Assembly (NCBI GenBank): GCA_030426125.1
Contig: JAUHZB010000001.1
Span: 158,583 to 222,582, forward strand
Origin: a bacterium
Lineage (GTDB): Bacteria; Patescibacteriota; Saccharimonadia; Saccharimonadales; AWTP1-31
Length of the DNA: 64,000 nucleotides
Direction of reading: 5' to 3'
Of this stretch, positions 1 to 64,000 are shown piece after piece. How positions within the stretch are numbered: the stretch's first letter is position 1; the number at the start of each line of letters is the position of its first letter. The notes under the pieces are model-generated. The model ran no database searches. It was not told where the DNA came from and worked only from the letters and a program-made list of their open reading frames with translations. The position numbers and the translations under genes are program-made.

Positions 1-179
1 CCGATAACTACGGCTACTGAGTTTGTTATTAGGCCGAGTGTGCAAACTACAGTTGAGCTTAGTAACTGAGCTATATAGCTGAAAGAAAATTCACCTTTGC
101 CATGAAGGTGATGGGCAATAATATTTCTAGCATCACGGCGCGGTTCGGAAAGGTCATTGACAAATTGTAGGCCAAGCAT
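1..179 (-). CDS. 5' part of a membrane-protein gene running off the window (59 codons; possibly cation-efflux/CDF-like)
   Basis: ATG at 179-177 on the minus strand, with the frame open to position 1. Translation: MLGLQFVNDLSEPRRDARNIIAHHLHGKGEFSFSYIAQLLSSTVVCTLGLITNSVAVVIG. A His-rich stretch is followed by a hydrophobic helix. Absent from the ORF track because it is under 60 aa. Confidence 0.3.
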   Translation of the reverse strand, partial: MLGLQFVNDLSEPRRDARNIIAHHLHGKGEFSFSYIAQLLSSTVVCTLGLITNSVAVVI

Positions 180-259
180 AGGCACTATTATACTTCAATC
201 TCTATTCCCCAGCCACAACCAATATTATGGCTAAGCGCATATGCTAAAATTATAGGGAA

Positions 260-2038
260 ATGGTAAACAATAAAAAGGATTCTAGCACTGATCTTAACAA
301 CGAATTAGACGATATTTCGGAAACTGATGAGTTAGCTTACGAAAAAGAGCTAGATAAGATTGATGCCGAGACTAATGATTCACCAAACAGTGATTCAGAT
401 AACGACTCTATAGATGAAAATAAACCAAAAACCGATAAGCATACAGACCAACAACCAAAGCCAGGCTTAAAACAGAAAATAAAGACAGCTATTAAAAAAT
501 GGTGGAGAAATAAGAAGCTACGTTATTGGACATTTGCTGGTATTGGCATAGCATTACTGCTAGTAATCTTAATCCCACCTAGTCGCTACTTTCTACTAAA
601 TACTTTTGGCGTTCGGTCGAAGATGTCGATAGTCATCTACGACCAATCTTCAAAATTGCCACTGAAAAATGTTCAAGTGAATCTTAGCGGACAATCGACC
701 ATAACTGACATTGGTGGTCGGGCGGAGCTCAGTCACATAAAATTAGGTAGACAGAACTTAAATATTAATAAACGGGCCTTTGCTGAAATTAATCAGCCTG
801 TAACCATTGGTTGGGGCAGTAACCCGTTAGGCGATATCGAGGTCAAGCCAGTCGGAGCTCAGTATACTTTCTACCTGACAGACTGGTTAACTGGTAAGCA
901 GATTCCTGAAGCCGAAGCCGTTAGCGGTGAGTTTAGCGCTTTGGCCGACAGTGAAGGAAAGATAATATTAACCATTGACCCTAGCGATGAACAGGATCTT
1001 GAGGTAGAGGTTAGCTCCAAGGGCTATCGGACTGAAGAGATAAGTCTCGAGATAGCTAACAAAGCCAAACGCGATGTAGAAATGGTTTCCAGTAGAAAAC
1101 ATCCGTTTTTTAGTAGGCGCAGTGGGAGTTATGATCTTTACAAAATTGACGTAGACGGCAAGAATGAAGAACTAGTCTTAAAAGCTACTGGTACCGAAAC
1201 TGACAATTTCTCATTACTGTCACATCCGACTGAAGAAATAGTTGCTATGGTTAACACAAGAGAAGACGTAAGGAATCAGGATGGATATTTATTCCACACT
1301 TTAAACATCGTTGATCTTGATAGTAACGAAGCAGTTAAGATTGCCCAATCCGAAGTTATTAAGCTTATCGGCTGGAGCGATAATAAGCTGGTTTATCTAA
1401 GACGAGCAGCTGGAGCAAGTGCAGCTAACCCTGATCGCAATCGAATCTTTGTTTACGATAGTGCAACAACTGAGACTACCCAGATAGCTAGCGCAAACTC
1501 CTTTAATGACATTAAGCTGATAGGTTCTGATCTGTATTATGCACCAGGAAACACTTATCTTGCTGGAGTGTCTAGCAAATATATCCGTAAGTCTCTAGAT
1601 AACGATAAAGAAACCGTTATCGTTGAAAAGGAAGTCTGGAACGCTTTTCGCAAGAACTATGATCAGCTGGATCTATCTGTTAGTGGCCAGCTTTGGTATG
1701 AGTATCAGCTGGGAGACAATAAGGCTACAAAGAGTAGTGTAGTGCCTAGTTCATTTGACTCCAGAGAATACCTAGATAGTCCGGATAATAAACATAGTCT
1801 GTGGAGTGAAGACCGAGATGGCAAGGGGACTTTGTTGCTCTATAACCTTGAAGATAAGAAAGACAAAGTACTGGTAGAGGAATCTGGTCTAAGATCAGCC
1901 ATTAGATGGCTGGACCACGGCACCCTTATTTACCGGGTGTCTAGCTCCGAAGAAACTGCTGATTATGTTCTTAGTATTAACGGCGGTAAAGCGCACAAAA
2001 TAGCCGATATAACAGTAACTGAACAGCTGAACCAATAG
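260..2038 (+). CDS. Membrane-anchored envelope protein: acidic N-terminus, one TM, CarboxypepD_reg-like beta-sandwich, and a TolB/PD40-like propeller-like C-terminal region
   Basis: 592-aa ORF with TM segment WTFAGIGIALLLVILIPP. The block VIYDQSSKLPLKNVQVNLSGQ...GRAEL resembles carboxypeptidase-regulatory folds. Function unknown. Confidence 0.6.
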   Translation: MVNNKKDSSTDLNNELDDISETDELAYEKELDKIDAETNDSPNSDSDNDSIDENKPKTDKHTDQQPKPGLKQKIKTAIKKWWRNKKLRYWTFAGIGIALLLVILIPPSRYFLLNTFGVRSKMSIVIYDQSSKLPLKNVQVNLSGQSTITDIGGRAELSHIKLGRQNLNINKRAFAEINQPVTIGWGSNPLGDIEVKPVGAQYTFYLTDWLTGKQIPEAEAVSGEFSALADSEGKIILTIDPSDEQDLEVEVSSKGYRTEEISLEIANKAKRDVEMVSSRKHPFFSRRSGSYDLYKIDVDGKNEELVLKATGTETDNFSLLSHPTEEIVAMVNTREDVRNQDGYLFHTLNIVDLDSNEAVKIAQSEVIKLIGWSDNKLVYLRRAAGASAANPDRNRIFVYDSATTETTQIASANSFNDIKLIGSDLYYAPGNTYLAGVSSKYIRKSLDNDKETVIVEKEVWNAFRKNYDQLDLSVSGQLWYEYQLGDNKATKSSVVPSSFDSREYLDSPDNKHSLWSEDRDGKGTLLLYNLEDKKDKVLVEESGLRSAIRWLDHGTLIYRVSSSEETADYVLSINGGKAHKIADITVTEQLNQ

Positions 2039-2095
2039 GAATAAACAGCTAGGCTTGTTTCATTAAAGTAACCTTATACTTTATACTGCTTATGT

Positions 2096-2386
2096 ATGGA
2101 TGACTTTAACCCTCTTGATCTCAGTGCACCGCCAAAAAAAGTTACTGATGAGCCAAAGACTACAGTAAAAGAATTTGAGGCCAAACCAACCGTTAAGCGA
2201 GTTAGTATGGGCCCCTTATTTCACTCTAGAATTACGCGGGTCCTTGCTCTGATCCTAAGTGTTGTTTTGTTCGCTCTAATAGGCTACTCCGCTATGAACT
2301 ACTATCTGACTAGTAAAGATGCTAATAACACCTCTAGTAAACCGTTTATGCTACAATTAGGTTACAAGAATACGGAAAAGGGTTAA
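2096..2386 (+). CDS. Small single-TM protein
   Basis: 96-aa ORF with TM segment VLALILSVVLFALIGYSAM. Its stop overlaps the next start (TAATG at 2384-2388). Confidence 0.5.
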   Translation: MDDFNPLDLSAPPKKVTDEPKTTVKEFEAKPTVKRVSMGPLFHSRITRVLALILSVVLFALIGYSAMNYYLTSKDANNTSSKPFMLQLGYKNTEKG

Positions 2387-3036
2387 TGAAAAAAAAGATC
2401 ACTTTCTTCCTAGTGTTATCCATGTTTGGGCTTGGACTGCTAACGCCAGTTGTTGGCTTGGCTGCTACTGAAGATAAGCCGGAGACAACCACCGATAAAA
2501 TAGAGAAGACGCTGGATGCTCGTTACCAACAATACAAAAAAGATCACCCCACTAATTTGACCGAGAAGCAGTTAAATAGACTAAAGAATCTGTGTACGCC
2601 AGCTCAAGCTAAAACTAAGCAACTAACCCAAGTTGCCGTAGATAAAGGCGACAAGCGTTCTAAACTTTATCAGCAAATAGTTGAGAGGGTAGAGTCTTTG
2701 GTCGCTGAGCTAAAAGATTATGATGGTCAGGCAGAGATATCTATTGTCGAACTTGAAGTTAAAACAACCGAGCTAAAGGCCAAAGTAGATAGTTTTAAAT
2801 TAGATATATCTACTTACCAAGTTGCCTTAAATGACCTAAGTAGCATTAACTGTGAAGAGTTTACCGATACTTTCAAGTCTGCACTTGAAGAAGTAAGAGA
2901 GCAGAAAGCTGGCTTAGTCAGTTCCTCAGATGAAATTAAGCAACTTATTAACCAGAGCATTAAACCAGAATTAGCTAAGATTAAGGAAGCTCTGAGCGAA
3001 CAGACAGATAGCGCAGGAGATAAAGATAATGGATGA
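2386..3036 (+). CDS. Secreted coiled-coil protein
   Basis: Signal-peptide-like N-terminus MKKKITFFLVLSMFGLGLLTPVVGLAA, followed by Lys/Glu/Gln-rich heptad-like sequence. Confidence 0.6.
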   Translation: MKKKITFFLVLSMFGLGLLTPVVGLAATEDKPETTTDKIEKTLDARYQQYKKDHPTNLTEKQLNRLKNLCTPAQAKTKQLTQVAVDKGDKRSKLYQQIVERVESLVAELKDYDGQAEISIVELEVKTTELKAKVDSFKLDISTYQVALNDLSSINCEEFTDTFKSALEEVREQKAGLVSSSDEIKQLINQSIKPELAKIKEALSEQTDSAGDKDNG

Positions 3037-3889
3037 TATTAAACGACCACCAAAAAACACCAATCTTGCTTCAAATGGTACCGATCCTAAACCTAGTGTA
3101 TCGTCAAAAACTGGGCCTATCAGTCAAACTTCAGGTAGTTTAAATCAGGATGCAGCTACCAAGACTAGTAGAACTGCACCTAATATTGATCCTCCAAAGA
3201 CAACGGATAAACCTCCAGCACCAAAAGAACCAGTGTCTTTGGATCAACTGGATGGTGAACAGCCAAAAGCAGATAAACCGGCAGATAAACCTGCTTCGCC
3301 AGAAGAGGTAGCTCGGCAAGAACCTAAGCCGGCTCAGTCGGCAACTGCTGTTGATTCAAGTCCTCATGTTTACGATCCTAGCTCAAGTTCTAGTCAAAGC
3401 ATAGCAACCAAGCCTGAATCTAAGCCTAGCCTTAGTAGCAACCCTCAGAAGCCAGAAGCTGTGTCTAACGATGTTAAGTCGCCAGCTGCTAGTGAACCAT
3501 ATAAATCATCAGTTCAAACTAAAGCTGGCAATATTCCAACTACTGAACTTCCACCACCTCCAGATTTAAGTGATAGCAAGAAGGGAAAAGTAAGCAAAGC
3601 ACCAACCGATCATCCCAAGCGGAAGTTTAACTGGATGGTGGTAATAATCGCTTTGGTCTTAGCTCTAGCCTTAGCTGGTGGCGCTGGTTATGCCTACTGG
3701 CAGAGTCAGCAACAACCAACCAACACAACCCCAGTTGTAGAAAGATCAGATCCCGAGGAAGAAGACAGCGGAGTATCTGCTGAAGATATAGATAATGCGA
3801 CTAGCGACATAGACAAGGCTCTACAAGAAATAGAAGAAACCGATGAGGTGCTTAACAGTGATCTAACCGATCAAGGTTTAGAGCTTTAA
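3029..3889 (+). CDS. Pro/Ser/Lys-rich low-complexity protein with a C-terminal TM and acidic tail
   Basis: 286-aa ORF. Its start overlaps the upstream stop by 8 nt (ATGGATGA). TM segment WMVVIIALVLALALAGGAGYAYW. Confidence 0.6.
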   Translation: MDDIKRPPKNTNLASNGTDPKPSVSSKTGPISQTSGSLNQDAATKTSRTAPNIDPPKTTDKPPAPKEPVSLDQLDGEQPKADKPADKPASPEEVARQEPKPAQSATAVDSSPHVYDPSSSSSQSIATKPESKPSLSSNPQKPEAVSNDVKSPAASEPYKSSVQTKAGNIPTTELPPPPDLSDSKKGKVSKAPTDHPKRKFNWMVVIIALVLALALAGGAGYAYWQSQQQPTNTTPVVERSDPEEEDSGVSAEDIDNATSDIDKALQEIEETDEVLNSDLTDQGLEL

Positions 3890-3945
3890 AAATTAGACAA
3901 ATAAAGTATTTGCTGGTCGCGGTGTAAAGCAGTTAGAATAAACAT

Positions 3946-4839
3946 ATGGATTTTTTATATAGATTTGCCGCCGAAGATCAGTTCCAGGGTTTTTTGGATA
4001 ATGCTCAGACTTGGTTTAGCGAACATGGTCTAAATATATTGTTTATTATCTCCGGTTCATGGCTAATTGGTAAGATAGCTATCGCTGTAGTGCATGGCGT
4101 GCTTATTAACGCTATGAAAGAGCACTACTTCAAATCGGATAGTGATCGGAAGAAGCGAGCTGACACATTGCATGGTCTAATCTCTGCAGTCATTAAGATT
4201 GCCGTTCTTCTAGTCGCCACCGCCATGATAATCGACGAACTAGGCATTAATACGGCACCACTACTAGCAAGTGCTGGTGTGATGGGTGTAGCCTTAGGTA
4301 TCGGGGCCCAGTCTTTCATTAAAGACTTTGTCAGTGGTATTTTCATAATTAGCGAAAACCAGTTTAGGGTTGGCGATGTTGTCGAGCTGGAGGCTGGTGC
4401 TGCCGCGCCAGTTAGCGGTAGTGTTGAATCAATCACTATTAGAACTACAATCCTACGAGATATTAATGGTATTCGTCACCATATTCCTAATGGGAACATC
4501 ACCATAGCTAGTAACAGCACTATTGGCTTTAGTTTAATTAATGAAACTCTAGTAGTTGATCAGTCAACAGATCTACAAAAACTAACCGATATTATTAACC
4601 AAATCGGGGCTGAGATGTCTAAAGACCCGAGCACTGGACCGTTCATAAAAGAACAGCTAAACATGGCTCAGATTGCTGGCTATAACGAACGGGGAATTAC
4701 TGTTTCAATCCGAGGTAAGACAGCACCAGGTAAGCAATGGGCTATTAAAGCAGAGTTCTATTCAAGGCTTCAGCCAGAGCTTAAAAAAGCCAAGATAAAG
4801 GTTCCTGTTGCTCCAGTGTTGGCGGGGCAAGGGAAGTAG
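3946..4839 (+). CDS. mscS: Small-conductance mechanosensitive channel (MscS family)
   Basis: Three N-terminal TMs. The pore-helix/beta-domain signature GVALGIGAQSFIKDFVSGIFIISENQFRVGDVVE is typical of MscS. Confidence 0.85.
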   Translation: MDFLYRFAAEDQFQGFLDNAQTWFSEHGLNILFIISGSWLIGKIAIAVVHGVLINAMKEHYFKSDSDRKKRADTLHGLISAVIKIAVLLVATAMIIDELGINTAPLLASAGVMGVALGIGAQSFIKDFVSGIFIISENQFRVGDVVELEAGAAAPVSGSVESITIRTTILRDINGIRHHIPNGNITIASNSTIGFSLINETLVVDQSTDLQKLTDIINQIGAEMSKDPSTGPFIKEQLNMAQIAGYNERGITVSIRGKTAPGKQWAIKAEFYSRLQPELKKAKIKVPVAPVLAGQGK

Positions 4840-4847
4840 GAAATAAG

Positions 4848-5450
4848 TTGGCCAGATCGCCGATTCTCAGTAGCCTAAGCCAGGCAGATAGCTTGCTTAA
4901 AGATGGCAAAATTGGAGTAATTCCGACAGATACGATTTATGGTCTGGCTGTGTGTGCTAAAAAGCCCGAGGCTGTCGATAGGTTGTTTAGCGAAGTTAAA
5001 CCACGCGATAAAAAACCAGGAACTATTATTGCTAGCAGTATTGATCAGTTAGTTGAACTGGGGCTGAAACGCAGGTATTTAACTGCTGTAGAACAATATT
5101 GGCCTGGTGCTATTAGTATAGAGATACCAATCAGTAATGGACTAGAATATCTTCATCGGGGCCATAAATTTTTAGCCGTTAGAATACCAGACGATCAACA
5201 ACTAAGGGGACTGCTGGATAATACAGGGCCGTTGATGACGACTAGCGCAAATTCTCCTGGTGAGCCAGTTGCACTAAACATAGAGCAGGCAATTGACGAG
5301 TTTAAAGATAAGGTTGATTTTTATGTAGATGGCGGCAGTTTAGAAGACAGACTACCTTCAACGGTAATTAGAATTAATGATGACGCTATAGAAGTATTAC
5401 GATCCGGGGCTGTTAAGATAAATGAAGCAACAGGTCGAATTGAGGATTAA
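4848..5450 (+). CDS. tsaC: L-threonylcarbamoyladenylate synthase (YrdC/Sua5 family, short form)
   Basis: TTG start. Motifs GVIPTDTIYGLAV, MTTSANSPGEP and PSTVIR are characteristic of YrdC/TsaC. Confidence 0.85.
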   Translation: MARSPILSSLSQADSLLKDGKIGVIPTDTIYGLAVCAKKPEAVDRLFSEVKPRDKKPGTIIASSIDQLVELGLKRRYLTAVEQYWPGAISIEIPISNGLEYLHRGHKFLAVRIPDDQQLRGLLDNTGPLMTTSANSPGEPVALNIEQAIDEFKDKVDFYVDGGSLEDRLPSTVIRINDDAIEVLRSGAVKINEATGRIED

Positions 5451-5500
5451 TATCCATAGATAATAGTGATATCAAGAAATAACAGCAGGAGGTAAGGACG

Positions 5501-5833
5501 ATGACATTTGATGAATACCAAAAACAAGCATTAACTACAGCTATAAACAACAAAGATCCATTGATGGATAAAACTATATGGGCTATGGGTATTAGTGGCG
5601 AAGCTGGTGAAGTACTTGAGAAATGGAAGAAGATCGTAGCATATAAGGATGGTCAAATATCTGAAGAAGATAAGCTAGAGATCAAGAAAGAACTTGGTGA
5701 TGTAGTTTGGTATGTGGCGCTACTAGCCGATAGCTTAGATTTAAGCTTCGACGATGTCATGCAATTAAATCTAAGTAAGCTAGCTGATCGAAAAAAGCGA
5801 GGAGCTCAAAAGGGAGCTGGGGATAATAGATAG
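5501..5833 (+). CDS. MazG-like nucleotide pyrophosphohydrolase (small all-alpha NTP-PPase)
   Basis: SD sequence GGAGG lies upstream. Motifs EAGEVLEKWKK and ELGDVVWYVALLA match the MazG EEXX(E/D) pattern. Confidence 0.8.
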   Translation: MTFDEYQKQALTTAINNKDPLMDKTIWAMGISGEAGEVLEKWKKIVAYKDGQISEEDKLEIKKELGDVVWYVALLADSLDLSFDDVMQLNLSKLADRKKRGAQKGAGDNR

Positions 5834-5875
5834 GATACAAATAGATCTTGCTTAAAATACTGACAGATTGTTAAG

Positions 5876-7174
5876 TTAATTCTCTGTAAATTGTTTACGT
5901 AGCCACTCATCTAGACTATCTCCACCACCACCAGCCATACCAACAACTATTGCTCCTTCATCTATGTATTGTTGAATAGTTGTTTTTAGCTGATCATCAC
6001 GCTCCATGGCCGTTGCTATCGCTGGATTAGATAGTTTTGCTATTAACTCTTTAGGGCTAATTATTCGTTCACCCGGGTCTTCGCGGGCTAGGTAGCTGGG
6101 AATCCATATTAGTTTATCTACTCCTTCAAAACAGTCCTTATAGTCATCTTGCATATGGACTTGTCGACGGTTGGTTAGTCCTTCATAAACGACAACTAAA
6201 TCCTTTCCTTGCTCGGTAGACACTTCTTTGGCTACGCTTACAGCGGCTTTAATCTTTTCTGGTGTGTGGGCGTAATCACTGTAGAGGTTCGGTATTATTT
6301 CTTCCATCCGTCTTTGCAGGCCAGGGAATCTGTTCATAATTTCTATCAATTTGCTTATCGGGGTTTTAGATATTTCGTGGACCGCCTCTATAGCTAGCCT
6401 GGCATCTAGTCGGTTATATAGTCCCGCTAGTTTAATGTTGTTAATATCTGGATGATCGGTATTTAGTACAGTAGTGTTCTTAATTGACTTCAAGCTTAGA
6501 TAGTCAAAGTCTTCTTGCCAAAGGATTGAATATTTAGATTGACCTAGAAAGTCACGGAAAGCGGATTGGTATTCTTCTCTAGTGGGGTAGATCTCATGAT
6601 GATCCCAGCTAACTCCGGATATAACTGACATGTATGGTTCAAACTCTAAGAAGTTTCGATCGAATTCATCGCATTCATAGATGAAATATTCGCTGTTTTT
6701 ATCGAATTGGCCCATGTCTCCGAAGCTTAGTTTGGCGCCGACTGAATAGCTTATAGGAAGCTTTAACTCTTTCATTAACCAAACAACCATGGCTGTGGTT
6801 GTTGTTTTGCCATGTGTTCCGGCAATAGCTAGCATCTTGAGTTTATTGTCCCTAAGTATTCGGTTCAGTAGTTCAGCTCGTTTACTGGTGTAGATTGATT
6901 CGTCTTTAGCGAATAACAGTTCTGGGTGCTGTGGGTTCTCTTTGGTTAATGCCGAAGAATATACAAACCAATCTATTGGATTTCGGTGGTGTACTGCTCC
7001 TATTTTTCCGGTTTCTTGTCCTATGACAATATCTTTAATCCCTTTTTTCTTTAGATACTGGACATAGCTAGAGTCTTGTTTGTCGCTACCGGAAACTTGG
7101 TAGCCGGCTTGCTTGGCAATTAAGGCTAGCGGGCCAATACCAGCGCCACCAATTCCACTAAAGTAAATATGCAT
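5876..7174 (-). CDS. murC: Mur ligase, UDP-N-acetylmuramate--L-alanine ligase-like (MurC/Mpl)
   Basis: N-terminal Rossmann motif FSGIGGAGIGPLA. ATP-binding P-loop AIAGTHGKTTTTAM. Confidence 0.8.
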   Translation of the reverse strand: MHIYFSGIGGAGIGPLALIAKQAGYQVSGSDKQDSSYVQYLKKKGIKDIVIGQETGKIGAVHHRNPIDWFVYSSALTKENPQHPELLFAKDESIYTSKRAELLNRILRDNKLKMLAIAGTHGKTTTTAMVVWLMKELKLPISYSVGAKLSFGDMGQFDKNSEYFIYECDEFDRNFLEFEPYMSVISGVSWDHHEIYPTREEYQSAFRDFLGQSKYSILWQEDFDYLSLKSIKNTTVLNTDHPDINNIKLAGLYNRLDARLAIEAVHEISKTPISKLIEIMNRFPGLQRRMEEIIPNLYSDYAHTPEKIKAAVSVAKEVSTEQGKDLVVVYEGLTNRRQVHMQDDYKDCFEGVDKLIWIPSYLAREDPGERIISPKELIAKLSNPAIATAMERDDQLKTTIQQYIDEGAIVVGMAGGGGDSLDEWLRKQFTEN

Positions 7175-7246
7175 ATGTATATTTTACCTTGAGTTAGGCT
7201 ATAATGACACCATAGAGCTAATGCTAAATAAATATAATAAGGGTTT

Positions 7247-8473
7247 ATGTTAAAAAAGCTGTTAAGTAAAAGACTGCACCATCGACATTACTGGCGTAAA
7301 ACTAAGTTTAATGAATTAAATGAAATTTATGTTCTAATGCTAGTGCGCGGATTATCGCTGAGTATGATGGGTTTATTTATCCCAGTCTTTTTGTTTAATA
7401 TTGGCTTTGCTTTAACCAGTATTTTATTAGTAGTAATCTTCTATTTTCTGACCAGAACCTTCGCCGACTATTTAAGTGCTTTTTTAGTGGCAAGGTTCGG
7501 ACCTAAGCACATCTTATTTGTAGGTCAGATAATGTTTATGCTGACATCGGTGTTGTTTTTAACTTTAGAGTCTATGAATTGGCCACTGTGGTTCATTGGG
7601 TTGTTCTGGGGTGTTTCGCAGTCGATGTTCTTTATTGCGTTCGACACCGATTTCTCAAAGATCAAGCACTCCGATCACAGTGGGAAAGAACTTAGCTACA
7701 TTTTAATTATGAGCAAAGTCGGTGCTTTTATTGGGCCAATTCTGGGTGGTTTAGTTGGTCATTTTGTCGGTCCTAGCTTTATTTTTGCATTTTCATCAAT
7801 TGCTATGATACTTGGATTAATTCCGCTGTTTAAGACTCGTGAGCCAACCCACACTAGACAGCATTTAGATTACGCCAGCTTCGATATTTCTAAAGTTTCA
7901 AAAATTGTTCCATCATTCTTGGCGGTTAATATTGAGAACACTATTTCTGTCACTCTGTGGCCGTTATTCCTAGGTGTTTTTGTATTTATTGGCGATTCGG
8001 CGTTTATTAACATTGGAATTATAACTTCGATTGCTACTTTAGTTTCTATAATATCTTCTTATAAAATTGGACAGTTGGTTGACGCTGGTAACGGTAGGTG
8101 GTTGCTAAGGATTAGTAGCGTAGTTAACGCCGTTGTCCACTTTTTAAGGGTTATAACTTCTTCCTATCCGGTAGCTTTAACTATAAATATCCTGCATGAC
8201 ATCTTGGCTATTGGTTTTAGACTGCCTTACTTCAAGGGTTACTATAACGACGTTGATAGTTATCCAGGCCACCGGATTGTAGTTCTGAGTATCATGGAGT
8301 CGCTTGCTAGTTTCACTAAATTGACAGTTTACTGTCTATTGTTTGTTGTGGCTCACTTCGTATCAATCAAGACCACTCTAACCCTTTCCTTTATAATTGC
8401 TGGTGTGGCATCGCTTCTAATAAACACAGAAAATTTTATATCGCTAGATAAAGACGCTAAGAGAGGACACTGA
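7247..8473 (+). CDS. MFS-type transporter (about 12 TM)
   Basis: 408 aa, hydrophobic throughout, with a two-times-six TM layout. Substrate unknown. Confidence 0.65.
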   Translation: MLKKLLSKRLHHRHYWRKTKFNELNEIYVLMLVRGLSLSMMGLFIPVFLFNIGFALTSILLVVIFYFLTRTFADYLSAFLVARFGPKHILFVGQIMFMLTSVLFLTLESMNWPLWFIGLFWGVSQSMFFIAFDTDFSKIKHSDHSGKELSYILIMSKVGAFIGPILGGLVGHFVGPSFIFAFSSIAMILGLIPLFKTREPTHTRQHLDYASFDISKVSKIVPSFLAVNIENTISVTLWPLFLGVFVFIGDSAFINIGIITSIATLVSIISSYKIGQLVDAGNGRWLLRISSVVNAVVHFLRVITSSYPVALTINILHDILAIGFRLPYFKGYYNDVDSYPGHRIVVLSIMESLASFTKLTVYCLLFVVAHFVSIKTTLTLSFIIAGVASLLINTENFISLDKDAKRGH

Positions 8474-9090
8474 TGGATAAGAGATTCTTCAAACGGTTTA
8501 ATAAATTATTACGCTCAGTTAATATCTGGATTTTTTTAGTTATTGCTGTAGTGGCTGGTTTGGTCGCTATATATTCACTGCGCCAGAATAACCTCAGAGC
8601 AATCGAACTGCGTAACCAGGTTGTTGAAGTAGATAAAAACAATGGTGACGTTGAATCAGCCCTAAGAGAGCTAAGAGAGCATATTTATTCGCATATGAAT
8701 ACTAATCTTTCCAGTGGCGATAATTCCATCTCTCAACCGATTCAATTAAAGTATCGCTATGAGCGACTGGTTGAAGCCGAACAGAAGAAACTAAGTGTTC
8801 AAAATACTCAGATCTATACCGAGGCACAGGCAGAATGTGAAAAACAATTTCCAGTTGGTCTGTCAGGCAGTGGCCGGATACCTTGCATTACTGAGTATGT
8901 AAGTGCTCGTGGAGTAGAGCAAAAAGAAATTCCTGAGGAGCTCTATAAATTCGACTTTGTAGCGCCTTTTTGGTCACCAGATCTAGCCGGCTGGAGCTTG
9001 GTAATTAGTAGTATTGCCCTGGCGCTGTTTGTGATACGTTTTGGACTTGAGAAGTACGTCCAGAAAGAAATTAGAGATCTCAGCAACTAA
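8473..9090 (+). CDS. Membrane protein with N- and C-terminal TM helices
   Basis: Its start overlaps the MFS gene stop (TGATG). 205-aa ORF with no recognisable family. Confidence 0.5.
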   Translation: MDKRFFKRFNKLLRSVNIWIFLVIAVVAGLVAIYSLRQNNLRAIELRNQVVEVDKNNGDVESALRELREHIYSHMNTNLSSGDNSISQPIQLKYRYERLVEAEQKKLSVQNTQIYTEAQAECEKQFPVGLSGSGRIPCITEYVSARGVEQKEIPEELYKFDFVAPFWSPDLAGWSLVISSIALALFVIRFGLEKYVQKEIRDLSN

Positions 9091-9221
9091 ATAACAGCTA
9101 AAATATATCGCCAAATTAACAGGGGTCACCGGTGGTAACAGGGATAATTCTATTGACAAGCATATAATTAACAGAGTATGTTAGGGGTGCATTATTAAAT
9201 AAGCGAGGGAGACAGAGTAAG

Positions 9222-9419
9222 ATGGCTTACAAGCACACAAACTCAAAGGGTGTAACATATCACCTAAATTCAAAAAAAGTAGTACTACGTGGTGGCAAAG
9301 AACAAACAATTTATTACTTCAGTAAGGACGTTCGCCCAGAAGCAACTGATCTACCTGATGGCTTCTCAGTAAACGAAAACCCACGAAACGGCTTTCTTAC
9401 TGTAAAGCGAAACAAATAA
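9222..9419 (+). CDS. Small basic protein (65 aa), unknown function
   Basis: Strong SD (GAGGGAG) upstream and a strong intrinsic terminator downstream. Confidence 0.6.
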   Translation: MAYKHTNSKGVTYHLNSKKVVLRGGKEQTIYYFSKDVRPEATDLPDGFSVNENPRNGFLTVKRNK

Positions 9420-9463
9420 TTTAGACTCAGAGCTATAACTTATAGCGATATAGTTTAAATACT

Positions 9464-9496
9464 AATACCCCTAGGTAATACCAGGGGTATTTTTTA
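9464..9496 (+). terminator. Rho-independent terminator
   Basis: AATACCCCT (9464-9472) pairs with AGGGGTATT (9483-9491) around a 10-nt loop. A T-run follows, ending at about 9495. Confidence 0.7.
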
Positions 9497-9565
9497 TTGC
9501 ACTCATGCTTGCTTTGTGGTTTAGGCTATGGAAAACTGGGTTAGATGTGTCAAGGAAATAGATAG

Positions 9566-10147
9566 ATGGTTAATCCAGAAACTGAACAAAAGGTAAATAA
9601 TATCCCAGGTTTTTTTAATAGGATTAATCCTAGAAATGCTATCGGGGTGGTTGCAACATTTGCCGTTTTAGCTGTCCCTGGAATTATTGCGGGCTGGAGA
9701 GATGCCAGGCAGGACCAAGCTAGATTAGAGGCGGTTGAATTGGAGTATCAGTTAGCGCTAGAGAGTTACAACGATAATGAAAGGAAATTCACAGAGAGTC
9801 TAGAAAATTTAGCTGATGACTGCGAACTACTGACCAGAGCGTATTTAGATGGCGGTCAGTATGAAGATTTTCCTAATGCAGCTGCCCGGATTATTCTAGG
9901 CCAGAGTGATGAATGCCAAGAAGAGCCGGTTGATCTGGTAGCTGAATTGAGGGACCAGCAGGATAGAATAAGTGAATCAGAAACGTCTCTTGATGAAATT
10001 CAATATGATTTAGAGAATAAATCTAGCGATGCCGAAGCGAACTGGGAAGTTGCCCAATATGCTATTGTTGGGGTGCCAGTAGTTTTGGGCGTTATAGTCG
10101 GTTCTGTTGGGGTATTGATGGCATTTAGTAAGGAAAGATATTCATAG
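9566..10147 (+). CDS. Two-TM protein with an acidic coiled-coil middle
   Basis: 193-aa ORF with TM segments near both ends. No family recognised. Confidence 0.5.
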   Translation: MVNPETEQKVNNIPGFFNRINPRNAIGVVATFAVLAVPGIIAGWRDARQDQARLEAVELEYQLALESYNDNERKFTESLENLADDCELLTRAYLDGGQYEDFPNAAARIILGQSDECQEEPVDLVAELRDQQDRISESETSLDEIQYDLENKSSDAEANWEVAQYAIVGVPVVLGVIVGSVGVLMAFSKERYS

Positions 10148-10177
10148 CTAATTTTTCAGATGCTATAATTCCTATAA

Positions 10178-10939
10178 ATGAAGAACAAAGTAATATTAGA
10201 CGTCAAAAACCTTACAAAAAAATATGGTAATAAAAAAGTTGTTAAAGGCATTAACTTCCAAGTTAAGGCTGGTGAGATATTTGGAATTCTAGGGCCAAAT
10301 GGGGCTGGGAAAACTACTACTCTGGAGATGATAGAGTCAATGCGAACAATCGATGATGGCCAGGTGAGCTTAGATGGTATTGATGTGGCCAAAAAACCAG
10401 AAGACGTTAAACAGATAATTGGCGTTCAACTGCAAAGCTCAGCTTTTATGGATAATCTTAATCTGACTGAACAGCTAAACATGTTTAGTTCGTTCTATGG
10501 GCGGCGACAGAAGCCCCATAAGCTCCTAAAGGACGTCCAACTAGATAATAAGGCTAAAGCGATGGTAAACACCCTATCAGGAGGTCAGAAACAGCGATTT
10601 AGTATCGCCACAGCCCTAGTTAATACACCAAAAGTCCTATTTTTAGATGAACCAACTACTGGCTTAGACCCTCAGGCTCGACGTAATTTATGGGATTTAA
10701 TTAAAACGATTAGGGGTAAAGGGATAACCGTCGTTCTAACCACCCACTATATGGAAGAAGCGGAAGTCTTGTGCGATCGGGTTGCCATAATGGACGCAGG
10801 CAAGATAATAGCTCTCGATTCTCCGAAAAATCTGGTTAAACAGCTGCTATCACGGGGCTTCAAGAAAAAACAACACGTCGAACAAGCTGATCTGGAAGAT
10901 GTATTTATTGATCTAACAGGGAAGGAACTGCGAGAATAG
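10178..10939 (+). CDS. ABC transporter ATP-binding protein (ABC-2/DrrA-like)
   Basis: Walker A GPNGAGKTT, signature LSGGQKQR, Walker B VLFLDEPTTGLD. Confidence 0.9.
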   Translation: MKNKVILDVKNLTKKYGNKKVVKGINFQVKAGEIFGILGPNGAGKTTTLEMIESMRTIDDGQVSLDGIDVAKKPEDVKQIIGVQLQSSAFMDNLNLTEQLNMFSSFYGRRQKPHKLLKDVQLDNKAKAMVNTLSGGQKQRFSIATALVNTPKVLFLDEPTTGLDPQARRNLWDLIKTIRGKGITVVLTTHYMEEAEVLCDRVAIMDAGKIIALDSPKNLVKQLLSRGFKKKQHVEQADLEDVFIDLTGKELRE

Positions 10940-10941
10940 TT

Positions 10942-12046
10942 ATGAAGACCTATTTTAATACTATCTTTAAATTAGCAACTTACTTAACCAAAGCCTTCAC
11001 TAGAGATAAAGTTGCCTTGTTTTTCACCTTTGTCTTTCCATTAATTTTCCTACTGGTTTTCGGAGCACTAAATAGAAATGACAATGGTGTATCTTTTGAC
11101 GTAGCAGTCATTAATAACTCTAATAGTCAGTTTGCTAAGAATTTTGTAGAGCAGTCTCAAAATAGCGAATATATTGATGTGAAAAGCGCTGAAACGTTAG
11201 ACTCTGCTAAAGAGCAGATGAGTAGGGGGGAGTTAGACTCAATTTTAGTCCTACCAGAAAAGTTCGGGGAACTCAATCAGAAGTCACAACCCACTGGTAA
11301 GTTGCAGGTATATTTCGATCCAAGCAGTGAACAGACTGGACGAACCTTTGCTCAAATAATTGAGGGAACACTGCGTGAAATCGACTCTAGTATTACTCAG
11401 CAAGAGCCATTGTTTAACGTTGAAGTAGTCTCTACCGATACCAAAGGACTTAGTTCTTTCGACTATATTTTTTTCTGGTCTAATTGGCTTTTCGATTCTT
11501 AGCCTGGGCTTTTTTGGGCCAACCAATAGCTTGCCTAGCATGAAGAAAACCGGAGCGCTCCGCCGACTTCGAACTACGCCACTAAGGACCTCACAGTTCG
11601 TGCTTGGTAATGCACTGAATTATCTACTAATTGGTCTGATAACTTCTGCTTTCTTATTCTTGGTAGGTACTTTTGTTTTTGATTTCTCGATGCAGGGGGA
11701 CTATCTATCATTTATATTAATGGTTGGGCTAGGAACAATTATGATGTTTGGTTTTGGATTGGCTGTTGGTGGATGGGCCAAGAACGAAAACCAAGCTGCA
11801 CCACTAACCAACTTAATAGCTTTTCCGATGATGTTTTTAAGTGGTGTTTTCTTCCCAAGATTCTTAATGCCGGAGTGGCTTCAGGGAATCTCGGCTTTTC
11901 TACCGTTAACGCCATTTATAGAGGGGATTCGACACATTATTGTTGAAGGCCAAACTATATTTAGTCAAGGACCAGAGCTTGCCTTAATGTTGCTTTGGAC
12001 AGTAGTTATCTATACGGTTGCCTTTAGAGTTTTCCGGTGGGAATAG
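10942..12046 (+). pseudogene. ABC-2 family permease split by a 1-nt frameshift in a T7 run (or an assembly error)
   Basis: ORFs 10942-11502 and 11531-12046 are the N and C halves of one permease. Removing one T from the run at 11468-11474 gives ...FDYIFSGLIGFSILSLGFFGPTNSLPSMKKTGALRRLRTTPL..., which continues into the second ORF. Confidence 0.7.
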
Positions 12047-12110
12047 GCATCTGTTAGGACGACGCTTCAAGCTTGTATTTTAAGCACAAACGTGATATAG
12101 TTATGTTGTT

Positions 12111-12902
12111 ATGTCGACTATTGAACAACCACTGTTTGAGCCGGACGAATATATTGCTAGTGATAGTGATCCGACTAGATCGCATGAAGATCATGAGTTG
12201 GAGTTAGCGATTCGTAAAAAGTGGGAAAAGTTGGATCAGCTTAGAGACGGTGCAGGTTTCTTGGCTACAACAACTGATGAGTTGAACGAAGCCAACAAAT
12301 TACAATCTTTAGATGACAACCTTGGCAATGTCTCAAGACACTTAGAAGAAATATATCACCATCAACAGGGTGCCAGGACTAGCAAGCCAGAAAATGCTGT
12401 TCTCAGTGTTGTTTCCGGCTACGTAGATTATGCTACTAAAGCGCAAGTAGATAGGAGTATGCTAGCTGTTTTAGGAGATGAGTTAAACGATAGTGAATTA
12501 CCGTTAGGAAGCAGCCTACTAGAGCTTCTTGGAGGCAGTGTGCAGGGTGGCGTCAAGCAGTTTATTAGATATATAGATTTAAGCCGATTTCATGAAACAA
12601 AAGGACAGCTAAGACCAAATTTTGATATATTTGAAAAGGCTACAGTAAATTCACGTAGACGTAAAGACGTTGTTGTTGATCAGTATACTGCTTCTGAATT
12701 ACCTGTAGATGTACAGCAGCACATTTTAGAAACTCTCGGTTCAGTTACTGTCGAAGAAGCAAAGAGTACTGTGAGCTTAGCGATTGAAGATCAGAAGCAA
12801 CGTTTTAGTTTTTGGGTTGATAAAATCAAGCGTAGTCGAGGGCAAAGTCTTGCTCAGCCAATTGCCAACCAGGCACTTCGGAAGTTTGGTATCGAAGCAT
12901 AG
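12111..12902 (+). CDS. Hypothetical soluble protein
   Basis: 263-aa ORF with no recognisable motifs. Confidence 0.5.
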   Translation: MSTIEQPLFEPDEYIASDSDPTRSHEDHELELAIRKKWEKLDQLRDGAGFLATTTDELNEANKLQSLDDNLGNVSRHLEEIYHHQQGARTSKPENAVLSVVSGYVDYATKAQVDRSMLAVLGDELNDSELPLGSSLLELLGGSVQGGVKQFIRYIDLSRFHETKGQLRPNFDIFEKATVNSRRRKDVVVDQYTASELPVDVQQHILETLGSVTVEEAKSTVSLAIEDQKQRFSFWVDKIKRSRGQSLAQPIANQALRKFGIEA

Positions 12903-12907
12903 TAATT

Positions 12908-13894
12908 ATGGACATCGCACAATTATTACCCAAGCCATTTTTTGTATTAGCACCAATGGATGATGTCACCGATACTGTATTTCGACGTATTGTGGCTAGT
13001 AATGCAGCACCGGATTTGTTCTTCACCGAATTTGTTAACGTTGATGGCTTGCAAAGTCCGGGTCGACCTAGAATACTACCCAAACTAGAATTTACTTCTA
13101 CTGAGAAGCCCATTATTGCTCAGTTATGGGGAAAGAACCCAGAAAACTACTACAAGTCCGCTAAGGATATTGTACAGATGGGCTTCGCCGGAGTAGATAT
13201 AAATATGGGTTGTCCGGCTAAGCCAATAATAAAGAATGGTTGTTGCTCAGCGCTAATAAACAATCGACCACTAGCCATGGAAATTATTAAAGCAACGCAA
13301 GCAGGGGTAGAAGACGCAATAAAAGAGCAGGGGAAAGGGAAGAAAACGCCCCACCACTTCCCTGTCAGTGTAAAAACACGACTAGGCTTTAGCAGTAAAG
13401 ATTTGTCTTGGCACGAGGACTTACTTAAGCAAAAACTTAGCATGCTAACTATACATGGAAGAACTACGGCTGAAATGTCTAAAGTACCAGCCGACTGGGA
13501 AGCTATTGGTGAGATAGCAAAGATGCGGACTTCCCTATCGGCGGAAACCTTAATTGTCGGTAACGGTGATGTAATTAGTCGCCAGCATGGGCTGGAGTTA
13601 GCCGAGAAGTATGGCCTAGATGGTATCATGATCGGTCGCGGAATATTCCACGATCCTTTTATTTTTAGTAAAGACAGTAAGTGGGAAGAATATACAAAGG
13701 AGCAAAAGCTAGCAATGTATACTAAGCATGTTAAGCTTTTCGCCAATACCTGGCCGGATGGTCAACGTAACATCCATATGTTAAATAAATTCTGTAAAGT
13801 GTATATCGAAGGCTTCCCTGGCGCCAAGGAGCTACGCGAAAAACTGATGGACGCTGATTCAACTGACAAGCTATTAGCTTTACTTGAAGGCTGA
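12908..13894 (+). CDS. dus: tRNA-dihydrouridine synthase
   Basis: Motifs LAPMDDVTDTVFRR, GVDINMGCP and TIHGRT are typical of the Dus family. Confidence 0.9.
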   Translation: MDIAQLLPKPFFVLAPMDDVTDTVFRRIVASNAAPDLFFTEFVNVDGLQSPGRPRILPKLEFTSTEKPIIAQLWGKNPENYYKSAKDIVQMGFAGVDINMGCPAKPIIKNGCCSALINNRPLAMEIIKATQAGVEDAIKEQGKGKKTPHHFPVSVKTRLGFSSKDLSWHEDLLKQKLSMLTIHGRTTAEMSKVPADWEAIGEIAKMRTSLSAETLIVGNGDVISRQHGLELAEKYGLDGIMIGRGIFHDPFIFSKDSKWEEYTKEQKLAMYTKHVKLFANTWPDGQRNIHMLNKFCKVYIEGFPGAKELREKLMDADSTDKLLALLEG

Positions 13895-14578
13895 GTAATG
13901 GGGCTGGGTAAATTGGCTATAGATTTGAGGAGATAAAGCTGGAAAACCAACACGGTCGGCGCCTTCTCGCAGTTTCTTCATTTTATTTGTATAAAATTCA
14001 CTTTCTTTGAAATCTACTTCAAGGTCTAGTTCGACCATTTTTTGCTGGTAAGCTAATCTGACTTGGCGTAACTTTTTGGTAGTATCTATAAAGTCTAAAC
14101 TAATTTGACTACTGAATGAAAGTCTAGCTAGTCTTCTTAAGATGTCCTGAGGCTTGGTGTATTCCATTAATCTTCCGCCAGCATCAAAACGCTGATTTTG
14201 CTGAAGGTTATCTTTGTCTTTAAAAACCTCCCTAGTCACTACGTCGCGGTAGCTGGGACTTGCTTCAATGTCGGTAAGAACTGCCTGCCAGGTGTATCTA
14301 CCCTTATCTCTGTCCCTAGCATCAAACAATACACTAAGTATCTCCGGATAAGTTGTATTTATATCTATTGGCTGGGCTTCAGCATCGATTACCCCAGCTT
14401 GAAGCACTTGCCCATAGCCTTCTGGGAATAGATCAGCGTAGCTATTGAAAAAAGTAGCCGAGTTTTCCCAAGCATTGAAATGGTCTAGCTGTCCAGGTTG
14501 GAAAATTAAAAGACCTCCGATTGGGAGGTCACTAGCTTGTTCTGGGTTTCTGGTAGTTTCAGCAATTGCATTATGCAT
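13880..14578 (-). CDS. Hypothetical protein
   Basis: 232-aa ORF. Its 3' end overlaps the 3' end of dus by 15 nt (convergent). Confidence 0.5.
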   Translation of the reverse strand: MHNAIAETTRNPEQASDLPIGGLLIFQPGQLDHFNAWENSATFFNSYADLFPEGYGQVLQAGVIDAEAQPIDINTTYPEILSVLFDARDRDKGRYTWQAVLTDIEASPSYRDVVTREVFKDKDNLQQNQRFDAGGRLMEYTKPQDILRRLARLSFSSQISLDFIDTTKKLRQVRLAYQQKMVELDLEVDFKESEFYTNKMKKLREGADRVGFPALSPQIYSQFTQPHYSAFK

Positions 14579-14713
14579 ACTGAGACTTTATTGTAGCAGA
14601 AGATTACAATAAGCGAAATAAATTAAGTACTATAAAGCTGTGGATAACCCCACAAAACACTTGACAAAATGTACGTCTGGGTGTTACTTGGAAGTAGTAA
14701 AAGGAAAATAAAC

Positions 14714-15127
14714 ATGTATACACAAAAAGATGATCGAGCAAATGAAGTACTAACCTTTGTCGATAGCCGACATAACATAGATCAGCCAACCTGGTTTCCT
14801 GATGGCTCTAGAGTCTACCCGGTATATTGTCGTCGTGAAGATCAGTCTATTGTAGTAGACAGTGCTTTAATAGATATTGTTCCGGGTGTGCATCCAAAAG
14901 AAAGAATTGAAACGACGACTTCTGGACAACATCTGATGGTACTCAGGGGTACGGGAATTATTGATCTAGAACATGTAGAAGATGGTGAAAAAGTGTCAGA
15001 AAAGTTAGAAATACAGGAAGGTATTGAACTGGAGGTTCCTCAAGGACAGGAATATTTCTTTGAAACCGCTGGTGAGCTTGTAGTAAGGGTGACTAGTAGC
15101 GGAGATAAACTTGATCTAGTTGCATAA
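14714..15127 (+). CDS. Hypothetical small beta-rich (cupin-like?) protein
   Basis: I place the start at the ATG at 14714 (MYTQKDD...). It is preceded by AAAGGAA and by TTGACA-N17-TTACTT at about 14662-14690. The ORF-track start at 14669 lies inside that promoter. Confidence 0.5.
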   Translation: MYTQKDDRANEVLTFVDSRHNIDQPTWFPDGSRVYPVYCRREDQSIVVDSALIDIVPGVHPKERIETTTSGQHLMVLRGTGIIDLEHVEDGEKVSEKLEIQEGIELEVPQGQEYFFETAGELVVRVTSSGDKLDLVA

Positions 15128-15203
15128 GATGTAATTGTGACTGTTTCTGATAATGAAATATGGTGGGGGTGGAAGGAATTGAACCTTCGACCAATCGGTT
15201 ATG

Positions 15204-15399
15204 CTTACCACTACAACTTTGGTTGCCCCTTTCGGGTTTGGTGGTCTGGACTGTCTCTTTATCCAATGCTAATTGGATACTTGCCGTTCAGTCTCTACAC
15301 CTTTCCTATACATAGGACTTGGCTCGGGATTACCACGTTTGCACAGAGGCTTCCCCGAATTTGACAAGATATACTTACCGGTTACCCATGTAAGCAGCC
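15204..15399 (-). ncRNA. Compact ribozyme core (IGS, P2 to P9) of the group I intron
   Basis: IGS GGCUG (15399-15395) can pair with exon CGGCU. P2 is CUUACAUGG-GUAA-CCGGUAAG (15394-15374). There is a CCC-GAAA-GGG hairpin (15236-15226) and a P9-like hairpin UAUCCAAU-UAGC-AUUGGAUA. Confidence 0.7.
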
Positions 15400-15400
15400 C

Positions 15401-15430
15401 TGCAACTATATAGCGTATCTAGGATATACT
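15401..15430 (+). promoter_or_regulatory. Candidate promoter for the antisense HNH ORF (leaderless geometry)
   Basis: TATACT at 15425-15430 ends exactly 7 nt before the A of the ATG at 15437. A weak -35, TGCAAC, lies at 15401-15406 (18-nt spacer). There is no SD. Confidence 0.4.
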
Positions 15431-15436
15431 AACAAC

Positions 15437-15853
15437 ATGAATAGTCATTCAATATGTGTAATATGTGACAACAAGCTTAAAGGAAAGCAGCTATTATACT
15501 GTTCAATACAGTGTAAGAATGCTAACCACCAATCATATCCAGCTCAAAAAAAGCGTGGATTAGAACGAAAGCTTAATTTAGTTAAAAAACTTGGCGGGAA
15601 GTGTACTAACTGCGGTTACGCAGATAATCTCGCCGGCCTTGCTTTTCATCACTTAAATAACAAAGCTTTTAAATTGGATGTGCGTTCGTTGTCTAATCGG
15701 AAAGAAGAGTTAATAAACGAAGAAGTAGCAAAGTGTGTATTGCTTTGTCATAACTGCCACGCAGAAACTCATAATCCTGACCTAGACTTAGCTAAATTGT
15801 TAATTGAGCCGACTGCTCTAACCACTGAGCTACACCCCCACGTAACAAAGTAG
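15437..15853 (+). CDS. HNH family (homing) endonuclease, encoded antisense to the intron and tRNA
   Basis: 138 aa. N-terminal Cys4 CVIC...CSIQC. HNH/zinc core CTNCG...LAFHHLNNK...N...LLCHNCHAETHN. Codons 124-138 are the reverse complement of the tRNA 5' exon plus 14 nt of flank. Confidence 0.85.
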   Translation: MNSHSICVICDNKLKGKQLLYCSIQCKNANHQSYPAQKKRGLERKLNLVKKLGGKCTNCGYADNLAGLAFHHLNNKAFKLDVRSLSNRKEELINEEVAKCVLLCHNCHAETHNPDLDLAKLLIEPTALTTELHPHVTK

Positions 15854-15899
15854 AATAAATTCCATTTTTCTCTGTATTTGGGTCTACTCAGCTCGAGTA

Positions 15900-15929
15900 A
15901 TTATACCAGAAGAGTATGGTTTCACTCAA
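15900..15929 (-). promoter_or_regulatory. Candidate promoter of the intron-containing tRNA
   Basis: On the minus strand: TTGAGT (15929-15924), 18-nt spacer, TATAAT (15905-15900). This would give a leader of about 54 nt before G1 at 15839. Confidence 0.35.
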
Positions 15930-15938
15930 CCATACTCT
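15911..15938. terminator. Perfect 11-bp hairpin between the glycoside-hydrolase gene end and the tRNA/HNH locus
   Basis: AGAGTATGGTT (15911-15921), loop TCACTC, AACCATACTCT (15928-15938). Neither side has a clear T-tract, so a terminator role is uncertain. Confidence 0.4.
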
Positions 15939-15972
15939 ATCTGTTGGATTTAGGTAGTACTTATTCTGCGAC

Positions 15973-18141
15973 TTATAGTACTTTGGCGCTACACCAGATT
16001 AGGAAACAGCTTGTTTCAAGAGATATCGATGACGCTTTTGAGCTATTGCCAGCTGCATCAACGGCTTTGATATTATAAACATATGTTTCACCGTTATTTA
16101 AAGATTTATCGTCTGTGAAGCTTGTATCCTTTGTTGTGCCCAGAGTTTCACCATTTCTAGCAACTTGGTACCCAGTTACTCCGACATTATCACTAGATGC
16201 ACTCCAGTTGAGAGCCATTTCGTATCTAAAGCCTGCCCAGTTAGTCTTTAGGCTTGCAGTAAGGTTTTTAGGGGCTGATGGGCTAATTGTATCTTTAGTT
16301 GGCTCTGGAGTTGGAGTAGGGATTGATGTGCTGTTCTGAACATTAACAGTAATTGATTTCTCGGTATAGACATTTCCAGGGTCTCCAGCTTTACGTACTC
16401 GAACCACGAAGGTATGAATACCATTAGTTACTTTGGTAGTATCCCAGTCGTAGGTAGTGCTAGATGATGTAGCTGCCCATTTGTTATCTGGTCGATAAGA
16501 TATTTCTTTTATGTCAAAGTTAGCTTTTACTGATATGCTGGTTATTCCGGAAACTTTCTGGTTGTTGCTTGGCGAGATGAAACTAACGTCTGAAGTTGGT
16601 TCTGGTGCTGGTGGTTCACTCGGATTAGTCGCACACTTATCTCCAGTTCCTTCAGGAACACAAGTTTCGTTGGAAAGGATAACGCGGTCTATTTTTACGC
16701 CTTTTTGAGTGCCGGTAACAGTTACTTGCTTGTTACCTGAGGAAAAATTCTGAGAAGCCAGGGACACCCAAGTCCAATTTGATGAACTTACTTTACTGCC
16801 ACCAACTTTACTGACAATCCCATTATCTATTTGGACGTTTACACTATTGTTGTTAGAGTCGGCGGCTTTCATGCGCACCCATAACTTATATGCTCCATTT
16901 TCGGGGGCTGTTACTTCGCCTTTAACTGTGCCAAAATCATTGGCCGGTTTAATGCTAGTCGATGAACCTAGGTCATTGATACGCATTACTCTTTGATCGT
17001 TTTTTAGGATGTCGTGAAAGGCAGCTAGGACTTTTGGTGGTAGAGAGGTGTCAACATCTTCCTGGCCGGCAGGTGGATTTAAGCTTGAATCAAAGGCTGC
17101 ATAAGCCACTACGTCTTTATTATTTTCAAAACCATAGTTCCAATAATCTCGCATTATTTGCACCCATTTATCTTCCGGATTGGTCTCTCCCCATTCACCT
17201 ACAGCAACTGGCATTTTTTTAGATTCCGCAAATTTTAGAATTGCATCCCAATCTCCAGAGGTAAGAATTGTTTTACCTTTATCGGAACACCCTTTAGGGT
17301 AACAGTATGGATCGACTCCGATTGCATCCCAAATACCATCAACCCACCAACTGTCTATATCTTTTCCAGAAGCTGGATTAACTGTCCAGCCAGTAAAGAT
17401 TGGCATGAATGCTATGTTTTTTGTTTTGACGGCGTTCATTCGTTCTCGTATTTTAACCTGCATTGGCTTCCAGCCGGCAGCACCAGAAGCCTCATCTCCG
17501 CCACCTCCATCTGGTTCATGATGGAATACCACCCAGACTGGTCCGCCTAAGTTGTCTAGGCGCCGAAGTAGGTCGTCTATTATTGCATCATCAGTTCCGT
17601 TAGCTGTTCTATCCCAACCATTTGTCTTAAAAGAAATAAAAGGCAGTCTATTGTTTTGGATGTCGTCTCGGGCGGTTTCTACAGCCTTAGTGATTTTACC
17701 GCTTGTTCGGATATCCCAAAATGTTCTACGAACGGACAATGATGTTCCAGTTGGTGCCTCATGACGAGGTACCGGGTCATCATTACCGCCGATTGATGCT
17801 CCCCAATAAGCTTTTCCGGTTACAAGCGGGTTTGGATCACCAGGGAAACGCTGAGTGCTACTAGTTGTGGTGTTATCTGCGTTGAACTCAACATATTGGC
17901 CATTTGAAGCAGTTTTGTCTGAGATGGGTTTTAATCCGCTACTTAAATTTCCATTCTCGGCTTCAAAACTTGAAGTTGCAGCACTGGCGCTAAATATTAG
18001 GGCAGCGCCTAAGAAAGCAAAAACTGCAACTAGCACAAGGCCAGTTTTGCGGTTCATACTTATATTGCTAAGTAGTGAACTAGACTTTTTCTTTTTACTA
18101 GCGTAGCTTCTAGTGTTTTTGGTCTTTTTTCTATTAGCCAT
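15973..18141 (-). CDS. Secreted multi-domain glycoside-hydrolase-like protein (TIM-barrel ManB/GH26-like core, CBM-like, Ig-like and FN3 domains)
   Basis: Basic N-terminus plus TM/signal anchor. The FEAENG...ASNGQYVEF motif looks CBM-type. The catalytic-like region has VWVVFHHEPDGG and VGEWGE. The C-terminal FN3 reads PSAPKNLTA...WSASSDNVGVTGYQV. Substrate unknown. Confidence 0.65.
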   Translation of the reverse strand: MANRKKTKNTRSYASKKKKSSSLLSNISMNRKTGLVLVAVFAFLGAALIFSASAATSSFEAENGNLSSGLKPISDKTASNGQYVEFNADNTTTSSTQRFPGDPNPLVTGKAYWGASIGGNDDPVPRHEAPTGTSLSVRRTFWDIRTSGKITKAVETARDDIQNNRLPFISFKTNGWDRTANGTDDAIIDDLLRRLDNLGGPVWVVFHHEPDGGGGDEASGAAGWKPMQVKIRERMNAVKTKNIAFMPIFTGWTVNPASGKDIDSWWVDGIWDAIGVDPYCYPKGCSDKGKTILTSGDWDAILKFAESKKMPVAVGEWGETNPEDKWVQIMRDYWNYGFENNKDVVAYAAFDSSLNPPAGQEDVDTSLPPKVLAAFHDILKNDQRVMRINDLGSSTSIKPANDFGTVKGEVTAPENGAYKLWVRMKAADSNNNSVNVQIDNGIVSKVGGSKVSSSNWTWVSLASQNFSSGNKQVTVTGTQKGVKIDRVILSNETCVPEGTGDKCATNPSEPPAPEPTSDVSFISPSNNQKVSGITSISVKANFDIKEISYRPDNKWAATSSSTTYDWDTTKVTNGIHTFVVRVRKAGDPGNVYTEKSITVNVQNSTSIPTPTPEPTKDTISPSAPKNLTASLKTNWAGFRYEMALNWSASSDNVGVTGYQVARNGETLGTTKDTSFTDDKSLNNGETYVYNIKAVDAAGNSSKASSISLETSCFLIWCSAKVL

Positions 18142-18276
18142 AGGTTGTCCTTTTATCTGTTTTTCTTTTTTATTTTTTAATCTATGTTCATATATTCCTC
18201 TAATGTTTTATAAAAGTCAAGACCCTCAGCTTATCTTTGACTATCCATAAGTTAGATAAGCTATACTGGTATTGTT

Positions 18277-18717
18277 ATGGTTGAAAGAATAAAACAGCTA
18301 CTTAAATCTCCTGAACTCTACGATAGTCGGGTACTTGGTTTAATCGCTTTTGGGATTGTGGCCCTGCTGGTTAGTTGGAGTAGTATTAAATCGATTCAGA
18401 CTAATTACGAATTACAGAAACAAATTTCGGTTCAGAAACAACAAAACGAGGTCCAACAACTTGAAAACGACAACATCAGGCTTCGGAACGAATATTACGA
18501 AACTGATCAATTTTTAGAATTATCTGCTAGGCGACAGTTTGGTTTGGCGGCTCCCGGAGAGACGGTCTATATAGTTCCAAAGGATGTGGCGCTAGCAAAC
18601 ATTGTCGATAGTGACCAGGAGCAACCTAGTAAGCAAGACAAAGAACTAGATAAGCCTTTTTACCAAGAAAATCTGGAAGCTTGGTTTAACTTCTTCTTAA
18701 GAAAATCGGATAGTTAA
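18277..18717 (+). CDS. ftsB: Septum formation initiator family protein (FtsB/DivIC-like)
   Basis: Single TM, then a coiled coil (QKQQNEVQQLENDNIRLRNEY), then the conserved ELSARRQFGLAAPGETVY tail. Confidence 0.7.
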   Translation: MVERIKQLLKSPELYDSRVLGLIAFGIVALLVSWSSIKSIQTNYELQKQISVQKQQNEVQQLENDNIRLRNEYYETDQFLELSARRQFGLAAPGETVYIVPKDVALANIVDSDQEQPSKQDKELDKPFYQENLEAWFNFFLRKSDS

Positions 18718-18719
18718 AA

Positions 18720-18968
18720 TTAGCGAACTTTGGTAATTAGCTTTAAGTTAGCTAAGTAATGATCGTGATCTACGCTTGGATGGCTATTTAGGTAGCTCAT
18801 GTGTTTATCTACAAATGGTATCTTATTATCCGGATATTCTTCACTATTGGCGGTATAGCTAGGCTGAGTGTTATAGCGAGAATCTTTTAACATATCTAGA
18901 AGTACTTTTTTTATCTTGGCTGCTTCTTCAGAAGCATAGAAAGCAATGGTGCGTTTTGTAGATGCCAT
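18720..18968 (-). CDS. Small hypothetical protein
   Basis: 82-aa ORF with SD GGAGAA upstream. Confidence 0.5.
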   Translation of the reverse strand: MASTKRTIAFYASEEAAKIKKVLLDMLKDSRYNTQPSYTANSEEYPDNKIPFVDKHMSYLNSHPSVDHDHYLANLKLITKVR

Positions 18969-19207
18969 TTTAGTTCTCCATAACCTTATTACCAGGCAGT
19001 GAAGCCTGTTGTTGGATTTTGTATTTTGGCATAAAACTCCATTCCATTTCTGCGAAAATTTATAGTGTTTGTAGCAGAAATATATTAACTAGAAATACTA
19101 AGCTAGTTAGCATTTAACTTCTCTCAGTATACACTATTTGGCGACATAGTTCCAGTATTGTGTGCTTGTTGTTTGGTTTAGTAGAGTGATGTTATATACT
19201 TTCTCTG

Positions 19208-19648
19208 ATGAGTAAAGCAGTAAGAGCCATAATTATGACCGATAGTCATATACTAGTGATGTATCGCAATAAACAGGGAAGCAAGTACTTTACTTTAGTT
19301 GGTGGTGGAATAGATGAAGGCGAATCGCCAGAAGAAGCTTTAGTGCGTGAAGTACGCGAAGAAACCGGACTTCAAGTAACTAGCCACGAGCTAGTCTATA
19401 TTGAAGAAAATGCCAAACCCTATGCTGATCAATTCATCTACTTATGCCAAGTAGAGTCCTATACCAAAGTAGCTTTAGATGAATTGTCTGAGGAGGCAGT
19501 ATTAAATAAATACGGAATGAATACCCATGCACCGATGTGGGTCAATAAGACCGGCTTTAAGAACTTAGCTTTCCGGACACCTGCCTTGCAGCAGGCTATT
19601 GTAAAAGCCTTTAAAGACGGTTTTCCGCCACAGCCAGTGGAACTCTAA
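19208..19648 (+). CDS. NUDIX hydrolase
   Basis: Nudix box GGGIDEGESPEEALVREVREETGL. Confidence 0.85.
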   Translation: MSKAVRAIIMTDSHILVMYRNKQGSKYFTLVGGGIDEGESPEEALVREVREETGLQVTSHELVYIEENAKPYADQFIYLCQVESYTKVALDELSEEAVLNKYGMNTHAPMWVNKTGFKNLAFRTPALQQAIVKAFKDGFPPQPVEL

Positions 19649-19684
19649 TTACTGCCTTAGGTTATCTGAGTTGGTTTTTTTTAA

Positions 19685-20446
19685 TTACGCCTCAATAAAT
19701 TGGTGGAGATAGATAGTAGCGAAGCTAACGATTAAGATACCTAGGATTAGGAATATGGTTTGTGGTCCAGCGATAACTTTCTCTTCTTTTTTATGGATGC
19801 TAGGGATGATGTCACTAACAGCAATATATATAAAGAAACCAGCTACTAGACCGAGCACAATGTCCAAGGACATCTCGTAGTTCTCTCCTATAGTGAAAAA
19901 TAGAATGGCTGCTACAGTTGTAGCTAGGGCGCTGAACAGGTTTACTAGCAGCACTTTACCGCGCTTCATGCCCTTACTAAGAAGTAGACCAAAGTCACCA
20001 ATTTCTTGAGGTATTTCGTGAGCTGCCACTGCTAGAGTAACTACAATACCAGTTGAAGGACTGACTAAGAAGCCTGCTGCAATAGCAATACCATCTATAA
20101 AATTATGGATAGTATCACCAATTACAATTAAAGGTATTTCCGGACTACTCTTTTTATCTACTTCTTCGTGGTGATGGTGAAACCAGCGTAAGAATCTTTC
20201 CAATAGGAAGAACAGAACAATACCAATAAGAGTAAAGTTTAGGGCTTTTTCGATGTCTCCTTCATGGGCTGCTTCTTGGAGTAGGTCTACGAAAGCAGCT
20301 GCCAGCAAGGCTCCGGCAGCAAACGGTGTAGCGTATTCAGTTAAGCGGTTGGCTCTTTTTTTGTTGGCCAGTAACAATACTCCACCGATTAGGGAAATCA
20401 CCCCACCAATTAGCGAGAAAAATATAACTTGGTATAGATTAGACAT
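19685..20446 (-). CDS. zupT: ZIP family metal (zinc) transporter
   Basis: Motifs HNFIDGIAIAAGF and HEIPQEIGDFGLL, plus an internal His-rich loop HHHHEE. Confidence 0.85.
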   Translation of the reverse strand: MSNLYQVIFFSLIGGVISLIGGVLLLANKKRANRLTEYATPFAAGALLAAAFVDLLQEAAHEGDIEKALNFTLIGIVLFFLLERFLRWFHHHHEEVDKKSSPEIPLIVIGDTIHNFIDGIAIAAGFLVSPSTGIVVTLAVAAHEIPQEIGDFGLLLSKGMKRGKVLLVNLFSALATTVAAILFFTIGENYEMSLDIVLGLVAGFFIYIAVSDIIPSIHKKEEKVIAGPQTIFLILGILIVSFATIYLHQFIEA

Positions 20447-20509
20447 TTAGTTCCTTTTATTACAATCTTTTAAACAATAATAACAGATATAACTACAATA
20501 ACAATTGTA

Positions 20510-22144
20510 TTATTTTACAGCTATATCTCGGCGTTTGAAGATAAACAGTGCTAGCAAAGTTAAGGTAACAGCTAGCAGGCTCATTACGATCAACGGTTTA
20601 GAATCGAAACTGCTACTTGGGTATCCAGGAGTATGGGTGAATGGTGAGAAGTTAACAGTCCACTGCGGCCATTTAAATATTCCAGCGAATGAGGAAATTA
20701 GCACGCAGTAACCATAGAATATCCAGGCAAAAGCTTTGACTGAAATGCTTAGTGCCGAGTAAGCCAGCAAGATAACGGCCATGAATAATAGCATGGCTGG
20801 AATACTAACGAGGGCCGAAATTAGGATATCGTTGAATCGGCTATCTAGAGTACTAGAAGCAAAGGCGTAGCCAAGACCACCGGCAAGACCCATTAAGGCT
20901 AGATTTACGATAACCCCAGCTGAAGTCAGGCTTACGTGGCTCATAAACCATTTACTTCGACTTAGAGCGGTACCAAGTAGTGACTCAATCCGACCTGACG
21001 ATTCTTCATCTTGCATCTTAGCCATAGCAGTCACTACGTAACCTGCCAGCATTGCGGCGATTAATGGGAACATGGTGGAGATCATAATATCTAAGAAGTC
21101 ACCGTTATTGCCGGGAGAAGAAGCTATAAATTCTTGCAAGACATCAGACCCTTCAAATACTTCACGGAAATCGTTGGCCATAACGGCCATAACACCGCCA
21201 AAAATGATGAAGCCGATACTCCAACCAATAAAGCCGGTTGACTGTAGCCTAATGGCTAGCCCCCTGGCGCTAAGTAGGCTTGGTTTAGCTCGAGCCGGGC
21301 CTTGCCGGGATGCAAAGATACTGGAACCAATATCTCGCTTACTAAGTACATAGAATGCTGCCGTAAGGCAAAGTACAGTTGAAGCAATTAGCAATAGTAT
21401 CGGAAGGTTGCGATTGCCGTTGTAGGGAAGGACTTGATAGCCCCAGCCGATTGGCGAAAGCCAAGTTAGCCAGTTGGCCGTAACTGTCAGTCCATCAGCA
21501 CTAATTTTACCCAGTGAATCACCTAGAGCTCTTAGTACAAAAAAGCCGATAAGACTAGCAATAGCTAGACCATTTGATCCTCTTCGATAATCACTTAACT
21601 GGCTAGTGATAGCGCTTACGGAGGCGAAGAAGATACCGACTAATCCAAGCGACAGTGCAAAGTAGGCCGAACCTGTTGTGTTCAGTTCCTTAACTTGCGA
21701 TAAAGCTCCGAAGATAATTAGAGACAAGACTATGTTCATGCCAATAGCTACCATAAGAGCGGCACTCAAAGGGGCGCTTCGACTAACTACTCCAGATCCT
21801 ATAAGCTCACCAGCCCCAGTTTCTTCGTTATACCTAGTGTGGCGTGAAACTAGAAAGATACTGGCAATAGCCATAATAATAGCCGTAAAGATAAACAGTT
21901 CAGCCATCATAATAGTTCCCAGGTTTGCGCCACTGACAGTGCCTTGGAAGACTCGACCAATAGTGCTGGGTGCTGACGAAGAAACGTATGCTAGTTTTGC
22001 TTCTTGATCAGGATAGGCGGCAATAAGTGAAGGAGCGCTACCGGCGGTCATGGCAACTAACAGTAGAATAGTTATCGGCAGAACAATCCGGTCACGTCGC
22101 AGAGCTAAACGAACTAATCGCCAAGTACCTTTCAGTGACGTCAT
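20510..22144 (-). CDS. ABC exporter permease (large 12-TM ABC-2-like)
   Basis: 544 aa and polytopic. Directly abuts the upstream ATPase gene (stop and start adjacent at 22144/22145). Confidence 0.7.
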   Translation of the reverse strand: MTSLKGTWRLVRLALRRDRIVLPITILLLVAMTAGSAPSLIAAYPDQEAKLAYVSSSAPSTIGRVFQGTVSGANLGTIMMAELFIFTAIIMAIASIFLVSRHTRYNEETGAGELIGSGVVSRSAPLSAALMVAIGMNIVLSLIIFGALSQVKELNTTGSAYFALSLGLVGIFFASVSAITSQLSDYRRGSNGLAIASLIGFFVLRALGDSLGKISADGLTVTANWLTWLSPIGWGYQVLPYNGNRNLPILLLIASTVLCLTAAFYVLSKRDIGSSIFASRQGPARAKPSLLSARGLAIRLQSTGFIGWSIGFIIFGGVMAVMANDFREVFEGSDVLQEFIASSPGNNGDFLDIMISTMFPLIAAMLAGYVVTAMAKMQDEESSGRIESLLGTALSRSKWFMSHVSLTSAGVIVNLALMGLAGGLGYAFASSTLDSRFNDILISALVSIPAMLLFMAVILLAYSALSISVKAFAWIFYGYCVLISSFAGIFKWPQWTVNFSPFTHTPGYPSSSFDSKPLIVMSLLAVTLTLLALFIFKRRDIAVK

Positions 22145-23053
22145 TTAGGACCTCTTAGAATTATTGTCTTGGTAATACTGTAGGAATAATTCTTCTAGTT
22201 GTGGCGGGTGGCTAGTAATCTGTTTCAGCTCTAATTTGGCCAGTGAGTTCATTACCGTTTGTAGGTGTTCTGGTTCAACGTCGAAGGTTGTGGTTTGGTC
22301 TTTAACTTTGAGGTTGTGTACCCCCTTGATTTTGGATAAGCCAGTAGTTGCTTTCTTAGCTTCTATGGTGAATTTAGTCCGGTGTAGTTTTTGAATGTTA
22401 CTTAACTCACCAGATTCCACAGTTGAACCTTCCCGAATGATAGTTACGCGGTCACACAGTGATTCTACTTCGGCTAAGATATGTGAAGAAAGAAGCACTG
22501 TTTTACCGGCTTCTTTTAATTCTTTAATGTAATTTTGGAAAACTACTTCAAGTAATGGATCTAGACCAGAAGTTGGTTCATCGAGTATATATAGCTCAAC
22601 ATCTGAGGCTAGGGCAGCGATTAAAGCAACTTTCTGACGGTTACCTTTAGAGTAGGTCCTGAACTTCTTTTTAGGATCTAAACTGAACTTATCTATTAGT
22701 TCTTTACGTTTAGCTTCATCAATTCCGCCACGCAGGTCAGCTAGCAGATCAATAGCTTCACCACCAGTTAAGTTTGACCACAGATTAACATCACCGGGTA
22801 CGTAAGCTAGTCGCTTGTGTAGCTCTACTGAATTGCCCCAGGGTTCACTGCCTAAGATACACACATCCCCAGAAGATTTTTTTAGCAACCCCAGGAGTAT
22901 TCGTATGGTAGTCGATTTACCAGAACCGTTGGGTCCCAGGAAGCCATGAACTTCACCTTTTTTAACTTCCAGGTTTAGTTTATTAAGCGCTCTAAATTTA
23001 CCAAAATCTTTGGTTAAATTTTTTATTTCTATGACGTTTTCGGTTTTTTCCAT
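22145..23053 (-). CDS. ABC transporter ATP-binding protein
   Basis: Walker A GPNGSGKST, signature YSKGNRQK, Walker B LYILDEPTSGLD. Confidence 0.9.
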   Translation of the reverse strand: MEKTENVIEIKNLTKDFGKFRALNKLNLEVKKGEVHGFLGPNGSGKSTTIRILLGLLKKSSGDVCILGSEPWGNSVELHKRLAYVPGDVNLWSNLTGGEAIDLLADLRGGIDEAKRKELIDKFSLDPKKKFRTYSKGNRQKVALIAALASDVELYILDEPTSGLDPLLEVVFQNYIKELKEAGKTVLLSSHILAEVESLCDRVTIIREGSTVESGELSNIQKLHRTKFTIEAKKATTGLSKIKGVHNLKVKDQTTTFDVEPEHLQTVMNSLAKLELKQITSHPPQLEELFLQYYQDNNSKRS

Positions 23054-23215
23054 GACTTTTAGTATGACCTAAAAACAGAAAATTATAAAGCTAGCTGATG
23101 GGTATGTTGTTGAAGTAGATGAGCTTACTAGATATCTCAATAGTTTTGGGAAAGAAACCATTAGTGGTTAAATATAGAGGTTAAATAATGTATAAAATAT
23201 ATTAACTAAGCTCAT

Positions 23216-24430
23216 ATGGTAGAAAACAAAGTAAACAAAAAAACCGAAACTAAAGAAGACAAAAGAGTAGTTATTGTTGGCGGTGGTTTCGCTGGCGTTA
23301 AAGCGGCGGTAGAACTGGCCAACCAAGAAGGCTTTAAAGTTCGCTTAATTAGTCCGGGTAGTTACTTCGAGTACCATGCTGCTCTGTATCGATCGGCCAC
23401 TGGTCGTTCACCGCTAGAAGTAGCTATTCCGCTTCAAGATTTCTTTAAGTATGCAAAAAACGTTGAAGTTATTGAAGATGAAGTTATTGAGCTAGATAAA
23501 GAAAAAAAGGTAGTCAACGGGAAATCTGGATCACATTATTACTATGATGAGTTGTTGCTAGCAATAGGTAGTGTTACGGGCTACTTTAATATTCCCGGTG
23601 TCGAGAAATATTCTTTTGGCGTAAAGAGTGTTGATCAGGCCCTAAAATTAAAAGAACACTTGCACGCAAATCTACATAAAGGTAACTATGAGCATTCGTA
23701 CGTTGTGGTTGGCGGTGGGCCGACTGGCGTAGAGTTGGCTGCTGAGATGGCCAGTTATCTAAAATTTGTCGCCAAACGTCATAAAGTTTCTGCCAAACAA
23801 TTCAAGATCTATTTAATAGAAGCTGGCCCTAAAGTGCTTGGCGCCTTGCCCGCTAGTTTTACAGATAAAATAGAGAAAAGGTTAAAAGACTTAGGTATAA
23901 AGTTGTATTTAAATACGGCTGTTAAGTCGGAGACTAAAGACTATATAAACTTACCTAAAGAAAAGATTAAATCGCATACTGTGATTTGGACAGCTGGGGT
24001 TCAGCCCAATCCATTCTTCGCAAACAATGAGATTGCACTAACAAAGAGAGGGAAAGTAGAAGTAAACGAATTTTTGGAAGAGAGCCCACATGTTTATGTA
24101 TTAGGAGATTGTGCTAATACTAAATATAGCGGAATGGCTCAAACAGCCATTCATGATGCAAAATTCGTGGTTAGGAATTTACTACGTCAGAAAAACCAAC
24201 AAAGCAGGCGTGTATATAAGCCAAAGAAACCAGCCTATGCCATTCCGGTAGGGGCTCGCTGGGCGGCAGTACTGCAGGGTAGAAAGACTTATTATGGTAG
24301 AGCTGGTTGGGCGAAGCGGAGAATGTATGATATGAAGCTGTACAAAAGTTTTTTGCCAGTCGAAAAAGCTCTTATTACTTGGAAATACGGTTACCAGAAG
24401 TTTGAAGTTTGTCCGGAATGTAAACAGTAA
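23216..24430 (+). CDS. ndh: Type II NADH dehydrogenase-like FAD-dependent oxidoreductase
   Basis: Two dinucleotide-binding motifs, VVIVGGGFAGV and VVVGGGPTGVE, plus a GDCA motif. Confidence 0.8.
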   Translation: MVENKVNKKTETKEDKRVVIVGGGFAGVKAAVELANQEGFKVRLISPGSYFEYHAALYRSATGRSPLEVAIPLQDFFKYAKNVEVIEDEVIELDKEKKVVNGKSGSHYYYDELLLAIGSVTGYFNIPGVEKYSFGVKSVDQALKLKEHLHANLHKGNYEHSYVVVGGGPTGVELAAEMASYLKFVAKRHKVSAKQFKIYLIEAGPKVLGALPASFTDKIEKRLKDLGIKLYLNTAVKSETKDYINLPKEKIKSHTVIWTAGVQPNPFFANNEIALTKRGKVEVNEFLEESPHVYVLGDCANTKYSGMAQTAIHDAKFVVRNLLRQKNQQSRRVYKPKKPAYAIPVGARWAAVLQGRKTYYGRAGWAKRRMYDMKLYKSFLPVEKALITWKYGYQKFEVCPECKQ

Positions 24431-24435
24431 TTGTA

Positions 24436-25041
24436 CTACATAGAGGTCATTAATAGATCGGCAATCTGTCTGCTGGCACTGTGGTTTACTTCCTCGATTG
24501 AACCTGTGGCGTCGATAATTATAGCGCCCATATCATTACATATTTCGAGGTATTGCTCATGCACCCGCTGTTGAAACTCTAAGCCTTTACTTTCATAGTA
24601 GTCTTTATGGATACCACTTCGCTCAGCTAAGACTTCTGGTGGTGCACTAAGTAGCAGGAGTAGATCTGGTTGGAATCTTTCTCCGGCTACAATTTTACTG
24701 ACAGCTTTTATATCTTCTGTGTCAGCTCCACAGGCCCCTTGATAGGCGACACCGGAAATCCAACTTCGATCGGATATTACATTTAGACCGGCTTCAATTT
24801 TCGGATTCACAACTGTATCTAAAAGCTCTGCTCTAGCTGCGGCATGAAGCATTGTCTGGGTATTGGTTGATGGATCTACGTCTGGATCTAGTAGTAGTGA
24901 GCGAATGCGTTCACCGATTATTGTTCCTCCAGGTTCGCGAACCGGGTGCAAGCCAAATTCGTCGGCCAGGAGTTCAGTCTGTGTGGACTTTCCAACATTG
25001 TCGCCACCCTCCAGTACTATATACATTCCTCTTTCGCTCAT
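24436..25041 (-). CDS. tmk: Thymidylate kinase
   Basis: P-loop IVLEGGDNVGKSTQ, and DRSWISGVAYQG matching the DR(Y/H) region. Confidence 0.9.
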   Translation of the reverse strand: MSERGMYIVLEGGDNVGKSTQTELLADEFGLHPVREPGGTIIGERIRSLLLDPDVDPSTNTQTMLHAAARAELLDTVVNPKIEAGLNVISDRSWISGVAYQGACGADTEDIKAVSKIVAGERFQPDLLLLLSAPPEVLAERSGIHKDYYESKGLEFQQRVHEQYLEICNDMGAIIIDATGSIEEVNHSASRQIADLLMTSM

Positions 25042-25233
25042 AACTTCCTCTATTAGATTAAAAATAACGGAGTATGGTAATCACGAGGGGTTACCGGCCT
25101 CCGTTTGTTGGTATAATAATGCACTAATTGTTGAAAATATGCAAGTGATAGATACTGCTAAATCTAAAATATTACCCATACTAATTAAAATTGTAGTATT
25201 ATAAGCATAAGATTAATAAAAGGAGTCAGCGCT

Positions 25234-28200
25234 TTGGATTTTGCGAGCCATGCGGTGTTTAAAAAGAAAAATATTATTTTAACTGTGGTGCTAGGAGTTC
25301 TCCTAGCAGCTATTGGAGTCTTTGTTGGTAGGTTAAGTTCACCTGTTAGTGCCTTTAGTGGTGAGGGCTTAGGTCTTAGTTACAGCCCCTTTGTTATTAC
25401 AGATTGTAGTGAGCTTCAGGAAATAGCTGATGATCTGGATGCCTTTTATATTCTTGGTGGTGACATCGATTGTAGTGGTTCTGGTGCTTGGAATACTGGG
25501 TCTGGATTTGTCCCTGTTGATAATTTCACAGGAACCTTAGATGGACGAAACTACACAATTGATGACTTAACAATGGATAGGGATACTGAGGATCATAATG
25601 GTCTGTTTGGAGATAACCTAAGTGGTACAGTAAGAAATATATACTTCACAAATATAGATATAACTGCCGATGGAGCTGGCGCTGAATATACAGGTGGTCT
25701 AGTTGGAACCGCAGATGGAGCAACAATTTCGGACGTCCATGTTAGCGGGGAAGTGACCGCCACAACTTTGATGGGTGGCTTTGCTGGATCGCTCGAGGGT
25801 GGAACGACTGTAACCCGAAGTTCATTCACAGGCGATGCAACTGATACGCAGTCATATGGTGGTGGTTTTGTCAGTTTCGTAATTGATTCCACTATTAGCG
25901 ATAGCTATGCCGATGGTAATTATGTTGGCGAAAACGTCGGTGGTGGTTTTGCTTCTAGACTAATAGCAAATGACGGTGGGACAACAATAGTAGAAAATTC
26001 ATACTTTAATGGAGAAGTTGTAAATGATAATTATCGAGCTAGCTTTATCTCTGATCTTGATGAGTATGACTCTGGAGAGGTGTACGTTAGAGACAGCTTT
26101 GTAGTGGCTAGCGGTAGCGCAGATGGCGGTGAGTATACGGCTACCAGACCATTTGCCCAATCTTCTGGAACACCAACAGTTGCTAATTTCTATTTCGATG
26201 AATCGGCAGCTCTTACAGATGATTGTGGCTCAGGCTTTAGCTGTACAGCCGTTAACGGGGATGGTTTGGAGGACATTTACTATATAAATACTAGCACTCC
26301 TGCTCCGCTTGATGAATGGGATTTTACAAATGACTGGGAGACACAGGCCGATCAATTTCCGCAACTAAGAACTGGAGATTTAGTTGACTTAGGGATAACT
26401 GAGTTTGTAGACGGGGATGGAACTGAAGGTGATCCTTACCAGATTAATAGCTGTGTGCAACTACAGGCAATGCGTCAAGATCCAGATGCTGACTTTGTAG
26501 TCATTAGTGATATTGACTGCAGTGATACTGTCAATTGGAACGAAGGTGCTGGTTTTGAACCGGTAGGAACCGATATAGAATTTAGTGGAAATTTTGATGG
26601 TGGTGAATTTAGCATTTCCGATCTTTTTATAGATCGAGAAGAGACAGATAACGTTGGTCTATTCGCGAGTGTAATAGGCGGTGAAGTAAAAGACGTAAAC
26701 CTAGTTGACGTAGATGTTACCGGAAACGATAAAGTTGGTGGTATTGTTGGACTACTAGATACTGGCAGTTTGTTTGGCTCAAGTGCATCAGGATCGGTGG
26801 CTGGAGACTCTTCAATCGGTGGACTAGTTGGTAGCTTTGATGACGATGGTGACAGCGATAACTACATTTACTCTTCAAGTTCATCGGTTGATGTTACCGG
26901 TAGTGGTGGTTTAATTGGGGGTGCTGTTGGTGCAACACTCGGAGATCTAGAGAATATGTCAGCAACTGGAGATGTTACTGGTAGTGGTGGTGTAGGCGGA
27001 TTGTTGGGTGGGAACTCTGCACTCGGTGCTGGTGAATATTCGGTTTCAGAATCTTATGCTACTGGAAATGTAACCGAGACAGGAATAGATCTCGGTGAAC
27101 TGGGTAATATGGGTTTTGGTGGACTGGTTGGTGTGGCAACTTATGTGTATATCTCCGAATCTTACGCTACAGGTGATGTTACGGCTGAAACTGGTGATGG
27201 AGTTGGTGGTTTGCTCGGCGTTGGTATAGTAGCGCTTGACTTTACCTATGCTACTGGTGATGTGGTCGGTAATGACATGGTTGGTGGTAACAGTGGCTAT
27301 CTATCCTGCGCGGATGCCACTACTGAGATTTCGTTTTCCACAGGTGACGCAACTGGTGTAGATAATGTCGGTGGTTTTGTCGGTCTAGCAGAGGACAGCT
27401 GTACCTTTAGGGATGTATACAGTACCAGCGCTGTAACAAGTCAGGGTACGGGTGGTGGTTTTGCTGCTACCGTTGATGGTGTAGATATTTCTGATTCTTA
27501 CGCAGCCGGTGTGCTTTCAGCCGATACTGCCGGCGGATTTGTAGCTGTTAATAATGGAGAGAGTAGTGTAACTAATTCTTTCTGGGACTCAGAACTTTCC
27601 GGTGTTAGTGAATCTGATGGAGGAACTGCAAAAACTTCCAGCCAGATGAAAAGCATAGCCACCTATACTACCGAACTAGGTGAAGATCCTTGGGACTTTA
27701 TAGAAGTTTGGTCAATGTCTGGGGCTACTAATAATGGTTACCCCTGTCAACAGTGGGTTGAAGTATCCTGTGCGGTCATTGAATCTGAGGCAAACGTGGT
27801 TAACATCAGTAATTGCCAGCAGTTATTTGCGATTACTGGAGACAATAGATTTGACACTATTCGTCTGACAAAAAACATAGATTGTAGTGGTGTATCTGCA
27901 AGTAGCTTGTTTAGTCAAGCAGACCCATTCCGTGGTACTTTCAACGGCAATTTCTACACTATAAGCAATGTCTTGCTTGATGAAACAGACAACAGCGACG
28001 TTGGAATCATTTCGGCAGCTAATAGCGCTACAATTAAAAATGTAAACTTGAATAATATTGAAGTATTGGGTAGTTTGGACGTCGGTACGATTCTTGGTGA
28101 TGCTATGAATGATGTTACCTTATCGAATATTCACGCTAGCAATATTGATATAACGGTAGCAGATAATGGTGATGAGAGTGGATATGTCGGTGGCCTGGTT

Positions 28201-29517
28201 GGAGATTTCGATACTTTAGTGAACAAGCCAATAAATATATCTAATCTTAGTGCTTCGGGCGAAATAACACTTGAGGATGACATGAGTAACGTAGGTGGTT
28301 TGTTCGGTCAGCTTGAAGCTCAAAATACCACTGTTAATTTGAATAAACTTTCTGCCGATGTTGATATTATTTCCGAGGATGGTGGTGGTGATTACGGTGG
28401 ATTGTTTGGGGAAATAGAAGCTGATTCCAGTGATGATGCTGCATATATTACCTTAACTAACGCTTATGCTTGGGGTGATATTTCTGATCCGGATAATGAT
28501 ATGTATAACGCTGGTGGTATAGCTGGTCGCGTAGACAATGAATCATATGACGGATATGAATCAATAATTACTTTGTCTAGAGTTTACGCAGCTGGGGATA
28601 TTGATACATATGAGGTAGGTGGTGGTTTGGTGGGCCATTTTGACGGCAGCGATGACGGTGAATATATCGTAAAAGATAGTTTCGCTACTGGGCTTGTCGA
28701 TGTTGATGACACTGAATATGGTGGAATATTCGGAGACTTTGATCAAGACGACGAAGAGCCATTAACTTTCCAAAATGTCTATTATGACCAGACACAGACC
28801 GGTCAAGAGTATTGTGGTGCTGAGGATGATGAATATGATGGATGTAATCCTGTTAATACAGATGGTTCACAAAACAATTACTTTGTGAACAATAAGACTA
28901 GGCAACCAATGGCGATGTGGAACTTTACTAGCTTATGGAAAGTTAACTCTAGCACACCACCAACTTTCATAGCCGACTTAGATCAAGATGGAGTCTTAGA
29001 CGCTATTGAGCAAGCTGGACCAAATGGCGGTGATGCTAATAATGATGGAATAGCTGATGTTCAGCAAGCCTATGTTGCTTCATTTATTAATAGCTCCACC
29101 AATGCCTACAGTTCTCTGCAGGTTAATAGCCAATGTACTATAAGCTCCGTAGGGACTATCACAGAGGCTGAAGGCAGTGGTGTTAACGATGTCGGATTCG
29201 ACTATCCAGCTGGACTTATGAACTTCACTATAGACTGCGCAGAGCAGGGCTTTACAGCCGACATAGTCCAGTATCACTTTGATATACAAGGCGATTACAC
29301 TGTTCGTAAGTACATACCTCAGAATGGGGCATACACCAACATGCCGGGAGCAACAACCAGTAGCAGTACAATTGGTGGTCAGACTGTTAAAATTTCCAGC
29401 TATCAAGTTAAAGAAGGTAGCGTTTACGATATAGATGGCGTTAGTAACACCGTAATCGAAGACCCGGCAGGACTCGCGAAGGACATGCTTGGTAGCCCGA
29501 ATACTGGTATTCGCTAG
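25234..29517 (+). CDS. Giant secreted/surface protein with three GLUG-type adhesin-like modules and a C-terminal beta domain
   Basis: TTG start 8 nt after AGGAG, with an N-terminal signal anchor. Three 'heads' (ITDCSELQ..DIDCS.., INSCVQLQ..DIDCS.., ISNCQQLF..NIDCS..) are each followed by many GG(L/F)(V/I)G repeats and an FWD..SG...GG.AKTSSQMK element. A calcium-type DQDGVLD..NNDGIAD repeat lies near the C-terminus. Confidence 0.8.
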   Translation: MDFASHAVFKKKNIILTVVLGVLLAAIGVFVGRLSSPVSAFSGEGLGLSYSPFVITDCSELQEIADDLDAFYILGGDIDCSGSGAWNTGSGFVPVDNFTGTLDGRNYTIDDLTMDRDTEDHNGLFGDNLSGTVRNIYFTNIDITADGAGAEYTGGLVGTADGATISDVHVSGEVTATTLMGGFAGSLEGGTTVTRSSFTGDATDTQSYGGGFVSFVIDSTISDSYADGNYVGENVGGGFASRLIANDGGTTIVENSYFNGEVVNDNYRASFISDLDEYDSGEVYVRDSFVVASGSADGGEYTATRPFAQSSGTPTVANFYFDESAALTDDCGSGFSCTAVNGDGLEDIYYINTSTPAPLDEWDFTNDWETQADQFPQLRTGDLVDLGITEFVDGDGTEGDPYQINSCVQLQAMRQDPDADFVVISDIDCSDTVNWNEGAGFEPVGTDIEFSGNFDGGEFSISDLFIDREETDNVGLFASVIGGEVKDVNLVDVDVTGNDKVGGIVGLLDTGSLFGSSASGSVAGDSSIGGLVGSFDDDGDSDNYIYSSSSSVDVTGSGGLIGGAVGATLGDLENMSATGDVTGSGGVGGLLGGNSALGAGEYSVSESYATGNVTETGIDLGELGNMGFGGLVGVATYVYISESYATGDVTAETGDGVGGLLGVGIVALDFTYATGDVVGNDMVGGNSGYLSCADATTEISFSTGDATGVDNVGGFVGLAEDSCTFRDVYSTSAVTSQGTGGGFAATVDGVDISDSYAAGVLSADTAGGFVAVNNGESSVTNSFWDSELSGVSESDGGTAKTSSQMKSIATYTTELGEDPWDFIEVWSMSGATNNGYPCQQWVEVSCAVIESEANVVNISNCQQLFAITGDNRFDTIRLTKNIDCSGVSASSLFSQADPFRGTFNGNFYTISNVLLDETDNSDVGIISAANSATIKNVNLNNIEVLGSLDVGTILGDAMNDVTLSNIHASNIDITVADNGDESGYVGGLVGDFDTLVNKPINISNLSASGEITLEDDMSNVGGLFGQLEAQNTTVNLNKLSADVDIISEDGGGDYGGLFGEIEADSSDDAAYITLTNAYAWGDISDPDNDMYNAGGIAGRVDNESYDGYESIITLSRVYAAGDIDTYEVGGGLVGHFDGSDDGEYIVKDSFATGLVDVDDTEYGGIFGDFDQDDEEPLTFQNVYYDQTQTGQEYCGAEDDEYDGCNPVNTDGSQNNYFVNNKTRQPMAMWNFTSLWKVNSSTPPTFIADLDQDGVLDAIEQAGPNGGDANNDGIADVQQAYVASFINSSTNAYSSLQVNSQCTISSVGTITEAEGSGVNDVGFDYPAGLMNFTIDCAEQGFTADIVQYHFDIQGDYTVRKYIPQNGAYTNMPGATTSSSTIGGQTVKISSYQVKEGSVYDIDGVSNTVIEDPAGLAKDMLGSPNTGIR

Positions 29518-29548
29518 ATTCTGTTAGATATTTATATTTTGTAGTGAA

Positions 29549-30010
29549 ATGAAACTAATTATTAATCTGAAGTCGAGACTGTCTAAAAATAAGCTACTAA
29601 GCAAGTATAGTCCTAGTAGTTTGGTTATTGTGTTTGCGCTAGTGTTCATATTTGGGGGATTATTTGGAGTGGCTATAGAAAGGCTAGCGGGCAACAGTCA
29701 AGATGGTGATACCATAGCTACAAAATCTGAAGTTGGTAGAATAGATGTTCGTGAAAAGTTTGAAGATCGGCTTGAATCAAAACAGCAGAGAATTGAAAAA
29801 AAGATAAGCCGTGATCAGGAAAACGGTATCATTTCTAGGCAACAGGCTAATGAAATAGAAGATAAAATATCTGAGATTGTAAGCTACCAGCAGAAGAACG
29901 CTGACTCGCTGGACAGTAAAGATTCTGACTATCAAACTGAAGTTAATGAATGGCTGCAGTGGTTCAAAGACAAGGGTTATTCTACCAGCTATTATTTAGG
30001 TCTGTTCTAA
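29549..30010 (+). CDS. Membrane-anchored hypothetical protein
   Basis: 153-aa ORF with TM segment LVIVFALVFIFGGLFGVAI. Confidence 0.5.
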   Translation: MKLIINLKSRLSKNKLLSKYSPSSLVIVFALVFIFGGLFGVAIERLAGNSQDGDTIATKSEVGRIDVREKFEDRLESKQQRIEKKISRDQENGIISRQQANEIEDKISEIVSYQQKNADSLDSKDSDYQTEVNEWLQWFKDKGYSTSYYLGLF

Positions 30011-30072
30011 AAATCTAGTTTTATCGTAATTCTTGAAGAAGAATAGTAGAATAAGGATAAGTAGATTAATAT

Positions 30073-30798
30073 ATGCAATTTCAATTTCCTTTTAACGATA
30101 CATATCTGTTTATAGGCTTCCCGGTATTACTAGGGTTAGCTTATAACACCTATAACAAATACAAATCTACTAAAAATAAGTCTAGTTTGTTTATATCGAT
30201 TGCAGCTGTCTTCTTAGCCTTGTCCGTGTTCATGACTGGAGTACCGACACTATTCTCAAAAGACCCTGAAACTCTTCGTTACTATACTTTTATTGCTGAC
30301 CTTTCCCAGGCATTGTTCTTATTTACAATCTGGTTATTGGTTATTAATATTTTCCTTACGAAATCGAAGATAGCTAGATCTGTTGGTTATTTGCTGGCGA
30401 CTGGACTTTTAGTGGCTAGCGCTATTGAAATTGGTTTTCGTAATTTGAATCCCCCATACGGGATAGAGTTAGTTGAATTGTCGGATAAGTCTTACGACAT
30501 AATAATTAACCAATCTAACTTATATTTAGTATTGGTTTCACTGGGTTATTTATCGTTGGTTATTGCTGGTTTTGCTTTTTGGAAGAATAGCGCGAAATCT
30601 GGCTCAGCGTCGCAGCGGCTTAGGGTGCAGAGTTTAGCCATAGCTTTTATTATAGGCTCTATACTATTTGTAGTCTTGCCGGACTATCCGGTAAGTCCAT
30701 ATCTGGATATTAAAGACATTGCCGTTTCGTCAACCTATGTAATTATTGGACTATCTATGCTGATAACCAAATACCAAAGTAACAAGAAGCGAATTTAG
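30073..30798 (+). CDS. Polytopic membrane protein (about 7 TM)
   Basis: 241-aa hydrophobic ORF with no family recognised. Confidence 0.5.
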   Translation: MQFQFPFNDTYLFIGFPVLLGLAYNTYNKYKSTKNKSSLFISIAAVFLALSVFMTGVPTLFSKDPETLRYYTFIADLSQALFLFTIWLLVINIFLTKSKIARSVGYLLATGLLVASAIEIGFRNLNPPYGIELVELSDKSYDIIINQSNLYLVLVSLGYLSLVIAGFAFWKNSAKSGSASQRLRVQSLAIAFIIGSILFVVLPDYPVSPYLDIKDIAVSSTYVIIGLSMLITKYQSNKKRI

Positions 30799-30862
30799 AT
30801 AAGTCTAACTAACCATTTGCTAGTTTTTAGGCTTAATTCTTACTGTAGAAATAGACTGCGGT

Positions 30863-31432
30863 CTATTGTGTTTGGACTAGGGTTGAGGGTAATATTTTTA
30901 CCAATTCATTTTTCATTTCAGAGGCTTTGTTTTGCTCTGTAGAGTCTTCATCTCCGCACATTGCTTGACCGCTTATTAAATTGAAATAAAAATTATTGAT
31001 TTTTTTGGCAGAGTCTTTGGTTGCTGCTGCTTGAAGGTCTTCTTCATAATCGGCATCTGTATATCGAGTTAAAGCAATTTGCGAAGTTTTTTCAGCAGCA
31101 CAGTCGGTTTCTTTTAAGTCAATCAGTGAGAAATATGCGGTACGACCTTCATTGCCTATGTAGTAGTAAAGTCCTTCTAGGCTTTTAGGGAGTTCAAATT
31201 TAACTCCAAGCTCTTTAATCTCAAAGTAGTCCACTTCGGCTTTCATAGGCTCTTGTTCTTTTTCTGCCTCATTGTTGGAATTATCAACATTCGTGATTTG
31301 GGTTGGTGTAGAAGAACTAATGTTCTGACTCCACACATACCAACCAATTCCAACAAGCATTCCAATAATAACTAAGACTAATAATCCCTCTATTAATCCA
31401 AAGCCTTTTTGATTTTTTATTTTCATACCCAT
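30863..31432 (-). CDS. Type IV pilin-like protein (prepilin-type N-terminal cleavage/methylation domain)
   Basis: N-terminus MGMKIKNQKG|FGLIEGLLVLVIIGMLVGIGWYVW: a G/F cleavage motif with Glu at +5, followed by a hydrophobic helix. Confidence 0.7.
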   Translation of the reverse strand: MGMKIKNQKGFGLIEGLLVLVIIGMLVGIGWYVWSQNISSSTPTQITNVDNSNNEAEKEQEPMKAEVDYFEIKELGVKFELPKSLEGLYYYIGNEGRTAYFSLIDLKETDCAAEKTSQIALTRYTDADYEEDLQAAATKDSAKKINNFYFNLISGQAMCGDEDSTEQNKASEMKNELVKILPSTLVQTQ

Positions 31433-31521
31433 CCTTTATGCTACTTCATTATCTAACTAATAGTATATACCACAATCAAACAAAAAACCTCTATAGTTTC
31501 CTACAGAGGCCAAAGTGCTTA

Positions 31522-31596
31522 TGGTAGCGGGGGCAGGACTCGAACCTGCGACCTTGTGGTTATGAGCCACACGAGCTGCCGCTGCTCTACCCCGCG
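31522..31596 (-). tRNA. Initiator tRNA-fMet (CAU)
   Basis: CGCGGGGTAGAGCAGCGGCAGCTCGTGTGGCTCATAACCACAAGGTCGCAGGTTCGAGTCCTGCCCCCGCTACCA. It has a C1:U72 mismatch and is close to E. coli tRNA-fMet as I recall it. CCA is encoded. Confidence 0.85.
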
Positions 31597-31801
31597 ATAT
31601 CTTTTTATTTAATTTTTGTTCAATATACATACTAACAAACAGAGGTGGATTAGTCAACACTCATGGTCTTGTCTATTAGTTTGCTTATTATCTATATATT
31701 TCTCCATTTATTTATCTATCTATTTCTTGCTACTATTTTGTTTTAACTAAAGCTTTTGATAGAGCTTCTCTATAGGAGTAAAATGTAGTTAGGAGGAAGC
31801 T

Positions 31802-32725
31802 ATGCCTAAACCAACTAGCAAACATGTAGACAGAATACGTAAAGAACTTATAGAAGCCGGAGTTTCTCCGATCGGCATGATAAAAGCCGAAGCTAGATAT
31901 TTGCCGCACGTAATTCACGAAGATGAGGAGATTGGCGGTGTTATTACTGGCTGGTATGAAAATGGCTCAGCTATGCTTATAGCTACCAATAGAAGAATAG
32001 TTTTTTTAGATAAAAAACCGATTTATACAACCAAGGAAGAAGTAACATATGATGTAGTATCAGGTGTCCGAGTTGACGTTGGTGGAATATCTACCGTAGT
32101 TACTCTACATACCCGCATAAAAGACTTTGTTCTTAAGTACTGCAACCCTAGTAGTGCTAGAAAGTTTATCCAGTACGTCGAAAAACGACAGTTAGAAGTT
32201 AGTGGAAATAGATCTAGCCAAAAGATAGATAATAGCAAGGCCCTTGATCAGTTAGATAAAAAAGAGGCATCTTTTCCATTTCTAACTTATGATGCTAGGT
32301 GGTTTTTAGAGAACAACTCTTTAGCGGTACTTTCTACTAAAGATAAATCTGGCAAAGTAGCTGGAGCAGTAGTCTACTATATTGTCGATCAGCTAGACAG
32401 GGTGTACTTTCTAACCAAGAATAGCACCCAGAAAGCAAAGAATATTCTCTCTAACCCACAGGTTGCTATGACTATCGTTAACGAAGCTCAGCAACAAACC
32501 TTGCAAATTGATGGCCAAGCTAGCGTGGTTAGCGATCAGCAAATAACCAGATATGTCTTTAGCCAGATAACCAGACCACGTGACCTTGGTGGAGAACAAA
32601 AAAACGTGCCAGTTGTTAAAATTGACGAAGGTTCTTTTGTAGTCTTTAAGGTAGATATTATTTCTGGAAAATATAGTAATTTTTCTAAACAACCAGAAGA
32701 GATAAACAAACAACCAGAGAAATAA
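31802..32725 (+). CDS. Bacterial PH-domain protein fused to a pyridoxamine-5'-phosphate-oxidase-like (FMN-binding split barrel) domain
   Basis: SD AGGAGG upstream. The N-terminal half has a YokE/bPH-like pattern (GSAMLIATNRRIVFLD). The C-terminal half is PNPOx-like (AVLSTKDKSGKV...VYF.T...). Assignment is by motif recall only. Confidence 0.55.
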   Translation: MPKPTSKHVDRIRKELIEAGVSPIGMIKAEARYLPHVIHEDEEIGGVITGWYENGSAMLIATNRRIVFLDKKPIYTTKEEVTYDVVSGVRVDVGGISTVVTLHTRIKDFVLKYCNPSSARKFIQYVEKRQLEVSGNRSSQKIDNSKALDQLDKKEASFPFLTYDARWFLENNSLAVLSTKDKSGKVAGAVVYYIVDQLDRVYFLTKNSTQKAKNILSNPQVAMTIVNEAQQQTLQIDGQASVVSDQQITRYVFSQITRPRDLGGEQKNVPVVKIDEGSFVVFKVDIISGKYSNFSKQPEEINKQPEK

Positions 32726-32730
32726 GAAGC

Positions 32731-32778
32731 AATAAAAATAGCCCCTAAGAAATATATAAATATATTTAAAGGGGCTAT
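32731..32778 (-). terminator. Rho-independent terminator of the RRM-protein gene
   Basis: ATAGCCCCT (32738-32746) pairs with AGGGGCTAT (32770-32778), with an internally pairing AT-rich loop. On the minus strand it is followed by TTTTATT. Confidence 0.6.
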
Positions 32779-32804
32779 CTGTTGGTTAACCTAAACTTAG
32801 GTAA

Positions 32805-33125
32805 TTACCAGCTACGTTGACGGAATGAACCACCGCCGTTACCACCGTTGCCGCCACCAAAGTCTCGCCGTGGGCGATCTTCTTTTGGTCGAGCTTCGTT
32901 GACTGTAACAGTTCGTCCACCGATTTCAGAGTTATGAGTAGCTTTCTCGGCTGCTTTTCCTTCTTCGTCGTTTTCGAACTCTACAAATCCAAAGCCTTTG
33001 CTTCGGCCAGTGTCACGGTCCTTGATGACAACAGCAGAGCTAACTTTGCCGTGTTCACTAAAAATTTCTGCCAACTCTTCATCAGATGTAGAGAAAGGCA
33101 ATCCGCCTACAAATAATTTGTACAT
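32805..33125 (-). CDS. RRM-type RNA-binding protein with a Gly-rich tail
   Basis: RNP-2 LFVGGLPF and RNP-1 KGFGFVEF. C-terminal tail GGGNGGNGGG. Confidence 0.9.
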   Translation of the reverse strand: MYKLFVGGLPFSTSDEELAEIFSEHGKVSSAVVIKDRDTGRSKGFGFVEFENDEEGKAAEKATHNSEIGGRTVTVNEARPKEDRPRRDFGGGNGGNGGGSFRQRSW

Positions 33126-33479
33126 GTATCTTGTTTCCTTTTAATTTACCGCTGGTCGACCTAACCTTATACTTCGTCTTGCTTTTTCGATTTCGATCGC
33201 CCTTTGTGGTAAAACCGTAAGAAACATCTACTTCGTTGTCTGCTAAGAACAGATAAGAACCTGCTAGCCATAATTTAATCACTTATATGGAGTTTTGGCA
33301 ATCACAAGTGTTTTGTTGCCTTATTATTTGTAAGCTATACCTTTACTGAGTAGTTACTTAGAGGACCAATTCTATGACGATTCATCTGTTAACTTTGCTA
33401 TAATATTACTAAATGGTAAAGGTTAAATTGTTATTCCAATCGGTTTATTAGCTATACAAAAACAACTATAACTAGACAT

Positions 33480-36400
33480 ATGCACAATATTATTAAACCT
33501 AAAGAACGCTCTATCCTTGGTTTGCTGTTTTATTACAGCCCACTCTTAATTATTTTCGGGCTTTTTATATACATAAATGCTATTTCTGAAGGAGCTCCTA
33601 GTGATGTGCCAGCAGTCAAGACTGTTTCAACAACTAACGTAACTGACGAATCTGCAAATCTTAAGGCTGCTGTTGATCCTGATGCAGCTGTGACAGAAAG
33701 GGGTTTCCAACTAGGCGAGACTACAAGTTATGGCAGAAGTATTATTGATAATAGTAATTTAGACTACTATGAATACACAGATGACATCGGTCCAACTAAC
33801 GAATCTAACTATCGTTTTGATGAGAACTCTGGTATAGCTTTAGACTCTTCCAATAATATTTATGTTAGTGACACCCAGAATAACAGAATCCAGAAATTCG
33901 ATTCTGACGGTAATTTTATTACGAAGTGGGGAATGTATGGCAATCAGAATGGTGAGTTCAGGAACCCTACTGGCATTGCGCTAGACTTTTCCAACAATAT
34001 CTATGTCAGTGACACCCAGAATAACAGAATCCAGAAATTCGATTCTGATGGTAATTTTCAAGCTACCTGGGGTAGTTTTGGTACTGGGCAGAACAACCTG
34101 AAAGCACCATTGGGCCTGACGGTTGATTCATTAGGATATGTATATGTAGCTGACACCCAAAATAACCGTATCCAGAAATTCGATTCTGATGGTACCTTCG
34201 AAGCAAATTGGGGTAGTTTTGGATCAGGGAATTCTCAATTTAGTTCACCGGGTCATATTGTAGCTAGTAGTACGGATCAGATATATGTACTTGATTCTGG
34301 TAATAACCGTATCCAGAAATTTGACTCTAGTGGAAATTACCTAGCCCAGTGGGGCTCAAGTGGTACGGGGAATGGGCAGTTCAGTGGAGCAAAGTCTGGA
34401 ATAGCTGTTGATTCGGCAGATAATATATATGTTAGCGAGATGTATCCAAATTATCGAATCCAAAAATTCGATTCTGATGGTACTTACATCACAAAATGGG
34501 GGTCAGAGGGAGCTGGTGACGGCCAGATTGGTTCGAACAGTAGCTGGGACTTTTCTGGTATGGCTTTCTCCACGAATGATAGGATCTACTTTTCGGACTC
34601 AGGCAATAATCGTATTCAGCAATTCGACTCCAGTGGAAATTATGTAGAACAGTATAAACCATTAATTACAGCATCAAACCAGTTCATCAACCCTAGTGCA
34701 CCGCAAGTAGATTCTAACGGAAACATCTTTTTTGGCGCTAGTGACCCTAGCAGTGGTGGCTATTCGATCTTTAAGTTTGGACCTGATGGCAACTTTCTGA
34801 CTAAATGGGGGTCATCTGGAAGCGGGGATGGGCAATTCGACACCGTTGCAGGTATTGCCTTAGATGATAGTTCGAATGTCTATTTAGCAGATTCGGGTAA
34901 CTACCGTATTCAGAAATTCGACTCCAGTGGAAATTTTCTGACCAAATGGGGTTCAGCGGGTGGCGGTAACGGCCAGTTTTTTGCCGTGAGTAATATTGCT
35001 GTAGCTAGCAATGGCGATGTTTTTGTTTCAGATAGCGACTACGAAAGAATCCAAAAATTCGACTCTAGCGGAAATTATATTACCCAGTGGTTTTCGTTTG
35101 GTGCAATGGCTGTAGATAGTCAAGGTGATGTATATGTTACGAATTCTGGTGGTCATAATGTCCAGAAATACGACTCTGATGGTAGCTATATCTCTAGCTT
35201 TGGCCAGATTGGGACTGGTACTGGACAGTTCTTTTTCCCGAATTCTATCACTATCGACCATGCTGACAATATTTACGTAGGTGACTTAAAGGCTTTTTAT
35301 GATATAGACTACAGTGTTCAGAAGTTTGATACTGATGGAAACTATATCTCCAGAATTGATTCTAGGGATAGTGCTTACCAAACAGCAGGTTTATTCTCAC
35401 TTGCGAGTGGTTTTCTGGGATCTAAGGATGGTTCAGAGCTGTATCTTGCTGATACTGGCAATAACCGGGTTAGGGTTTTCTCCGGTACTATTTTGGGTGT
35501 AGCAGATGATTTAGATTGCGGCACAACCTACCATTATAGGGCTTTTGCAACAAATTCTAATGGTACTGCGTATGGAGATGATAAAACCTTCGATACCGAT
35601 GACTGTGATTCTACTACAAATCCAGACCCGCCGGATGAAGATACTGATCCACCGGCCGATCCACCTAACCTTTCAGATCCACCAGCTTCAGATGACACAC
35701 CGGTATCGCCAGTTTCTCCATTAACACCTTCTACCAACACCCCAGAATCTGGTTTAGGATCAGAGCCGGATGAAACTACTGGAGATAATATACCTTCGAT
35801 AGTTCAACCTGGTGGTGAATTGTACCAATTCCAAGACTCTAACCCTGCTGAGCCAAAGTCCTTCTCAGATACAGCTGGACAGCTAATATCTTGGTTGTTG
35901 CTACTAATCTTGTTTGTTCTTAGTCTAATTTATGGTTGGAGGGCTAGGAGACAGTACCTAAGCAACAAACAATTGGCAATGGAGGTAACTAAATTGATAT
36001 CTACCAAAGAAGCTACCGATACCTACCTTAAATTAATTAACCATCATTTAAATACTCCCGTAGCCATTATGTCTGGAGCTCTTGAATTACTAAATTCCAA
36101 AGCTATAATACCGGCGAATTCTGCTGGTTATCTGCAGACTAACCTAGACCAATACAAACAAGATGTTAGCAATCTAAGCCTAGATGCTCAGCTAGCAATA
36201 GCTGACAGTACTTCAGGTCAACCGGCCCCAGAATTTAGTGAGACGACTAAAGGCCAAGGCTTCTTGCTTGGTCTAGTGTCTGCAATACCTAAATCTGGCT
36301 CTGTTTGGCGTAGTCCAGCTGTATTTGCCCCAGTAGTGGTAGTTAGTGGCGCACTGGTCTTAGTAATATTACTATTTACCAATACTCAGATATTTAGACT

Positions 36401-37232
36401 AGATTTAATTCAGCAAAGTCTACAACTCATCTGCCTGTTACTAATATCTCTAATCCTAGCTACTACCTTTAAACAAAGAGAAATGCTAAAGATAGCTGAG
36501 GGTATAAAGCAACAAGCTATCTATTCTCAGCAAAGACTAATGAAACAACGTAATGACTTCATAGACAAAGCATCAAGTGTACTCTCCAGCAACTACGACA
36601 ACTTGAAGATAGCTAGCGCAAAACTATCTTCGATTCCGGAAGCTAAACCACTATTTAATGGTCTAGCTATGCTCTCGGACACAGTAACTAGTCTTAGTGG
36701 TGTGAACCGTTTGAGCCAGCTATCTAGTGATGCTCCGGTTCTAAACCTTAGTCAAGAAATATCTCAGATAGCAAACCAGTTCACTGACTCAGCCAATACA
36801 AAAAATGTAAGTATTAAATTGGATATTGCTCCGGGTAGTAGTCTTAACATCCAGCCCGAAGAGTTAAGACAGCTAGTTGGTTCCACTCTGGACAATGCCT
36901 TAAAGCATAGCCCTGAAGGTTCAACTGTATTAATTAAAACTAGCTCTTCCGGAAAACATGTCAACATTAATATAACTGACCAAGGCTCAGGAATACCTAA
37001 AGATAAATTAGATCAATTATTCCAACCTTTCACTAAAACAGCTGATGTAGAAACCTATGACCAACCTGGTCTTGGTCTAAGTCTGTATGTGAACAGATTA
37101 GTAGCTAAGAGACTTGGTGGAGATATTAAGATAACTAACAAGAAAGCTGGTGGGGCGGTGGTTAGAATCCAGTTACCCAAGGGCAAAGTGAAATCTAGCT
37201 CAGCGCCACGATTAGTTACACCTAACTACTAG
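33480..37232 (+). CDS. Giant sensor histidine kinase: signal anchor, FN3-like domain interrupted by 12 NHL blades, Pro/Asp linker, TM, H-box helix, 2 TM, His-less DHp-like helix, HATPase_c
   Basis: Twelve (N)NRIQKFDSxGN(F/Y)...WG repeats. H-box LINHHLNTPVAIMSGALELL (His codons 36042-36047). N box DNALKHS, G1 DQGSGIP, F FQPF, G2 GLGLSL. Confidence 0.85.
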   Translation: MHNIIKPKERSILGLLFYYSPLLIIFGLFIYINAISEGAPSDVPAVKTVSTTNVTDESANLKAAVDPDAAVTERGFQLGETTSYGRSIIDNSNLDYYEYTDDIGPTNESNYRFDENSGIALDSSNNIYVSDTQNNRIQKFDSDGNFITKWGMYGNQNGEFRNPTGIALDFSNNIYVSDTQNNRIQKFDSDGNFQATWGSFGTGQNNLKAPLGLTVDSLGYVYVADTQNNRIQKFDSDGTFEANWGSFGSGNSQFSSPGHIVASSTDQIYVLDSGNNRIQKFDSSGNYLAQWGSSGTGNGQFSGAKSGIAVDSADNIYVSEMYPNYRIQKFDSDGTYITKWGSEGAGDGQIGSNSSWDFSGMAFSTNDRIYFSDSGNNRIQQFDSSGNYVEQYKPLITASNQFINPSAPQVDSNGNIFFGASDPSSGGYSIFKFGPDGNFLTKWGSSGSGDGQFDTVAGIALDDSSNVYLADSGNYRIQKFDSSGNFLTKWGSAGGGNGQFFAVSNIAVASNGDVFVSDSDYERIQKFDSSGNYITQWFSFGAMAVDSQGDVYVTNSGGHNVQKYDSDGSYISSFGQIGTGTGQFFFPNSITIDHADNIYVGDLKAFYDIDYSVQKFDTDGNYISRIDSRDSAYQTAGLFSLASGFLGSKDGSELYLADTGNNRVRVFSGTILGVADDLDCGTTYHYRAFATNSNGTAYGDDKTFDTDDCDSTTNPDPPDEDTDPPADPPNLSDPPASDDTPVSPVSPLTPSTNTPESGLGSEPDETTGDNIPSIVQPGGELYQFQDSNPAEPKSFSDTAGQLISWLLLLILFVLSLIYGWRARRQYLSNKQLAMEVTKLISTKEATDTYLKLINHHLNTPVAIMSGALELLNSKAIIPANSAGYLQTNLDQYKQDVSNLSLDAQLAIADSTSGQPAPEFSETTKGQGFLLGLVSAIPKSGSVWRSPAVFAPVVVVSGALVLVILLFTNTQIFRLDLIQQSLQLICLLLISLILATTFKQREMLKIAEGIKQQAIYSQQRLMKQRNDFIDKASSVLSSNYDNLKIASAKLSSIPEAKPLFNGLAMLSDTVTSLSGVNRLSQLSSDAPVLNLSQEISQIANQFTDSANTKNVSIKLDIAPGSSLNIQPEELRQLVGSTLDNALKHSPEGSTVLIKTSSSGKHVNINITDQGSGIPKDKLDQLFQPFTKTADVETYDQPGLGLSLYVNRLVAKRLGGDIKITNKKAGGAVVRIQLPKGKVKSSSAPRLVTPNY
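33798..35490 (+). repeat. In-frame tandem array of about 141-nt (47-aa) NHL repeat units
   Basis: The motif aataac(a/c)g(a/t)atccagaaattcga(t/c)tct recurs with a period of about 141 nt. Units at 33841 and 33982 share a 41-nt identical run. Confidence 0.8.
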
Positions 37233-37262
37233 GTATTTGCATTTGGCGGGTATAATAGACTC

Positions 37263-37724
37263 ATGAATATGTTCAAAAGCGCCAAAGCTACCAATGTAGA
37301 AGAATATTTAGCTAACGTTCCTGAAGAAAGAAAAGATGCTATAAATTTCCTGCATCAATTTATCCAAAAGACCGTACCAGGGCTAAAAGTACACTTTGCC
37401 TACAATATGCTGGGTTATGGAAAGTTCAAATACATAGACTATAAGGGAAAAGAAAATGACTGGCCGATTGTAGCCCTAGCCAACCAGAAGAACTACATCA
37501 GTGTTTACGTTTGCGCGATAGATAAAGAGCACGGTCAGTATTTAGCTGAAGAGTATAAAGATCGTCTTGGTAAAGTTAGCGTAGGCAAGAGCTGTATTCG
37601 TTTTAACAAGTTAGAAAAAGTAAATCTAGACACCTTAAAAGAAGTGCTACTAAAAGCCGAGAAACAACCTGGCTTAATAGGCGCCAAAGAACATAAGGCT
37701 AAGAAAACAACAAAGAAGAAATAG
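37263..37724 (+). CDS. DUF1801 (YdhG-like) domain protein
   Basis: 153 aa. The pattern VEEYLANVPEERKDAINFLHQFI...ISVYV...GKSCIRF is typical of DUF1801, by recall. Confidence 0.65.
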   Translation: MNMFKSAKATNVEEYLANVPEERKDAINFLHQFIQKTVPGLKVHFAYNMLGYGKFKYIDYKGKENDWPIVALANQKNYISVYVCAIDKEHGQYLAEEYKDRLGKVSVGKSCIRFNKLEKVNLDTLKEVLLKAEKQPGLIGAKEHKAKKTTKKK

Positions 37725-37788
37725 CTTAAATAATCTTAAGCTATTAAGTAATAAAACAACTAAAAAGTATATAAACATAAGAATCTTA

Positions 37789-37816
37789 TTGACAAATAAG
37801 CAAAAGCGTGTATACT
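37789..37816 (+). promoter_or_regulatory. Near-consensus sigma70-type promoter
   Basis: TTGACA (37789-37794), 16-nt spacer, TATACT (37811-37816). Confidence 0.5.
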
Positions 37817-37933
37817 TATTAGTGTTGGATGATCAGAAAACAAACAAGAAAAAACCTTTACCTATAAATCTAAATCTAGATATATAAGTAAAAGTAAATA
37901 TCAATAAAATTAAAACAAAAAGGGTAACAACAG

Positions 37934-38017
37934 ATGAAATTTAATAAAATATTAGCTTACGAATTACTGCCAAGTAAGGATAATAGTATTATCGAATTTG
38001 ACGATATTCTAAGCTAA
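37934..38017 (+). CDS. Candidate 27-aa small ORF (MKFNKILAYELLPSKDNSIIEFDDILS)
   Basis: This is the only ATG-initiated frame I found by eye between the 37789 promoter and the 38036 terminator. The SD is weak (AAGGG). Coding status is unproven. Confidence 0.25.
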   Translation: MKFNKILAYELLPSKDNSIIEFDDILS

Positions 38018-38035
38018 CAAATATTAGTAAATGTA

Positions 38036-38071
38036 AATAATACTCCTCGGATTGCGGGGAGTATTATTTTT
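38036..38071 (+). terminator. Strong rho-independent terminator
   Basis: AATAATACTCCTCG (38036-38049) pairs with CGGGGAGTATTATT (38055-38068) around a 5-nt loop. The 3' arm runs into a T-tract that ends at 38071. Confidence 0.75.
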
Positions 38072-38090
38072 GTGGGTGTATAATGAGATC

Positions 38091-38450
38091 ATGAGCGATG
38101 CAGCAACCAGGAAAGATATTGATGAAGTTTTATCTGTCATTTCTGATTTCGCCGATAGAGTGGATGATAGATTTAATAAAGACGAAAGTCTATTACATAA
38201 GTTTGAATCACGGTTTGATCGGTTAGATGCAAGACTCGATAGTATAGAAACTGAGCTAGGTGATTTAAAGAGTGAAATATCTGAATTACGCGAGTCACAT
38301 AATAGGTTACTAAACACAGTCGATGGTTTTGTGGCCAGGATAGACAAATATGAAACCGAAATGGCAGCTCGGGATCGCCAATTTGAAAAGTTGGTTGAAT
38401 GGGCTAGGGAAGTTTCAAAGAAAACTGGTATTCCGCTAGATAATCTATAG
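38091..38450 (+). CDS. Coiled-coil hypothetical protein
   Basis: I place the start at the ATG at 38091 (MSDAATRKD...), since the track start at 38052 lies inside the terminator hairpin. TATAAT at 38079-38084 ends 7 nt before the ATG. Confidence 0.55.
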   Translation: MSDAATRKDIDEVLSVISDFADRVDDRFNKDESLLHKFESRFDRLDARLDSIETELGDLKSEISELRESHNRLLNTVDGFVARIDKYETEMAARDRQFEKLVEWAREVSKKTGIPLDNL

Positions 38451-38515
38451 TGCTAGGATTATAAACAACTACCGAATAATTAACTGAGGTGGTATAATAG
38501 CGGATGTTTTGTTTC

Positions 38516-38592
38516 GCCGGTGTAGCTCAGTTGGTTAGAGCACAGGACTCATAAGCCTGGGGTCAGTGGTTCAAATCCACTCACCGGCACCA
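38516..38592 (+). tRNA. Elongator tRNA-Met (CAU)
   Basis: GCCGGTGTAGCTCAGTTGGTTAGAGCACAGGACTCATAAGCCTGGGGTCAGTGGTTCAAATCCACTCACCGGCACCA. G1-C72 is paired and the variable loop is GGGUC, as in E. coli elongator tRNA-Met (by recall). There is one A31:G39 mismatch. Confidence 0.85.
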
Positions 38593-38631
38593 GTTTAGGA
38601 TAATATTACCCAGTATTTATACTGGGTTTAT

Positions 38632-39165
38632 TTAATTATATTGTTTGGTAGGCAAGGCTTGCCAGTTCGTTAAGTTCTCTAAAATGAATGAATGAATAGT
38701 TCTCACGTCATCAAATATTTCTTGCGATTTTAGATTTCTTAGTTCTTTTAGGCTAAATAGTCTAATATCTTGTGACTCATTAACATCAGGTTTATCTTTA
38801 GGGGGTTGTTCTGCAGTAAAAGCGTAGGTAATGTCACTATGAAAGTGATTCATTTCGCTATCGAAAGGGTGGGTATTAATAGCTATAGGTTGAGGATGTA
38901 TTTTGCTATTTGTTAGTTCATCTAGTCTAACCTTTGGTTGAAGAATTTTTAGTTGGTTTATGTCATAGCCAGACTCTTCTTTTAGTTCGTGAACAATTGC
39001 TTGCCAGGGATTTTCGTTGGTTTCAACGTGTCCACCAAACTGCAAATAGACACCCAACTTTTTGTGCTTATGAAGAATTACTTTGGGTTCACTAGAATCA
39101 AGACGAACAATAACTGCGCTAACTGTTAAGTCATGGTCACCTTTTTTTGTATGAATGTGGGGCAT
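38632..39165 (-). CDS. NUDIX hydrolase
   Basis: Nudix box GGHVETNENPWQAIVHELKEESGY. Confidence 0.8.
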   Translation of the reverse strand: MPHIHTKKGDHDLTVSAVIVRLDSSEPKVILHKHKKLGVYLQFGGHVETNENPWQAIVHELKEESGYDINQLKILQPKVRLDELTNSKIHPQPIAINTHPFDSEMNHFHSDITYAFTAEQPPKDKPDVNESQDIRLFSLKELRNLKSQEIFDDVRTIHSFILENLTNWQALPTKQYN

Positions 39166-39192
39166 AACTTCATGGTATCATGTATTTTCAGT

Positions 39193-40236
39193 ATGAAACT
39201 TGATGAAATAACCTACAACTTACCAAAAGAGCGTATTGCTCTGCATCCCCCAAAGAATCGTGGTGAATCGCGTTTGTTGGTGTTAAATAAAGAATCGGGG
39301 AAAATACAAGATTCTTTGTATAAGCAGCTGGCTGATCATCTAAAACCTGGTGACTTATTGGTACTAAACAACACTCGAGTATTGCCAGCTAGATTACTAT
39401 GTAAGACAAAGAGCGGTCTTGAGCGAGAATTGCTGCTACTCGAAAAGCATGGTTCTGGTGGTATAGACAACGAACATCATCGCTCCAAAGTAATGTATCG
39501 TGGAAAGCTTAAGTCTGGTCAGCAGCTGTTCTTAGATGAGCATTCCATAACCATAGATAAGCTAAATGATGACGGAACCGCAGAAGTTAGTAGTTCTAGC
39601 AACTTATGGGATTTAGCGGAAGCAAAAGGGCATGTACCATTACCTCCGTATATGCATCGCCCGGATTCAGCCGAAGACCGGCGTCGCTACCAAACTGTTT
39701 TCGCTAAAGAAAAGGGATCAGTTGCTGCTCCGACCGCTAGTTTAAATATAACAGAAGATCTAATAACTGAACTTAAACAGCAGGGAATAAACATTGCCGA
39801 GCTAACACTGCATGTCGGTCTAGGAACTTTTATGCCAATTAGGGTAGAAGATGTAACTAAACATAAAATGCATCAGGAATACTTTGAATTGCCCACCTCT
39901 ACCATAGAAGTTATTCGGTCCACTAAAGAAAACAGAGGCCGAGTGGTAGCTGTTGGCACAACTGTAGCTAGAACTCTGGAATATGCTGCTGGAGAGATAT
40001 TGAGTAGTCCAACAAAAAGAAACACAATTAGTGGGGAAGCAGATATCTTCATTTATCCAGGCTATAACTTTAAAGTTATTGATGGACTGCTCACTAATTA
40101 CCATGCTCCGGACTCGACCGTTCTAATGATGGCCGCTGCTTACGCTGGGCCAGACACTTTATTAAAGGCTTATGAACACGCGTTAAGCAAAGACTATATG
40201 TTCCTTAGCTACGGCGATAGTATGTTAATTATTTGA
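39193..40236 (+). CDS. queA: S-adenosylmethionine:tRNA ribosyltransferase-isomerase
   Basis: I place the start at the ATG at 39193 (MKLDEITYNLPKERIALHP). Motifs: ESRLLV, VLNNTRVLPARL, PLPPYM, YQTVFA, VAAPTASL, VGTT..R.LE. Confidence 0.9.
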   Translation: MKLDEITYNLPKERIALHPPKNRGESRLLVLNKESGKIQDSLYKQLADHLKPGDLLVLNNTRVLPARLLCKTKSGLERELLLLEKHGSGGIDNEHHRSKVMYRGKLKSGQQLFLDEHSITIDKLNDDGTAEVSSSSNLWDLAEAKGHVPLPPYMHRPDSAEDRRRYQTVFAKEKGSVAAPTASLNITEDLITELKQQGINIAELTLHVGLGTFMPIRVEDVTKHKMHQEYFELPTSTIEVIRSTKENRGRVVAVGTTVARTLEYAAGEILSSPTKRNTISGEADIFIYPGYNFKVIDGLLTNYHAPDSTVLMMAAAYAGPDTLLKAYEHALSKDYMFLSYGDSMLII

Positions 40237-40294
40237 GTAGCTCAGTATCCAGTTAAGGTTATTCTACAGGGGTAATGGTATAATATAGGCTCTT

Positions 40295-41503
40295 ATGAAA
40301 GATTTTTCCTTTTCCATAACCCATCGCTCTTCAGATTCGTCAGCCCGAGTTGGCGTTATCCATACTCCCCACGGCGATATCCAGACCCCAGCCTTTATTG
40401 TTGGTGGTACACAGGCAACTGTAAAAGCAATGACCAACGAAATGGTTAAAGAAATAGGTGGTCAGGCAGTGCTAGCTAATACTTATCATTTAATGCTTAG
40501 GCCAGGGGCAGATATAGTGGAGCAAGCTGGTGGGTTGGCTAAGTTTATGAATTGGCAGGGTCCTACTTTTACTGACAGTGGTGGTTTCCAGGTTTTTAGT
40601 TTAGGTATGGCTTACAAAAAAGGCATTGATGCTGTCGCTCACTCTCAGAAAGGTGACGCTAACAAAGCCAAAGCATCCTCTAAGCAGCTAGCCAAAGTAG
40701 ATGATGATGGTGTTAGCTTTAGTTCTCACTTAGATGGTAGTAAGCTGAGAATGACCCCAGAATCTAGCATGCAGTTGCAGTGGCAAATTGGGGCAGATAT
40801 TCACATGGCTTTTGATGAATTAACCTCACCGCTGGCTGACGAAAAATACTTAAGGGTTGCCATAGATAGAACTCACGCCTGGGCCGAGCGCTGTGTAGCC
40901 GAGCATAAGATCCAGTGGAAAGAGCATCAGAAACAAGGAAAACCTTATCAGTCACTCTGGGCGGTAGTTCAAGGAGCTCGTAGTAAGGAACTGCGAATTG
41001 AATCAGCTAAATTTATGGCCGGCCTTGATGTTGATGGCTTTGGTATTGGCGGAGTCTTTGAACCGTCTGAAATACCTTCAGTCGTTAAGTGGGTTTGCGA
41101 TAACCTGCCAGAAGATAAGCCTAGACATTTACTAGGAATAGGTAGTGCTGTAACCGATTTGTTTCTAGCCATTGAGCAGGGCATAGATACTTTTGACTGC
41201 GTTGCTTTTACTAGACAAGCTCGTAATGGTAGTTTGTATACTTCCGAGGGGAGGATAAATATTACCAACCAGAAATATAAAGACGACTTTAAAAGCATTG
41301 ATCAGCAGTGTGGTTGTTATACCTGCGCAAATTATAGCGCTAGTTACATTCACCACTTGCTACGTGCTAACGAGATCTTAGGATTGACCTTAGCTTCAAT
41401 ACACAATGAATATTTTGCAGTTAATTTAGTCGATAGAATCCGTGAATCATTAATCGAAGGTAATTACCAGCAGTTGAAGGATAAGTACTTCGCAGTATAT
41501 TAG
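40295..41503 (+). CDS. tgt: Queuine/preQ1 tRNA-ribosyltransferase
   Basis: Motifs TPAFI.VGT.ATVK, TDSGGFQV and LLGIG, plus the zinc motif CGCYTC....SYIHHL. Confidence 0.9.
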   Translation: MKDFSFSITHRSSDSSARVGVIHTPHGDIQTPAFIVGGTQATVKAMTNEMVKEIGGQAVLANTYHLMLRPGADIVEQAGGLAKFMNWQGPTFTDSGGFQVFSLGMAYKKGIDAVAHSQKGDANKAKASSKQLAKVDDDGVSFSSHLDGSKLRMTPESSMQLQWQIGADIHMAFDELTSPLADEKYLRVAIDRTHAWAERCVAEHKIQWKEHQKQGKPYQSLWAVVQGARSKELRIESAKFMAGLDVDGFGIGGVFEPSEIPSVVKWVCDNLPEDKPRHLLGIGSAVTDLFLAIEQGIDTFDCVAFTRQARNGSLYTSEGRINITNQKYKDDFKSIDQQCGCYTCANYSASYIHHLLRANEILGLTLASIHNEYFAVNLVDRIRESLIEGNYQQLKDKYFAVY

Positions 41504-41553
41504 TCGATTTAGTTGCTTGCTCTTGTACTACATAAACAGATACAATTAGAGTT

Positions 41554-42114
41554 ATGAGAGAAGGAAGGTTAATAGCACCCAGGTCCAAAAGAAGACCTGA
41601 GAAAGTCCCTGACTATTTTGCGGACAGTGTTCTTGATGTTGACTTTGCAGTGCTAAAAAAACTTGGGGTTAAACATATTGTCATAGACTTAGACTTAACA
41701 CTTAAAAAGAAGCTACAGTGGCATCTTGAAAAAGAAGTTGTAGATTACCTGCTTGAGGCTAAGAAGAAACATGGCTTTAAATCTATAAGCATTGCAACTA
41801 ATAACATGCTAAATATTAACCGGTACGCCAAAGCGCTTTCAGCCAATGTTTTTCAACCATACTGGCAGGGACTCCGCCTTATTAGAAAACCCAATCAGAA
41901 GTACTTTCAGAAGATATTTAAATACCTAAAAGCTAAACCTAGTGAATGTGTTATTATTGGCGACAAATTAAAGTCTGATGTATATGGTGGCAATAGAGCT
42001 GGGATGCTAACAGTTCGAGTAAGAGCCAAAGGTCAAGACTATTGGTATGATTGGGTGTTGTTTACTAGATTAAGGGAGAGTCGGCAGTTATCTAAGTACA
42101 TCAAGAAAAAGTAA
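41554..42114 (+). CDS. HAD-superfamily phosphatase, YqeG-like (subfamily IIIA)
   Basis: Motifs IVIDLDLTL, ISIATNN and IIGDKLKSDVYGGNRAGM. Confidence 0.65.
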   Translation: MREGRLIAPRSKRRPEKVPDYFADSVLDVDFAVLKKLGVKHIVIDLDLTLKKKLQWHLEKEVVDYLLEAKKKHGFKSISIATNNMLNINRYAKALSANVFQPYWQGLRLIRKPNQKYFQKIFKYLKAKPSECVIIGDKLKSDVYGGNRAGMLTVRVRAKGQDYWYDWVLFTRLRESRQLSKYIKKK

Positions 42115-42123
42115 TAAAATATT

Positions 42124-43161
42124 TTAATTATCTTTTTGCTTAGCTTTATGTTGCTCCCTTACCTCTGAAATAATTTGACGCTGTATATTTAGAGCAAGCT
42201 CTACTGGAACTCCGCTGTCCTCAGCGTCTTTGGTTAGCTCCTTTTCTATTTGAGTCTCTCGCTGCAAGTCTACTGGTGGTATTTGGTGAGTAGCTTTTAA
42301 GTTACCTACTCTGTCAGTTAACTTGAATCGTAGGCCTAGGAGTACCATTCTGTAGTGATCAATTACATCAAGGGTTTCTCTTAAGTTTTCAAGTTGTTCA
42401 AGTGGGTTTTGGGGTTCGTTCATAGCGTCAATTAGAACTTCAGCATGTAAGGCACAGATGGTCGAGATAAACTCGGAACGCATATTGGCGGCATGGGGGT
42501 TGTGTTGTTGGATAGTCTTAAATAGTTCAGGACTATGATGTCTTTCAACTTCAATTAAAGACATTAGCTTAGAAAAGTAACCTGTAGTAAGTGGCGAGTC
42601 TTCTATACCCATTTCTAGTAGACTTCGACCAATAATGAAAGGAAGCACGTGAACTCTGGCCATTTCACGGTCATGTTCGTCAGCAGTCATCTCGATGGTT
42701 TTTATGCCGCTATCTGTCCAGTGATCATTTAATTCATCTGCTTTTGGCCCAGCTGCGTCGGTTATTACTAAGTTCTTTCCACTAACACCCTCTTTGGTAG
42801 ATTGCGGTCCGAATAGAGGATGTGTTAGTAGGTAATTTTCACGGTCAAGCAGGCCATGTGCTCTGAATACTTCAGTTGGTTTTATTTTTACTGAGCAAAC
42901 ATCGACTATTAGCGAATCATCAGAGCTACGACTAGCTACCTCAGGTATCAGCTGATCGTAGGAATCAAAGGGTACTGCTAGCATCACAACGTCAGAATCC
43001 AGTACTTGATCTAAATTTGCAGCTTCAGCATTGCTTGGCAGCGGTTTGGTCGGATCGTTGTCATGAATCCGTACTGGAACACCTGGTGGCGCCAACCGGT
43101 TGGCGGCTAGATGGCCGAATTCACCATTGCCGATAATTCCAAGTGTCTCTATGTTTTTCAT
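42124..43161 (-). CDS. tyrA: Prephenate dehydrogenase with a C-terminal chorismate-mutase-like (CM_2) domain
   Basis: N-terminal GIIGNGEFG, VDVCSVK and HPLFGP. The last ~90 aa, LENLRETLDVIDHYRMVLLGLRFKLTDRVGNLK...DLQRETQIEKEL...NIQRQIISEVREQH, fit the AroQ pattern. Confidence 0.7.
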   Translation of the reverse strand: MKNIETLGIIGNGEFGHLAANRLAPPGVPVRIHDNDPTKPLPSNAEAANLDQVLDSDVVMLAVPFDSYDQLIPEVASRSSDDSLIVDVCSVKIKPTEVFRAHGLLDRENYLLTHPLFGPQSTKEGVSGKNLVITDAAGPKADELNDHWTDSGIKTIEMTADEHDREMARVHVLPFIIGRSLLEMGIEDSPLTTGYFSKLMSLIEVERHHSPELFKTIQQHNPHAANMRSEFISTICALHAEVLIDAMNEPQNPLEQLENLRETLDVIDHYRMVLLGLRFKLTDRVGNLKATHQIPPVDLQRETQIEKELTKDAEDSGVPVELALNIQRQIISEVREQHKAKQKDN

Positions 43162-43226
43162 GGCATGATTATTACATCAGATAGAGCAATCTACAAGTTT
43201 GTCCGTATGTCTGCTCAAAACCCAGG

Positions 43227-43874
43227 CTACAGCAAAGTACTCCAGTAGTACCAAAACCTATTCATAATTAGTAAGAATATAATTAAGTACCAGCTGAGTA
43301 GTATGTCTAGATGGTGTTTTTGCATGAATGCTACCAGCTGTTTATATTTGCTGTTGATCGTAATCACTCCATTACGCAGGTTATACAGTAGGCTGTACCA
43401 GAAAGTAGCAATCGTTACTGTCCAAACTACCATACACCAAGGGCATAGAGCGTTTATGCGGTACAGACTTTGGAAGGCTAACCAATGTACAAAAACAACG
43501 CCTAAGAAAGAGCCCAGCATTAAGCCCTTCATTATCCAAGCTTTGTATTTTACGCCAGATAGTAGTGATACGCCGATGGTTATGAGTACTGCAAAGGCAG
43601 CTAGTCCAATAAAAGGATTAGGGAAGCCAAAGGCTGAGGCTTGATCAGTCTTTATTACCGAACCACAACTGATGATGGGGTTAATGTTACAGTTGGGAAT
43701 AAAGTTCGGATTTTTTATTAACTCTATCTTGTCCATGGTTAATGCAAAAGAGGCATACAGTCCAATAGCTCCACCAATTACAAGTAAGTAGCCAAAAGCT
43801 TTGTCTAGTTTGCTGTTAAAATTCTGTTTTAGAGACTTATCATCGACTGTTTTATTTGTAGATTTTTTTGTCAT
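43227..43874 (-). CDS. Vitamin K epoxide reductase (VKOR) family protein
   Basis: Loop cysteines CNINPIISC and the active-site CPWC, in a multi-TM protein. Confidence 0.8.
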   Translation of the reverse strand: MTKKSTNKTVDDKSLKQNFNSKLDKAFGYLLVIGGAIGLYASFALTMDKIELIKNPNFIPNCNINPIISCGSVIKTDQASAFGFPNPFIGLAAFAVLITIGVSLLSGVKYKAWIMKGLMLGSFLGVVFVHWLAFQSLYRINALCPWCMVVWTVTIATFWYSLLYNLRNGVITINSKYKQLVAFMQKHHLDILLSWYLIIFLLIMNRFWYYWSTLL

Positions 43875-43913
43875 ATAGATATATTAGCACTTTTTAGTTT
43901 TTCAGTTGCTAGC

Positions 43914-44462
43914 TTATATTAGTTGAATTAGGGTGCTGTTGGCGATATGTTCTCGCCAGTTAAGTTGTTTTTGGTGCTTATCGTTTATGGCCTTCTTTAG
44001 GGCCCGGCCGATAGAGCCATGACCAACTAATAGTACATTGCCGTCGTGACCCTCTACTTTATCTAGTAGCTTCTTTGCTCTATCTATGACTTCGTCCCAT
44101 GGCTCAACACCTTCAGGTAAATTGTCGTTTAGTAGTTGTTGGCTACGCTCCTTATTATAACGAGTTCCTTCCAGGGAGCCGAAGTCTCGCTCAGTTAGTA
44201 AGGGCTCTATGATTATTTTAGGTTCAGTGATGCTAGCTCCTTTAGTGAATAATTCAGCCGTTTCCTTAGCCCGTGATAATGGGGAGCTGTAGATGGCAGA
44301 AAATTTTATAGTAGTTACGAGTTGTGAGTTTTTAAGTTTTTCGCCAGCTAGTAGTGCTTCTTGGCGCCCAATATCTGAAAGGGACGAGTCAGTACTCCCG
44401 CAGAATAGATATTTAATGTTCAGTTCACTTAAACCGTGTCTTAGATAGAAAAGTTTATTCAT
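43914..44462 (-). CDS. Histidine phosphatase (phosphoglycerate-mutase family)
   Basis: LRHG motif at the N-terminus, plus SPLSRA and VGHG. Confidence 0.8.
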   Translation of the reverse strand: MNKLFYLRHGLSELNIKYLFCGSTDSSLSDIGRQEALLAGEKLKNSQLVTTIKFSAIYSSPLSRAKETAELFTKGASITEPKIIIEPLLTERDFGSLEGTRYNKERSQQLLNDNLPEGVEPWDEVIDRAKKLLDKVEGHDGNVLLVGHGSIGRALKKAINDKHQKQLNWREHIANSTLIQLI

Positions 44463-44483
44463 TTACTGCTAAAATTATAACTG

Positions 44484-45419
44484 ATGAATAAGCTAATGGA
44501 TAATATTATCGACACTGATCAGCTATTGCCAGGAAATTACGTGGTGGCTGTTTCTGGAGGAGTTGATTCAGTTAGCTTGCTGGACATTCTAGTAAAGGCA
44601 ATTAGTGAAATCGATAGTAAAAAAAGGCCAAAGTTAATCGTCGCTCACTATGATCACGGCATTAGGCCAGATTCACATTATGATCGTAGTTTGGTGCAGA
44701 ATTTAGCAAAAAAGCATAAGCTAACTTTCGTTTATGACGAGGGTAAGCTCGGCCCTGGGGTTAGTGAAACTGAAGCTAGGAGGGCTCGTTATCAGTTTTT
44801 AGAAAAGACCAAGCAAGCTAGTAACGCTCGAGCTATTATCACCGCTCATCATGCAGATGATGCAGTCGAGACGGCTGTAATTAATTTTAAGCGGGGAACT
44901 GGCAGAAAGGGTGTCTCCTCATTGGCTGATCACCCGCATATGCAACGGCCCTTGCTTCATTTATCTAAGGCAGAACTAATTAATTATGCTAAACAACAGG
45001 GACTAGTCTGGCGAGAAGATAGCACTAACCGTGATAGCGCTATTCTTAGAAACTATATCCGACTTAAGTTATCTCAAGTTAAGAAACACCCTAATTACCC
45101 AAAACTACTAGCTAGTTTAAAAAAGATACATCAGACCAATAGGGAATTAGACGGACTAATTGAGTCGTTTCTTCACTCCCAACCGGCTAGAAATGTTTTA
45201 GATCGGCATCAGTTTGCTGACCTGCCTTTTGACGTTGCTGTAGAGGTGATGGCCCAGTGGCTGCGTAACCAGAATATAACAACATTTAATAGCGGCTCAC
45301 TTCAAGACTTAGTGATAAAATGTAAGACATTGCCGGCAGGCAAGGTGGTTGATGTCGACGGTAACAATATTATTGACATAAATCCAGATAATTTAGCACT
45401 CGTAGCACGCGACCGCTAA
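44484..45419 (+). CDS. tilS: tRNA(Ile)-lysidine synthase
   Basis: PP-loop VAVSGGVDSVSLL. Positioned immediately upstream of ftsH, which is the conserved tilS-ftsH order. Confidence 0.85.
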   Translation: MNKLMDNIIDTDQLLPGNYVVAVSGGVDSVSLLDILVKAISEIDSKKRPKLIVAHYDHGIRPDSHYDRSLVQNLAKKHKLTFVYDEGKLGPGVSETEARRARYQFLEKTKQASNARAIITAHHADDAVETAVINFKRGTGRKGVSSLADHPHMQRPLLHLSKAELINYAKQQGLVWREDSTNRDSAILRNYIRLKLSQVKKHPNYPKLLASLKKIHQTNRELDGLIESFLHSQPARNVLDRHQFADLPFDVAVEVMAQWLRNQNITTFNSGSLQDLVIKCKTLPAGKVVDVDGNNIIDINPDNLALVARDR

Positions 45420-45442
45420 TTATCTGTTATAATTAGGAGTAT

Positions 45443-47302
45443 ATGGATAAGAAACCTTTCAAGCCCAAGAAATCTGGACCGGATAATAACAAGAAGAATA
45501 TTAAGAATGTAGGCTTTATAGCCTTAATTATTCTAATCGGTATGATAATCTTCGCGGCCACTGGCCAACCTGACAACTTACGTGAAGTGGCTTTTTCTGA
45601 TGTAATCACTAGGGCTAACGAGGGTGAAATTGCTAAGATTGAAGTTAAGAATAATGATCTGGAGATTACCAATAAGGGCGAGGATCAGCCTAGTCAGAAA
45701 TCACAAAAAGAACCAGGTTCAAGTATTTACGAACAGGGGCTAGAAAACCGTGATGTGGAAGTATCCGTCAAAAACGACAGCGGTAATAGTTTCTGGTTAA
45801 ATCTGGCTAGCGGTGTTATTCCAGTGCTAATTATTGGTGGCTTTTTGTTCTACATGCTTAGGAGTGCACAGGGTCAGGGTAATCAAGCGATGAGTTTCGG
45901 CAAGAGCAAAGCTCGTCTTTATGGTAATGAGAAAGACAAAGTAACCTTTAAAGATATTGCTGGTAGTAAAGAAGAGAAGTCCGATCTCCAGGAAGTAGTT
46001 GAATTCTTAAAGTTCCCTAAGAAATTTGAAGCTATCGGTGCCAAAATTCCTAAAGGAGTGCTGTTAGTCGGTCCTCCGGGAACTGGTAAAACTATGTTAG
46101 CTAGAGCTGTTGCCGGAGAAGCCAACGCCCCTTTCTTTAGTATTTCCGGATCCGAATTCGTAGAAATGTTTGTAGGTGTTGGTGCATCCCGGGTACGTGA
46201 CCTATTCGCCAAGGCTAAGAAAAACGCACCGTGCATTATCTTCATTGATGAAATTGACGCAGTTGGCCGGAAGCGTGGTAGCGGTATGGGCGGTGGCCAT
46301 GATGAACGTGAACAAACTCTAAACCAAATACTAGTAGAGATGGATGGTTTTGAACAAGGCACCAACGTTATTGTGTTGGCTGCTACCAACCGAGCTGATG
46401 TTCTTGATTCTGCACTGCAGCGTCCTGGTCGTTTCGACCGTAAGGTCAACATCGGTTTACCTGATCGCAAGGATAGGGAAGCAATTCTAAAAATTCACTT
46501 TGAGAAAAAGCCACTACATAAATCTGTCGATCTTGATGCACTGGCTGCCAAATCGGCTGGTTCTTCGGGTGCTGATCTAGCCAACATCGCCAATGAGGCA
46601 GCTATTGTAGCTGCTCGAAATAGCCGCAAAGAGATTACTCAGGACGACGTCACTGCTGCTTTTGAAAAGGTAGCGATTGGCCCTGAGCGTAAAGGTAAGA
46701 TAATGAGCGATAAGGAGAAAGAATTAACTGCTTATCACGAAGCCGGGCATGCCATAGTTGGGCACGTCTTGCCAGAGAGCGATATGGTCCATAAAGTGAC
46801 CATTATCCCAAGAGGTGGAACGGGCGGAGTAACTTGGTTTATACCACCAGAAGATCGTAGTTACCACTCAATTCTAGAGTACAAAGATATATTAGGAAGA
46901 ATGCTTGGTGGTCGAATTGCCGAAGAAGTGGTTTATGGACGAGGTCATGTCACTAACGGTGCTGGTGATGATTTACGTAAAGCCGCTGAACTAGCAAGAG
47001 ACATGGTGATTAATCAGGGTATGGGTCAGAAATTAAAAGACCAGGTCTTCCATGTTGATGAGGGTATGATGATGGAGCGTATGGTTCATGAGAAACAATA
47101 TTCCGATGAAACCGCTAAGATCATTGACGATGAAGTCGAAGCCCTTATTACTGAGGCTGCTAAGCGGGCTCGAGAAGTGATCAAAGCTAATCGTGACAAG
47201 CTAGAGGAGCTAAAAGATCGGCTTATTAAGAAAGAAACCGTTGAAGCTGAAGAAGTACTTGAGATTCTAAAAGGCTCGACACTACCAAAAAGTGTTGCCT
47301 AA
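45443..47302 (+). CDS. ftsH: ATP-dependent zinc metalloprotease FtsH
   Basis: Walker A GPPGTGKT, Walker [12 protein letters not shown] region, and zinc site HEAGHAIV. Confidence 0.95.
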
Positions 47303-47375
47303 GTTTTCTACAGAGTTCTACACTTTTTAATTATTAACTGGCTTGATGCTTAAACACTCTTTATAATAGAGTTAA

Positions 47376-48977
47376 ATGAATCGTTTAATTCGTCGTGCAA
47401 ATAAAAAAATATCTTTAAGTAATGCTGCAACACTGCTGGTTGTTACTTCTTTGCTCGGACAGGTACTAGGTTTTCTTAGAGTGAAGTTGGTTAATGGTAA
47501 CTTTGATTACTTAGGTCCGAATAGTACTGATGCCTTTTTCGCGGCTTTTAAGATTCCAGACTTTTTCTATTTCACGATTGCTGCCGGTGCCCTTGGTGTA
47601 GCTTTTATGCCAGTGCTAGCCGATCATCTACAGAAACATGATCGCAAAGGAGTCTGGGGCCTATCGACTAGTCTTATGAATTTCTTAGCCATAATTATGT
47701 TTGTAATTGGCGCCATTATCTTTATTTTTGCAGAACAATTAATCCATAATTTTGTAGCTCCTGATCTGGGGCCAACTCAGCTCCATAACGCCGTAACTAT
47801 AATGCGTCTAATAGCCTTTAACCCCTTGTTATTTACAATCTCCGGGATTCTAACTAGTGTTCAACAAACCTTCGGACGCTTCTTTTTCTTCGCTATTGCG
47901 CCACTGGTATATAACACCTCTATCATTATTAGCATTTTCGTTTTCAAAGATAATATCGGATTAATCGGGCTGGGAATTGGAGCTTTGATCGGTGCCTTGC
48001 TTCAGCTACTAATTGCTATTGTTGGAATATCTGGACTAAACTTCAAGTACTACAAGCTGATTGACTTTAAAGCGCCAGATTTTCGCAAGATTCTGCGCCA
48101 ATTACCACCGCGTTCGCTAGATCAAGGTATTACTTCGCTAAACAGTATTGTTAATACCAACTTTGCTAGGCGCCTGGGAACTGGAAATATTACTTTTTAT
48201 GAAAATGCCTTCGTGCTACATACCGCCCCGACTCTATTAATTGGTACAGCTATTTCTACTGCCGTGTTCCCGAGGTTTAATGAAAGTTTGGCTAAGGGTA
48301 AGAAGGCCGAGTTTAGGAAACAGTTCCTTCAGGTACTTAGAGTTATTATCTGGATCACTACCCCAGTGGTAGTGGTTTGCTTCTTTGCTAGAGGCTATTT
48401 AGCTCGTATTATCTTTACCCAGGCTGCTCCAGAAATAGCGATTGTCTTTGGATTCCTGGCTGGAGCTATATTCTTTAGAACAGTCTATACCATAGTTTCT
48501 CGCTACTTCTATGCCCAAAAAGATACCTGGTCCCCCTTAGTAGATAGCTTATTTGCAATTATTCTAAACTTCACGCTTGTTTCGATACTAGCCCGACCAT
48601 CAAGCTATGGTATTAGTGGTATTGCTCTAGCAGAATCAATTGTGGCTGGCTTCCAGCTACTGATTCTTTCCTTAATCATGTTGTACCGCGATCCAAAACT
48701 ATTTGATCGTCATTTCTGGGGTGGAGTAGGACGTATCTTCTCTATTACTGGGTTTACGGTAGTGGCAACTTACATTATGGTTAGTATTTTCCCGTTGCAG
48801 GTAACAGACGTTGGTTTCTTATCTCTTGGCTTTAAGCTGGCTGTAATTTCAGCCGTGGCCTTTTCTGTTCATTTATCTTTGTCAAAACTATTTGGCCTAG
48901 AAGAAGCTGAACCAATCTTTAGTAAGCTAAAAAATATTCGTAAATTTATGTTCAAACAAATCCGAGTCAACGTCTAG
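47376..48977 (+). CDS. murJ: Lipid II flippase MurJ/MviN
   Basis: 533 aa and about 14 TM. The N-terminal SR.LGF.R..L....FG....DAFF.AF.IP pattern matches. Confidence 0.8.
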   Translation: MNRLIRRANKKISLSNAATLLVVTSLLGQVLGFLRVKLVNGNFDYLGPNSTDAFFAAFKIPDFFYFTIAAGALGVAFMPVLADHLQKHDRKGVWGLSTSLMNFLAIIMFVIGAIIFIFAEQLIHNFVAPDLGPTQLHNAVTIMRLIAFNPLLFTISGILTSVQQTFGRFFFFAIAPLVYNTSIIISIFVFKDNIGLIGLGIGALIGALLQLLIAIVGISGLNFKYYKLIDFKAPDFRKILRQLPPRSLDQGITSLNSIVNTNFARRLGTGNITFYENAFVLHTAPTLLIGTAISTAVFPRFNESLAKGKKAEFRKQFLQVLRVIIWITTPVVVVCFFARGYLARIIFTQAAPEIAIVFGFLAGAIFFRTVYTIVSRYFYAQKDTWSPLVDSLFAIILNFTLVSILARPSSYGISGIALAESIVAGFQLLILSLIMLYRDPKLFDRHFWGGVGRIFSITGFTVVATYIMVSIFPLQVTDVGFLSLGFKLAVISAVAFSVHLSLSKLFGLEEAEPIFSKLKNIRKFMFKQIRVNV

Positions 48978-49010
48978 TAGATAATAGCCACCTCTGTTAT
49001 ACTGGTTGGA

Positions 49011-50792
49011 ATGGACCAATCACACATTAGAAATTTCTGCATTATTGCGCATATTGATCACGGTAAATCGACGCTAGCCGATCGGTTGTTGGAATTGACT
49101 GATACTATCCAGCGACGTGATATGAAATCTCAGTTACTAGATAAAATGGATCTAGAACGAGAACGTGGCATAACGATTAAGCTAGCACCAGTCCGCATGA
49201 AGCACCAAGACTATGAACTGAATCTAATAGATACTCCGGGACATGTAGATTTTAGTTATGAAGTATCGCGTAGTCTAGAAGCCTGCGAAGGGGCAATATT
49301 AGTGGTCGATGCCTCACAGGGTATTCAAGCCCAGACACTGGCCAATGTATATTTAGCGATGGCTGCTGATCTAAAGATAATACCGGTGCTTAATAAAATA
49401 GATTTACCGGCTGCTGATGTCGAAAAAGTTAGCGCCGAAGCGGTTGCCCTGCTGGGCTGTGAAAAGGAAGAAATATTACATATCAGTGCCAAAACCGGTG
49501 AGGGGGTTGATCAGGTGCTAGAAAAAGTAGTCAACGATGTTCCAGCTCCAAGCGGACAGCCGGAGCAAAATACCAGAGCCTTAATTTTCGATAGTTACTA
49601 CGACGAGTACCGCGGAGTTGTTCTCTACGTTCGAGTAGTTGATGGAAAAATAGCCAAGGGTAGTGAGATTACGATGATGGCCACAGGAGCTAATGGGCTA
49701 GCTTTAGAACTTGGATCGCTTAATCCAAATCTCAGCCCAGCGCCGCATCTGGCTACTGGTGAGATTGGCTATATTGTTACAAACCTCAGAAGCACCAAAG
49801 AAGCTAAAGTTGGAGACACTGTCACTATAAAGAGTAAACCAGCTAGTGATGCTTTGCCAGGCTATAAAGATGTTAAACCATTTGTCTATGCTGGAATATT
49901 CCCAGATAGTAATGAGAACTATCAGCTACTAAAAGAAGCAATCGAAAAGCTATCTTTGAGTGACTCTGCTCTGCAATTTACCCCAGAGAATTCATCAGTT
50001 CTAGGCTTTGGAGTGCGGGTTGGTTTTCTGGGGTTGCTACACATGGACATTGTTCGAGAGAGGTTAGAACGAGAGTATGATCTTGAGCTTGTTATTACCA
50101 ACCCTTCGACGGACTACCAGCTAACTTTAGTTAGTGGCGAGCAGTTAGATATTAAAAGTGCTACTGAACTACCAGATCCTTCTAAAATAGTAGAGATCCG
50201 GGAACCTTGGATAAAAGGTGAAGTGGTGGTACCTAAAGAATATGTTGGCGCAGTAATTCAGCTAATTTCATCCAAGCGTGGACTGCAAAAGAATCTATCT
50301 TACGTAGATGCTCAGCTGGCACTATTAACATTCGAGGCCCCTCTAGCTAATCTACTTACCGATTTTTATGATCAACTGAAGAGTGTGACTAGTGGTTACG
50401 GTAGCTTTAATTACGAGCTTGATAATTACCGGGCGGAGGATTTAGTGAAGGTGGATTTCTACGTAGCTGGCGAAATTGTGGAAGCATTAAGCGTGATGGT
50501 CCACCGCAGTGAATCACAAAAGCTAGGGCGAGAAATTGTCGATAAACTAAAAGAAGTGATACCTCGGCAAAACTTCAAGGTTGCTCTTCAAGCAGCTATT
50601 GGCGGTAAGTTTATAGCTCGGGCTGATCTTAGTGCTTTTAGAAAAGACGTTACTACTGGTCTATACGGTGGTGATGTTTCCAGAAAGAAAAAGGTACTAG
50701 CCAAGCAGGCTAAAGGAAAGAAGCGTCTTAAACGGTTTGGAAAAGTAGATATACCACCAGAGGCATTCACGGTAATGCTGTCTAATGAATAA
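49011..50792 (+). CDS. lepA: Translation elongation factor 4
   Basis: IRNFCIIAHIDHGKSTLADR and DTPGHVDF, plus the LepA-specific C-terminal domain. Confidence 0.95.
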   Translation: MDQSHIRNFCIIAHIDHGKSTLADRLLELTDTIQRRDMKSQLLDKMDLERERGITIKLAPVRMKHQDYELNLIDTPGHVDFSYEVSRSLEACEGAILVVDASQGIQAQTLANVYLAMAADLKIIPVLNKIDLPAADVEKVSAEAVALLGCEKEEILHISAKTGEGVDQVLEKVVNDVPAPSGQPEQNTRALIFDSYYDEYRGVVLYVRVVDGKIAKGSEITMMATGANGLALELGSLNPNLSPAPHLATGEIGYIVTNLRSTKEAKVGDTVTIKSKPASDALPGYKDVKPFVYAGIFPDSNENYQLLKEAIEKLSLSDSALQFTPENSSVLGFGVRVGFLGLLHMDIVRERLEREYDLELVITNPSTDYQLTLVSGEQLDIKSATELPDPSKIVEIREPWIKGEVVVPKEYVGAVIQLISSKRGLQKNLSYVDAQLALLTFEAPLANLLTDFYDQLKSVTSGYGSFNYELDNYRAEDLVKVDFYVAGEIVEALSVMVHRSESQKLGREIVDKLKEVIPRQNFKVALQAAIGGKFIARADLSAFRKDVTTGLYGGDVSRKKKVLAKQAKGKKRLKRFGKVDIPPEAFTVMLSNE

Positions 50793-50815
50793 ATAGCTGA
50801 CTAATATAGAATAGA

Positions 50816-51268
50816 TTATTTAACAATTATTCGAGTAGCAACCTGATCGCCGCCCTTACCGTTGGTAAAGACAGTTACACCTTCGTTTTCTTGTACTTCA
50901 CTAAGGCTGATTACTTTGGAGTTTCGTGTAACTGCTGTTTGGTCGTTGGTCTGGATTTTGACTGATTCACCATCGGTTTTTTTAACAGTAATGCTGTTGT
51001 CCGAAACATTTTCAGCTGAGCCGATCAGAGTGAAAGGGAAAGAGCTGTTTTTGGAAATAGCATTTATTGGGTTCAGAAGATCAGTAACGTTTTGAACTAG
51101 TTCACTAGACCCTTCCTGTTTTCCGACTTTATGACCGAAGTAATAGCCAACACCACCAGATGCTCCAACAAGAACGAATAGTAATAGAATTATGATTAGA
51201 TTTTTCTTATCGAAACTGCCCATTAATTTGGCAGTTGATGTTTCACTATCTTTTGAACTCACTTGCAT
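50816..51268 (-). CDS. Membrane-anchored hypothetical protein
   Basis: 150-aa ORF with TM segment LIIILLLFVLVGASGGVGYYF. Confidence 0.5.
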   Translation of the reverse strand: MQVSSKDSETSTAKLMGSFDKKNLIIILLLFVLVGASGGVGYYFGHKVGKQEGSSELVQNVTDLLNPINAISKNSSFPFTLIGSAENVSDNSITVKKTDGESVKIQTNDQTAVTRNSKVISLSEVQENEGVTVFTNGKGGDQVATRIIVK

Positions 51269-51363
51269 ATTACTCCTGTTTATAATCTTCTTAGCCTAAT
51301 AAATATTATTGTAACATAAGCATTTTGTTTGTTATACTGAAATTAATCTTTCAAGAGTGTGTA

Positions 51364-54300
51364 ATGAAAAAAATACCTATCAAACAATTGTTTAAAAATT
51401 CGACCTTAAGAATACAGCTGTTAACGGCTGTATTTGTATTAGTGGTGGCGGTATTTGGCTTTGGTTATTATTTTGCGGTGGTTAGCCCGTCAACTGCCAG
51501 AGCAGCATTTAGCGGGCTAGGAAACGGAGAAGAACATGATCCATTCCAAATAACTACCTGTGAACAACTACAGTCTATTGGCGATTCACCAAATGGCTAT
51601 AACTATGTATTTATGAATGACATTGATTGTAGCGATACAATTAATTGGGATGACGGTAAGGGCTTTAAGCCTATTAGTGGCTACGGCTGGGGTCGGGTAA
51701 ACGGCCGAAATTACAAAGTAACTGATCTATACATCAATCGGCCTACTGAGTATGCTGTTGGGTTATTCGCTTATCCAGATAAGGGAGCTATTATCGAGAA
51801 CTTTACACTTGATAAAAGTCCTGAAAACGCTGATAGGATAGATATTAATGGTGCACGGTCTGTAGGTGCTGTAGCGGCTGAGTTTAGGGGTCGTGAAATA
51901 TATAACGTCCATAGTTCATTAAACGTGCAGGGTAATGGTCAAGCTCTGGACACTGGCGATCCAAATGATTTTGGAATGTCGCTGGGAGGGCTAGTTGGTC
52001 TTAATTGGTCAACAATTAACAAAAGCTCTAGTACTGGGAATGTTAGAGTTGCAGATAACGAGCTAGCCGGTAAATGGGCTAACATTGGAGGTTTGGTTGG
52101 TGTTTCAAGTCCGAATCAAGAAGTTAATGTAAGTCAGGCTAGAATATTAAGTAGCTTTGCAACTGGAGATATTAGTAATAGTTCAGGTCAGTACGCTTCA
52201 ACTGGAAGTTGTGGAGGTTTGGTTGGAGGTGTGGACGTTACTAGCTCCTATGTTACCGAGAACAATGTGAGTAACTCTTATTCTACTGGTGACGTAACGT
52301 GTGTTCGTGAATCTCAATCACCAAACAGCGGTGGTTTTATTGGTTCAATAGTTATTGCAAGTCAAGCATCGGTTACTCCAATTATTACAAATAACTTTAC
52401 CGTTAGTGACGTCAGTGGTTCATCTAGGCAAGGCGGGTTCTATGGGGGTATATACAATAACTCTAATGGAGCAGTTTTCAACCCAGATCTAACTTCAAAT
52501 TATTTTGATGCTACCAGAACAGGTTCTGCAGACTGTGGTGATGCTTCAACCACTTGTAACGCTGTGAATGTTGGAGGCTCTGAGCCAAACTACTTCTCAG
52601 CAAGCAATAATCCGTCACTATTTTCAACTTGGGATCAGACCGAATTTGGCGACTGGGAATTGAGTAACCCGTACCCTATTCATCAAACATCTGTAGTTAG
52701 GGCTAATCCGGTTGCTAATTTTAGCGTAGTTCGTGATGGAGATGATTTTATAGCTACCTGGGAGCGACCAACTAATGTTGAAAATCGGTTCGTAGATAAC
52801 GTTAATTACCACCTATTTATACAGGATGTTGGAAATAACGGTTCATATGATAACAGCCAGGTCGTGATCACCCCTGGTTCTACCTCAGCTATTGTTAGTG
52901 GCTTGGCGATTCCTGGTAAATACAATTTCAAAATTCAAGCTGTTTCTAATGATGGTGAACAGAATATCTTAGGTTTATTCACCCCAAGTCTTGAAGTTTC
53001 AAGTGGTATGCCGGCTTCAGCTCCTGCAAATCTTACAGTTGATCCAAGAGCTAAATCCTTGAGTGTAGAGTGGGATAGCGTAGAAGAAGCTACTAGCTAT
53101 CAATTACAATTTAGAAAAGTAGGTCAGAGTGAATGGAGTGACGGTAGTCTGTACGGTAGTTTAAATGGAACTACAGCTGTTATTGCCGCTCTAGAAAATT
53201 TGCAATCTTACCAGATTAGGGTAGCCGGAACGAACGTTGCTGGGGCTGGTCCATGGTCGGAGCCTGTCACGGCAATTACTATACCGCAAACTGAGTATCA
53301 GATAACTAATTGTCAGGAGCTTGAGGATGTTAGTGACGACATGGAGGGTATATATACACTAGCTAACGACATTGATTGTAGTAGTATCGCCAACTTTCAA
53401 CCAATTGGTGGTAGCGATAGTATCTTCGTTGGATCTTTCGATGGAAATGGCAAAACTATTTCTAATCTTACTATTCAGCGAGATCTAGAATCAGATAACT
53501 CAGTATTTGCTGGTATTGGACTATTTGGCGCTGTCTTTAAGGCAGACCTGCAAGACATCACGCTTGCTGATAGTACTATTATTGGTGGCTCAATAATTAA
53601 TGAATCATTTGATCAGGATGGAAATGGATTGCCAGATGCTCCAGAGCCTAATCTTGATGTGTCGAACCCAATAGTATTTGCAGATTCAGCTGTTAATACT
53701 CTATTTGAGTTCGGATTCACCGTGCTAGGTGGTTTCCCGCGGGTTGCTGTCGGTGGTGTAGCTGGTGTGATAGCAACTGAGAATAGCACTTACAGTGATA
53801 TAAGTGTACTTAATACTACTGTCCAGGGAACAGTGGCCGGTGGTGCCTTTGGTGCAGTAATCCCAGCTCTTACGCCCGCTGAAATAGCTAATGAGGCGGC
53901 TAACAGCATTGATCAAAACGGACAGTTAAACCTTACAGATAATGAGGTGGTCTTAAATAATATAAGAACTAGTGGGTTGGTAAATGGGTTTGCAAGTGGT
54001 GGAATTGTTGGTCTAGCAACTTCTGGTATTGGTAGCGCCTTTGATCTAGACAACAACACATTTACTATCCAGAATTCTTCTTCCAGCTCTATAGTTGAGG
54101 GTAATGTATCTGGTGGAGTAATTGCAGTTGCAGGATCATTATCTCCTGCTGGCATAGCTTTTGCAGTAGCTGAACTTAATTCTTTAGGCAATCCTACTGG
54201 CGAAATACTAAGAGATCCGATTCAGACGGTTCTAAGAAACCAAAGTGTAATAATTAAGAATACTACGACAAGTGGTAGCGTTAATTCCTGTAATGGATAT

Positions 54301-57300
54301 ACGGACTTCCGGCTAGGTTCGCTAGGTGGTCTAGTTGGTGCTGGGGTTGGCGTTAGTATTCAGAACTCAAGTTCGACAAGCGATATTGAAGTTTGTAGCG
54401 ATTCAACCCTGACTCAGTTAGCTTACGGTGGTTTTAGTGGTGGACTGGGCGGAGCTTTGGTAAGCTCTAATCTAAAAGATAGTAGTTACTCTGGTGACAT
54501 TTCGCTAGTCAATGATTCAAATATAGGTGAAGATGGCGGACATGATGGTGGTTATGATGGAGCCAGTGCTTACTTCGGAGCTTCCGGTGGATTAGTCGGT
54601 TTTATGCTGACTGGTGAAGATGACTCCAATGGTGATTATGCAATAGACAATAGTTCTTCAGCTGGAACGATGGATATTGGTGGTAAACAAGGACTGCTGT
54701 CTTTCAGTGGTGGACTAACTGGATTGTACCTTGGTAGCGGAACCATTATTGATTCTAATTCTAGTCAAGATATACAAACCTATAACTTTAAGAATGGTTC
54801 ATACGGCGGACTATCTATATCTGGTGGACTAACTGGCTTTAGTCTTGGGGTTGATATGCCATGGCTAATAGATACTGGAACAACAGCGCCAATTAATATG
54901 ACTTCAGCAGTGCCTACACACGGAATAAATATTGTTAACTCCGAGGCTAGTGGTGATGTAGTTACCAATAAAAACACTGGCGGTGCAATACTGGCTGTTT
55001 CTGGAGGAATGTCAGGCTTAATTTTCGGACAATCGAACATTATTAGCTCTAATGCTACTGGTAACGTAACTTCCAATATCCCAGATGATTTAAATCTGCT
55101 AGCTGACGAAAACGGTTTTGATTTTACTGCCCAGAACTTCGGAACAGCTATATCTGGCGGTTTGATCGGTTCAGTGTATGGTCTAGACCTTCCTAGGGTG
55201 GCAACTAGCGCTTTGATAGGCACGGGGCTAATGGCCGACAATCAGGCAGTGGTTAGTGACGGTGGTGTAATTATTGATGATTCTTATGCCAGTGGAAACG
55301 TTTCAGCCAACATTTCTGGTGGTTTAATTGGTAGCGCTGAGATGAAAGTAGACATCCAGAAAACTTACACTGAAGGTAACGTAAAGGGTCAGATTGCTGG
55401 AGGTCTAGTTGGTCAAACTGGATTAATCAGTACTATTGCCGATATTGGTTTGTATTATGGCATGAATTTCGTTTCAACCGCCCAACGATTAGACAACCCT
55501 AGTGGCTTTGACGGATTCCTTAGTTTTATTGGCGTAGTGTTAGATAATTTTAACGAAGCAACTGGTCCAGTAAATATTGACAATACCTACACGACTGGGA
55601 ATGTGACTACCAGGGCCTACGTGGCTGACATTGGTAAAATATTTAACCCAGGGCAGTCTGACAAAGATACTAAATTTAGGTTACCAACTGTTGCCGGTGG
55701 TCTCGCTGGACTGTATATGGCTCCAGGTGGTTCAGTGACCAATTCATATTCCAGTGGAAAAATTACCGTTGAAGAACGACCGGTTGGCGATGACGTTAAT
55801 CCAAATCTGAAGATAGCCGATATCCCGAGTTTTGCTGGTGGAATATTTGGTGTAAACATTGCCAATCCACAACTTAAGCTAAGTGAACTTTTGAAAATAG
55901 ATCTAGAAAAAGAAGTATGGGATGCTGAGGAATATAATTCGAATGTAGAAGAAAGTATCATGGCCGTACTCAATAAGTATGATACTGAGGACCCTGACAC
56001 TAACTTTGATTCACTACTCCAGACTCCAGCGGTGGTTGAGAATGTATTCTCAGTCTCCGAGCTTGATCTAACAGACAAAACCTTTACCGGTGGGCTTAGT
56101 GGCTTCTACATTTCTTCTATCGACATCCTAAAGAGTCTAATTGATGTTCGTGAGCAGTACTTCGTCGAACCTAGCCAAGAGCAAAATCCAGAAGATCCAG
56201 CTTATGTCAGCGTGACTACTGACATAAACCCTAGCAATTTCACCAAGATCGACAATGTTTATATGGATCGATCAAAGATTTCGGTTAGCAACTGTAACTA
56301 TAAAGAAAACCTAGGAAGGACTGGACTTAATTATTTGGATGACAGCTCTTTTGCATTACCTGATGGCGAGGGTGGGCTAGAGCAAGCCCCTATCCCACAA
56401 TACGATGAGCTTCCAGATGAAGAAAAAGAACAAGTAGATGGAATCTTAGATTCAATGGTTGCTGACTTATTTGCTGGCGCTTTGCCACAGCAGGCTTGTA
56501 ATTTTATTAATAGCGATAACTCTCAGCCACAGTACTTCGTTAACAACAACATCAATGCACCGCTTAATGAATGGGATTTTGAAAATACTTGGAAAGTGCG
56601 AACTGATGACTATCCAAAATTTGTAGCTGGTGCTACTACTACACCAACAGATCCTACAGGCCCCACCGATCCAACGGATCCGGTTAACCCAACTGATCCG
56701 ACTGATCCTTCAGATCCAGGCAGCAGCCCTTCAGGTGACGATAGCAGCTCTACAGTAGTAGTTAATAGAACCAATGCTGTTACTCCACCAGGAGATATAA
56801 CTAACCAGGAAGCTAAAGATCAGATTCGCCAACAACTTCTAACTGTAGGTAGTATTAACCCTGATCCGGAACAAGTAAAAGGCCTAAAGGCAATACTTGG
56901 TAGTGTTCCGCCGATCTTAGCCCAAAGCATCCCTTATTCGCTAATTTTCTTGATGCTAGTACTAGCCACCTTATACTCCTGGCAGGCAATGCGTGAGTAC
57001 AGAGAGCTTAATAAGTATCACCGTAGCCTATCTAAGATTATGGCTACAAAAGAATCCATAGATAATTACCTGGCAATAACTACCCACTACTTAAATACCC
57101 CAGCGGCCATTATGAATGGTGCAGTTGAGCTGATGACCTCACTAAAGAAGATATCTAAGCCCAAAGCTGATACTTTGACTAGCAAGATTAAGAAATTCTC
57201 AGCTTCGGTTAACGAACTAGTGGTCGCCAACCAAGTATCTAGTGCCCGTTCTACCAATGATGAGATGATCATTAAGCACAAACAACAGAATCCATACAAG

Positions 57301-58230
57301 ACCGGTGCTGTCTGGGTGCCAGCTTCTATTGCTCTTGGTCTGATCATTGTCGCTAACGCCCTATTTATCTACGCTGATGTATTCAACGATTCACCATTCC
57401 GTCTAGCCTTCGAACTTGGCTTGTTTACCCTAGCAGTATTCCTAGTCGGTTTGGCCTACAAGTACCGTAACTATCTAGAGAGCACTAAGCAAATTTCCAA
57501 GAGACAGCTAGAGATGGAATCAGAGTTGTATACTAAGCGATCAGAATTTGTTCCAAAAGCTACCGAAGTTGTAGATAGTCACTATGAAGATCTTTCCATT
57601 GCTAGTAATTCATTGAAGAAGATAGACGAGTCCAAGCTGTTCTTTAGCGGTCTAGCCAAACTAGAAGTAATTAATACTAACCTAAAGAATCTGAAGAAAT
57701 TCTCTAGCTTCTCAACCGATCCGCCGCTATTCGATTTAACAGCCTATCTAAATAAGACAGTTGCTAAATTCCAGGCTGAGGCTGCTGACAAGAAAGTTGA
57801 GATTAAGGCCAAGATAGATAAAGGTATCTTAAGTAAAATACAGCCAGCAGAAGTAACTCAGATAGTCGATTCAGTTATTGGTAATGCCGTGAAGTTCTCC
57901 AAAGAGGGCGGTAAAGTAGAAGTACTGTTGTTTAAGCGCTTCAATAAGATAATCTTATCTGTAAACGATAACGGCATTGGTATTCCACAGGAAAAACTAG
58001 CTACTGTACTACAACCATTTGCCAGAGCAACTGATTCCACTCAGTTCAACTACGAAGGACTTGGCTTGGGTCTATTCACAGATAAGATCATAACCGACAA
58101 ACTAGGTGGACATATAAATATAAAGAGTAAGGTCGGTGAAGGTACTGACGTAACTATTGAACTACCAGTAGTTCGCTCTAAAGAGTCATTAGCTCCAGTC
58201 CTTGTAACTCCAACCACAGCTAAGCAGTAG
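51364..58230 (+). CDS. Giant (about 2288 aa) GLUG/FN3 adhesin-like protein fused to the TM/H-box/2TM/DHp-like/HATPase module
   Basis: The likely start is the ATG at 51364 (MKKIPIKQL); the track gives TTG at 51325. Adhesin heads QITTCEQLQ..DIDCS and QITNCQELE..DIDCS. Two FN3-like domains. A PTDPTGPTDPTDPVNPTDPTDPSDP linker. H-box TTHYLNTPAAIMNGAVELM (His codon 57085-57087). N box GNAVKFS, G1 DNGIGIP, G2 GLGLGL. Confidence 0.85.
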   Translation: MKKIPIKQLFKNSTLRIQLLTAVFVLVVAVFGFGYYFAVVSPSTARAAFSGLGNGEEHDPFQITTCEQLQSIGDSPNGYNYVFMNDIDCSDTINWDDGKGFKPISGYGWGRVNGRNYKVTDLYINRPTEYAVGLFAYPDKGAIIENFTLDKSPENADRIDINGARSVGAVAAEFRGREIYNVHSSLNVQGNGQALDTGDPNDFGMSLGGLVGLNWSTINKSSSTGNVRVADNELAGKWANIGGLVGVSSPNQEVNVSQARILSSFATGDISNSSGQYASTGSCGGLVGGVDVTSSYVTENNVSNSYSTGDVTCVRESQSPNSGGFIGSIVIASQASVTPIITNNFTVSDVSGSSRQGGFYGGIYNNSNGAVFNPDLTSNYFDATRTGSADCGDASTTCNAVNVGGSEPNYFSASNNPSLFSTWDQTEFGDWELSNPYPIHQTSVVRANPVANFSVVRDGDDFIATWERPTNVENRFVDNVNYHLFIQDVGNNGSYDNSQVVITPGSTSAIVSGLAIPGKYNFKIQAVSNDGEQNILGLFTPSLEVSSGMPASAPANLTVDPRAKSLSVEWDSVEEATSYQLQFRKVGQSEWSDGSLYGSLNGTTAVIAALENLQSYQIRVAGTNVAGAGPWSEPVTAITIPQTEYQITNCQELEDVSDDMEGIYTLANDIDCSSIANFQPIGGSDSIFVGSFDGNGKTISNLTIQRDLESDNSVFAGIGLFGAVFKADLQDITLADSTIIGGSIINESFDQDGNGLPDAPEPNLDVSNPIVFADSAVNTLFEFGFTVLGGFPRVAVGGVAGVIATENSTYSDISVLNTTVQGTVAGGAFGAVIPALTPAEIANEAANSIDQNGQLNLTDNEVVLNNIRTSGLVNGFASGGIVGLATSGIGSAFDLDNNTFTIQNSSSSSIVEGNVSGGVIAVAGSLSPAGIAFAVAELNSLGNPTGEILRDPIQTVLRNQSVIIKNTTTSGSVNSCNGYTDFRLGSLGGLVGAGVGVSIQNSSSTSDIEVCSDSTLTQLAYGGFSGGLGGALVSSNLKDSSYSGDISLVNDSNIGEDGGHDGGYDGASAYFGASGGLVGFMLTGEDDSNGDYAIDNSSSAGTMDIGGKQGLLSFSGGLTGLYLGSGTIIDSNSSQDIQTYNFKNGSYGGLSISGGLTGFSLGVDMPWLIDTGTTAPINMTSAVPTHGINIVNSEASGDVVTNKNTGGAILAVSGGMSGLIFGQSNIISSNATGNVTSNIPDDLNLLADENGFDFTAQNFGTAISGGLIGSVYGLDLPRVATSALIGTGLMADNQAVVSDGGVIIDDSYASGNVSANISGGLIGSAEMKVDIQKTYTEGNVKGQIAGGLVGQTGLISTIADIGLYYGMNFVSTAQRLDNPSGFDGFLSFIGVVLDNFNEATGPVNIDNTYTTGNVTTRAYVADIGKIFNPGQSDKDTKFRLPTVAGGLAGLYMAPGGSVTNSYSSGKITVEERPVGDDVNPNLKIADIPSFAGGIFGVNIANPQLKLSELLKIDLEKEVWDAEEYNSNVEESIMAVLNKYDTEDPDTNFDSLLQTPAVVENVFSVSELDLTDKTFTGGLSGFYISSIDILKSLIDVREQYFVEPSQEQNPEDPAYVSVTTDINPSNFTKIDNVYMDRSKISVSNCNYKENLGRTGLNYLDDSSFALPDGEGGLEQAPIPQYDELPDEEKEQVDGILDSMVADLFAGALPQQACNFINSDNSQPQYFVNNNINAPLNEWDFENTWKVRTDDYPKFVAGATTTPTDPTGPTDPTDPVNPTDPTDPSDPGSSPSGDDSSSTVVVNRTNAVTPPGDITNQEAKDQIRQQLLTVGSINPDPEQVKGLKAILGSVPPILAQSIPYSLIFLMLVLATLYSWQAMREYRELNKYHRSLSKIMATKESIDNYLAITTHYLNTPAAIMNGAVELMTSLKKISKPKADTLTSKIKKFSASVNELVVANQVSSARSTNDEMIIKHKQQNPYKTGAVWVPASIALGLIIVANALFIYADVFNDSPFRLAFELGLFTLAVFLVGLAYKYRNYLESTKQISKRQLEMESELYTKRSEFVPKATEVVDSHYEDLSIASNSLKKIDESKLFFSGLAKLEVINTNLKNLKKFSSFSTDPPLFDLTAYLNKTVAKFQAEAADKKVEIKAKIDKGILSKIQPAEVTQIVDSVIGNAVKFSKEGGKVEVLLFKRFNKIILSVNDNGIGIPQEKLATVLQPFARATDSTQFNYEGLGLGLFTDKIITDKLGGHINIKSKVGEGTDVTIELPVVRSKESLAPVLVTPTTAKQ

Positions 58231-58250
58231 CTTGTAATATTCTAGATATT

Positions 58251-58279
58251 TTGCAAATATTTGTCTTGACCCCTATAAT
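58251..58279 (+). promoter_or_regulatory. Candidate promoter with leaderless geometry
   Basis: TTGCAA (58251-58256), 17-nt spacer, TATAAT (58274-58279). The A of the ATG at 58286 lies 7 nt after the -10. Confidence 0.45.
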
Positions 58280-58285
58280 GTTCCT

Positions 58286-59017
58286 ATGAACAAGTTAGAT
58301 CATATCGCTGATTTTAAGAACCTTCTAAGCGATTACCAAGCCTCCGACAGATCAATTAAGATACTAAATGAAACAAAATTTGTGTTGCTGGCAGCTATTA
58401 GCTCGGCTGGTCGAAACACTATGATTCGACAGTTAGCACAAAGCAATAAATACCATTTTATAGTTTCCGATACCACCAGGAAGCCGAGAGTTAACGATGG
58501 TATTCTGGAGCAAGACGGCCGTGAATATTGGTTTAAGACCGAAGAGCAGTTCTTAGAAGGACTAAGACAAGGTAAATACTTAGAGGCAGCTATCATCCAT
58601 AACCAACAGGTTTCTGGTGTAAGTATAGATGAGCTTACTAGAGCCAAAAAAGAAGGAAAAATTGCTATTAGCGACATCGATGTTCAAGGTGTGGACGCGT
58701 TATATGCTCAGAGTAATTCATGTATTCCGGTCTTCGTATTGCCACCAAGCTACGCTGAGTGGCGGCAACGTTTAAAAAACCGAGGGCATATGACCGATAA
58801 TGAGCTACAGAATCGTCTAGAAAGTGCCAAGAAAGAACTTCGCTTTGCTCTAGATAAGCAGTACTACCATTTTTTAGTCAATAATTCTTTGGATGAATCT
58901 ACTAAGGGACTAGATAAGATAGCAAATGGTCAGATTGATTCCTCACATGAACAGCATGGAAGAGAAGTAGCCCAACAAATACTAGAAGAGCTGCGTACTA
59001 GCACTCAAGCCCATTAA
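58286..59017 (+). CDS. Guanylate-kinase-like protein with a non-canonical P-loop
   Basis: SDTTRKPR..G...G.EYWF and a YLEAA block match the guanylate kinase fold. The Walker A position reads AISSAGRNT instead of GPSGxGKST. Confidence 0.65.
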   Translation: MNKLDHIADFKNLLSDYQASDRSIKILNETKFVLLAAISSAGRNTMIRQLAQSNKYHFIVSDTTRKPRVNDGILEQDGREYWFKTEEQFLEGLRQGKYLEAAIIHNQQVSGVSIDELTRAKKEGKIAISDIDVQGVDALYAQSNSCIPVFVLPPSYAEWRQRLKNRGHMTDNELQNRLESAKKELRFALDKQYYHFLVNNSLDESTKGLDKIANGQIDSSHEQHGREVAQQILEELRTSTQAH

Positions 59018-59033
59018 GTGCTAAAATGAGTCT

Positions 59034-59744
59034 ATGTTAAGTGAACGTCAGAATAAACTCCTACAAGCTATAGTTGAACAATACGCCGAGGTGGCAAGTC
59101 CAGTCGGCTCTAGTCTGTTGGCTAAAGTTTTTGATGTTTCCTCAGCAACTATTCGTTCCGAAATGGCCGAACTTGAGAAGCAGGGGTATATTGACCAACC
59201 GCATACTAGCGCTGGCCGGATACCGACAGATAAAGGCTATCGCTATTATGTAAATAACATAAATATTACTGAATCTGGTAAAGAAACTGCTGCTGATAGA
59301 AGAGCCGAGAAGGCCCTAGCTAGCAGACTTGGTAGCGGTGGCATTAGCGAGCAGATTATTAAGAACGCAGTTGATACACTAGTCGAACTTACCCAAAATC
59401 TAGGCATAGCTACCATTGGCGATCAGCTATATATGAGTGGCCTTTCTAATCTATTTGGGCAACCAGAATTTATTAACGGTCGGCAAATAAAAGAAGTAGC
59501 TGGACTGCTGGATAACTTAGAGCCGTGGCTACACGAAGCTGCCCCAAACCAACCCCTAAATGTCTATATTGGTCGTGAAAACCCAATCGGTAGGAGTGCT
59601 GGTTGCTCGCTAATAGTTAGCAAGTTCCGTAGTCCGCATAGCGATCAAAGCTATATTGGAGTGTTAGGCCCAACTCGCCAGAGTTACCGGGATGTGATGA
59701 TGCTGGTTCGCCGAACCGGTGAAGCCCTAGAAGAAGTTTTATAA
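59034..59744 (+). CDS. hrcA: Heat-inducible transcription repressor HrcA (short, 236 aa)
   Basis: MLSERQNKLLQAIVEQY...PVGS..L...........ATIRSEMAELEKQGYIDQPHTSAGRIPTDKGYRYYV. Canonical proteins are about 340 aa, so it appears to lack part of the middle domain. Confidence 0.85.
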   Translation: MLSERQNKLLQAIVEQYAEVASPVGSSLLAKVFDVSSATIRSEMAELEKQGYIDQPHTSAGRIPTDKGYRYYVNNINITESGKETAADRRAEKALASRLGSGGISEQIIKNAVDTLVELTQNLGIATIGDQLYMSGLSNLFGQPEFINGRQIKEVAGLLDNLEPWLHEAAPNQPLNVYIGRENPIGRSAGCSLIVSKFRSPHSDQSYIGVLGPTRQSYRDVMMLVRRTGEALEEVL

Positions 59745-59781
59745 TGAAGTCTTATAAAAAGAATCCAAGGAGAAAGAAGTA

Positions 59782-60288
59782 GTGAAAGGTAAGTCTAATA
59801 AACCCAAACAACCAACCAGCCAAGATGGTGATCAAGTTGACATTTCAGTAGAGCAGTTGCAGGGTCAAATTGCAGATTTAACCGAGGCTTTACAGCGCGA
59901 ACGAGCTGATTCAACCAATATTCGGCGTCATCATCAAGCCCAGCTAGCTGAGTTAAAAAGCACCGTTACCGTTAGTGTTGTTAAAGACTTACTTCCAGTT
60001 ATAGATAACTTCGATAGGGCACTGGGGCATGTGCCTGAAGAGCTGAAAGATAACGACTATCTAAAAGGTGTCAATAGTATTGCCAAACAGTTCCAGAAAA
60101 GCTTGTCAGACATGGGGGTAAGCCGGATAGAGACAGTTGGTCAGCCTTTTGATCCTAATTTGCACGAAGCAGTAAGCGTTGAAGACGGTGAAGGGCAGGA
60201 AGAGATTGTTAGCGAAGAACTCCAAACTGGTTATCGTCTCAATGATCAAGTTATTAGACACGCCATGGTGAAAGTTAAGCGTTCTTAA
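59782..60288 (+). CDS. grpE: Nucleotide exchange factor GrpE
   Basis: GTG start after AAGGAG. Motifs: DLLPVIDNFDRAL, G..FDPNLHEA, VIRHAMVKV. Confidence 0.9.
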   Translation: MKGKSNKPKQPTSQDGDQVDISVEQLQGQIADLTEALQRERADSTNIRRHHQAQLAELKSTVTVSVVKDLLPVIDNFDRALGHVPEELKDNDYLKGVNSIAKQFQKSLSDMGVSRIETVGQPFDPNLHEAVSVEDGEGQEEIVSEELQTGYRLNDQVIRHAMVKVKRS

Positions 60289-60321
60289 AGCACCTTAGTT
60301 AAAAAAAGTTCAAAAACATAA

Positions 60322-60348
60322 TTAGCACTCTTGACTTGTGAGTGCTAA
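60322..60348 (+). promoter_or_regulatory. Perfect CIRCE operator (HrcA binding site) overlapping the dnaK promoter
   Basis: TTAGCACTC-ttgacttgt-GAGTGCTAA matches the consensus TTAGCACTC-N9-GAGTGCTAA exactly. The spacer contains TTGACT, with TATGCT/TATACT boxes 18-24 nt downstream. Confidence 0.9.
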
Positions 60349-60369
60349 TTTGTGTATGCTATACTGTAG

Positions 60370-60396
60370 TTAGCACTCGAAAGGGTAAACTGCTAG
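60370..60396 (+). promoter_or_regulatory. Second, degenerate CIRCE-like element in the dnaK leader
   Basis: TTAGCACTC-gaaagggta-AACTGCTAG. The left arm is perfect and the right arm matches 6 of 9. Confidence 0.45.
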
Positions 60397-60463
60397 AAAT
60401 AATTTAATATAGTAAATATAATTTAACAATTAACTAAAGCAAAGTATAAGGAGAAAGAATTAA

Positions 60464-62395
60464 ATGGGTAAAATAATTGGAATTGATCTTGGTACAACAA
60501 ACTCAGCCATGGCTGTAATGCAGTCTGGTAAGCCAGAGATTATTGCTAATTCAGAGGGATCTAGGACTACGCCTAGTGTAGTGGCCCTTAATAAGAATAA
60601 AGAACGTCTAGTTGGCCAGGTGGCTCGTCGTCAGATGGTGACCAACCCAGACAACACAATTTATGAAGTAAAAAGACTTATTGGACGAAGTTGGGAAGAT
60701 AAAGAAGTTCAGCGCGATCTTAAGCTAATGGGCTACAAGATAGTTAAAAGCGGCAAAGCAGTAAAAGTTAAGATGGGCGATAAAGAATATAGCCCTGAAG
60801 AAGTTAGTGCCATGATTCTATCTAAGCTAAAATCTGATGCTGAAAGCTTCCTTGGCGATAAAGTGACTGAAGCTGTAATAACCGTTCCAGCCTACTTTGA
60901 CGATAGTCAACGTCAAGCTACTAAAGATGCCGGTAAGATTGCTGGACTTGAAGTAAAGCGAATCATTAATGAACCGACTGCTGCAGCTCTGGCCTATGGG
61001 CTAGATAAGGCAGGTAAGAAAGATGAAAAGATAGCTGTCTTTGACCTTGGTGGTGGTACCTTTGATGTTTCTATTCTAGAACTCGGTGATGGTGTTTTTG
61101 AAGTAAAGAGTACTAATGGCGACACTCACTTAGGTGGAGCTGACTTCGACAGAGTTATAGTTAACCATCTTGTTGATGAATTCAAGAAAGAAAGTGGCGT
61201 TGACGTAACCGACGACAAAGCTGCTATGCAGCGATTGCGTGATGAAGCTGAAAAGGCTAAGATCGAACTGTCTACTACTAATGAAGTAGATATCAACCTT
61301 CCATTCTTAACCGCTGACTCTGAGGGGCCAAAACACTTTGAATACAAGATTACAAGGGCTAAGCTAGAATCCCTAGTCGGTGATTTAATAGACAAGACTG
61401 CTATTCCGTGCGAAAAAGCTCTAAAAGACGCTAAGCTAAAGAGTAGCGATATTGATGCGGTAGTGTTGGTTGGTGGTATGACCAGGATGCCGGCCGTGGT
61501 TGAGAAGGTTAAGAAAATATTTGGCAAAGATCCAATGCAAGGCGTGAACCCTGATGAGGTTGTGGCTATTGGTGCAGCAATCCAAGGTGGCGTGTTACAA
61601 GGTGACGTTAAAGACGTTCTACTACTAGACGTAACCCCATTGTCGCTAGGTATTGAAACTCTAGGTGGTGTGGCTACTAAGTTAATTGATCGAAACACTA
61701 CTATTCCTAGCTCCAAGAGCGAAGTCTTTAGTACCGCTGCAGACAACCAGAACCAGGTTGAAATACACGTTGTTCAAGGTGAAAGGGAATTCGTAAAAGA
61801 CAATAAATCACTAGGACGTTTCGTGCTAGATGGTATTCCACCAGCGCCAAGAGGTGTACCTCAAGTTGAAGTCACCTTTAATCTAGATGCTAATGGTATC
61901 TTGAATGTCACAGCTAAAGATAAAGGATCTGGTAAAGAGCAAACCATTACCATCCAAGGTAGTAGTGGTCTTTCTAAAGAAGAAGTAGACAAGATGGCTA
62001 AAGATGCTGAGGCTCATGCTGAAGAAGATAAGAAGAAGCGTGAGAGTATTGAGGTGAAGAACCAGCTAGATAGCGCTATTTACCAGGCAGAGAAAATGAA
62101 GACAGACAACAAAGATAAGATTAGTGAAGATGATGCTAAAACCATCGACGAAGCAGTAGAAGAAGCCAAAAAGGTAGCTGCTGACGAGTCTGCTGATAAG
62201 GAAGCACTAGAAAAAGCCGCAAAAGATCTTTCAGATAAGATCATGCCAATTGGCGCTAAGATGTATGAAGCTGAGGCTAAAGAAAAAGAAGGTCAGTCAG
62301 CTGAGGGAGATGAAAAAGATGAAAAGTCAGATTCTAAAGACGAGCCAGTTGAAGGTGAGGTTGTAGATGAAGACGAAAAGAAAGAGGAAAAATAA
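60464..62395 (+). CDS. dnaK: Molecular chaperone DnaK (Hsp70)
   Basis: [18 protein letters not shown] and the other Hsp70 signatures, with SD AAGGAG upstream. Confidence 0.97.
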
Positions 62396-62461
62396 ATAGA
62401 AGTTAGTTAGAGATATTTAACTGAGTTTGAGATATTTGTGAGTATTAATTGCTAAGCAAAT

Positions 62462-62502
62462 AAGAAAAGTGCCCACTGCGAGTTTTATCATCCCGGTGGG
62501 CA
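62462..62502 (-). terminator. Possible terminator of the minus-strand kinase gene
   Basis: TGCCCAC (62470-62476) pairs with GTGGGCA (62496-62502) around a 19-nt loop. On the minus strand it is followed by CTTTTCTTATTT. Confidence 0.35.
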
Positions 62503-62537
62503 TAACTTCTACAAGGGGGTAGTGTATTTGTAATATG

Positions 62538-64000
62538 TTATTGCGGGGCGATGATAATTGGCGCACCACCGTCTGTTAGCTTTTGTTTGGGTAGCTTCAT
62601 TCTAACTATCGTGCCATTCGGTTTATTATTTTTTACTTGGATGTCACCACCAAGTTGATTTACTACCAGCTTGTTTACGTAAAGACTTAAGCCTAAGCCC
62701 TGTTGGTTATAGGTCTCTACATCGGTTGTTTTAGTGAAAGGCTGGAATAATTGATCCAATTTATCCTTAGGTATGCCAGGGCCTTGGTCAGATATAGATA
62801 AGTGAATATTTTTTGCGGTAGACTTTGTTTTCACTGTTATTGTAGATCGTTCTGGGCTAAACTGGATTGCATTATTAAGTGTAGACCCAATTATTTGATT
62901 TAGTTGCTCAGGCTGGATGTTTAGAATGCTATTATTGGCAATATCTAATTTAATATTTACTTGTTTGCTTGTTGCCCTTTCACGGTAATGCTCGGTAATT
63001 TGTGGTATCTGCTGAGATAGATTTAAGCTTGGTAAATCTAGTGATAGGTGCGTTAACTTAGTTACACTACCTAGACTGGTTGTTGTGTCAGATAGCATTG
63101 CAAGACCATTGAACAGTGTTTTTGATTCTGGCATGGTCTGGAGTTTGTTGCTTGCGACCTTTAAGTTTTCATAATTATTGGATAATACAGATGAAGCTTT
63201 TTCAATGAATGCATTTCTTTGTTGGATTAGTTTTTGCTCAGAATATAAGGCTTGTTGTTGTATATCGCGGGCCACAGCCAGTATTTCGCGCTGCTTGTAA
63301 GAGGTCGCAATTATGAGACTAATTAGTAGTAGACATAAGATTTGCAGGCTTTGTTGAATGATGTCTACATTCAGTAGTTGCCCGTTAGTATATAGGGCAA
63401 TGACTAGAGATAGTGATACAAAAACAACTAGTATGGGAGCGAAAACAGCTGGATTTTTTAGCGAAGATCCGGATTTTGGTATGGCTGACACTAGGCCAAG
63501 GAAAAAACCTTTGTCTTTATTAGCAACACTCAATAATGGGGCTGGTTGACCGGAAGAGTTGTCGGTTATTGCCAGCTGGGCGTCTAGACTTAGATTACTG
63601 ACATCTTGTTTATATTGATTCAGATTCCGTTTTATGTAATCTGCAGTATTTACAGCTATCTTTTTTTGAGACTCTAGTAGCTCTATGGCACCCCCGATGA
63701 TAGCTACTGGTGTATTCAAATGATGCAATACTACTTTAAGGTAAGTATCAGTTGCTTCTTTGGTTACTTTTAATTTATTGATAGCACCAGTTAACATTTT
63801 ATTACTACTGTATTGCTTGTAAGCTCGCCAGCCATAAGCTAATGAAAGGAGGAATAGAATAAGTATTAGCAACCAGGAGATTAACTGACCAGCAGTGTCT
63901 AAAAACGGTTTAGGAGTGCTATCATCATTATCTTGGAATTGGTAGACTTCACCACCAGGCGATTCTGGGGCAATAAGTGGAGTTTCGTTTTCTTCAATGC
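62538..64000 (-). CDS. Third paralogue of the TM/H-box/2TM/DHp-like/HATPase module; the N-terminal extracellular part lies beyond the window
   Basis: The frame stays open upstream of the track start: ...IEENETPLIAPESPGGEVYQFQDNDDSTPKPFLDTAGQLISWLLILILF.... This is collinear with ...QPGGELYQFQDSNPAEPKSFSDTAGQLISWLLLLILF... in the 33480 gene. H-box VLHHLNTPVAIIGGAIELL; G1 DQGPGIP; G2 GLGLSL. Confidence 0.85.
   Translation of the reverse strand, partial: IEENETPLIAPESPGGEVYQFQDNDDSTPKPFLDTAGQLISWLLILILFLLSLAYGWRAYKQYSSNKMLTGAINKLKVTKEATDTYLKVVLHHLNTPVAIIGGAIELLESQKKIAVNTADYIKRNLNQYKQDVSNLSLDAQLAITDNSSGQPAPLLSVANKDKGFFLGLVSAIPKSGSSLKNPAVFAPILVVFVSLSLVIALYTNGQLLNVDIIQQSLQILCLLLISLIIATSYKQREILAVARDIQQQALYSEQKLIQQRNAFIEKASSVLSNNYENLKVASNKLQTMPESKTLFNGLAMLSDTTTSLGSVTKLTHLSLDLPSLNLSQQIPQITEHYRERATSKQVNIKLDIANNSILNIQPEQLNQIIGSTLNNAIQFSPERSTITVKTKSTAKNIHLSISDQGPGIPKDKLDQLFQPFTKTTDVETYNQQGLGLSLYVNKLVVNQLGGDIQVKNNKPNGTIVRMKLPKQKLTDGGAPIIIAPQ

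Follow-up and report, generated by a model that had tools for sequence, protein, structure and literature searches.

A probably mobile group I intron, likely of subgroup IC3, with an antisense HNH gene in the tRNA-Ile2(CAU) gene of a Saccharibacteria-like genome

The group I intron in the tRNA-Ile(CAU) gene of Azoarcus sp. BH72 lies after U36, is about 200 nt long, contains no ORF and has a 3-bp P1 at its 5' end. In tRNA-Ile2, C34 of the CAU anticodon is normally converted to lysidine, and the tRNA then reads AUA. Endonuclease-free IC3 introns have been described at position 33/34 of tRNA-Ile2 in Acidobacteriota (Nakagawa et al. 2026, mSystems; PMC13011429, Table S5). The same study, based on complete genomes, reported tRNA group I introns in Patescibacteria that were of the IA type only, with no IC type and none in Ile2, and concluded from the rarity of endonuclease genes in Patescibacteria introns that there is little horizontal transfer. 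The view that CPR introns are found mostly in rRNA genes, which was given in the initial annotation of the locus described here, is out of date in the light of that report.

The ORF for I-Ssp6803I, an intron-encoded endonuclease, is in the sense strand. It is encoded by the tRNA-fMet intron of Synechocystis PCC 6803 which, like the intron described here, is of group I, interrupts a tRNA(CAU) gene at 33/34 and has an endonuclease gene that is inserted in P1 and overlaps P1/P2 sequence (PMC3073962); however, the interrupted gene in Synechocystis is that of the initiator tRNA and the enzyme is of the PD-(D/E)XK type, rather than Ile2 and HNH. Like the present intron, the IA introns at 35/36 of Patescibacteria tRNA-Asn(GUU) genes (PMC13011429, Table S3) carry an HNH gene in their 5' part, where it precedes the guide sequence, but they differ in the ribozyme (IA rather than IC3), in the tRNA and insertion site, and in the orientation of the ORF, which is sense rather than antisense. 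An antisense endonuclease gene with its own internal promoter (putative in our locus) is found in the nuclear rDNA introns Dir.S956-2, with I-DirII, and Dsq.L2066, with I-DsqI (PMC3073962, PMC9548176); unlike the present intron, these are eukaryotic, interrupt rRNA genes and have His-Cys box enzymes, Pol II promoters, spliceosomal introns and polyadenylation. No bacterial or tRNA-gene intron with an antisense endonuclease gene was found in the searchable literature.

The DNA analyzed here (the window, a 64-kb stretch of a Saccharibacteria-like genome) contains a single tRNA-Ile2(CAU) gene, and it is likely, with a probability of about 0.85, that this gene is interrupted by a mobile IC3 group I intron that carries an antisense HNH gene; splicing and homing are predicted from the features described below. 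The tRNA gene is on the minus strand. Its 5' exon (15807..15839, GGGGGTGTAGCTCAGTGGTTAGAGCAGTCGGCT) comprises tRNA positions 1-33 and ends in U33, and its 3' exon (15161..15203, CATAACCGATTGGTCGAAGGTTCAATTCCTTCCACCCCCACCA) comprises positions 34-76, starting with the CAU anticodon and with CCA encoded. The 603-nt intron between them (15204..15806) begins after U33 and ends in GGTAAG, with the omega-G at 15204. ARAGORN in intron mode (-i) called the joined halves as a 76-nt tRNA, tRNA(cat) c[15161,15839], and placed a 603-nt intron at 33/34; the same 5' exon was present in 56 related loci. The initial annotation had described a compact group I intron within a tRNA(CAU) gene, and re-reading bore out all of its sequence statements, including the exon halves at 15839-15807 and 15203-15161 and the two ends of the insert. 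That description stands; the Ile2 identity and the antisense HNH gene were absent from it. Position 33/34 is the known site of tRNA-fMet introns and of the Acidobacteriota Ile2 introns (PMC13011429), and insertion at this site is not unusual.

The split gene was invisible to ARAGORN in its default mode and to the Rfam tRNA model. For related loci, ARAGORN labels of Leu, Ser, Thr, Val or Pro were rejected. These tRNAs are 74-77 nt long, where about 85 nt would be expected for Leu or Ser, and all read GGCT immediately before the intron and CATAA after its terminal G; the labels are therefore attributed to misplaced boundaries.

The intron matched the Rfam Intron_gpI model (RF00028) at 15413-15223 on the minus strand, over the full model (1-253), with 73.1 bits (E=1.2e-16) against a gathering score of 50, and chance is excluded at that score and E-value. 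A match of 50-81 bits was found at the equivalent place in nine of the 20 related loci scanned. Covariation was assessed in 52 distinct intron sequences over 50 pairs in 12 helices (P2-P9). Paired cells amounted to 97.2%, compared with 81.4% in shuffles (0/500 shuffles reached the observed value) and 30-45% in controls in which the partner was slid, and both sides had changed at 37 of the 50 pairs. U33 and the omega-G were invariant in the 52 aligned introns, and U33 pairs with a guide G, consistent with the rule, invoked in the initial annotation, of a U at the 5' splice site and a terminal omega-G.

The helices of the ribozyme, all on the minus strand, could be assigned individually. The P2 hairpin (15374..15394), CUUAC(A)UGG-GUAA-CCGGUAAG, had both-side changes at 7/8 pairs. 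The segment 15354..15368 comprises the P3 5' strand (15368-15363), J3/4 AAA (15362-15360) and the P4 5' strand (15359-15354); P3 was paired in 100% of cells, with four of its six pairs covarying, and P4 in 99.7%. The P4 3' strand CCCGAG (15328-15323) and the P6/P6a hairpin (15322-15300), in which P6a covaries at 5/5 pairs, occupy 15300..15328. The P3/P7 pseudoknot core is contained in 15249..15293 and is formed together by the P7 5' strand GACUG (15293-15289), the P3 3' strand GGCAAG (15285-15280), the P8 hairpin (15279-15260, covarying at 5/5 counted pairs) and the P7 3' strand CAGUC (15253-15249); at the fifth position of P7, 30 sequences have a G-C pair and 19 an A-U pair. In the P9 domain (15207..15245), where all 11 counted pairs covary, the stem ACCAC/GUGGU (15245-15241 with 15211-15207) encloses the hairpins CCC-GAAA-GGG (15236-15227) and CAAC-CAAA-GUUG (15225-15214). 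The elements named in the initial annotation, namely a GGCUG guide (15399-15395), P2, the CCC-GAAA-GGG hairpin and the blocks GUCAAAUUCGGGG, CCCGAGCCAAG and GUGUAGAGACUGAACGGCA, are all present and supported by covariation in the 52 introns. Comparative sequence evidence thus indicates that the group I intron is real and evolutionarily maintained, and self-splicing is predicted.

The guide sequence, GGGCUG (15395..15400, minus strand), forms the 3' strand of P1 and pairs with the intron +1 C and exon U33, C32, G31 and G30 (and C29). The U33-G and C32-G pairs were found in 52/52 sequences and G31-C in 51; in the related locus L061, A31-U replaces G31-C, which is a compensatory change in P1. P1 proper has three always-paired positions only; its fourth and fifth pairs are each missing from 4-6 of the 52 sequences. 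It is extended by a covarying stem of 10-15 bp that encloses an insert of ~370 nt, and in which intron positions +2 to +20 (15787..15805, minus strand) pair with the 20 nt 5' of the guide (15401..15420, minus strand). This duplex had a mean stability of -9.3 kcal/mol for cognate strands versus -4.4 for non-cognate strands, and the cognate duplex was the more stable in 55 of 57 loci. The HNH cassette is laid out on the plus strand of the same stem: the last HNH codons (...LAKLLI) coincide with one strand of the extension, at 15787..15805, and the putative HNH promoter, through its -35 and spacer, with the other. In the published Acidobacteriota intron, GGCUGC was considered as the guide and rejected; the conserved GGGUUGC downstream of it is the guide and pairs with the A31-containing exon. 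A P10 pairing between a conserved GAUAUG block and the invariant 3' exon CAUA is possible; part of that block is accounted for by the P1 extension stem.

The window ribozyme is 72-77% identical to the Acidobacteriota Ile2 33/34 introns (e.g. GCA_016700075.1, GCA_016700175.1) that are classed as IC3 (PMC13011429, Table S5). These introns have in common with it the tRNA, the U33-C34 insertion site, the ribozyme family, the 3' terminal domain and a guide downstream of an extended P1. In contrast, they are 243-244 nt long and contain no ORF, and their guide is ~47 nt from the 5' splice site; in the window this distance is 407 nt, because the antisense HNH cassette fills the P1 loop. As Ile2 33/34 IC3 introns were already published (Acidobacteriota, 2026), the window intron is not a new class. 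The host is a different one, a Saccharibacteria-like genome rather than an acidobacterial one. By the route of 72-77% identity to IC3-classed introns, the window intron would belong to IC3, which we take to be the subgroup of the Azoarcus intron as well. Presumably, the two also share a CAU anticodon read as Ile, a small ribozyme of the IC3 type and the same J3/4-P4, P4'-P6 and P7 blocks. Their insertion events differ, and the sites are not homologous, because one intron lies after U36 and the other after U33.

An ORF of 138 aa on the plus strand (15437..15853), antisense to the pre-tRNA, encodes a putative HNH endonuclease. Codons 1-123 are inside the intron (15437-15806) and fill its first ~370 nt, i.e., the 5' two-thirds, within the loop of the extended P1; the last 15 codons, followed by a TAG at 15851-15853, lie opposite the tRNA 5' exon and encode a tail that is disordered by prediction. 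The ORF matched HNH families of PHROGs (E=1e-16). It has 195 homologues, mostly 63-79% identical. The motifs C-x2-C, HH, N and CHNCH-x3-H are invariant; among their residues, C56, C59, H71, H72, N87, C107 and H108 are invariant and C104 is nearly so. The protein is predicted to combine a zinc ribbon with a nuclease domain of the HNH type. The ORF gave no match to Pfam HNH models at E<=0.1, nothing relevant in an NCBIfam scan and no significant match in a PDB sequence/profile search, and a Foldseek search with an AlphaFold model (pLDDT 73) returned weak matches only, of which the top ones were HNH nucleases and the best an HNH nicking enzyme (E=0.23). The catalytic domain encoded by the window ORF is 44% identical over 63 aa (E=6e-15) to that of the HNH protein of the published Patescibacteria tRNA-Asn introns, and the N-terminal zinc-ribbon region differs between the two proteins. 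An intact ORF was kept in 48 loci, with differences per codon position of 0.32, 0.22 and 0.59, a third-position bias; the ORF is under selection.

In 57 of the 70 genomes (loci) with an HNH homologue, this gene lies in antisense orientation within an intron, and the tRNA and the insertion site are those of the window. The hosts of this arrangement belong to dozens of species, mostly Saccharibacteria, Peregrinibacteria and Gracilibacteria; labels such as Anaerolineae, Armatimonadota and Acidobacteriota are attached to a few of them, and some taxonomic labels of the metagenome-assembled genomes may be binning errors. An uninterrupted allele of the tRNA is common in metagenomes, where a comparison with intron-less alleles, as proposed in the initial annotation, recovered it from at least 120 contigs whose 27-nt anticodon arm is identical; the top match among these is 97% identical to the spliced tRNA of the window. 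The element is accordingly polymorphic for presence and absence at a conserved target site. The ribozymes likewise exist with and without the ORF, an endonuclease-free Acidobacteriota intron being 95% identical to the HNH-carrying ribozyme of L061. A binning error is possible, for instance, for L051, labelled Bdellovibrionales, in which the order of the tRNA cluster is as in Patescibacteria loci.

By analogy with other intron-borne endonuclease genes, the presence of the HNH gene suggests that the element is mobile, with homing predicted, and its occurrence across phyla could be explained by a target that is nearly invariant across bacteria. Free-standing copies of the HNH gene were found at L036, L056 and L057. 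Such copies, together with the Pfam, NCBIfam and PDB sequence searches that gave no hit and an identity (mostly 63-79%) that is unusually high for a selfish gene, would fit an antisense ORF that is not, or is no longer, a homing endonuclease (its product having been domesticated as a regulator or DNA-binding protein, helping in splicing, or being a nuclease that cuts another target) and an intron that has spread mostly vertically. This alternative is considered unlikely: the HNH catalytic and zinc residues are invariant, the PHROGs families matched at 1e-16 are HNH endonucleases, the catalytic domain is homologous to that of the intron-borne HNH of tRNA-Asn introns, and the element occurs in distant phyla with a patchy occupancy, in which near-identical tRNAs have or lack the intron and near-identical ribozymes have or lack the ORF.

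The assignment of the interrupted gene to Ile2 was made from the tRNA body. With its CAU anticodon, and with the label Met that ARAGORN gave it, the gene might instead be taken for an elongator tRNA-Met, and proof of an identity deduced in this manner would rest on modification or charging. However, the elongator-type body, with G1-C72 paired, resembles E. coli ileX and not metT or an initiator; in alignment, the D-loop, including its length and GCAG, the A26-G27 junction and the UUGGUC variable region are those of ileX, and the metT-type features (AGUUGGUUAGAGCAC, GGGGUCA) are found instead in a separate elongator-Met-like gene of the window (38516-38592). A separate initiator tRNA gene is at 31522-31596, and the tRNA(CAU) set of the 64-kb window is therefore one initiator, one elongator Met and one Ile2; other tRNA(CAU) genes near related loci are all of the initiator type. 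Near-identical published exons were assigned to Ile2 (PMC13011429), and the homologous gene of L061 has the same exons as those so assigned. In the window, AUA makes up 31.6% of Ile codons. These features indicate that the interrupted gene is a lysidine-type tRNA-Ile2, with lysidine predicted at C34, and make an elongator tRNA-Met very improbable. A search of the E. coli genome with the spliced tRNA was uninformative, its best matches being plasmid tRNA genes annotated Asn, and the alignment with ileX and metT was used in its place.

That the locus is a decaying relic intron in a tRNA pseudogene that does not splice, with AUA decoded by a tRNA encoded elsewhere, can be all but dismissed. In favour of a relic, splicing is itself predicted from sequence, the window covers 64 kb, outside which the genome may have another Ile2 gene or a tRNA-Ile(UAU), and cycles of degeneration and loss are to be expected of introns with endonuclease genes. 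Against it, the Rfam score far exceeds the gathering score, the window has all core helices in intact form and compensatory changes in the 52 sequences show that they are maintained, the exons are canonical in 56 loci, no tRNA(CAU) gene other than initiators was seen near related loci, the split gene is accompanied in the window by one initiator and one elongator Met gene, and AUA is a frequent codon.

Expression of the two strands would involve separate promoters. The putative HNH promoter (15402..15436, plus strand) consists of GCAACT (15402-15407), a 17-nt spacer and TATACT (15425-15430), followed by 6 nt to the ATG. A generic promoter scan called no plus-strand promoter, and the -35 of the window is itself weak. 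In 36 of the 53 loci compared, the distance from the end of a TAnnnT hexamer to the start codon is exactly 6 nt, and -35-like hexamers (TTAACT, TTGACA, TTGATA) adjoin the complement of the guide sequence; this cross-locus conservation suggests that the HNH gene is apparently behind its own sigma-70-type promoter. As the promoter ends 6 nt before the ATG, the HNH mRNA would be leaderless or nearly so. The pre-tRNA promoter is likely, from its consensus match, to be a sigma-70-like TTGAGT-18-TATAAT with an upstream TG (15900..15929, minus strand; 10/12 consensus matches), which is ~60 nt upstream of the tRNA 5' end and the only promoter-like site in 15050-16000.

A functional, mobile intron in tRNA-Ile2 would operate as follows. 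The pre-tRNA would be transcribed from the minus strand, probably from 15929-15900. Pairing of the P1 extension (15805-15787 with 15420-15401) would close off the insert and place the U33-C junction beside the guide (15400-15395), and the P3-P9 core (15368-15207) would fold. An external guanosine would attack after U33 and the terminal G (15204) would then direct exon ligation, giving an intact 76-nt tRNA. From the opposite strand, the cassette would produce the 138-aa HNH protein from a leaderless mRNA. By analogy with other intron-encoded HNH enzymes, this protein may cut or nick uninterrupted tRNA-Ile2 genes near the anticodon loop, and repair of the cut would copy the intron in (homing).

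The HNH mRNA and the pre-tRNA-Ile2 are complementary over ~370 nt, and endonuclease expression and maturation of the AUA-reading tRNA could therefore be coupled, either by antisense pairing or because transcription from the two strands converges and collides. AUA decoding in reduced CPR genomes would, in that case, be influenced by the element. Taken jointly, the observations might describe the first known bacterial group I intron family with an antisense homing endonuclease gene, in which a cassette built from P1 is expressed from a leaderless mRNA, its expression is coupled to tRNA-Ile2 maturation, and the element moves between phyla via the near-universal Ile2 anticodon loop; this combined reading is tentative and, in all its parts together, rather doubtful. 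The picture of CPR/Patescibacteria tRNA introns is corrected by the presence of introns, probably of subgroup IC3, with an intact, selected HNH gene in the tRNA-Ile2 of dozens of species of Saccharibacteria, Peregrinibacteria and Gracilibacteria, and a few genomes with labels of other phyla have the element as well. Such a tRNA gene escapes the standard tRNA finders or is called Leu, Ser, Thr or Val, and these genomes consequently appear to be without an AUA decoder. The antisense, apparently leaderless cassette in the P1 stem is a compact design, and provides a bacterial system for asking how the expression of a homing endonuclease gene spares ribozyme folding.

Two tRNA halves (15839-15807 and 15203-15161, minus strand) with 603 nt between them had been proposed in the initial annotation to form one tRNA(CAU) gene interrupted by a group I intron, and their sequence was found to be exactly as described. 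In intron mode, ARAGORN placed a 603-nt intron at position 33/34 and joined the halves into a canonical tRNA(cat) of 76 nt, c[15161,15839]; the Rfam group I intron model (RF00028, Intron_gpI) matched 15413-15223 (minus strand) over its full length, scoring 73.1 bits against a gathering score of 50 (E=1.2e-16). The match of a group I intron within a tRNA(CAU) gene is not due to chance. The split gene was invisible to default ARAGORN and to the Rfam tRNA model when the window was scanned; these returned only two other tRNA(CAU) genes, at 31522-31596 (minus strand) and 38516-38592 (plus strand). The ribozyme is confined to the final ~200 nt of the intron, and the initial ~370 nt are the reverse complement of a plus-strand ORF of 138 aa (15437-15853). 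A promoter-like site identified by promoter scan (TTGAGT-18-TATAAT, 15929-15900, minus strand) probably drives the pre-tRNA. The locus is flanked by a gene for a 722-aa protein (15973-18141, minus strand), which gave a weak partial match to an exoglucanase model (E=6e-15, far below the family cut-off), and by a convergent 152-aa ORF of unknown family (14669-15127, plus strand) whose end lies 34 nt short of the tRNA 3' end.

An alignment that included E. coli ileX (tRNA-Ile2) and metT showed that the D-loop, the GCAG junction and the UUGGUC variable region of the spliced tRNA are those of ileX. The tRNA at 38516-38592 resembled metT in the same alignment, and that at 31522-31596 has the C1/A72 mismatch that marks initiators. 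The exons of L061, a related locus labelled Aridibacter, are the same as those given to Ile2 in a 2026 survey (PMC13011429); all other tRNA(CAU) genes found near the split genes of related loci are initiators, and AUA accounts for 31.6% of Ile codons in the window. From the ileX-like features, the exon match, the initiator neighbours and the AUA share, the interrupted gene is predicted to be the AUA decoder, tRNA-Ile2. In ~25 related loci (L015-L060 generally), ARAGORN intron mode set the wrong intron boundaries and, because of this misplacement, called tRNA-Ile2 as Leu(taa/caa), Ser, Thr, Val or Pro. These labels were rejected: all junctions read ...GGCT/intron...G/CATAACC... and the tRNAs are 74-77 nt long.

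The ribozyme was examined in an alignment of 52 distinct introns, extending from the internal guide sequence (GGGCUG, 15400-15395, minus strand) to the 3' exon, with a hand-drawn P2-P9 structure that included the P3/P7 pseudoknot. Standard pairs occupied 97.2% of cells, versus 81.4% in shuffles (0 of 500 reached 97.2%); in a slid-partner control 30-45% of cells were paired, and both-sided changes were seen in 37 of the 50 pairs. The ribozyme is under structural selection. In P1, U33-G and C32-G are kept in all 52 sequences and G31-C in 51, with A31-U in its place in the Acidobacteriota locus L061. The initial ~20 nt of the intron pair with the 20 nt that immediately precede the guide sequence; cognate duplexes have a mean of -9.3 kcal/mol, versus -4.4 for non-cognate ones, and in 55 of 57 loci the cognate duplex has the greater stability. 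This pairing implies an extended P1 hairpin, the predicted anatomy being one in which the HNH cassette occupies the terminal loop. The 5' splice site and guide sequence are 407 nt apart in the window and ~47-49 nt apart in ORF-less versions.

Pfam and NCBIfam searches of the 138-aa ORF gave nothing relevant, and PHROGs assigned it to HNH endonuclease families (E=1e-16). A protein search returned 195 homologues, several named as Candidatus Saccharibacteria proteins; the best 120 of these are mostly 63-79% identical and ~138 aa long. Across an alignment of 33 homologues, C56/C59, H71/H72, N87 and N106-C107-H108-x-E110-x-H112 are invariant and C104-H105 nearly so, and a motif resembling a zinc ribbon (CxxC...CSxxCKNxxHQSY) lies in the N-terminal part. 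A published Paceibacteria tRNA-Asn intron encodes an HNH on its sense strand, to which the catalytic half shows 44% identity (E=6e-15). The top PDB fold matches of the AlphaFold model (mean pLDDT 73) are HNH nucleases, albeit weak ones (best E=0.23). In 48 loci the intron contains an intact ORF of 118 codons or more; compared in pairs, these differ by 0.32, 0.22 and 0.59 at the first, second and third codon positions, a signature of the purifying selection by which the ORF is maintained.

The C-terminal 15 residues (IEPTALTTELHPHVTK), predicted to be disordered in the AlphaFold model, result simply from reading the tRNA 5' exon and its leader in antisense (15807-15853, plus strand); in some relatives the ORF ends with the intron, giving 123-aa forms that lack them. 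A peptide conserved at the C terminus of the HNH family, IEPTALTTEL(H/P)P, arises from antisense reading of the D-arm and anticodon stem of the tRNA; its conservation follows from that of the tRNA and need not reflect a requirement of the protein. Three Gracilibacteria/Peribacteria-type loci have an in-frame TGA (MNCVIC-TGA-N...) near the HNH ORF start (about 2500 in L048 and L053, about 603 in L043). Homologues such as that of L036 (CKICGKKL) have Gly at this position, in keeping with genetic code 25 (UGA=Gly), an indication that the gene is translated in these hosts.

Upstream of the ATG, as far as the guide complement (CAGCCC), a common plus-strand layout is seen across the loci: a -35-like hexamer (TTAACT, TTGACA or TTGATA), a 16-18-nt spacer and TAnnnT, which in 36 of 53 loci ends exactly 6 nt ahead of the start codon. 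The window version, GCAACT-17-TATACT-6-ATG, has a weak -35 and was not called by the generic promoter scan. The conserved layout indicates that the HNH gene probably has a dedicated promoter, and suggests a leaderless mRNA. A conserved block, GCATATCTAG, occupies the spacer of the putative promoter (15407-15424, plus strand) and the equivalent place in related loci; promoter spacers are usually not conserved. Part of the block belongs to the P1 extension, as its 3' strand; the remainder could pair with CAUA of the 3' exon in the manner of P10, or act as an operator. No terminator-like site was seen between the 152-aa ORF and the ribozyme antisense, so read-through from that ORF could also supply HNH expression.

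A scan of one genome per species yielded 70 loci encoding an HNH relative, most with an interrupted tRNA around it on the opposite strand (ARAGORN intron mode). With a pairing-aware scan, 56 loci proved to have the same split tRNA(CAU), interrupted after U33; in L036 (250 nt) and L041 (264 nt) the intron lacks the ORF. HNH lies antisense within the intron in 57 of the 70, a count that takes in L020, L044 and L049, called by ARAGORN only. Of 20 related loci scanned with Rfam, 9 had a group I intron where expected. Most such loci are labelled Saccharibacteria, Peregrinibacteria, Peribacteria, Gracilibacteria or other Patescibacteria; other labels are Anaerolineae (L038, L047), Capsulimonadaceae (L055, on a 4.2-Mb contig), Krumholzibacteriia (L058), Aridibacter (L061) and Bdellovibrionales (L051, possibly a binning error). 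The element is widely distributed, probably across phyla.

The Anaerolineae locus L047:1525-2907 (minus strand) has a 1307-nt intron with ~700 extra nt 3' of the guide sequence, within the ribozyme part, which could be a second insertion. At L049:2927-3246 (minus strand), the tRNA-Phe(GAA) adjoining the interrupted tRNA-Ile2 also contains a 247-nt group I intron (Rfam 57.4 bits, 2978-3223), so that two neighbouring tRNA genes each have an intron. L049, L051 and L052 have the tRNA order Gly-Ile2-Phe-Val-Leu in common.

Intron-less alleles, with which the initial annotation had proposed a comparison, do occur: the uninterrupted 27-nt anticodon arm was matched exactly in at least 120 metagenome contigs, and the best full uninterrupted tRNA among the matches listed is 97% identical to the spliced tRNA of the window. 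The HNH-carrying L061 ribozyme is 95% identical to a published ORF-less Acidobacteriota intron. Free-standing HNH genes were also observed. In two Gracilibacteria/Peribacteria genomes they lie between ordinary genes, at L036:2336-2854 (plus strand), ~1.5 kb from a tRNA-Ile2 (4339-4665, minus strand) with the 250-nt ORF-less intron, and at L041:2501-2842, ~1.5-2 kb from a tRNA-Ile2 (4645-4985) with the 264-nt one; this looks like an endonuclease and intron acting from separate places, or an intermediate of endonuclease gain or loss. Two others (L056:2501-2848, L057:2501-2863) have an unusual tRNA(CAU) (GGGTACGTATTTCAGCGGTAGAAAAACCGTCTCATAAACGG...) on one side and a tRNA-Gly/tRNA-Pro pair on the other, and no group I intron was detected near them. 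The uninterrupted alleles, the near-identical ORF-less ribozyme and the free-standing HNH genes are consistent with the usual homing cycle, in which an endonuclease is gained and later lost.

The split tRNA gene is real, and its intron appears to be a complete mobile element rather than a ribozyme alone. The Azoarcus intron, which we take to be of the same subgroup, is at another site (after U36). In a survey of 4,934 complete genomes (Nakagawa et al. 2026, PMC13011429), 33/34 is a common insertion site of tRNA introns, Acidobacteriota tRNA-Ile2 genes have IC3 introns of 243-244 nt, only 12 of 333 tRNA introns contain endonuclease genes, and none of the Patescibacteria tRNA introns is of IC type. 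The window ribozyme is 72-77% identical to the Acidobacteriota introns. Insertion site, host tRNA and ribozyme type were already published, which makes the finding less novel. The endonuclease of the Synechocystis tRNA-fMet intron is likewise in P1, and antisense endonuclease genes are on record in nuclear rDNA introns; no example of an antisense intron endonuclease in bacteria or in a tRNA gene was found in the literature searched. What is new is the combination of a probable IC3 intron in a Patescibacteria tRNA-Ile2, an antisense HNH cassette in the P1 stem and a wide distribution. We infer that the element splices, that its endonuclease is active and that its promoter is leaderless. Default ARAGORN was blind to the split gene in related loci too, and automated annotation will list such genomes as being without tRNA-Ile2, a tRNA whose splicing is presumably essential.

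Follow-up and report, generated by a model that had tools for sequence, protein, structure and literature searches.

The 64,000-nt window analysed here, a stretch of a Saccharimonadales genome (assembly GCA_030426125.1, contig JAUHZB010000001.1), contains a tRNA(CAU) gene interrupted by a group I intron and, within this intron, an open reading frame (ORF) for a small HNH endonuclease. The ORF is located on the plus strand, while both the ribozyme and the tRNA are encoded on the minus strand. This arrangement raises the question of how a nuclease gene came to be antisense to the intron that carries it, and whether the two travel together. The locus is likely to represent a composite mobile element, namely a group I intron with an antisense HNH homing-endonuclease cassette in the apical loop of its P1 helix.

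The split tRNA(CAU) gene and its group I intron

With introns allowed, ARAGORN identified a split tRNA(CAU) gene on the minus strand (window positions 15161-15839), with a 603-nt intron after position 33. As also seen by direct reading, the 5' exon (15807..15839, minus strand; tRNA positions 1-33) ends at U33, and the 3' exon (15161..15203, minus strand) extends from the anticodon CAU to an encoded CCA. The intron between tRNA positions 33 and 34 (15204..15806, minus strand; Rfam and ARAGORN) has G15204 as its last base. These boundaries, GGCT/...G/CATAACC (slashes mark the splice sites), recur in about 58 other loci. The sequence around the exon junction of an intron-less tRNA(CAU) gene would read ...GAGCAGTCGGCT/CATAACCGATTGG....

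The ribozyme core P2-P9 (15223..15413, minus strand) was recognised by the Rfam model Intron_gpI (RF00028) at 73.1 bits (E=1.2e-16; gathering score 50), with the full model covered (positions 1-253). The same core was matched in 13 of 14 related ORF-containing loci, on the strand opposite to the HNH gene, and in the three ORF-less loci tested. The P2 hairpin CUUAC-AUGGGUAACCG-GUAAG (15374..15394, minus strand) could be read from the sequence and covaries across loci; the P9 hairpin (15226..15236, minus strand), with a GAAA tetraloop at 15230-15233, follows from the Rfam alignment.

An earlier note on this DNA had placed the 5' splice site at 15806/15807 and the guide sequence at 15399-15395, and both positions held. 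The internal guide sequence GGGCUG (15395..15400, minus strand) was read from the sequence; its GGCUG part (15399-15395) pairs with the exon bases CGGCU (15811-15807), and the splice-site U.G pair is formed by U33 (15807) and G15399. The exon base at -3 and the guide change together: among 115 loci, the combination GCT/GGGC occurs in 93 and ACT/GGGT in 13, with nine exceptions, and these changes correspond to few independent events, essentially two clades. By its sequence and predicted pairing, the intron is a group I intron and a candidate self-splicing element. A promoter-like element, TTGAGT-18-TATAAT with TG before it, is located upstream of the tRNA gene and is convergent with the ORF (15900..15929, minus strand; a match to the consensus only).

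The acceptor strand GGGGGUG of the split tRNA pairs with CACCCCC. Since the G1-C72 pair is present, this tRNA(CAU) is not the initiator. It is probably tRNA-Ile2; the same intron family and insertion site were labelled Ile2 by tFind (PMC13011429). Two further CAU tRNAs are encoded in the window, one of them with a 1:72 mismatch. To tell Ile2 from Met, the spliced tRNA and another CAU tRNA encoded in the window were compared by BLAST with annotated E. coli genomes; only plasmid tRNA-Asn and tRNA-Thr genes were retrieved, with 79-85% identity.

The HNH endonuclease gene

The ORF (15437..15853, plus strand) starts with ATG and encodes 138 amino acids. Its antisense position, already recognised in the earlier note, agrees with the minus-strand matches of RF00028 and ARAGORN. 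The additional claim that it is the only ORF in the intron holds for long, conserved reading frames; further mechanically defined ORFs, 46-75 aa long, overlap with the core of the ribozyme.

The encoded protein has an N-terminal four-cysteine element (C7, C10, C22, C26) and an HNH core comprising C56xxC59, F70-H71-H72, C104-H-N-C107-H108, and H112. Residues C56, C59, H71, H72, N87, N106, C107, H108, and H112 were invariant in 25 homologues, and C104 was conserved in at least 90% of them. The PHROG profiles phrog_2255 and phrog_3106, both annotated as HNH endonuclease, matched the ORF at E ~1e-16, and five more annotated HNH PHROGs matched as well. Pfam PF01844, suggested earlier as a check, gave no match at E<=1; Pfam and NCBIfam scans detected no HNH family in the ORF, and a sequence search of the PDB found nothing. 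The HNH/zinc core noticed from the sequence is therefore assigned on the basis of the PHROG profiles and the invariant motif residues. The protein was modelled by AlphaFold2 with a mean pLDDT of 76. The top Foldseek matches in the PDB were HNH proteins (4H9D, Cap5, T4 endonuclease VII, and the HNH domain of Cas9), all of them non-significant (E=0.3-2; TM ~0.3).

A total of 195 homologues were found at E<=1e-3, and the ORF shares 65-79% identity across many Saccharibacteria species. The dN/dS values over codons 1-112 range from 0.06 to 0.23, with a median of 0.10. The number of homologues, the purifying selection, and the occurrence of this architecture in about 58 independent genomes place the ORF beyond chance. 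Judged by these comparisons, it is a real HNH endonuclease gene under purifying selection.

The last 15 codons had been described as the antisense of the tRNA 5' exon and its flank. The coordinates are correct: codon 124 (GAG) spans the splice junction, the antisense of the exon makes up codons 125-134, and the tRNA 5' flank supplies codons 135-138 together with the TAG stop. The exon-encoded tail is modelled as disordered (pLDDT <50). Relatives in the other two frames have a TGA spanning the junction or stop after 12 nt of exon (SRLL-stop), and the ORFs of further relatives stop 11-16 nt inside the intron. Because the reading frame closes at or close to the junction in these relatives, the tail was rejected as a selected feature. 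By this comparison, read-through into the 5' exon is a frame-dependent accident; the frame used in this Saccharibacteria lineage has no stop in the 5' exon antisense, which results in a 15-residue, probably disordered tail ending in the host flank.

An extended P1 helix encloses the gene

Covariation shows pairing of intron nucleotides 1-30 with about 34 nt located directly 5' of the guide sequence, which gives an extended P1 with the ORF in its apical loop. The 5' strand of this extension consists of the segments CAAUUA, UUUAGC, and GUCUAGG (15781..15806, minus strand); the 3' strand consists of CCUAGAU, GCUAUA, and UAGUUG (15401..15423, minus strand), directly 5' of the guide. Both strands were defined by a duplex test, shuffled sequences, and compensatory variants across loci. 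Read on the other strand, 15781..15806 is coding sequence of the ORF (...PDLDLAKLLI).

Since indels between the helices of the P1 extension make a MAFFT alignment unreliable, the pairing was tested by comparison of cognate and non-cognate duplexes in place of alignment-based pair counting. For 25 diverse loci, the duplex energy was -15.0 kcal/mol for cognate versus -8.7 kcal/mol for non-cognate partners, and the cognate partner ranked first to third of 25 in 20 of these loci. For the P1 extension in the window, 6 of 500 shuffles reached the observed energy.

The apical loop that follows from these helices comprises 357 nt (15424..15780, minus strand) and includes, in antisense, the -10 box and codons 1 to approximately 115 of the ORF. 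The earlier placement of the ORF in L1 was supported by the duplex test and covariation; in stricter terms, L1 is here the loop that caps a P1 extension of three segments. In ORF-less relatives (L155, L152, and Acidobacteriota introns), the same helix is capped by a loop of only 3-18 nt. As predicted from these pairings, the HNH gene occupies a peripheral loop and does not disturb the fold of the ribozyme.

The heptamer GCUAAGU (15786..15792, minus strand), with its partner UACGC at 15413-15417, is what we take to be the 5' half of a motif similar to the 11-nt GAAA-tetraloop receptor. The exact form of this receptor, CCUAAG...UAUGG, is present in L152, L061, and one ORF-less Acidobacteriota intron.

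Candidate promoter of the ORF

The -10-like hexamer TATACT (15425..15430, plus strand) is separated by six nucleotides (AACAAC) from the start codon, whose A is the seventh base downstream. The leaderless geometry without a Shine-Dalgarno (SD) motif, pointed out for this gene in the earlier note, is shared by its relatives: among 48 intact loci, 43 have a TANNNT hexamer at a distance of 5-8 nt before the ATG, the spacer measuring 6 nt in 39, and only six have an SD-like motif. The same geometry had been ascribed to several host genes in the window, and it was indeed present at 19 of 47 long host ORFs versus 9.6% of all ATGs. A sigma-70 scan revealed neither a -35/-10 pair nor a -35 box for the ORF, and the promoter call was therefore made from the conserved hexamer and its spacing. 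The conserved placement of this element suggests a leaderless mRNA.

Distribution and decay of the antisense arrangement

A tRNA intron with an antisense HNH gene was present in about 58 of 70 genome loci from species representatives, which belong to at least eight phylum-level groups. These include Saccharibacteria, Peregrinibacteria, Gracilibacteria, Anaerolineae, Acidobacteriota, and others. A comparison of flanking genes, intended to tell vertical from horizontal descent, revealed no shared neighbours within 1.5 kb in any locus.

Of the introns in a metagenome sample drawn without regard to the presence of the ORF, 37 lack it, 24 are long, and one retains a decayed remnant. All 24 long introns possess the same HNH gene in the same loop and in antisense orientation. 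The ORF-less relatives are contiguous introns of 203-350 nt with a complete core. Among the genome loci, the ORF is intact in 48 of 59 and degraded in about 8-10; frameshifted, truncated, or remnant ORFs beside intact ribozymes were recorded in L012, L043, L045, L048, L052, L053, L055, L060, and L078. A survey of relatives for introns with, without, or with a decayed ORF, as proposed in the earlier note, thus recovered all three forms, and this mixture is the pattern expected of the homing-endonuclease life cycle.

About 48 of 120 metagenome loci were tRNA-fMet-type introns with the exact 19-nt P3-P4 core of the antisense-HNH intron family. No HNH gene was found in the sampled fMet-type metagenome loci.

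Origin and mobility of the element

In the composite element that we favour, an autonomous HNH cassette would have colonised the apical loop of a long P1 extension in antisense orientation. Its own -10 promoter would initiate transcription at the A of the ATG and give a leaderless mRNA, so that nuclease production would be independent of the untranslated, tightly folded pre-tRNA. The covarying helix of approximately 25 bp would close the 357-nt loop, and the ribozyme would splice like its ORF-less relatives. We infer that the protein would attack tRNA(CAU) genes lacking the intron, nicking or cutting them close to the anticodon loop, and that repair would copy the intron and the gene together. 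The strong purifying selection and the mostly intact ORFs seem to exceed the needs of a decaying parasite and may leave room for a retained function.

The autonomy of the cassette is evident from copies outside introns, and these also bear on an alternative that we judge unlikely, namely that the HNH cassette moves without the intron. It would then target tRNA gene neighbourhoods at large, or the apical loop that ORF-less introns have on P1, instead of the tRNA gene without an intron, and the intron would be no more than a safe landing site. The free-standing copies L036 and L041 share the promoter and start of the intron-borne gene (TATAAT-N6-ATG), and the copies L056 and L057 are flanked by tRNA-Gly on one side and an intact tRNA(CAU) on the other. 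In phages, the closest homologues likewise stand free; the phage copies L191 and L192 adjoin tRNA genes on the opposite strand. In addition, 47 of 59 loci have the same sequence, CATAAC, on the sense strand at the ORF start as at the beginning of the 3' exon, which resembles the target-site mimicry of I-TevII described in the endonuclease-gene-invasion hypothesis (PMC3984707). Independent movement is, however, at odds with the uniformity of the long introns, all of which have the same gene in the same loop and orientation, which suggests one or few invasions followed by spread as a unit. The HNH and ribozyme-core distances are also correlated (Mantel r=0.73, a value reached in 0 of 999 permutations), as expected under joint travel or descent.

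Domestication of the gene, in which the protein or an antisense transcript would aid the intron or the host, as a maturase-like factor or a regulator of pre-tRNA(CAU), with homing being secondary, appears to us very improbable. A complete core is preserved in the family's 37 ORF-less introns, and the protein is therefore not generally needed for splicing. Damaged ORFs also coexist with intact ribozymes in the nine loci listed above (L012 to L078), and we know of no HNH maturase. These observations have to be set against the dN/dS of about 0.1, the intact ORF in most genome loci, and its high identity across many Saccharibacteria species, all of which would suit a domesticated gene. The same is true of the mRNA, which, as deduced from the sequence, would match about 400 nt of the precursor of an essential tRNA with complete complementarity.

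That the ORF is a dead frame or one that arose by chance, or that the region is no single intron but a split tRNA gene whose halves are separated by unrelated DNA, is hardly conceivable despite the missing Pfam HNH match; these readings are contradicted by the homologues, the invariant catalytic and zinc residues, the low dN/dS, the covarying helices that join both sides of the ORF, and the contiguous ORF-less relatives.

Comparison with known introns and endonucleases

The closest known counterparts of the composite element are ORF-less introns at position 33/34 of tRNA-Ile2(CAU) in the Acidobacteriota assemblies GCA_016700075.1 and GCA_016700175.1 (Nakagawa et al., 2026, Table S5; PMC13011429). 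They share with the intron studied here the tRNA type and insertion site, a near-identical P3-P9 core, a nearly identical 3' end (...GTAGTTGGTAAG/CATAA), the place of the guide, and an extended P1. By analogy with these near-identical introns, which Nakagawa et al. classed as IC3, the whole family would belong to this subgroup. The Acidobacteriota introns are only 243-244 nt long and have an 18-nt P1 cap, in contrast to the 357-nt loop with the antisense HNH gene in the window. Locus L061 (Aridibacter) represents the ORF-containing form of the Acidobacteriota intron.

In Patescibacteria, an HNH protein is also encoded by group I introns that interrupt tRNA-Asn(GUU) at position 35/36 (PMC13011429). 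They are similar in their patescibacterial hosts and in having a small HNH gene near the 5' end, and the HNH cores share 44% identity over 63 aa (E=6e-15). The differences concern the subgroup (IA), the tRNA and insertion site, and the HNH domain, which is detectable with PF01844. Moreover, the ORF of the tRNA-Asn(GUU) intron, as read from the Table S3 sequence (PMC13011429), is on the ribozyme strand, whereas here it is on the opposite one.

The cyanobacterial tRNA-fMet intron, in some genomes with a PD-(D/E)XK endonuclease, is inserted at position 33/34 (PMC13011429). It thus occupies the same position of a CAU tRNA, and the exact 19-nt P3-P4 core is common to fMet-type introns. It differs in that its host is the initiator tRNA and its endonuclease is of the PD-(D/E)XK rather than the HNH type. 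The PD-(D/E)XK endonuclease of the Synechocystis tRNA-fMet intron is I-Ssp6803I, and the endonuclease gene of the cyanobacterial intron has the sense orientation.

The earlier note named antisense arrangements only for a few eukaryotic nuclear rDNA introns, and the searchable literature agrees. Antisense homing endonuclease genes are described in PMC3679873 (citing Johansen et al., 2006) for nuclear rDNA group I introns such as Dir.S956-2 of Didymium iridis. In these introns, the endonuclease gene is located in a peripheral helix on the strand opposite to the ribozyme, with P1 among the reported insertion sites, and the hosts are eukaryotic nucleolar rRNA genes with eukaryotic-type expression. 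The locus studied here differs by its Saccharibacteria tRNA host, its HNH enzyme, and a candidate bacterial -10 leaderless promoter. The likeness is one of layout and does not make the locus a member of that group.

SegB of phage T4 is a free-standing homing endonuclease in a phage tRNA gene cluster (PMC2330249). The HNH relatives L191-L206 are likewise free-standing among or adjoining phage tRNA genes, which fits an origin from a tRNA-gene-targeting nuclease. SegB differs in being a GIY-YIG enzyme encoded outside any intron.

Implications

In the searchable literature, which covers few subscription journals, we came across no account of a bacterial group I intron with an endonuclease gene in antisense. 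The words 'antisense', 'opposite', and 'orientation' are absent from a 2014 bacterial review, and the 2026 Pfam-based survey does not include the antisense-HNH intron family (PMC13011429).

Whether the antisense layout is itself functional is a separate matter, and we consider this quite doubtful. The leaderless HNH mRNA would be complementary, over about 400 nt, to the precursor of a tRNA(CAU) that is essential and probably single-copy, with the 5' exon included. In that event, expression of the nuclease and maturation of the tRNA would be linked, in one or both directions, through RNA-RNA pairing or convergent transcription; regulatory coupling by convergent transcription is pure speculation. 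If true, such coupling or a role in splicing would explain why the ORF remains intact, and under strong purifying selection, across Saccharibacteria, unlike most homing endonuclease genes, which decay.

The occurrence of antisense endonuclease genes extends beyond the introns of eukaryotic rDNA, and screens limited to Pfam or to the sense strand will undercount intron-borne nucleases. In the arrangement described here, a single stretch of DNA specifies a structured helix of the ribozyme on one strand and, on the opposite one, coding sequence and a candidate promoter. The protein, with a core of about 123 aa, may be a compact enzyme that cuts or nicks site-specifically, directed against a universally conserved tRNA anticodon-loop sequence. 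A large family distributed across phyla, absent from a recent systematic survey, is thereby added to the mobile tRNA introns.

Split tRNA gene and its group I intron

The default ARAGORN run called no tRNA at the 15161-15839 locus. When long introns were allowed, it identified a minus-strand tRNA(CAU) gene interrupted after position 33 by an intron of 603 nt. Direct reading of the sequence gives a 5' exon at 15839->15807 (GGGGGUGUAGCUCAGUGGUUAGAGCAGUCGGCU), an intron at 15806->15204 with G as its last base, and a 3' exon at 15203->15161 (CAUAACCGAUUGGUCGAAGGUUCAAUUCCUUCCACCCCCACCA), all on the minus strand. Rfam detected a complete group I intron core at 15223-15413 (-), with 73.1 bits against a gathering score of 50.

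The split tRNA(CAU) is not an initiator because it has a G1-C72 pair. Two more CAU tRNAs are encoded in the window. The one at 31522-31596 (-) is initiator-like in its C1:U72 mismatch but has just two G-C pairs at the base of its anticodon stem. For the other, at 38516-38592 (+), the Rfam alignment reveals an A31:G39 mismatch; it is presumably elongator tRNA-Met, judged by its resemblance to known tRNA-Met sequences. ORF-less introns of 243-244 nt with a nearly identical core occur at exactly the same tRNA site as the window intron (PMC13011429, Table S5), and the tRNAs holding them were labelled Ile2(CAU) by tFind (PMC13011429). This makes tRNA-Ile2 the probable identity of the interrupted gene.

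HNH endonuclease gene

The ORF at 15437-15853 on the plus strand starts with ATG and encodes 138 aa. The earlier note had assigned it to the HNH endonucleases and proposed Pfam as a check. The Pfam scan gave no HNH match; the assignment stands through seven PHROG families annotated as HNH endonuclease (best E about 1e-16) and through conserved motifs. Across 25 aligned homologues, two CxxC pairs, F-H-H, C-H-N-C-H, and the final His were invariant or nearly so, and the N-terminal four-Cys element was likewise conserved. A large protein database contained 195 relatives, most of 135-145 aa and 63-79% identical; the named ones were from Saccharibacteria. For 10 locus pairs whose synonymous change was unsaturated, dN/dS was 0.06-0.23 (median 0.10), as calculated over codons 1-112, where the ORF does not overlap structured RNA. 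The AlphaFold2 model had a mean pLDDT of 76, and its best PDB structure matches were HNH proteins, none of them significant. Judged by its sequence, the ORF is a real HNH gene.

Placement of the ORF in the P1 extension

The P2 hairpin is immediately preceded on its 5' side by the guide sequence GGGCUG (15400-15395, -), in which G15399 forms a pair with U33 and 15398-15395 form pairs with exon bases 15808-15811. Where the exon has GGACU in place of CGGCU (Acidobacteriota-type tRNAs), the guide is GGGUUG, a G-C to A-U exchange. Exon and guide were concordant in 93 + 13 loci and discordant in 9, some of which are probably regex mis-picks, and this covariation represents few independent events.

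Three further helices (CAAUUA/UAGUUG, UUUAGC/GCUAUA, and GUCUAGG/CCUAGAU in the window, minus strand) link the first 26 intron bases with the 23 bases upstream of the guide. Compensatory variants were present across loci, such as UUUGGC/GCCAAA, UUGAC/GUCAA, and, in the Anaerolineae locus L047, GACAGUAAGUC/GACUUACUGUC. For each locus, the energy of the duplex between its 5' strand and its own 3' strand was compared with that of every mismatched combination: the mean was -15.0 kcal/mol for cognate versus -8.7 for non-cognate strands, and the true partner ranked first to third in 20 of 25 diverse loci. Only 6 of 500 shuffles reached the -15.4 observed in the window. ORF-less relatives possess the same helices under a short cap, e.g. 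GUCUAC-ACG-UAGAU in the metagenome locus L155. Since covarying helices flank the ORF and are closed by short caps in ORF-less relatives, the ORF resides in the apical loop of an extended P1, as had been proposed from the sequence alone. We consider the observation and this structural interpretation certain. The -10 box of the ORF lies just inside the 3' strand of the extension, and the last ~10 intron-encoded codons (PDLDLAKLLI) are antisense to its 5' strand.

The extension also contains GCUAAG...UACGC (15786-15792 and 15413-15419, -); the exact CCUAAG...UAUGG is present in several relatives (L152, L061, L164, and the ORF-less Acidobacteriota intron GCA_016700075.1). This motif matches the classical 11-nt GAAA-tetraloop receptor. 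L9 of the window intron is a GAAA tetraloop (15230-15233), and its docking onto the P1 extension is possible.

Read-through into the exon

Codon 124 spans the splice junction, codons 125-134 read the exon in antisense, and codons 135-138 plus the stop lie in the flank, which agrees with the claim that the last codons cover the tRNA 5' exon. Across relatives, the end of the ORF is set by the reading frame alone. One frame is closed by a TGA in which two bases come from the intron and the third is the complement of U33 (the Saccharibacteria-type loci L025, L027-L029, and L062 and several from other groups); in the second, the stop comes 12 nt into the exon (...SRLL*). The third, that of the window, has no exon stop and runs 38-98 nt to a different host-flank end in each genome. 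In still other relatives, the stop is found 11-16 nt inside the intron. A single base near intron position 4 distinguishes the main Saccharibacteria clade from its sisters (CAATTAAC versus CAAGTTAAC, CAATTTAAC, and CAACTTAAC). The tail has pLDDT below 50 in the AlphaFold2 model. Because the ORF end depends only on the frame, the conserved IEPTALTTEL is a consequence of tRNA rather than protein conservation.

Expression signals

A TATACT box (15425-15430, +) precedes the ATG by 6 nt. Of 48 intact loci, 43 had a TANNNT hexamer 5-8 nt upstream, the spacer being 6 nt in 39, and just 6 had an SD-like motif. Host genes display the same geometry: TANNNT (often TATAAT) was found 5-8 nt before the first ATG in 19 of 47 long ORFs of the window (e.g. 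at 7247, 10178, 37263, 47376, 49011, and 58286, +; 7174, -) versus 9.6% of all ATGs, and just 11 of the 47 had an SD-like motif. This spacing agrees with the leaderless geometry described in the earlier note, both for the ORF and for host genes. Leaderless initiation seems to be common in this genome and apparently is the usual gene start of the host. No -35 box for the ORF emerged from the promoter scan, which did locate a promoter-like site for the tRNA at 15929-15900 (-). These candidate promoters are on opposite strands, and transcription of the ORF and the tRNA would therefore converge. That the nuclease mRNA and the tRNA precursor might regulate each other is speculative. We infer promoter use from sequence, as we do splicing and the activity and target of the nuclease.

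Comparison with known introns

Group I introns are already known from the anticodon loops of bacterial tRNAs, as is insertion at position 33/34, and HNH homing endonucleases are known too. Just 12 tRNA introns >500 bp were reported in 4,934 complete genomes (Nakagawa et al., 2026; PMC13011429), none of them of the window's family. Endonucleases in that survey were detected with Pfam, which misses the window's HNH protein. The HNH of Patescibacterial tRNA-Asn introns (PMC13011429) has a homologous core (44% over 63 aa), but its gene is on the ribozyme strand, whereas that in the window is on the opposite one. Antisense endonuclease genes are documented in myxomycete nuclear rDNA introns (PMC3679873). 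This layout is not mentioned in the 2014 review of bacterial group I introns (PMC3984707), and no description of it in a bacterial group I intron was found in the literature searched, in line with the rarity stated in the earlier note.

Distribution and mobility

A protein-alignment search of one genome per species yielded 70 loci. About 58 of these share an identical architecture, with tRNA(CAU) on the opposite strand, boundaries GGCT|...G|CATAACC, and introns of about 595-685 nt. Their records name Saccharibacteria, Peregrinibacteria, Gracilibacteria, Moranbacteria, Anaerolineae, Bdellovibrionales, Capsulimonadaceae, Krumholzibacteriia, and Aridibacter. In 13 of the 14 ORF-containing loci tested, a group I core was detected with Rfam opposite the HNH strand. 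The L047 intron (1307 nt) belongs to the same family and carries extra inserted DNA besides the HNH gene, being about 700 nt longer than the others. The Moranbacteria genome locus L049, whose tRNA(CAU) carries an HNH intron, also harbours a second group I intron, ORF-less and 247 nt long (ARAGORN; Rfam 57.4 bits), at position 33/34 of a neighbouring tRNA-Phe gene (1927-2246, -) in the same cluster.

An ORF-blind scan of metagenome contigs for the 19-nt P3-P4 core TGTCAAATTCGGGGAAGCC gave 120 loci (L071-L190). These included 37 ORF-less Ile2-type introns, 24 long introns, all 24 with this HNH gene in antisense orientation, one decayed ORF remnant (L078), and about 48 tRNA-fMet-type introns, which interrupt initiator-type tRNAs at 33/34 (3' exon CATAACCC...) and none of which contained this HNH gene; the remainder was left unclassified. 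The exact core common to the tRNA-fMet and tRNA-Ile2 introns makes them close relatives. Among genome loci, about 8-10 truncated or frameshifted ORFs were found next to intact cores. The survey of relatives suggested earlier thus recovered the ORF as present, absent, and decayed.

Free-standing genomic HNH copies outside any tRNA (L036, L041) keep the same TATAAT-N6-ATG start, and in L056 and L057 copies are flanked by tRNA-Gly and an intact tRNA(CAU); L056 apparently has two tandem HNH-like genes at such a site. The closest phage-contig relatives (L191, 2001-2411; L192, 2001-2437; 57% and 50% identity) are also free-standing, with 3' ends that adjoin or overlap that of an oppositely oriented tRNA gene. 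The L192 gene has a normal GGAGG ribosome-binding site. More distant homologues, at about 40%, occur in phage tRNA clusters beside tRNA-Asn. The free-standing genomic and phage copies fit the 'endonuclease-gene invasion' route (reviewed in PMC3984707).

Read in the sense of the tRNA, the ORF start (15431-15439, +) is CATAAC and thereby identical to the opening six bases of the 3' exon (CATAACCGATTGG). This was seen in 47 of 59 related loci, and the match reaches 8-10 bases in some (L020: CATAACCGAT); the free-standing copies L036 and L041 have it too. Possibly it is a trace of target-site mimicry left when the intron was first invaded.

An independently mobile HNH cassette, as the free-standing copies might be read, is unlikely, and domestication of the HNH gene, set beside the degraded ORFs, is more improbable still. 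Distances of the HNH gene and the ribozyme core are correlated (Mantel r=0.73), which suggests joint descent or movement of the two.
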